Positions 1 to 43,539 of a stretch of 43,539 bases of DNA are shown piece by piece. Numbering within the stretch: position 1 is the stretch's first letter; each line of letters starts with the position of its first letter. The stretch covers positions 7,991,003 to 8,034,541 of the forward strand of contig JARFOE010000176.1 of assembly GCA_031763465.1 (NCBI GenBank), read 5' to 3'. Both the position numbers and the translations under genes were made by a program. The notes below the pieces were generated by a model. The model ran no database searches, was not told the origin of the DNA, and saw only the letters and a list, made by a program, of their open reading frames with translations. Source of the DNA: Squatina squatina (taxonomy: Eukaryota).

Positions 1-12605: not shown

Positions 12606-12900
12606 AGAAATAGCAGTTCTTCTATTCAGCGTAGGAATGGGATGGATACAGATTCATCAGAAATTACCTATGCAGTGCCACCAAACATTGCTATATGTCA
12701 CGGTTTCAGCAACTTTGCCAGACTTCAGAATGAGAGTTCTTCAGGAATTGAATTGTACAACAGATCAGAGCTTTTATGTTATTCTTGAAAAAGTTAAAAA
12801 TGCATGTGTCACAAATTAATGAAAGACTTCCGAAAATTACAAGTGAATTGAAATTAAGATTATCCCTTCATTAGTTTCACAATTGCCAATAGGTACTCAC

Positions 12901-12969
12901 CACTAAATCCCAATTATTCTGTTCGAGCAATGTAATAGCTTCATCAATATTTTCAATTCCAGTGCATGC
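12901..12969 (-). CDS. FAF1: FAS-associated factor 1, coding exon 2 (UBA domain)
   Basis: ttttctgtag|...|gtgagt splice sites; 69 nt translating ACTGIENIDEAITLLEQNNWDLV, matching the FAF1 N-terminal UBA region. Confidence 0.96.
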
Positions 12970-13303
12970 CTACAGAAAAAGAAAAAAGTGATGGTTTAAA
13001 AGGCTAAAATTTGTAAATATTTCACATATAGCAAATATTAACTTTGCATTGTACAACCTGTTTTACCAACCCACATCATCTAAAATGATACACCTTTCAT
13101 AATTTAACAAAGCATGAAACAAGAAAAAGTTATTTGGACCATTAAACTCCAGTACAGCTATAAATCATGATCACTTTACCCTGCCTATGCAATCTTTTGA
13201 GGAAAATTTCTGAATAAACACTAATAAACACTGATCCCAACATTATTATCGCAATAATGATCATCTCAGTTCCTACCTATTCCAACATCTCCAACTTGCT
13301 TTC

Positions 13304-13437
13304 AGCCATGGTTCAGTGGTAGCACTGTTGCACGGAGTTGGAAGATTGTGGATTCAGGTCCCACTCGAAACTTGAGCACAAAATCTAGGTCGCCACTCCA
13401 GTGTAGTACTGTCAGAGGTGTTGTCTTTCGGTTGAAA
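13304..13437 (+). mobile_element. tRNA-headed Deu-domain SINE (SacSINE1-like), truncated
   Basis: agccatggttcagtggtagcac (A box)...gacttgagcacaaaatctagg-like core...gtcagaggtgttgtctttcgg, homologous to 32899-32979 and 33181-33605. Confidence 0.7.
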
Positions 13438-13488
13438 TAAGAACATAAGAAATAGGAACAGGAGTAGGCCAATTGGCCCCTCGAGCCT
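13438..13488 (-). mobile_element. CR1 LINE 3' tail inserted into the SINE
   Basis: taagaacataagaaataggaacaggagtaggccaattggcccctcgagcct is the CR1 terminal repeat plus hairpin motif; runs into a gap. Confidence 0.75.
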
Positions 13489-14954
13489 NNNNNNNNNNNN
13501 NNNNNNNNNNNNNNNNNNNNNNNNNNNNNNNNNNNNNNNNNNNNNNNNNNNNNNNNNNNNNNNNNNNNNNNNNNNNNNNNNNNNNNNNTTGAGCGTTTTC
13601 ATCCCGAAGTAACCTCAAATATAGTGCAGCTGCCACTGCAGCCCTGCATTGGCTCTATTACTTCAGTGACTGAATTCCAGCAGCTGTTCTTCCTGGTCCT
13701 CAGTCAGGGTGAACATTTTACTGCCCTAGTTATATTTCAATGAGTGGTGTACCATCAACTTAATTTTTAACAAATTGGTCAGGCGTTGTTGCATTGTCCA
13801 GTTGCACTGCAGTTGATACGAAGGCACAGTTCCTTGCAGGCATACTCAAATATGCATCCACCAAGCACTATTACCAGCCTCCAATTCCCAGTGAAATTTT
13901 TAATGTTTGGAAAGAGCTCTTTTCAAGGATCAACTAACTTCAGCATAGCAAGCTGCCGTTAGCCTTTAAAAATAAAGTTTAAACTGCATGTTAAACCCTG
14001 CATACACCACTTGGCCTCACGAGCAGTGGCAATCTTGAAATTTCTAAAAATGTCAGCATTACACTGCATCTTTGGTATTAATGTAGCACTGATTCCAAAG
14101 ATAAAGCATAACTGTGCTAAAGGCAGTGCTTGCAAGTTTCAGCTCATGTTTAGAAACGTCAGATGATTTTATGACAGTACATTGGTAACAGATATTTATT
14201 CTGATTCAAGACCTTGGTGTGAATATGTAATTCATCTGAATAACTAACCAATGCGTAAGTATTCTACTTCGAAACATGTGTGGATGTTGCAGAGATGTCT
14301 CGCAGCAAAGCAGTCCCAGTCGCTTCACCTCAATAAATTATGCAAATACAAATATGTGCAACAGCACAAATTTATCCCACACCCTACGTAACTGCACTTT
14401 TGGTATAGATTTGTTTATTATAATGTTTGTGTATCAAGAATTATACTGTTATTGAATTCTGATTATTTTGCTCAAAATGTAACTCCTACCCTCCTGAATT
14501 AACAAGAACTGCATACAACTGGCACAACAAATGCTGTGTTGATTGTGGACTTGTTATTTTTCCTGTTCCAACCACAAAGGCTTTGTTATTTTATTTTTAA
14601 CATATTTCTATTGACCTATTACAAGGGTTATAATGTGAAGCCTACTTATGATCAACTCTGAAGACATCAATGTACAAAATCTTTTCCATCCAGTCCAGCG
14701 TAAAGTATTATGGTTAAAATCAATTTCATTGCTAAAAATATTTTGATAAAAATTCTAGTTTGTGGTGATTTAAGATCAAACAACCTGCCTCCTTCCTAAG
14801 CCATAATAACTGTCTAAATATAAATAAGCTTTCCACACAAACTAAATCGTTAATACTTATTATCAAAAGCAAAATTAAAATAAAAAAATGTCTTATTTAT
14901 CNNNNNNNNNNTGTTGTATCACTAATGCTTCCAGTGATCTGTTAAAGATTGTGA

Positions 14955-15625
14955 GGGCTGGATTTTCAGATGAGACAGCAGTGAAAATTTGGACTGCCCC
15001 AACCTGAGCCTGCCCCTGCTGGGACCACTGCTCATCACTCCTTCCCCGCCCACCACGTGCAAATACCAGAGAGCAAAGGGAACCCTGGTTCCTGGTCTAT
15101 TCCCTTCTCATCTGCCCCTGCTCCTGCTGATCCCTAGGATCACCAGACTTCACTTAATGATAGTCTCTGGGGTGGCAGAGAAATGGCCAAGAACTCCTCA
15201 AATGAAGGAAGAGGCTACGCTGAGGCCTTCATTGGGAGAGCTGCCCCTTAACTTAGGGTGCCTCGTATGATGCTGCAGCACTGGACTTGCTGCAGTGCTG
15301 CAAGGCCAGTAGTGGGCTCCCATTTGCTGGTGGCAATCCTGTCAGAATCCTGATAATGTTTAATGACCCTCCCCCAACCCAAGAAACTGGGCCAGGGTCA
15401 TGGCTGAGTTAGGGCAGTGGTTACAAGTTCCACCCATAAGAGATGCTAACGGGAGACACCAAACAGGGCAATTTTGGTCCCATACTCTCCTATGAGNNNN
15501 NNNNNNNNNNNNNNNNNNNNNNNNNNNNNNNNNNNNNNNNNNNNNNNNNNNNNNNNNNNNNNNNNNNNNNNNNNNNNNNNNNNNNNNNNNNNNNNNATGA
15601 GATAAGAACTGGACCTTTCCAGCCC
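14955..15625. mobile_element. Possible non-autonomous DNA transposon (MITE)
   Basis: GC-rich island beginning gggctggatttt and ending tttccagccc (8-bp inverted match gggctgga). A gap at 15497-15596 lies between the ends, so they may belong to different elements. Confidence 0.35.
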
Positions 15626-15744
15626 ACTTTAACTTCTGATTAAAAGCTCAATGAAATCCTTAGAATGAGTTGCATGAGAGAGCTAAAGAACCACTGTGCA
15701 ATGATCAAAAATCTGGTCACTGAAAACAGTCTGGTAGGCTTCCC

Positions 15745-16130
15745 TATCGTTCAGTTGTCCAGTGTGGAATTGAGTGTTACACACTAGACAGGCCCCAGAT
15801 TCAATCCCCAGTCTGCACTGAGCAGTGGGTCTTAGTTGGAATGGCAGGGTGGGGTGCTACAATTGGGCTAGAGAGGGAAAGCAGTCAGTGTTTCTGTTCC
15901 TGAAGGCTGTCCAATAAATCTTGATGTAAAGTACATGTGTACAGATAAGTAAAGGGGCCAGGATTGGGCTTGATGGTGATGTTTCTTACAGTTGAATAGC
16001 CTGCTAGTGATTACTGTCTAGAGTCACACATTAAAAATGGTTATTTTTGTATGGCACTTGAGGGCCACTGGTGTCTATAGCAACATGCCCCAGGAAGAGT
16101 CAGTGCCTTCAGGATATTAGGGAAGAAAAT
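15745..16130 (+). mobile_element. Old SINE-like interspersed repeat (copy 1)
   Basis: B-box-like gattcaatcccc head; body shares motifs in reverse complement with 21862-22195 (cctgaag..ctgactc....tgggg; atgtgtga...tagacagt; caggc). Confidence 0.55.
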
Positions 16131-16229
16131 AGCTTTCAAAATCATAGCCTACAGTGTAATGTATCTGTGTTATGGGAGGTTTTCATTCAAGGTACAGTCA
16201 TGGCAGCTTATGATTAAGGGGTCTTTGAC

Positions 16230-18081
16230 ATTTGAGAAGCAGCCGTAGGTCATACCATATTGAATTGGCCAGTCCCGCGATAGAGAGTTACTGCCCGTCC
16301 ACTCCTCGGGTCCTTGCTCTGGTCTTATCGCGTGCAATTTTTTTAACTGAGTTTTTTTTTCTCGGTCGAAATTCTTGTTGCTTCCCACCAGAGTGTTGTG
16401 CCTAATTTAAATGGGACATGGGTCCTGTTACTGTTACACATACACGTAATGATTTGCAGGATACCATCTTGAATACATATTCAGTTCAGCTACCTCAGGC
16501 ATGGCTGAACTTGCTCCTGCGGTGACAGTTGTCAGCAGTGAGCGCTGCTCAGGGGACAGACCACAACGGGCCGTTTAGACAACTTGTCAGTCTCGGCATA
16601 TCTTGTTTGCATTTACAAAAGATGGCACCTGGACTTAGGAACGGTGCGTGTTGGACAGGTGGCCGAAAGACGGCGAGTTTNNNNNNNNNNACACGCTCCA
16701 CCATGAGAGCGCGAAGCCTAAAAACCCTCCAGTTCTGAGACACCAAGGGCCCGGACGAGAAATTCTGGTCTGACCTTCGCGTGCAAAATGCAAATCAGTA
16801 GATTAATAGGTGGAGTTGGAGTGGGGATTGGCTCTTTCAATTTACATTGTACAGTTTAAAATTGCTCCGCGTCCGTTACTGGGATTCCGTCAGCGCAAAG
16901 TATAACGGAGACGCCTTTGCAAAGGTTAATGTGCGAGCAGAGAGCCCGGGGAGCGAGCGCCCAAAGCACAAAACCCGCTCCGGAGCGCCAGTCCGCGCTG
17001 GCCTCAGCTCCAGCTTTAAACCGTGCCTGCCGTTTCCGTTACGACGCAGAGTGTGGGCGGCACTGGCAGAAGCTGAGAAGCGCTCATTTTTAAAATTTGA
17101 TGATGTCAATAAGTTTTTTTTTCTCGCAAAACTGCTATAAGCGATCAGCAATTACGGAACCGCCAGCATTTTCATAAGGAGCAAAACGTCAACCTTCACC
17201 GTTGCAAGGGCAACTGCACGAATCCTGTGACCGGATCACAACGGCTACTTTAAACGTGAACATTTGCACATTAACCGGGGCAGCAGCAAGTTACTTTCTT
17301 GCTCGGAATACGAGGATAGCGCCGCAATGAGCAGTCGCTGCCTTCCAAGCCCGGGACTGGACATGTCAAAGCTGACAGACTCACTTCCTTTGAACGGAGC
17401 GGCTTTTTGGCATTTTTCTGCAATTTAATTTGACTAAAAGAGTAAGTGGAACCCAAAAAAACAGAAATCTTATGAACAAGCCGGAGTTTGCTGCCGAGAG
17501 CAGCCTTTCCTTTGCAGTGAAGTAACAGTTGCAAAATGGGCGGGAAAACTGCAAAACATTCAAATATTGTATCTCTATGGGGATACAGTAACTGATTCAA
17601 CTGCTGTATTTTCTGAAATTATTTCGAGATTTTTTTTACAATCGCGTGGGTGAGATACTAATTATCCACGCAGCAGCTGACGAGAAGTTAATCGAATTCT
17701 GATATTTTTNNNNNNNNNNNNNNNNNNNNNNNNNNNNNNNNNNNNNNNNNNNNNNNNNNNNNNNNNNNNNNNNNNNNNNNNNNNNNNNNNNNNNNNNNNN
17801 NNNNNNNNNTTCTGATATTTTTTGTGCATCTGGGGGAACATGGCACAAATCACTTGAAAATGTTAACTTTGAGATAGCCAAGCTATCCTTGGACTTGTAT
17901 CACGTGTATTATATTGATGAGAAAAAAAGGGGCGGATCGGGCAACGTCATTACGAGGGATCACACATCAATTACTCTAGGTTAGTAAATACTATACTACA
18001 GAGCGGGGCCAGATTCTTCATCTCCACCATACCTGTTGGCGTCTGTGCTTTTCGGATTTCGACCTTTTTGAAGTATTAATA
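16230..18081. promoter_or_regulatory. CpG-rich region: CDKN2C promoter/5' UTR (divergent to FAF1)
   Basis: High CpG density relative to flanks, directly upstream of the CDKN2C ATG. Contains a consensus E2F site GGCGGGAAAA at 17539-17548 and a GC box ggggcgga near 17929. Confidence 0.7.
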
Positions 18082-18219
18082 ATGGAAACAGCTGATGGAT
18101 CAGACGGTGATAAACTAACAAGCGCGGCAGCCAAAGGAGACTCGAAAGAAGTCAACACTTTGCTCGAAAACGGGGTGAAAGTGGGTGCAATCAATAAGTT
18201 TGGCAGAACTGCACTTCAG
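18082..18219 (+). CDS. CDKN2C: Cyclin-dependent kinase 4 inhibitor C (p18INK4c), coding exon 1
   Basis: METADGSDGDKLTSAAAKGDSKEVNTLLENGVKVGAINKFGRTALQ|gttggt: INK4 ankyrin repeat 1 with the conserved FGRTALQ|VM intron position. Synteny with FAF1 and RNF11 supports the CDKN2C identity. Confidence 0.92.
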
Positions 18220-19853
18220 GTTGGTGTAACTATTATTTTTTTTCTGCACTACGTACCGCATTTTCATCCGTGAGAAAATCAAGCCTGCGCTGTCCTACGT
18301 GCATTGTTTTTTATTTTCCTAAAAAAAAACGTCCACCTATTTTCGTCAATGTGTCAGTGTGGATCAGACAGCAGTAGATACGCATTGCTGAAATAGCCAT
18401 TGAATTGCAAAACACCTTGGTAAAAACAAATGCAATTTGCTTTGATAATGCCGTTTGATTATATGATTCTCCACCAGTATCTTTCGGGACGATGCGATTT
18501 CTTCACTTCNNNNNNNNNNNNNNNNNNNNNNNNNNNNNNNNNNNNNNNNNNNNNNNNNNNNNNNNNNNNNNNNNNNNNNNNNNNNNNNNNNNNNNNNNNN
18601 NNNNNNNNNNNNNNNNNNNNNNNNNNNNNNNNNNNNNNNNNNNNNNNNNNNNNNNNNNNNNNNNNNNNNNNNNNNNNNNNNNNNNNNNNNNNNNNNNNNN
18701 NNNNNNNNNNNNNNNNNNNNNNNNNNNNNNNNNNNNNNNNNNNNNNNNNNNNNNNNNNNNNNNNNNNNNNNNNNNNNNNNNNNNNNNNNNNNNNNNNNNN
18801 NNNNNNNNNNNNNNNNNNNNNNNNNNNNNNNNNNNNNNNNNNNNNNNNNNNNNNNNNNNNNNNNNNNNNNNNNNNNNNNNNNNNNNNNNNNNNNNNNNNN
18901 NNNNNNNNNNNNNNNNNNNNNNNNNNNNNNNNNNNNNNNNNNNNNNNNNNNNNNNNNNNNNNNNNNNNNNNNNNNNNNNNNNNNNNNNNNNNNNNNNNNN
19001 NNNNNNNNNNNNNNNNNNNNNNNNNNNNNNNNNNNNNNNNNNNNNNNNNNNNNNNNNNNNNNNNNNNNNNNNNNNNNNNNNNNNNNNNNNNNNNNNNNNN
19101 NNNNNNNNNNNNNNNNNNNNNNNNNNNNNNNNNNNNNNNNNNNNNNNNNNNNNNNNNNNNNNNNNNNNNNNNNNNNNNNNNNNNNNNNNNNNNNNNNNNN
19201 NNNNNNNNNNNNNNNNNNNNNNNNNNNNNNNNNNNNNNNNNNNNNNNNNNNNNNNNNNNNNNNNNNNNNNNNNNNNNNNNNNNNNNNNNNNNNNNNNNNN
19301 NNNNNNNNNNNNNNNNNNNNNNNNNNNNNNTTTTGACACGCAGAAGCTCATTTGTTTGAACGACGGTATAAACCTGCATTTAAAGTCACAGTAACTAAGC
19401 AATATATTTTGTAATGTTCATATTTTAACTACTATATATTAACTTTTAAAGTTCCCCCCTCCGAATTACCTCTTAGGTAAGAGGATAGGGCACCGGCTCC
19501 TGGTGTACTCACGATTTTAAATAACGGCTTTCCTTTTTGCATAATATGAAGATTATTCTTTCAGCAAATGTCACAATTTTTGTTTATTTTCTATATTGAA
19601 AGGTTGACTGCACTAAACGTTATGAAAATAAGAGTTCATAGTTGGTTTATGCATTACTATCTTGCCTCTCGAAACATTCTGTGGTTTACCTCGAATCGCG
19701 TTTTAACTGTGCAGTAATGATATGCAATACAATAACTAAACGTTTTGATTTAATTTAATGAATTAAATCAATGAATGCGTCTACAGGTAACCAGAATTGA
19801 CCTGTAAAAATAAAATTTCGTTTTCTTTAATATCAAAAAGAAANNNNNNNNNN

Positions 19854-20150
19854 AGTCTTGCATTTATATAGCCCCTTTCAGGTTGTCCCAAAACAGCTAA
19901 TTAAACTACACATTTGAAGTGTAGTCATTGTTGTAATGTAGAAAACGCGGCAGCCAGTTGCGCACAGTCAGGTCCCACAAACAGCAGTGTGATAACAACC
20001 AGATAAGCTGCTTTTGTTATGTTGATTGAAGGATAAATATAGGCCAGGACACCGGGGATAACTCCCCTGCTGGTCTTCGAAATAGTGCCACCGGAAAGAA
20101 CAGACAGGGCCTTGGTTTAACGTCTCATCTGAAAGACTGCACCTCTGACG
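19854..20150 (-). mobile_element. Deu-domain SINE (SacSINE1-like) in CDKN2C intron
   Basis: Reverse complement of the 33181-33605 element (cttgcatttatatagc...cccacaaacagca...ggataaatataggccagg...ggtttaacgtctcatctgaaagac). Confidence 0.8.
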
Positions 20151-20556
20151 GTGAAAAGTGTCCAGATAAAATACAGAAATAGATTGGTCCAACATTTACC
20201 AACTATCAAATAATAGTTGTGGTGAAACATCATTACGAATTTCGTTAAATCAAAAGTTAGTTGGAAAAGTTGAGATATAGCACCTGGACTCANNNNNNNN
20301 NNTACTCAGGAAAAAGGATTAGAGAATTTGATTAAAATGGATGTTTGTTGCACTAACTTTGCGTAGTTAACAGACTTAAACATACATTGCTTAAGGTTTT
20401 ATAATAGTCTTACAGAGAGAAAAAAATGCCAGTCTTGCAGTACATCCTTTAATTCTGTAATGTTAAAATTTGGTGTTTTTAAGATATATGTGCTGGTACT
20501 ATCTTACATTTCATGTTTTTTTTCTCTTTTTTTTTACCCCTTTTCTATATTTCCAG

Positions 20557-20850
20557 GTGATGCAAATGGGTAATACTATAATAGCCAAATCATTGCTGAA
20601 AGCTGGAGCTGAACCAAACCAGCAAGATCACAGTGGATTCACACCAGCTCACGATGCGGCTCGGGAAGGCTTTCTGGACACTTTGAAAACCTTGGTGGAC
20701 TTTGGGGCAAATGTTAATATTGAAAATTCTGAGGGCAATCTGCCCATCCATCTTGCTGCACAGGAAGGTCACACAGATGTAATTATTTTTTTGGCAAAGA
20801 AATCAAACCTCTCACATAAAAACGAAAAGGGACAGACTAGAGCACGAATA
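20557..20850 (+). CDS. CDKN2C: p18INK4c coding exon 2 (3' end lost in assembly gap)
   Basis: Long pyrimidine tract + ttccag|GTG; [94 protein letters not shown] (INK4 ankyrin repeats). In phase with exon 1; stop codon not visible. Confidence 0.92.
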
Positions 20851-21861
20851 NNNNNNNNNNNNNNNNNNNNNNNNNNNNNNNNNNNNNNNNNNNNNNNNNN
20901 NNNNNNNNNNNNNNNNNNNNNNNNNNNNNNNNNNNNNNNNNNNNNNNNNNNNNNNNNNNNNNNNNNNNNNNNNNNNNNNNNNNNNNNNNNNNNNNNNNNN
21001 NNNNNNNNNNNNNNNNNNNNNNNNNNNNNNNNNNNNNNNNNNNNNNNNNNNNNNNNNNNNNNNNNNNNNNNNNNNNNNNNNNNNNNNNNNNNNNNNNNNN
21101 NNNNNNNNNNNNNNNNNNNNNNNNNNNNNNNNNNNNNNNNNNNNNNNNNNNNNNNNNNNNNNNNNNNNNNNNNNNNNNNNNNNNNNNNNNNNNNNNNNNN
21201 NNNNNNNNNNNNNNNNNNNNNNNNNNNNNNNNNNNNNNNNNNNNNNNNNNNNNNNNNNNNNNNNNNNNNNNNNNNNNNNNNNNNNNNNNNNNNNNNNNNN
21301 NNNNNNNNNNNNNNNNNNNNNNNNNNNNNNNNNNNNNNNNNNNNNNNNNNNNNNNNNNNNNNNNNNNNNNNNNNNNNNNNNNNNNNNNNNNNNNNNNNNN
21401 NNNNNNNNNNNNNNNNNNNNNNNNNNNNNNNNNNNNNNNNNNNNNNNNNNNNNNNNNNNNNNNNNNNNNNNNNNNNNNNNNNNNNNNNNNNNNNNNNNNN
21501 NNNNNNNNNNNNNNNNNNNNNNNNNNNNNNNNNNNNNNNNNNNNNNNNNNNNNNNNNNNNNNNNNNNNNNNNNNNNNNNNNNNNNNNNNNNNNNNNNNNN
21601 NNNNNNNNNNNNNNNNNNNNNNNNNNNNNNNNNNNNNNNNNNNNNNNNNNNNNNNNNNNNNNNNNNACCGCCTACGCCTGCCGATGTAGAAGCGCCTCGA
21701 GGTACCCAGTTTTGGGTCCATAATAGGTACATTAAAGCATGTTGTAATTAAAAAGAAACAAATTTGTTTTGCAGAATCCTGTTATTTACAGTAAGAGGAT
21801 AATTTGAACCAGACATATTTGCCTTTTCTGTAGTCGATCGATTTTTTGAATTTTTTTATCC

Positions 21862-22195
21862 AGTTCACACCCTCCTCTCCTGAAGCTGCTGACTCAGACT
21901 GGGGAGTGTTTATACAGCTCTCTGGTTCCTCCTTCAAGTGGCCAATCTTCATGTGTGAACATAGACAGTGAGAATTGACAGGCCAGTTTAATCCTACTCT
22001 CAACAATGTCCACACACAGGCACTTTCGAGAAGGGCAATCCATGCAGCCAGAGATCCCAGGGAAAACACTGCCTGAGAGCACGGGGATACAACAAGGCAG
22101 CAAGTAATTGGGAAAATTCTACAGCCAAGGATCCAACCCAGCCGACCTGCAGGAGCATTTCTCCTACCATTAGGTAAGGCACAGCACAGAACACA
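21862..22195 (-). mobile_element. Old SINE-like interspersed repeat (copy 2, inverted relative to copy 1)
   Basis: cctcctctcctgaagctgctgactcagactgggg...aagtggccaatcttcatgtgtgaacatagacagtgag aligns by eye with the reverse complement of about 15990-16120. Confidence 0.55.
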
Positions 22196-22839
22196 ACCAA
22201 CAACAACAAAAAATTGATTACAAATTACAAAATAATTTTCTCCAAGAGTGAAGTGTTCCAATATCAACCAAAACAGCTTACATCATTAAGCTATACCCAA
22301 GGCCTGTCCTGAAGGACCAGTTTTGGAAGGTTTTACAGACAGGATTGCTGAGGCCAATAAAATAAGTGCTGCATGTTACAAACAGAGCAGAATTAGTTTC
22401 TGCTTACTGGAGATTTTTTTTTAAATGTTCAAGCACATTACACGTTTCCAAGTCAAAAAAAATTTTTTTCCCCCTGAAAATGTCTTTAACGCTCAGACCA
22501 CTTATGCTTCATCTCAATTAAAAAGATATTTTGTTGCATTAGAAATCTGGGAGATGAAGCCAAAACACTTTTCATCAGTTTCTTAGTTTCACTGGAACCA
22601 CTTTGGTAGAAACTGCCAGAGTGACGCAGCCTAATATTGTCAGCAAGTGCTTTAGGGTCAATAAAAGTTATTCTGACCTTTCAAGCATACAAACTTTCTC
22701 ACTTCCAGGAGTCAGTTTAAGTATTTCTTTTATGAAGGCCACCCTGCAGGAGTCAATCAGATGAAAGGGGATTGGTTCGAAATGCAGGGAATGGGCATCA
22801 AAAGAGCTGTGCTCAAGGGCAGCTTTCAGAAAAAAACAA

Positions 22840-22995
22840 TTATCCAAACATGACCTGCCTTTTACCATTCATGCTGACTGTCTTTAGTTAGCCTATATCT
22901 TTTGAAGTATACTAGAATTTCATCCGCATTATGACTCACAGTTTTCCTACAACTGAAGCAAGACTAATTACATTACAATCCCCTGGGTTATCCTT
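22840..22995 (-). mobile_element. CR1 reverse-transcriptase internal fragment
   Basis: Minus strand gives QH.MVKGRSCL, the CR1 RT QHGFxKGRSCLTN motif, preceded by a decayed PGxYRxxSLTSVVGK-like segment. Confidence 0.55.
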
Positions 22996-23029
22996 TCTTT
23001 TCCTCTTTTTTGCCTTGTTTGAATATTTC

Positions 23030-23517
23030 AAATATTTTTCCCGCCGCCCACTTTGATCCTTGATTCTCCAATTCAGGAATTTGAGTTTTCGGTGTATTTT
23101 TCGGAATCTTTTATTGCAAAATATTGATTTCGAAAAAAACCACGTTGGAAATGAGAGAAAAAACGTCTAATTTCACCACACCTCCCGGCGTCATACGTGA
23201 GACGTTGTGCTTCCTGTTGCAGAAGTGCCCACAAAAAACAAAGTTAAATGTTGTTTCTTGAAAAAAATGATACTTTGGATTAACATCTTAAAGACGTATT
23301 GATGAACATTAATATTGTGCCAGTTCTTCCGTCCAGAAACCGCTTGGCTGAGCGCTGGGCGAGCGAGGTGACGTTTCGGATACACAGGGTCATATTGAAC
23401 CTGTCAAATCTGCTCGTCACCTCGAAGTGAAGGGAAAACGGTGTCAGAACTAAGGAGATATCGTGGATTGAAAGTGCACGAGTCCGCTCGCTCCAGGAGG
23501 ACAACTGCTGACAGCTT
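23030..23517. promoter_or_regulatory. Second CpG-rich promoter-like island
   Basis: CpG-rich and non-repetitive. Contains E2F consensus TTTTCCCGCC (23036-23045), a GC box, an ETS-like cttcctg and a CRE half-site gtgacgt. No coding exon recognised. Confidence 0.5.
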
Positions 23518-25047
23518 NNNNNNNNNNNNNNNNNNNNNNNNNNNNNNNNNNNNNNNNNNNNNNNNNNNNNNNNNNNNNNNNNNNNNNNNNNNNNNNNNNN
23601 NNNNNNNNNNNNNNNNNTACTTACTCTGTATCTCTTACGCAGAGGTTGATTTTCGTACTTAATTCATATGGGAATTTTGTATTGCAGGATTTTTCAGCAA
23701 CCTATTGTCCACTGAAGAAAGGATATAGTTAATTTTGTTTTGGTAAACTTTATATATTTAATAGATTTATTAAAATAAGTGTAAGTCCAGAACTCTGCAA
23801 ATTCTCCACATAAAAGATGGCAAATAAACTGAAAACCTTCACTGTGATGCAAGTGAAGTCTCTCAAAGCATGTTTGAATTTGTTACTTGAGCCAATCAGA
23901 AAAGCTGCACAATTTTTTTTCTGCTACAGACAAATTTTATTTCCCAGTCTGAACGTTTAATGTGTGAAGTGCTATCTATATGTATATATTACAATAAAAG
24001 TAGGCAATGTCCACCATTTGTAGTATATTTGGAATATTATAGACTACAATTCAATGAGAGGTCAGCAAGACATGATGTATATACATATGTGTGGTGCACC
24101 CCAGATCGTGGTTTGCTGGGCATTTCACAGGCACACTCTTGCACTGCAGACACACCTTGAATGAAGAAGGAATGGCAGTATCCAGAGAATTGTATGCTAT
24201 GTGCTGATTTGCTTTGAAGTACTTATTGTAGATTGAAACTCCCATAACAAAGAGAAGTAATATCTTCAAAAACAGTACAGCATTTGATGTGGGGGAGAAT
24301 AATGGCTAGAAAATGCAAGTGCCTGTGACCTTTGTGGGAGCTGCATCTTATGCCAGCAGCAGTCAACTATGAACCACGTCCCTGTTTGAAAAGAACATGA
24401 AGCAGGTGTTGACAAATGACACCTTGCTACTGTTACTGCTGTGCAGGAATTAACATGAAGACCAGAAGATAGCATTAATTATCAGTGTGGTTCAGTACGG
24501 TCTCTTAAATATATTGTAATGTGTTGTTGGAGAAACTGTAAACCTATTAATGTTCAGTTCCAAAATATAAAATGTAATGGTGAAATATTTTATTTGATAG
24601 TGCTGTTATTGTGCAGGTACTGGTTCAACATTGGTACCTGCTTTAGAAGGTAGGAGCTGTCATACCAACAATTGCATGCTCTATAGTCAGGCAAAGAAGA
24701 GCACTGCATATGTGTATATGCATGCATGCACAACACTTCACTCACTGGTGTCCAAATACTAGTTAAATTTTTAATATTAGTGAACAGCTAACATTAAAAA
24801 GGCATAAAAAGTTGAAAGGCAGTAGTTGAGCTATAGAAATATTGAGAGTGCAGTTACACTTGCCAGAATTTGACGCGCCATCAGATAAGCAATGCCATTT
24901 GCAAGTTACACTGCAGGTTTTGTATCAATATGACATAATGGATACGTTACGTCAGTGCAAAAACTGCAGTATTATAAGAATATTAGAATCTTGGCTTTAT
25001 AGAAGATGGTTTTATTATTTTTATTAATTTCATATCTTTAGGAATAA

Positions 25048-25593
25048 AGGGGGCGAAGTTGCCCCTCGGCCCCATTTGGGGCAGTAACTCTCCGGGGCTG
25101 GGACTTTTAGCACCCAGCCCAGAAGTCCTGCCCCTGATGCAAAATGGTCCTTACCATCCTGGAAATGAGACGGAGTGCTTTCCGCTTCAGTTCCGGGGTG
25201 GTGTCAGGGCGGGAGCACGGCACTGAGTTCAGCTACACTCAAACACCACTCCCCTCTAATTAAAGGGTAGGGCTGCTGCACACTCTACAGCGCACCCCTA
25301 TGGCCGCCACTGGGCCACCAGGGATGCGATTGACCGGGCCAGCAGCCGGCACGTGAGGGCTGCCATCGGTCGGCTGACCAAAGAGTTGGATTACACAAAA
25401 AAATGGTGGCTGCCGGCGCTAACCGTCCTCCCCATTAAGGGGCTGAGACAACAGCAGCTTGCACCTCCGGGACTCCTTGAGGAATTTTCCGGCAGGTGAG
25501 ATCACCATCTCGCCCCGCCGATTTTTACTTTTTCACCCCGTTCGCGTCCCTTGGAGGCACTAATGGACAAAAAAAGGGGGAATTTCAGCCCCT
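25048..25593. mobile_element. PIF/Harbinger-type MITE
   Basis: Imperfect 19-bp TIRs (agggggcgaagttgcccct versus reverse complement aggggctgaaattccccct, 15/19) flanked on both sides by TAA (25045-47, 25594-96); GC-rich non-coding interior. Confidence 0.75.
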
Positions 25594-26509
25594 TAAACTT
25601 TCCTTTTGAGCACCCATATTATGATCAGTTATCTGATGATCATGTATCTGATAAGATTACAAGTAATATTTTTGTTCCAACATGTGATGTCAAGAGCATT
25701 GGGCTGCTTTATTAAAATAGTAAAGGGCAATTTTTGAGCTGTGATTTACTGGATTTGTCTTCTCCATGTAGCTATATGAAACTGATCTGGCATGTGTTTT
25801 TTTCATAATTTTGTAAATTTTCATGTAGACATTGTACAGGTAATACAATATGAATGTTAATCATTAATCGCATAAAAATGATATACGTACTTGGACTCAA
25901 CTCGATATACTCCAAGGATTAAATGACATTTGAAGTTGTACCATCCTCACAATGCTTACAGGATCATAAATCCCTAAATCCACAGGGCCAATTAAGGGGC
26001 ATCCAAAAAAACAGTGAAGTCTGAGTTAACAGGATCAGGTGAAGGCATTACCAGAAAGTATATAAATGCTCATCACTGTCGTCTTTTGTATGGACGTATT
26101 TGATTGCCTTTTATGCCTTGTTAAAACTGTATAATACAATAACACTATAATAAACACTTGTTTGGATCTGCACTTTTGATGGAAACTAACTTAAGCTTCA
26201 GGCTTTCAAATATTTTATANNNNNNNNNNNNNNNNNNNNNNNNNNNNNNNNNNNNNNNNNNNNNNNNNNNNNNNNNNNNNNNNNNNNNNNNNNNNNNNNN
26301 NNNNNNNNNNNNNNNNNNNTTTCTGCTCTGTGTTTCTATTTCTCCTTCCCCCCTCCCCTCCCCTCCCCCCCACACCACCACCATCCTAAAGAGGTCACAG
26401 TGGGTTCCCCAGGAATATTCCGAAAATGTGCTCTTTTTGGAGGAAGAAAAGGAGAAGCAACAAAGGGAGTACAGACTTGTCCAGCAGAATAAGAGGCACA
26501 CAGCACTTG

Positions 26510-27115
26510 CCCATCAATACCCCCACAGTAGATTATACAAACCGAGGCTGTCCTACCTCCACTTGACACAGGAGAGGTGCTTATGAGGGCAGCATTTCAC
26601 AAAGAAAAGCCATCAGAGTTAATGTCGCATGGGTCAACGCAACCTATAGTCTACCTCCACCACTTTGAGTAACCACAAAGAGTCACAGTCGCCTTGGAAC
26701 TTTTTTTGCAGTATGATCATTGCAGGCTGCCACTAGGAATATCAGTAACCTACAGTAATCAATTGTGCACAGCTGCATAAAGTCACAGATGCATAGTTTG
26801 CTAAAGCAAGTCAGTTCATTGCCTTCCCCAGCAACATGACAAGCCACTGCAATTTCACAGAGTTGCAGGATCCTCAAAGGTCCAAAGAGCCATAAATTGT
26901 ACACACGTGGCCAACCTTGCTATCTTCACCTCCGTCAATAGGAAAAGATTCCACTCTCTGAATCTACAGCTCCTTTGCAACCATCAGCAGCTTTGCAATA
27001 TACAAGTCAGTGGCCACTTCTCAGGTAGCTAGCACAGTGCCTTAATTTAAGGCAGTCCACCAGGAAATTGGTCACTTGCCTCAGACAGCTGTTTGGCTTA
27101 TATTGCTGATGTCCG
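26510..27115 (+). pseudogene. Degenerate PIF/Harbinger (HARBI1-like DDE) transposase
   Basis: Collinear motifs with stops and frameshifts: RLYKPRLSYLHLTQERCL*, VTVAL..FFA, KVTDA*FAKASQFIAFP, FHRVAGSSKVQRAINCTHVA (consensus GFPxVxGAIDCTHV), VNRKRFHSLNLQLLCNH (NRKGxHSxNVQxVCD), SGS*HSA (PGSxHDA). Confidence 0.8.
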
Positions 27116-29183
27116 CAATAGTAGTCTGTAATGAAGCCGCTGCATGAAAGTTAAGGGCAACTGTGACTTTGGCAGTCATTGGTTGAGTTGTGCCTGTGAA
27201 TGAGCTTCACTTCAGGTCAGTGTGGAGCATGTTGCACAACTGTTATGGTATTCCTTATAAATTGCAGTATCTAAAGGCACTGTTCCTTTGACAAATGGAA
27301 GTATCCATGCAACTGCCCATAGATTCTGGTATGGTAGTGCCAATGGTTGGGTGCAGAGTGTCTTTGGTGAAGCCTGACCTTCCTGGCATCTCCCTAGTGA
27401 TCCTCTTCTTCCTCTAAAAAGCACAGATTTACCATTTGGAATCGAACTATTGCAGCTAATGGGAAAAAAGGCTGCACCACAACAGTTGGTACAAAGGCTG
27501 CTAAATACCTCAGTGACAAAACAAAAAAAAACCCTAGAAAAACAATTGAGAACTGTCTTGGAAATTAGAAATGTTATTTGCACATTGATGCAAAAATAGA
27601 TTCATACATAGGTTATTGTTGAGAAGCGATGATGATGCTTTACATGTTTAATACATACATGGGTGTTTCTGGGATACTCTGCCACTGGATGCAGCCTAAC
27701 TAAGGAAAGCTTCCAAACTGCATTTCTGCCAGCTTTCAAACTCCTACTGAATAGTTTGTGTGAAAGGTCTAAATGTAATTACAGTACTATGGTGCATCAA
27801 CCTTAAAACTTCCTCTGATGCAAAGTATATTTTACTTGCTGGGTATAAGGAATACTTAAATCTTTCCCATACAGTTTCTAATGTTCCTCTTGCAAGAGTC
27901 CTGCAGAATTTTCCCCAAACACAAATACTTTAAATGCACAGATGGTGGTGTACATGTGGGAGTGAAACCATTTTGTGCATAATGCAGGTATCCATTCTCT
28001 TTGTCCTTTCTGAATGCAAGATTAAATTAACAGTTTGTAGCACACAAATGTCTTACTGTTATAATACTGGTAATTCTGTGAGCTTATAAAAACACAAAAA
28101 CAGTTCTTCATTGGTATTTTCCAAATTAACTGAAAAATGCCAAGCGTATAATATTTAGTGAACTGTTAACTATAAAAAAGGTCCGATTATACTACACCCA
28201 CGGATTTGCCCATTTGAAACTAATGAACAATGACACTTTATCAATCTGAAAGTGCTCTTGTATCTTAAGCTATCTATAGAAACTTTGTAAATTCAAACTG
28301 ACTGGAATCAAGCATGCAGACGGGACTGAGCAAATATCACAAAGATCGACTAAATTTAAGTTCCCTGTTTTGATTTCGATTGATTGATCAGTAATAGATG
28401 TATACTTGTCACAACATGCTAACTGCTGCACTGATATTTACACATCCTTGTCTCACTGTGTTCTGCTCAGCAATTAAGACACATTTTCAAAACTGAATTG
28501 TTGATTTCAACTGAATCTGTATAACAAAAAATTCACACTTTTCAATTTTAGTCAACAGTTCTCTGATAGTAACTTTACCAACAATTAGAATACTTATTTT
28601 GTCAGCAAATATGATTTAAAAAATTGAAGACGATGGTTACACGTATGAGCTCACTTAAAGATTGATATTCTTAAAAGAAAAGTATAGATACGCAAAATAC
28701 ATTTCACAGATATTACGTATTTTCAAATTGAAAGTTATAAACAATCACAATAATCTAAATACACCAACTGGAAAATACTGAATAGTTGTCTCTCTGTGAC
28801 TTCATTTTGGTCGATGTTGCTCTGTGCTTGGAAAACAGCTCAGGTGACCTTGACTGCAGACTGGACCCGAACTAATTTCTTGAACGGAGCTAACAGTCCT
28901 TTGCGTAAACAACCAGATCATTTTGTCAAAAAGGGGGAACAATGCTATCGTTTTTTTTGTATAGCACTGTAATGATAAATGTAGTTTCAGTTTCAAGCCT
29001 AAAACAACAGCTAAATATTTGATCTCAGTATTATTACACTGGGCATTAACTCCTATTTTTTTCTGGATATGAGCTGTCAATATTGTAAGCCTTTAAAAAA
29101 AGTTATAGCTTCTTAATTGCCCAATGTGTACTTATGCATCACCACATGAGAGGTCAGCCAGCTCTACTTATTTTTATTCACAG

Positions 29184-29383
29184 GTGACTGGTTGAAAAGC
29201 ATTCTGGTGACTCACAATTACTCTGATATTTTATTGACCTCTGAGAACATTGCCACTATATATGTGAATACTGCATTGAGGAGGCCAGCTTTGCTGAAAA
29301 ACTTTTTGTAAAACTTCTTGGACATTGGCTTTATGTTGTTTGGTGCTCTGGACATTCCTGGAAGACTTCTCCTGCCATTTATA
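29184..29383 (+). other. Candidate upstream exon of the membrane-protein gene (5' UTR, possibly with start of CDS)
   Basis: Strong acceptor tttttattcacag| and donor |gtgagt. No frame is open throughout; ATG at 29333 would give MLFGALDIPGRLLLPFI in phase 0, which does not join directly to the phase-1 TM exon. Confidence 0.3.
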
Positions 29384-29390
29384 GTGAGTA

Positions 29391-29507
29391 ATAGAAACAT
29401 AGAAAATAGGTGCAGGAGAAGGCCATTCGTCCCTTCGAGCCTGCACCGCCATTCAACACAATCATGGCTGATCTTTCAACTCAGTACCCCGTACCTGCTT
29501 TCTCTCC
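29391..29507 (-). mobile_element. CR1 LINE 3' tail
   Basis: atagaaacatagaaaataggtgcaggagaaggccattcgtcccttcgagcctgcaccgccattcaa, closely similar to 43455-43539. Confidence 0.8.
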
Positions 29508-30394
29508 NNNNNNNNNNNNNNNNNNNNNNNNNNNNNNNNNNNNNNNNNNNNNNNNNNNNNNNNNNNNNNNNNNNNNNNNNNNNNNNNNNNNNNNNNNNNN
29601 NNNNNNNTGGAGTGGGCCAGTGACAATGTAGCGAGTGGAGGATGCAAGCAAACCCACATTGTACATTTTCCTTGTTTATAAAACTCTTTCAGCGCACAGT
29701 GAAATTTGAAAGATTTTGGAGGGACAGGAAAAGGGGAAAAGATTTGTTTCAGGTGCTGCTCTGTTTATTTGTAAATCATTTTTCCCATCATTTGTGCTTC
29801 TCTGGGTATTCTTCCCCCTGTATTGTTATCTGCTTTAGTGTTACATTAGGGCCTGGGATTTAATCAGATTTCTTTTTTTCTATTCTGTGCATCTTACATT
29901 GAGAAAACCCTCCAAATATCTCCTCTCGTCAGCTGGTTACTTGCAGATTTTAGTATTCGTTCCTCTCTTGTCTTTCTACATCTTGGATTTCATGCCTGTG
30001 TTTGTTAAATTTATGTCGGCCTCTTTTTCGCTTTTAGGTTCTTTTTTCAGTTCCTCCATCTGTGTGATGTCTTTGCAACGAGATCTTCCCCCGTCATTTT
30101 CAGGTGCAATTGACCTTTTTTGGGTCATGCCATTTTTTTAAGCTGAAGGTTTCAGCCAAGGTGAAGCTGTTATCAATAAGGTTAGTCAGGCACCTGGATA
30201 AAAATTGAGGACAAATTATAATGGCAATTTTTGCTAACGGTACCTGGTTCATTTGCGAGACCTTTAAGATGTTCTGTGAAGTTCTTGGCATCTGACCATT
30301 GCAAGGACATCAATGCACTCAAGACGGTTTAGAAACGAACAACAATGATGACTGCGGGATTTAAGGATCTAAGTTATGCATACTGACTTACTGA

Positions 30395-30920
30395 GCTGAA
30401 CTTATTTTTAATGGAGAAAAGAAGACTGAGGGGGGACATAAGCCAACTCTTTAAAATGTTCAAAGGCGTAGGCAATGTAAAGTTAAACAAGCTATTTAAC
30501 TTGGACTGTAAGTCCAGAATTTAGAGGACACAAATGCAAAATTAAGCTCCAAGCAAAACTATGGAATAGAAGATTGTTTTCCCCCCATAGAGGAGCGGTT
30601 ATTTAAACAGACCCGTATTTAAAACAGCAGTATTGATTGTGTCCTTCAGGAAAGAGCTGGTTAATATTTGGTAGGGACCTGGAGTGAAAGCTATAGGAAT
30701 AAATATAGACAAAATTATATCCGTGAAAGCAGCAGATTAGACGTGAATAAATGAATTACACTTCACACCCACACACTTTTTATATGGAGGCAGAGAGGGA
30801 AGGGAGTCATTCTCTAAATTGGTTAGAATCAGTGATCGAGAAATTGTATATGGTATGTGGAGCAGCAGGCTTGATGGCCAAAATGGCCTTTGCTTATCCG
30901 TGCTTTCTTATATTGTTTTT
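30395..30920 (+). mobile_element. Old CR1 LINE 3' end
   Basis: MEKRRLRGDI..LFKMFKG and RGH motif (CR1 RT C-terminus), ending with tail-like gcaggcttgatggccaaaatggcct...tttcttatattgtt. Confidence 0.65.
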
Positions 30921-30929
30921 CCCATGCAG

Positions 30930-31026
30930 AACAGTTTACCGCAATTTCGTTTATTGGAATCCTTGTCATACTGATTCTCATCGTTGCTCTATGCCTTGCC
31001 ATCTGCTGCCTTTGTCATAGAGAAAG
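30930..31026 (+). CDS. Uncharacterised single-pass membrane protein, transmembrane exon (positional equivalent of C1orf185)
   Basis: cag|...|gtatga; 97 nt, phase 1 to phase 2; xQFTAISFIGILVILILIVALCLAICCLCHRE(R): hydrophobic helix followed by a Cys cluster and basic residues. Confidence 0.72.
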
Positions 31027-31158
31027 GTATGAGATTTTCCCCTGTATTATATTGCAAAATAATCATTTTATATATCCTGTATAAGGAAATCACTGGTAAT
31101 GTAAATATAGCTAGAATAAATAAATATTTGCCATTCTCTCTCTTTGCCAACTTTTCAG

Positions 31159-31276
31159 AAAACGCCATCGTATTTTCAAACAAATGAGAAGTTCAGAGGT
31201 TTGTTTAAACCCGTTACCAGTTACTTGTGCATCAAAGTCTCCATGCTCTTCAAACCCGCATACTGAAGAATATCAG
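31159..31276 (+). CDS. Same membrane protein, juxtamembrane cytoplasmic exon
   Basis: cttttcag| acceptor in the correct phase: (R)KRHRIFKQMRSSEVCLNPLPVTCASKSPCSSNPHTEEYQ|gtagtg. The 3' boundary is uncertain (alternative donor at 31199; frame open to TGA at 31337-31339). Confidence 0.55.
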
Positions 31277-31525
31277 GTAGTGACTACTGGAAATATTTTA
31301 AAAGATATAACATCTGTCAACATTTATTTTTATTTCTGAAATCAAAAGAAAAAACCTTTTAATTGAGATATGGTCTAAGTTATATTGATTGACTTTAGAA
31401 AAGGTAAATATTCTTTGCAGTGTCNNNNNNNNNNNNNNNNNNNNNNNNNNNNNNNNNNNNNNNNNNNNNNNNNNNNNNNNNNNNNNNNNNNNNNNNNNNN
31501 NNNNNNNNNNNNNNNNNNNNNNNNT

Positions 31526-31891
31526 TCAATACTTCTGGATAAGTCCCAGACTGATGACTTAAGTCACAGTAGCAATGTAAAAGAAAGCACCAGTGGATCT
31601 TCTTACCAAAATACTTCTCTGTCAGCTTCTGAACAACATTCCAAAATTGAGTTAGAAAATAAATGTGGGTTTCAACATTGTAAAAGTAACTCAACGGATG
31701 TGGAACCTTCTTTGACTTCTGTTGAAAATTCGACAAGAAACTGTTCTAGTCTTGTTTCACAGGAGATTATTCATTTTGATTCGCAAATCCCGTCATTGGT
31801 GGGTGACTGTTACTGTGCAGAGGATAAAGAACCATGTAGCAAAACTACTACAGTTAGATATGTGTTTACTGATAGTGAAACTGAATTTTAA
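31526..31891 (+). CDS. Ser/Thr-rich terminal coding exon, probably of the same gene (5' end in gap)
   Basis: 121 open codons in AT-rich DNA (SILLDKSQTDD...VRYVFTDSETEF*), followed by AATAAA at 31980-31985 and 32019-32024. Confidence 0.6.
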   Translation, partial: SILLDKSQTDDLSHSSNVKESTSGSSYQNTSLSASEQHSKIELENKCGFQHCKSNSTDVEPSLTSVENSTRNCSSLVSQEIIHFDSQIPSLVGDCYCAEDKEPCSKTTTVRYVFTDSETEF

Positions 31892-32084
31892 ATACTGCTA
31901 TTGTAGCTAAAAAAAATATACGTAAATCACTGAACTAAAATCAGTTTTATTGTATGGCTTAGGTAGAAGCAATTAAGGGAATAAAACTATTTTATTCTAC
32001 TGACAGCCAACAAAGACAAATAAAAATCAACTAGTTTTACATTTTACAGTATTCAGGGCTTGAATGTGTCTCTTGTGACTTGAT

Positions 32085-32332
32085 AACTAGAACTGGACAT
32101 TGTGCTCAATGTGTGGTCTGACCAGAACTGGACACAGTACTCANNNNNNNNNNNNNNNNNNNNNNNNNNNNNNNNNNNNNNNNNNNNNNNNNNNNNNNNN
32201 NNNNNNNNNNNNNNNNNNNNNNNNNNNNNNNNNNNNNNNNNNNATATCCCTTGATTCCCTTAAGATCCAAAAATCTATCGATCTCTGTCTTAAATATACT
32301 CAACGACTGAGCCTCCACAGCCCTCTGGGGTT
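32085..32332 (-). mobile_element. CR1 LINE fragments on both sides of a gap
   Basis: agaactggaca..gtgctcaatgtgtggtctgacca and MEAQSLSIFKTEIDRFLDLKGIKGY (CR1 RT C-terminus). Confidence 0.75.
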
Positions 32333-32898
32333 GAAATAATGCACGGTTAGCTAAATAACATTTCTTTACAAGACAACTGTGATACTCTTGTTTTCATTCC
32401 GAGGAGACCGACTGATTGCAATATTCCACAAATCCGTGCTGTACAGGATGACTGCAGTGAAAATTCTTGTGTGAGGGAGCAAAAACTGGTCTTCCCACGA
32501 CATAGCAAGAGTGGTGCAGTCATTTATCGACTTTGTGAGCCTGAAGCTGTACCCAAGGACTAGATATGAAGTGGTAGGTCACAAAATGTGAATCACTGAA
32601 CTTAAGTCATATTAACGGAGTGGTACTGGAGTTCCATTTTACTCTGTTAGTCTTTATCAATGGGAGTGAAGACAAAATATAAAATAATTTTTAAACTTTT
32701 TTTTCTCTAAGGTATAAAAAATAAAATGTTTACTGATGTTTCTATTTTGTCAAAAATTAGACAAAATGAGTTATTGTATATGTGTGTTATTGATTCCAGT
32801 GCCCAGTGCAGAGAATTAACTAGAGGGTGAAATTCCTCTTTTAACATAAAACAGGAGTGTGCCAATTTTTTCTCCTTAATTAATGACCTGTCATCAAT

Positions 32899-32979
32899 TA
32901 GCCATGGCTCAGTGGTAGCACTCTCGCCTCTGAGTCAGAAGGTTGAGCACTCCAGAGACTTGAGCACAAAATCTCGGCT
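32899..32979 (+). mobile_element. Deu-domain SINE 5' head, cut by gap
   Basis: agccatggctcagtggtagcactctcgcctctgagtcagaaggttg is a tRNA-derived head with A box. Confidence 0.7.
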
Positions 32980-33180
32980 NNNNNNNNNNNNNNNNNNNNN
33001 NNNNNNNNNNNNNNNNNNNNNNNNNNNNNNNNNNNNNNNNNNNNNNNNNNNNNNNNNNNNNNNNNNNNNNNNNNNNNNNACTCCAGAATTATCATTCCCA
33101 TTGTATTAAACAGGAAAGAATATTAGCATGGACACACTGTAGATTTTACAGTCTGTGTCCAATCTTTGCCCATCATCTCT

Positions 33181-33605
33181 GGGTAGCACTCTCACCTCTG
33201 GGTCAGAAGGTTGTGAGTTCAAGTCTCAATCCAAAGACTTAAGTACAAAAATCTAGGCTGTACTGAAGGAGTCCTGCGCTGTTGGAGGTGCTGCCTTTCG
33301 GATGAGACTTTAAACCGAGGCCCCCTCTTCTCTCAGGTGGATTTAAAAGATCAAATGGCACTATTTTGATGAGTAGGTGAGTTATCCCTGGTGGCTTGGC
33401 CTATATTTATCCGTCAATAAACATAACTAAAACAGATTATCAAGTCATTGTAACATTGCTGTTTGTGGGAGCTTGCTGTGCATATATTTGCTGCTGGATT
33501 TCCCAAATTGCAACAGTGACTACACTTCAAAAGTACTTCCTTGGGTGTAAAGTGCCTTATGAGGTCCCGAGGTTGTGAAAGGTGCTATGTAAATGCAAGT
33601 CTTTC
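33181..33605 (+). mobile_element. Near full-length tRNA-derived Deu-domain SINE (SacSINE1-like)
   Basis: tRNA head with B box (gagttcaagtc), Deu core (gtactgaaggag...tttcggatgagactttaaaccgaggcccc...aaaagatc..atggcactattt) and L2-like tail (aaaggtgctatgtaaatgcaagtcttt). Confidence 0.85.
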
Positions 33606-33824
33606 TTTTGACATTTCATCCTAAACATCATTGCTAAATTGCTGGATGGTTAACAGCCCTGTGAACATAATGCTGCCAAAACTGGGAAAATTACATTTAT
33701 AATAAAAAGTTATGAGATACACCATCCATTTAAGCAGATGACGAGGAATGTGTTATTTTCAAATCGACAAACATCAAAAGAGGCGCCACAATGTTTTGAA
33801 ATGAATTGAGTGGGCAGTGGGGTC

Positions 33825-34369
33825 TCGGTGAACCCAATCCTGCCACATTACCGGCGGCTTCCTTCTGAGTGATCTCAACAATCTTCGATGATGTTGACGG
33901 GTGACGTAATACGCAAATAGGCCCAGACTGAGGCGCAGGGAAGTGGAGAGCGAAAGGGGAAAAGCTGCAGCTGTTCGGCGGTGGGAGCAGGCTTATAGTT
34001 GGCCTCTGCTGTCAGGCAGGAGGACATTTGGCGAATGATTAATAAACAGTTTGTTTTCCTGTTTTAATTAAAAGCTGCTCGTCCGCCAGCGGTCTGTGGA
34101 TTGTCCGTGTTTCTCATCCCCGCCCCTGAATATCAGGGCGCTTGTTTTTCGGTGCGAGAGAGAGAGAGAGAAAAATCAACAAGAAGTGAGCGGCCTTGTT
34201 TCCGAGAAGAAGGCAATGTTCTGTTTTTGGTGGTAAAAAGAAAGGAAGCGACGTCCCCCATAAAGAATCGTTCGTCGGTTTCTTTGACATCGTTTTCCGT
34301 TTTTACCTCCCTCTCTCTCTCCCGGGTCACGCAGTAATGGTAAACACGGTGTAATATTGAAGGAGAAAT
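33825..34369 (+). promoter_or_regulatory. RNF11 promoter / 5' UTR CpG-rich region
   Basis: CpG-rich; ATF/CRE-like TGACGTAA at 33902-33909; (GA)n run near 34156-34171; directly upstream of the RNF11 ATG. Confidence 0.7.
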
Positions 34370-34503
34370 ATGGGAAATTGTTTGAAATCTCCTACGTCTG
34401 ATGACNNNNNNNNNNTGACATTTCTTTGCTCCATGAGTCTTCTGACCGGGCGAGCTACGGAGACGGCACCGAAATAGACCAGGAGCCGCCGCCGCCATAT
34501 CAG
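34370..34503 (+). CDS. RNF11: RING finger protein 11, exon 1
   Basis: MGNCLKSPTSDD[10-N gap with duplicated tgac]ISLLHESSDRASYGDGTEIDQEPPPPYQ|gtttgc; Gly2/Cys4 acylation sites and PY motif present. Confidence 0.95.
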
Positions 34504-35640
34504 GTTTGCCTTTGTCTTTTGGACAAGTTTTCTTTTTGTCGTCTGCCCGTCTGGTGTCTCTGAACATCTTGGTGTGTCTCCAGAAACACACCATTGGTGA
34601 TTTTGAAGTATAATGTTTTATTTTTCGGTCACTTTATTAATCTTTTTCGCATTAACACAATTATCAAATCAGTTGCGTTTAATAAGGTCTGTAATTGCTA
34701 TTTTTCCGTTCGGAATTAAAAAGTGCCTTTTTTTTTAAAAGGACTTTAATTTCAGTTATCAACATAAAACCCCAGCTATCACAAATTTAAGTTTAAAATT
34801 AAATAGCTTAAAGAGGTAAGGCAAAATCTTTCAAGTGCTGTAATGTTTTCATACAACTGAATTAGATGCCATGTTTTAGCGTCTTTGGTGAATATTGACA
34901 TTTGTATTTTCAACTATTCGAACAAAATATGTCGTCTTGAAAACTGAAATCCTAGACCTGTCTTACCCAAGATTAAAATTTTTGCGTATACTGTTCTTTG
35001 ACAGTATATTGTTTTCAAATAATATGAAACTTTAGGTATTAAAGCACCTACTTATTTGATCCATGTGCGTCAGCCTGCACAATTTATTTTACCATTGGTA
35101 GGTATTTCCCTTTCTTTGTTTTTAGCACAATTAATGCATCAGGAAGAAACAAAACCGCTTTGCCAAGTTAGTGCACTGTTGTCTGCAGTGGATAGGCAGC
35201 TANNNNNNNNNNNNNNNNNNNNNNNNNNNNNNNNNNNNNNNNNNNNNNNNNNNNNNNNNNNNNNNNNNNNNNNNNNNNNNNNNNNNNNNNNNNNNNNNNN
35301 NNAATGGTAATTTCCAAAGTACTTGATGAAAGTCCCAAGGCTCCTGGTATATCTAAGTTTGAATCACATTAATTTATGCTGAGCTGCTAGCTTGGGTAGC
35401 TGGCAATAGTTCCATGTTCAGATAATGGTGATGCTGTTGGCCACTTCACACATGCATCCTCCTGTATTTGTATATTGCAAACTTTGAAGTATACTACTGT
35501 GGTACTCTGGATGCTGCTATAAAATAGAAACTTTTATACTTTGTATAAAAACCTTAGTGTTTGTTATTGCACCTTAATTGAAGCATTATTAGATTGTTCA
35601 ATGTCTTTTTCTTTCTGTCCCCAACTCCCCTTCTTCTTAG

Positions 35641-35810
35641 GAACAGGTTCAGGTTCCTGTTTATCATCCTACTCCAAGTCAAACCCGGCTAGCCACTCAA
35701 CTTACCGAAGAGGAACAAATCAGAATAGCGCAAAGAATAGGCCTCATTCAGCATCTGCCCAAAGGTGTCTATGACCCCGGAAGAGATGGATCGGAAAAGA
35801 AAATTAGAGA
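35641..35810 (+). CDS. RNF11: RING finger protein 11, exon 2
   Basis: ttcttcttag|...|gtgagt; 170 nt; EQVQVPVYHPTPSQTRLATQLTEEEQIRIAQRIGLIQHLPKGVYDPGRDGSEKKIR(E). Confidence 0.97.
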
Positions 35811-36587
35811 GTGAGTTTTGAAGTATTTTCATAATTAAAAAATCTCTGTAAAATGGGGCCACTTGATCTCAGACCAAGCTTGCTGGGACAAGCAGGTTTT
35901 GCTCAATCGATTAGTTGGGTGCTGCAGTTGTGTACCCCATTTTTGGTATAGAACCATTTTTTAAAAGTAGCGTTCTCTGCCAAAAATTGGACCATTGCCA
36001 AACTGGACAGATCCCACCTTCCTTNNNNNNNNNNNNNNNNNNNNNNNNNNNNNNNNNNNNNNNNNNNNNNNNNNNNNNNNNNNNNNNNNNNNNNNNNNNN
36101 NNNNNNNNNNNNNNNNNNNNNNNNATCCCACCTTCCTTTCTTGTCTCTCTTGCCCTTCAAAAAAACACTGGTAGTGCACTGTCTTTGCTTAACATACCAT
36201 TACTGTGCTTCCCATTAACCTGTTTAAGCCTTGCAGTGTCAATTCTGAGTTTGCCTTTCCCTGTTGTCTCTTCCTTTTATATTCTCTCCTATATCCAGCA
36301 TTTTAACTTCCGTTTCTGATTTGTTCTAAATTTTAATGTTTGTTTTGCATATTTTTCCTGTAGCTCTACCAGCATGCTTTCCATTCAGGAGCTCAGGCCC
36401 ATTTGCAGCTATGAAATGTTAAATGTAATCTTCATGTTGAGAATTTGCTGCTATTCTAATTTGTATCCAGAATGCTCACAAAGCACCACGTGAAGGACTA
36501 TTGGACAAATTTGTACAGTATCTTTTTTTGTGTGTGCGATAAACTAGTTTGTGTGTACTGCTAAGCAATTTTTTTTTTGCCTTTCAG

Positions 36588-36759
36588 GTGTGTTATATGT
36601 ATGATGGACTTTGTTTATGGCGATCCAATTAGGTTTCTTCCATGCATGCATATTTATCACCTGGACTGTATAGATGACTGGCTGATGCGATCCTTTACAT
36701 GCCCTTCATGTATGGAACCAGTGGATGCTGCATTGCTTTCTTCATATGAGACCAACTGA
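36588..36759 (+). CDS. RNF11: RING finger protein 11, exon 3 (RING-H2 domain, stop)
   Basis: tttcag| acceptor; CVICMMDFVYGDPIRFLPCMHIYHLDCIDDWLMRSFTCPSCMEPVDAALLSSYETN*; phase matches exon 2. Confidence 0.98.
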
Positions 36760-39700
36760 GAAGGCTTTGTCTTCTGTATCTAGATACCGTGGAAAATATA
36801 AATCCTGATCTCTACCACTGAGCCAAAGAGTCAGAGATTTGGAGAACCCTGATTGTATGCGATCATNNNNNNNNNNNNNNNNNGACGATAACTCATGACT
36901 GCAGTTGTTAAAAAATTATATACGTAATACTTAAATGCTGTTATAAAAAAATTGAAGTAACCTACAAAGCCCTGACCATATGTTATGTACCTTAAACAAA
37001 GATGGGCTAATGTATTTGAATCAGTAAATAGTGGCGATTAGTTTTGTCACATGAGCACAGAAACCATGATTATAATGTGACAGGTATTTCAAAAGATTTT
37101 GTAAAACATGCTCGCATGTTAAAGAAACGGTATCCTCTCTGTCACCTTATTAATGCTGTTCATAGTTATTTTATATCCGTTGCATGGAATGCTGTTTTCC
37201 CACAAATTAGTTGTTACAAAAGTGTCCCTTGCAGCAGAACTCTCAGGAACAATGGGTGCTTACTTTTGGTATAAAAGCTGTCTGGGGAAACGCATTTTTT
37301 TGAAAGAATTTTGAGAAGTTCTTAAACTTTACATCTGCTGTAGCTTAATTTATGTATGCATATGTACATACAATCACGTGTGTGTGTGCATGTGAGTGAG
37401 TGCCTGGCTGTAGATTTTTATGTGAATAGTTAGCGTTTCTAGTGCCTCTTTAGCCAGAAGAGCCTCTACAAAGATTGGCATGTTAGGTCTTTAGTTTCCT
37501 TGATAAAATGTAATATTGCTGCTGTATTCTTTAATCATTTTAAGTGTTCAGCTACCCCCAAAGTTTATCATTTGCTGGGATGTGAGAAGAAATATAGATC
37601 TAAATTCTGAAATCTAGTCTTTTGGCCTACATTAAGGATACTGTTTCTGTAATGCAGTATGTTATGTTTAGTATTTTGTGTCTTGGTTTGTTCCAACAAT
37701 GATTTGATGAGATACTAACATTTTGGTCAAGGCTTTGTTTATAGGAAAACTCTAGGTGCCAGTATAACACAATTTGTGCAGAAGATTAAAATGTTTGTTT
37801 ACTACTTTTTTGAAGGATCATTTGGCTTCAGTTCAAATATGTTTTAGTACTAAATGCATGTTGAAGGCAGACTTTGTAATACAGTAAGTAATATCTTCCA
37901 CAGTCTTCCAAGCAATGTCGGTGTTGAATAAGAGACTTTAAATGCCAATGCTGAGCCTGTGGACCACTGTCCTGAAAGAAAAATGACTTTCACTGCTAAA
38001 ACCTGAAGTGTACACACTGCATATGAGTAGTGAACAAATAGAATTANNNNNNNNNNNNNNNNNNNNNNNNNNNNNNNNNNNNNNNNNNNNNNNNNNNNNN
38101 NNNNNNNNNNNNNNNNNNNNNNNNNNNNNNNNNATCAAAATTCCAATTACACAATACTTTGACGACGACAATTTTTCTTTCTACATGTTAAGATAAAATG
38201 GCAGTATATGCAAAACAGTGTTTACTTATGTTGGTCAGCTTGTAGTCAACCTGTACCAACTCAACTGAAGTCATGGCGGAATTCAAATTTATCTAATCTG
38301 GCTGGCACTAGTTGCAAGGAGAGAATAGTGAAGGTTTAGAATGTTAGTGAATGAATGTTAAATCAATCAGAAACTCCAATTGAATCTACTATTGAAAAAC
38401 AAAAAGTGCAGTGGATTGGTTGAAGGGGCATTCTCCATGGAAAAAGTACTTGCCAAGCACATTGAGGACAGATGACACCTGTGACTCCTCTTCATCACAA
38501 TGGTCTGTGCAAGTGATGTGATACAGCATTTTAATGCAATTTGTCATTGTATCTTTTTATAAAGTTTGCAGATACTTTTCCATGAAAACCGTACCTCTTT
38601 TAAAAATGCTATATGGAAAAAAAAATATCAAGTTGTAAAATGAAGAAATTGGACCTGGAGTTTTCCTTTCATTTAAAAAAAAAATCTAACACTGGCACAA
38701 AGAAGTAGGAATTTAAAGCTTTTTTGCACAGTTCTTTTCCATTACAAATGGAACTCATGGCCTTAGGTCTTTTGAAAGGGTGTCTTATGAGTCAGACTAG
38801 CATAGTGCTCAAAAAATTGCTTTGGGATACACCTGATCATTATAAAGAATGATTAAAGAAACTGTATTTGAGAATCAAACCGTTCCAATGGTGTGCAGAT
38901 GTTCTAGTAAAGGCAGAGATACATGTTACAAAATCTTTTCATCCACATTTTGCATTCAAGATTCTGGATTTTTTGGGTACTACTAGCTGACTGGCAGGTC
39001 TTCCAAACTAATGGAAACTGTGCTCAGATAAATTAGTGCGAGGAGAAAATTGTTTGCTCAAAATGGCTTAAAGGCTCTAGCTTTAATGGTCTGGCATAGT
39101 TTGCAAAATAAACGAAAGATTTAAATTCAAACATTTCCCATGTAACGTGAGGGACAAATGTTGCAATAGCTGCTGCTGTATGGCGAAGAGCTGTTGGTCT
39201 TTAATCAGTGAAAAGGAAGACCTGTATTTGTGCAATATTTTCAATGGAGAAACCATAGTATTTACAGCTGTTTCTTTTATGACCATTCCACACAGATTTT
39301 GCTAACACACTTTTCTTTCACTATAATTATGTTTAAATTTCAAACTTTATTAGTGTGCACGTTGTGAGGTGCACGATTATGTGGGAGTAATCAAGAGTGT
39401 TGTGTGTGAAACTGACAGAACTTTTGAGTGTTCCATTTTATTTATAAGTGGCATATGACACACAAATTAATGCAGCAATGGTGAGTTGAATAGCCTTTTA
39501 GTGGTGATATGTTTCTAGGCACTTTGTGTTGACACGGATTTGTTTTGATACTATTTTAAAAGACTCAACGCTCTAAGCTTGTAAGAATTGGCCTGCCCCC
39601 TTGAATGGCTCGGCGGCAGCATGGTTTTTAAATAAAGCAACTTTCTTTTTCCTTTACACTAATGTACTTCCATGTCGTTCTACTGGAAGACAATTAATTG

Positions 39701-41055
39701 GGTGTGGACTTCACTTTGATCTCAAAACACCAAACAGATGATTCATTCATAAGCAACAGAATCATAGTGTTTCCCCACCCCAAAAAGCATTTTTATATTT
39801 AACATTCCTGCCACCTCAGTTAAAATCTTCCACGCTGAACTGAAGATGCATGTTTTTACAGCTCAACCTGAGAATCGATAGCTCTAAGAAGGGATCAGGT
39901 TCAAGTGTTGAGCTGCCATGAAACTATGTTCGACTGCCTTTCTTCCCCTGCCCCCAGCCAAATGACCATTAGTATTTCAAACTAGTTTCTTNNNNNNNNN
40001 NNNNNNNNNNNNNNNNNNNNNNNNNNNNNNNNNNNNNNNNNNNNNNNNNNNNNNNNNNNNNNNNNNNNNNNNNNNNNNNNNNNNNNNNNNNNNNNNNNNN
40101 NNNNNNNNNNNNNNNNNNNNNNNNNNNNNNNNNNNNNNNNNNNNNNNNNNNNNNNNNNNNNNNNNNNNNNNNNNNNNNNNNNNNNNNNNNNNNNNNNNNN
40201 NNNNNNNNNNNNNNNNNNNNNNNNNNNNNNNNNNNNNNNNNNNNNNNNNNNNNNNNNNNNNNNNNNNNNNNNNNNNNNNNNNNNNNNNNNNNNNNNNNNN
40301 NNNNNNNNNNNNNNNNNNNNNNNNNNNNNNNNNNNNNNNNNNNNNNNNNNNNNNNNNNNNNNNNNNNNNNNNNNNNNNNNNNNNNNNNNNNNNNNNNNNN
40401 NNNNNNNNNNNNNNNNNNNNNNNNNNNNNNNNNNNNNNNNNNNNNNNNNNNNNNNNNNNNNNNNNNNNNNNNNNNNNNNNNNNNNNNNNNNNNNNNNNNN
40501 NNNNNNNNNNNNNNNNNNNNNNNNNNNNNNNNNNNNNNNNNNNNNNNNNNNNNNNNNNNNNNNNNNNNNNNNNNNNNNNNNNNNNNNNNNNNNNNNNCCA
40601 ACCTGCTGAAAAATAGAAGGTTGTAATAATGTTCTTTACAAGTTGTAAACCAATGTTAAATTTGTTCTGGTTTTATTTATTGGTAATCAACTTGTCTTAA
40701 TAAATATTATGCTTTTTCATTGTTTAGGTTCTTCTGGACATTTTGAAATGTTGATTTAAGTTACAGAAATGTTTTGTGTGATTTAAACATCTTCAGTTGT
40801 GTACCTAGTTTTTTTTTAAAGTAAAGAACCTTACAGTACTATCATTCTGGTGACAAGAGTATTGATAAAATACTGCACAATACATTCCACTTGCAGCAGT
40901 GGCTGCCACCACTGCATTGTAGAGGAGGGGAAAGCATACTTTCACTTCAGTTAGCTTAACTTTTAGTGTCTAATCGTGGATTAGTGATTCAAATCATATA
41001 TTTATATTTATTAAAAGCATTGCACATTCCAATAAACAGAGATTCGTGTATAATT
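36760..41055 (+). other. RNF11: Probable long RNF11 3' UTR with alternative poly(A) signals
   Basis: AT-rich stretch with no recognisable transposons after the stop; AATAAA at 39631-39636 and 41031-41036; miR-19 and miR-1/206 seed matches. Extent is inferred and the region contains gaps. Confidence 0.5.
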
Positions 41056-41658
41056 ATTTATGGGCTTGCTTAAGACAGCAGGTATTAAAAACTGCAATAC
41101 TAAAAAGTAATTTTGAATGGTTTTTTAANNNNNNNNNNNNNNNNNNNNNNNNNNNNNNNNNNNNNNNNNNNNNNNNNNNNNNNNNNNNNNNNNNNNNNNN
41201 NNNNNNNNNNNNNNNNNNNNNNNNNNNNTAACTAAAATCAAATTTCAAGTGGCTTACTTCAGGAGGAAAAAAAAAAGATGCTTTGCTCTACAGTAACCTC
41301 CATAATCTGGCTCAAGTGGCTTAAAAAAAAACATGATCAAATTTGCTACCTATTGGTGCACACAAACACTGCAATACTTCAATTCTGTCCTGTTGATTGT
41401 TGTAGGTTTGGTACTAGGATCCCAACAGTCTCTGAACTGCAGAAGATTCACAACAGTAATGTGAGAGAGAACAGGAGAGCTAGAGATACAAAAGGAAGAA
41501 AAGGAGGGGAAGAAGGGAGAGAATAAATTGCAGGAGGTTTACACCAGTAATGAGTCCATGTCATTTCATTCACAAAATTATTGCATCCTGTGATATTTCA
41601 TCATCACAAATAAGAACAAAGAAAAGCACTCCGAGAGCTGGCGACCTTTGTGAAACTA

Positions 41659-41880
<222 letters not shown>

Positions 41881-41909
41881 TTACAAAGCAAATAGAAGTA
41901 TATAGCGCA

Positions 41910-42027
41910 GCAGGCACATGGAGCACCATCACGTCCAAGTTTACCAACACCCTGACTTGGAAATATATCGCCGTTCCTTCCTTGCCGCTGGGTCAAAATC
42001 CTGGGACTCCCTCCCTAACAGCATTAT
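41910..42027 (+). mobile_element. CR1-clade LINE 3' region fragment
   Basis: ctgacttggaaatatatcgccgttccttc...gctgggtcaaaatcctgggactccctccctaacagca (WNSLP-type RT C-terminus). Confidence 0.6.
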
Positions 42028-42044
42028 CGGAGTACTTTACCACA

Positions 42045-42472
42045 AGGTCAGAGGTGCAGAGAGGAGGCAGAGCGGACCTGCAAGAAAAAGGGCGTGAACG
42101 GCAGCTTTAAAAAAGCGGGGAGACCAGCAGAGAGGAGGCAAAGCGGACCTGCAAGAAAAAGGCGCAAACTGCAGTTTTAAGAGCTATCCCCTCACGGAGA
42201 GTAGCGGCGGAGTTCGAGGTGACACCACGTTTCAAAAAGTGACGTGGCGCAGGGAAGGCAGCTGATTGGTAAGTAGGATCAGGTAAGTATTTTCACTAGT
42301 TTACAGTTCAGGAGAGTAAGCTAAAATAAAGACAAGGTTCTTAGATTGTGGGGAGGAGTGTTGAGAGTGAAATAAGGCCCTAGCGTAATGGTCTTTAAGT
42401 CAAATTAATTTAGAGTAATTTTAAAGGTAAGTCATGGCAGCAGAGCTCGGACCCGTGGCATGCTCCTCCTGT
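42045..42472 (+). mobile_element. CR1 LINE 5' UTR and start of ORF1
   Basis: CpG-containing leader with a tandem duplication of about 71-bp period, followed by ATG 42434 MAAELGPVACSSC (CxxC start of the ORF1 zinc finger); runs into a gap. Confidence 0.65.
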
Positions 42473-42572
42473 NNNNNNNNNNNNNNNNNNNNNNNNNNNN
42501 NNNNNNNNNNNNNNNNNNNNNNNNNNNNNNNNNNNNNNNNNNNNNNNNNNNNNNNNNNNNNNNNNNNNNNNN

Positions 42573-43438
42573 CCGACAGCACTAGCAACCCCCCCTGCCC
42601 ACCTACCCTCGCGATGATATTGGTCCAGGCTCTATTGAGGTGCAACCTGTCCAGCCTGTACAGGTCCCACCTCCCCAGGAACCGGTCCCAATGTCCCAGG
42701 AATCTAAAGTACTGCCTCCTGCACCATCTCTCCAGCCACACATTCATCTGCTCTATCCTCTTATTTCTGTACTCACTAGCTCGTGGCACCAGGAGTAATC
42801 TAGAGATTACTACCTTTGAGGTCCAGCTTTTTAATCTCTTTCCTCGCTCCCTAAAATCTGCCTGCAGGACCTCATCCCTCTTTTTACCTATGTTGTTGGT
42901 ACAGATATGGACCACGATCTCTGGCTGTTCATCCTCCCCCCTCAGAATGTTTTGCAGCCGCTCAGTGATTTCCTTGACCCTGGCACCAGGGAGGCGATGT
43001 ACCATCCTGGAGTCATGTCTGTGGCTGCAGAAATGCCTGTCTGTTCCCCTAACTATCGAATCGCCTATCACTATTGCTTTACTGATCTCCCACCCCCCCA
43101 CCTCAGCAGCAAACTGGTTGGGGAGTGAGATGCACTTGGGACTCCTGCACTACCTGCCTGGTCCTCCTTGTCTATCTGATGGTCACCCATTCCCTCTCTG
43201 CCTGCACACTCTTATGCTGCTTGGTGATCACCTCCTGAAACATTCTATCCAGGTAGCTCTCAGCCTCACAGATGCACTGCAGTGATGCCAGCTACTGCTC
43301 AAGCACAGAAACCCAGTGCTCAAGCGCCTCCAGCTGACTAGACGTCCTGCACGTGTGGTTGTCTAGGACACGGGAAGCATCCTGGAGTTCCTACATGGCA
43401 CAATATGTGCATTCCACGGGACTGAGGTGCCCTGCCAT
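42573..43438 (-). mobile_element. CR1 LINE ORF1 (zinc finger/coiled coil + SGNH esterase), degenerate
   Basis: MAGHLSPVECTYCAM*...HTCR...LEQ*LASLQCI, then AIVIGDSIVRG, LPGARV, VVHICTNN, DRLHLN (GDSL/SGNH esterase blocks typical of CR1 ORF1p); contains in-frame stops. Confidence 0.88.
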
Positions 43439-43454
43439 GCCTCTATTTAATAGC

Positions 43455-43539
43455 AACATAGAAACATGGAAAATAGGAGCGGGAGTAGGCCATTCGGCCC
43501 TTCGAGCCTGCTCCGCCATTCAATATGATCATGGCTGAC
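43455..43539 (-). mobile_element. CR1 LINE 3' tail
   Basis: aacatagaaacatggaaaataggagcgggagtaggccattcggcccttcgagcctgctccgccattcaa. Confidence 0.8.

What the first reader, a model, noticed from the sequence alone, without database searches (positions are those of the whole stretch)
30930..31990. Unrecognised single-pass membrane protein at the C1orf185 position with features of a palmitoylated transmembrane adaptor
Seen: two phase-compatible exons encode a TM helix ending ALCLAICCLCHRE, then a basic stretch (RKRHR). After a gap there is a 121-aa Ser/Thr-rich open frame with a YQN motif (31604-31612) and poly(A) signals. Established: human C1orf185, a poorly characterised single-pass protein with a Ser-rich tail, lies between CDKN2C and RNF11. 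Palmitoylated adaptors (LAT, PAG1, LAT2) have a CxxC at the end of the TM and YxN Grb2-SH2 sites; LAT reads ALCVHCHR. Inference: either a highly diverged C1orf185 orthologue, which would extend that gene back to early jawed vertebrates, or a lineage-specific adaptor. I cannot recognise primary-sequence homology by eye, and joining the terminal exon across the gap is assumed.
Basis: partly seen in the sequence, partly recalled or inferred. Interest (0 to 1): 0.7.

Follow-up and report, generated by a model that had tools for sequence, protein, structure and literature searches.

The report
Shark EGF-cassette membrane protein, C1orf185 locus
These exons belong to a real shark-and-ray gene for a single-pass membrane protein with an optional EGF domain and a long serine-rich tail; it is likely the distant counterpart of the mammalian sperm gene C1orf185 rather than an immune signalling adaptor.

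Summary
The exons, phases, YQN and poly(A) signals are all present as described, and the gene is real: orthologous RefSeq models exist in 10 shark and ray species (last exon 55-76% identical). The 100-N placeholder gap hides 289-647 codons in relatives. Seven of 8 species with the TM exon also carry an upstream EGF-like cassette exon. It is skipped in one horn-shark isoform, absent from all 16 electric-ray models, and not found in the sequenced part of this window. The adaptor idea fails: YxN is at the equivalent site in 0 of 9 species and arises by chance in 14% of shuffles. The juxtamembrane CxxC is conserved (6 of 8). The best-conserved parts are an 87-residue Ser-rich block and the last 28 residues. 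C1orf185 orthology is likely but unproven. It rests on position, layout, exon phases and one weak DUF4718 hit (E 1.4) that did not recur; no bony-vertebrate relative was found. Best reading: a palmitoylated membrane scaffold of male germ cells whose tail grew by exon duplication. Interest modest.

The parts
30930..31026 (+). Transmembrane exon (phase 1 to phase 2): signal-anchor helix ending in a Cys cluster
   Evidence: splice sites, frame; 21-27 of 33 residues identical between horn shark and 5 other species; only confident helix in the AF2 model
31004..31015 (+). Juxtamembrane CCLC (CxxC), predicted palmitoylation site
   Evidence: sequence; CxxC in 6 of 8 species with the exon, at least 3 Cys in all 8; palmitoylation itself untested
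31027..31158 (+). 132-nt GT-AG intron
31159..31276 (+). First cytoplasmic exon (phase 2 to phase 0): basic stop-transfer stretch, then a Cys/Pro/Ser-rich segment ending EEYQ
   Evidence: the donor after YQ matches the isoform break point in horn shark
31425..31524 (.). 100-N placeholder gap; inferred to hide the cassette exons and about 124 codons of the last exon, including most of the best-conserved 87-aa block
31526..31891 (+). Visible 3' part of the last coding exon (121 aa plus stop)
   Evidence: 10 chondrichthyan proteins, 55-76% identical over 99% of the query
31604..31612 (+). YQN, not conserved
   Evidence: YxN at this site in 0 of 9 species; chance 0.14
31805..31888 (+). Conserved C-terminal 28 residues (YC..D.EPCSK.TTVRY.FTDSE); last residues variable
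   Evidence: 23-26 of 27-28 identical across 6 species; invariant columns
31980..31985 (+). AATAAA poly(A) signal (a second at 32019-32024)
23518..29607 (.). Upstream region with three 100-N gaps (23518-23617, 26220-26319, 29508-29607) where the start exon and EGF exon may be hidden
   Evidence: inference; profile searches of the sequenced part found neither exon (best E 0.24 and 0.95)
18082..20850 (+). Upstream neighbour, CDKN2C-like ankyrin gene (context only)
   Evidence: Pfam Ank; the gene name is recalled, and the PDB search was swamped by multi-ankyrin proteins
34370..36759 (+). Downstream neighbour, RNF11-like RING-H2 gene (context only)
   Evidence: Pfam RING, N-terminal and PY motifs; the gene name is recalled

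Best explanation
The exons belong to a shark-and-ray gene for a single-pass membrane protein with no signal peptide, a skippable EGF exon and a long serine-rich tail; it is likely the diverged orthologue of C1orf185 and would work as a lipid-anchored membrane scaffold in developing sperm. Shown: gene structure, conservation, the EGF cassette in relatives and the tandem cassette exons of the tail. Inferred steps: (1) the helix inserts as a type III signal anchor, N-terminus outside or in the lumen, fixed by the basic stretch after it; (2) the cysteines at the inner membrane edge are palmitoylated; (3) the largely unstructured tail binds cytoplasmic partners through two conserved Ser/Thr/acidic blocks (the 87-aa block with a short helix, and the last 28 residues), probably under Ser/Thr rather than Tyr phosphorylation; (4) the cassette exons act as an adjustable spacer; (5) when included, the EGF module gives one extracellular or lumenal contact; (6) the setting is spermatids, by transfer from C1orf185.
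For: Orthologue models in 10 elasmobranch species. No hydrophobic stretch before the EGF in any of 42 EGF-bearing models (best 8-residue Kyte-Doolittle mean at most 0.64 in the 36 scored; Heptranchias N-termini read). EGF above the Pfam cut-off in 5 of 6 proteins; a 44-aa exon skipped cleanly in P0015 and absent from 16 of 16 Narcine models. The EGF-less form has the C1orf185 layout: short N-terminus, TM, Ser-rich tail. The block is 81/87 identical horn shark to catshark and 56-74/87 to rays, against 19-24% for the cassette region in rays. Cassettes are duplicates (29-33 of 37-40 identical in Heptranchias, z about 19-21). Position between CDKN2C-like and RNF11-like genes. DUF4718 was the only Pfam family returned for any of 6 tails, on the conserved block. 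C1orf185 is testis-specific and fast-evolving, 56% human-mouse (PMC8750304), peaks with elongating spermatids (PMC4502369) and is found in bull sperm (PMC10629479).
Against: No bony-vertebrate or chimaera relative in an exhaustive profile search of 1.84 billion proteins (6 of 7 hits elasmobranch) or in two word-based searches. The DUF4718 hit is 9.1 bits against a cut-off of 27 (E 1.4), in 1 of 6 tails. It recurred in 0 of 9, 0 of 10 and 0 of 4 further queries, where unrelated families scored better. PMC11555623 states, from unpublished data, that the C1orf185 linkage to Cdkn2c-Faf1 is not conserved among vertebrates. C1orf185 is 199-230 aa with 5 exons, against 544-913 aa here. No expression data for any shark tissue. 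Phase 1-to-2 TM exons are common (own knowledge). Partners, palmitoylation and topology are untested. The mouse knockout is fertile, so even the mammalian role is undefined.
Confidence: 0.45

Rival explanations
1. An elasmobranch-specific EGF-TM gene that arose independently in this interval and is unrelated to C1orf185; the shared position is coincidence and its tissue is open.
For: All searches stop at elasmobranchs; DUF4718 not reproduced; EGF domain, length and exon number differ from C1orf185; PMC11555623 remark on non-conserved linkage.
Against: Same interval and (recalled) same strand; the EGF-less isoform has the same layout; the one DUF4718 hit falls on the best-conserved block, near the end of the profile (126-166 of 184); a gene only 56% identical between human and mouse is expected to escape detection at this distance.
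Confidence: 0.25
2. A membrane-tethered EGF ligand built like neuregulin-4 (no signal peptide, one EGF next to the membrane) that signals to a receptor on a neighbouring cell, with the tail secondary.
For: Same gross layout as NRG4 (PMC8064692 passages); EGF 24-38 of 44 identical across 4 species compared; best PDB match is a Notch1 EGF repeat (E 0.0024); O-fucose consensus (recalled pattern) in 4 of 4 sharks with the EGF.
Against: Spacing is CX4CX5CX11CXCX8C, not the CX7CX4-5CX10CXCX8C of EGFR ligands (PMC8657471). Leu or Phe stands before Cys6, where ErbB ligands have Arg (recalled). The domain sits in one exon, is skippable and is missing in Narcine. O-fucose site absent in 3 of 3 batoids. 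The tail block is better conserved than the EGF.
Confidence: 0.15
3. A LAT/NTAL/PAG-type palmitoylated transmembrane adaptor that recruits Grb2 through phosphorylated YxN.
For: CxxC in the window and 6 of 8 species; type III layout; EGF-less isoforms exist; ESM Atlas lists a LIME1-named cluster at 0.91 for the EGF-less N-terminus (137 shared features, Pfam share 13%, a lead only).
Against: YxN at the site in 0 of 9 species; the two catsharks differ even in the Tyr; no ITAM or ITIM in any of 10 species, and no YxN, ITSM or YxxM shared beyond a single lineage; Tyr only 1.8-3.0% of the tail; EGF ectodomain in 7 of 8 species.
Confidence: 0.06
4. In this species the gene is a shortened or decaying copy that lacks the EGF and middle exons.
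For: Those exons are not in the sequenced window; Narcine lacks EGF; 5 of 5 Heptranchias models lack the last exon.
Against: All visible exons have open frames, canonical splice sites and 76% identity to horn shark; the gap cuts mid-exon; near-identical cassette repeats are what short-read assemblies fail on (inference).
Confidence: 0.09

Closest known systems
RefSeq uncharacterised elasmobranch models (e.g. XP_067892503-13 Heterodontus, LOC119964595 Scyliorhinus, LOC129700943 Leucoraja, LOC116977805, LOC134354888, LOC127568721)
   Same: Orthologues: same TM exon, next exon and last exon.
   Different: Only predicted; named uncharacterised or after low-complexity look-alikes (dentin sialophosphoprotein-like, serine-rich adhesin-like, LisH-like). 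No paper in the library names five of the locus ids or DUF4718.
C1orf185 / 4930522H14Rik (Pfam DUF4718, PF15842)
   Same: Position next to CDKN2C (PMC11555623; RNF11 side and strand recalled); short N-terminus, TM ending in Cys plus basic residues, Ser-rich tail; TM exon ending in a split Arg codon at phase 2 (human boundary recalled).
   Different: 199-230 aa, 5 exons, no room for an EGF before the TM; no significant sequence match obtained (best E 1.4).
[quoted passage not shown]
   Same: Testis-specific Ser-rich single-pass protein; knockout disturbs Golgi movement in spermatids (PMC7401026, abstract). A model for what such a scaffold can do.
   Different: Different locus (recalled); no Pfam hit to it seen; functional analogue only.
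Palmitoylated transmembrane adaptors LAT, NTAL/LAT2, PAG1, LIME1
   Same: Type III layout, juxtamembrane CxxC, tail without an enzyme domain.
   Different: No conserved Tyr docking motifs; EGF ectodomain in most models; tail 2-4 times longer.
Neuregulin-4 and ErbB ligands
   Same: No signal peptide, single membrane-proximal EGF (NRG4).
   Different: Notch-type cysteine spacing, no Arg before Cys6, skippable exon, very long tail.

Membership tests
C1orf185 / DUF4718 | Match to PF15842 at the gathering score (27 bits) | tested here: not met
   best 9.1 bits, E 1.4, 1 of 6 tails; 0 of 9, 0 of 10 and 0 of 4 further queries; 0 of 4 window pieces
C1orf185 / DUF4718 | Position between CDKN2C and RNF11, same strand | tested here: met
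   neighbours by Pfam and motifs, names recalled; human adjacency to CDKN2C from PMC11555623, RNF11 side recalled; synteny of the other sharks' models not checked
C1orf185 / DUF4718 | Short N-terminus, one TM, Ser-rich tail, no folded ectodomain | tested here: inconclusive
   met by 16 of 58 TM-bearing models (EGF-less), not by 42 of 58; unknown for the window's species
C1orf185 / DUF4718 | Same intron phases around the TM exon | tested here: inconclusive
   window 1/2/0; mammalian boundaries are recalled; the mouse guide table and the c.41-117 deletion put the TM end at the 3' edge of exon 2 (translated by hand)
C1orf185 / DUF4718 | Reciprocal or profile-profile homology with amniote sequences | not testable with these tools
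   no search returned a C1orf185 sequence
C1orf185 / DUF4718 | Testis-specific expression | not testable with these tools
   no expression data
Palmitoylated transmembrane adaptors (LAT, NTAL, PAG) | Extracellular part of a few residues (PMC3342071) | tested here: not met
   44-aa EGF exon in 7 of 8 species; met only by skipped isoforms and Narcine
Palmitoylated transmembrane adaptors (LAT, NTAL, PAG) | Juxtamembrane CxxC | tested here: met
   window and 6 of 8 species; acylation not tested
Palmitoylated transmembrane adaptors (LAT, NTAL, PAG) | Several conserved Tyr SH2-docking motifs such as YxN | tested here: not met
   0 of 9 at the site; one unrelated YENI in Narcine only
Palmitoylated transmembrane adaptors (LAT, NTAL, PAG) | Leukocyte expression and Syk/ZAP-70 phosphorylation | not testable with these tools
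   experiment needed
ErbB ligands / neuregulins | Cys spacing CX7CX4-5CX10CXCX8C (PMC8657471) | tested here: not met
   CX4CX5CX11CXCX8C in 7 of 7 species with the EGF
ErbB ligands / neuregulins | Arg before the sixth Cys (recalled) | tested here: not met
   Leu or Phe in 7 of 7
EGF-like domain (PF00008) | Six cysteines and Pfam score above 21.5 bits | tested here: met
   5 of 6 orthologue proteins above cut-off, the sixth 21.4; exon not seen in the window itself

The most novel reading that the evidence does not exclude
The ancestral jawed-vertebrate C1orf185 was an EGF-bearing, signal-peptide-less germ-cell membrane protein. One symmetric exon switches it between a surface-ligand form and a bare scaffold form, and tandem exon duplication tunes its tail. 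Electric rays and mammals each kept only the EGF-less form, so the dispensable mammalian gene is a reduced remnant.
Probability: 0.3. Interest if true: 0.6.

Novelty: new variant of a known kind. Interest (0 to 1): 0.38.

Why it matters
If the orthology holds, a gene studied so far in mammals dates back to the shark-bony fish split. The shark sequences then point to the short stretch of C1orf185 that has been kept, and so to where its partner binds, and they show a lost EGF ectodomain. It would also correct misleading automatic names in several genomes. If it does not hold, this is an elasmobranch-specific EGF-TM family with strongly conserved motifs in a low-complexity tail. Neither case overturns a general principle, and it is not a new immune adaptor.

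Tried and rejected
Grb2 adaptor: rejected on conservation. ErbB ligand: rejected on spacing. C-terminal PDZ ligand: ETDV in horn shark and catsharks, but ETEF here, ENEV in bamboo shark and ETDD/ETEA/ETDG/ETDA in rays, so not a family feature. Searches for bony-vertebrate relatives led nowhere: profile against 1.84 billion representatives (7 hits; the seventh, P0013, is a 6085-aa unnamed protein with 22 matched stretches, not examined); block query (2 of 54 candidates); EGF-TM query (9 of 45). The word-based searches were limited to 160-510 and 226-721 aa and to shared 5-mers, so they are weak negatives. ESM Atlas: nothing for the block; generic Cys-edged type III helices for the N-terminus (synaptotagmin VIIa, LIME1, both 0.91). 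DUF4718 did not recur. AlphaFold2 on 12- and 6-row alignments gave mean pLDDT 32.6 and 37.6, with only the TM helix confident and one weak helix in the block. The EGF also failed to fold, so this does not prove disorder, and no fold search was run. Self-BLAST showed no internal repeats, but direct cassette comparison did. EGF, start, middle and block exons were not found in the window. A CpG-bearing stretch near 23040-23517 did not pass the island filter. The PDB search did not single out CDKN2C. Literature searches returned no paper; one returned one unrelated review and 70 only general shark papers (listings). No complex prediction was run, since no partner is claimed. dN/dS was not computed (no orthologue DNA).

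Full report
Observation. The TM exon is 30930-31026 (97 nt, phase 1 to 2). A 132-nt GT-AG intron follows, then exon 31159-31276 (118 nt, phase 2 to 0). After a 100-N gap, a 121-codon frame runs 31526-31888 with YQN at 31604-31612, and AATAAA lies at 31980 and 32019. The flanking genes are an ankyrin gene and a RING-H2 gene on the same strand, with a FAF1-like exon on the minus strand further upstream (the names CDKN2C, RNF11 and FAF1 are recalled).

The gene is real and much larger. The last exon found 10 proteins among 366 candidates, all from sharks and rays, 55-76% identical over 99% of the query. Later calls brought the set to 66 models from 10 species. These proteins map back onto the window's TM exon and next exon (tblastn E 2.5e-24) and last exon (E 5.6e-51). 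Of 58 models with the TM, 48 also have the last exon. Two unnamed skate contigs of 2903 and 2839 nt hold the whole 893-aa frame (P0037, P0038), which I read as spliced transcripts. So the join across the gap is right, but 289-647 residues lie in between (38 of 40 rows; two fragment rows dropped). The 100-N gaps are placeholders: 19 of 31 gaps have that size, and two have overlapping flanks. The missing exons were not found elsewhere in the window.

Anatomy in relatives. A hydrophilic N-terminus of 13-34 residues with no signal-peptide-like stretch is followed by a 44-residue exon with one EGF-like domain. It scores above the Pfam cut-off in 5 of 6 proteins, and its nearest solved relative is a Notch1 repeat at E 0.0024. 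Then come the TM with its Cys cluster and a tail of about 450-800 residues, 14-19% Ser. The EGF exon is optional: 42 of 58 TM-bearing models have it, horn-shark isoform P0015 skips it in frame, and none of 16 Narcine models has it. Whether the window's species has it cannot be told. The middle of the tail is a row of 35-40-residue units that isoforms skip singly, so I read them as cassette exons. Some are clear duplicates (29-33 of 37-40 identical in Heptranchias; 3 of 10 horn-shark pairs at z above 5). Conservation peaks in two places: an 87-residue Ser-rich block lying almost wholly in the gap, just 5' of the visible last-exon part (81/87 horn shark to catshark, 56-74/87 to four rays), and the last 28 residues (23-26 identical). 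The EGF is 24-38/44 and the cassette region 19-24% in rays. AlphaFold2 gave a confident TM helix and little else; the alignments were shallow and the EGF did not fold either, so disorder is inferred, not shown.

Adaptor test. Adaptors have a few extracellular residues, often a CxxC, and several Tyr docking motifs (PMC3342071, passages). The CxxC is present here and in 6 of 8 species. At the YQN site, 0 of 9 species have YxN and 4 of 9 keep the Tyr; the two catsharks differ from each other. A YxN arises in 14% of shuffles of the 121 residues. No ITAM or ITIM occurs in any of 10 species, and the only other YxN is one Narcine site. The ESM Atlas placed the EGF-less N-terminus near synaptotagmin VIIa and LIME1 clusters at 0.91, which fits a Cys-edged type III helix and no more. 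The protein may be anchored like an adaptor, but it is not one.

C1orf185 test. For: the position; the EGF-less layout; the exon phases (mammalian boundaries recalled); and the fact that DUF4718, the C1orf185 family (recalled), was the only Pfam family returned for any of six tails, matching the conserved block to profile positions 126-166 of 184. The mouse guide table and the c.41-117 deletion in PMC8750304 (passages and supplement; supplement figures are images and were not seen) place the end of the TM, Cys then basic residues, at the 3' edge of exon 2 near residue 39, leaving no room for an EGF. Human and mouse proteins are only 56% identical, so a weak signal to sharks is expected. Against: the hit is 9.1 bits against a cut-off of 27 (E 1.4), in 1 of 6 tails. 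It was absent from 9 and 10 whole proteins and from 4 trimmed stretches, where unrelated families scored better. An exhaustive profile search returned 7 proteins, 6 elasmobranch and one unexamined giant repeat-like protein. Two word-based searches returned only elasmobranchs. PMC11555623 (passages) says the linkage of C1orf185 to Cdkn2c-Faf1 is not conserved in vertebrates, citing unpublished data; an unrecognisable orthologue would give the same impression. No tool returned a C1orf185 sequence, so the direct comparison is undone. I put orthology at about 0.65 and do not file the gene as a DUF4718 member.

Mechanism. I commit, at 0.45, to a palmitoylated type III membrane scaffold of male germ cells that binds partners through the two conserved Ser/Thr/acidic blocks, with cassette exons as spacer and an optional EGF contact. 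Structure and conservation are shown. Topology and acylation are inferred from sequence. The tissue is borrowed from C1orf185: testis-specific with a fertile knockout (PMC8750304), peaking with elongating spermatids (PMC4502369, passage), and detected in bull sperm (PMC10629479, passages). SSMEM1, a testis Ser-rich single-pass protein needed for Golgi movement in spermatids (PMC7401026, abstract only), shows what such a protein can do. Rivals: an unrelated elasmobranch gene (0.25); an NRG4-like tethered ligand (0.15; spacing differs from EGFR ligands, PMC8657471 passage; NRG4 layout from PMC8064692 passages); a shortened copy in this species (0.09); a Grb2 adaptor (0.06).

Novelty. The orthologues are already predicted in RefSeq under empty or misleading names. 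Searches for five locus ids and DUF4718 and for shark testis EGF-like terms found no paper; C1orf185 with shark found one unrelated review (listing). The library holds only open-licence papers and preprints. New here are the optional EGF exon, the cassette tail and the link to C1orf185. Verdict: a real, conserved gene, not an immune adaptor, probably a deep C1orf185 orthologue; interest 0.38.

Noticed in passing
window 34406-34415: A 10-N gap in the first exon of the RNF11-like gene shifts the frame; the flanks repeat 4 nt, so it is likely an assembly artefact rather than a frameshift.
   Followed up: partly
window about 12898-12966, minus strand: FAF1-like exon, head-to-head with the CDKN2C-like gene; CpG island at 16701-17400 between them (name recalled).
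   Followed up: partly
window 42574-43146 minus; 12278-12571 minus: Mobile-element remnants: a GDSL/SGNH esterase-like frame (Pfam E 1.1e-6, typical of a LINE ORF1; recalled) and a reverse-transcriptase fragment (E 1.2e-4).
   Followed up: partly
window 23040-23517: CpG-bearing stretch running into a gap; a possible promoter or first exon of the gene studied, but it does not pass the island filter.
   Followed up: partly
window about 26320-26720: Looks by eye like a Harbinger-type transposon remnant; Pfam did not confirm it in the one frame tested.
   Followed up: partly
P0019 (Heterodontus isoform X9), residues 407-493: This isoform replaces the last exon with a DDE_Tnp_4 transposase-derived exon (E 1.1e-9).
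   Followed up: no
P0048, P0049, P0051-P0053 (Heptranchias): 5 of 5 models lack the conserved last exon and end in a short alternative one; annotation gap or real truncation is unknown.
   Followed up: no
P0008, P0009 (skates), about residues 500-600: A lineage-specific 10-residue Cys/Pro repeat (CLDP..S) further lengthens the tail.
   Followed up: no
P0020, P0022, P0025, P0026, P0067: Catshark and Narcine isoform models without the TM segment; possibly soluble forms or artefacts of gene prediction.
   Followed up: no
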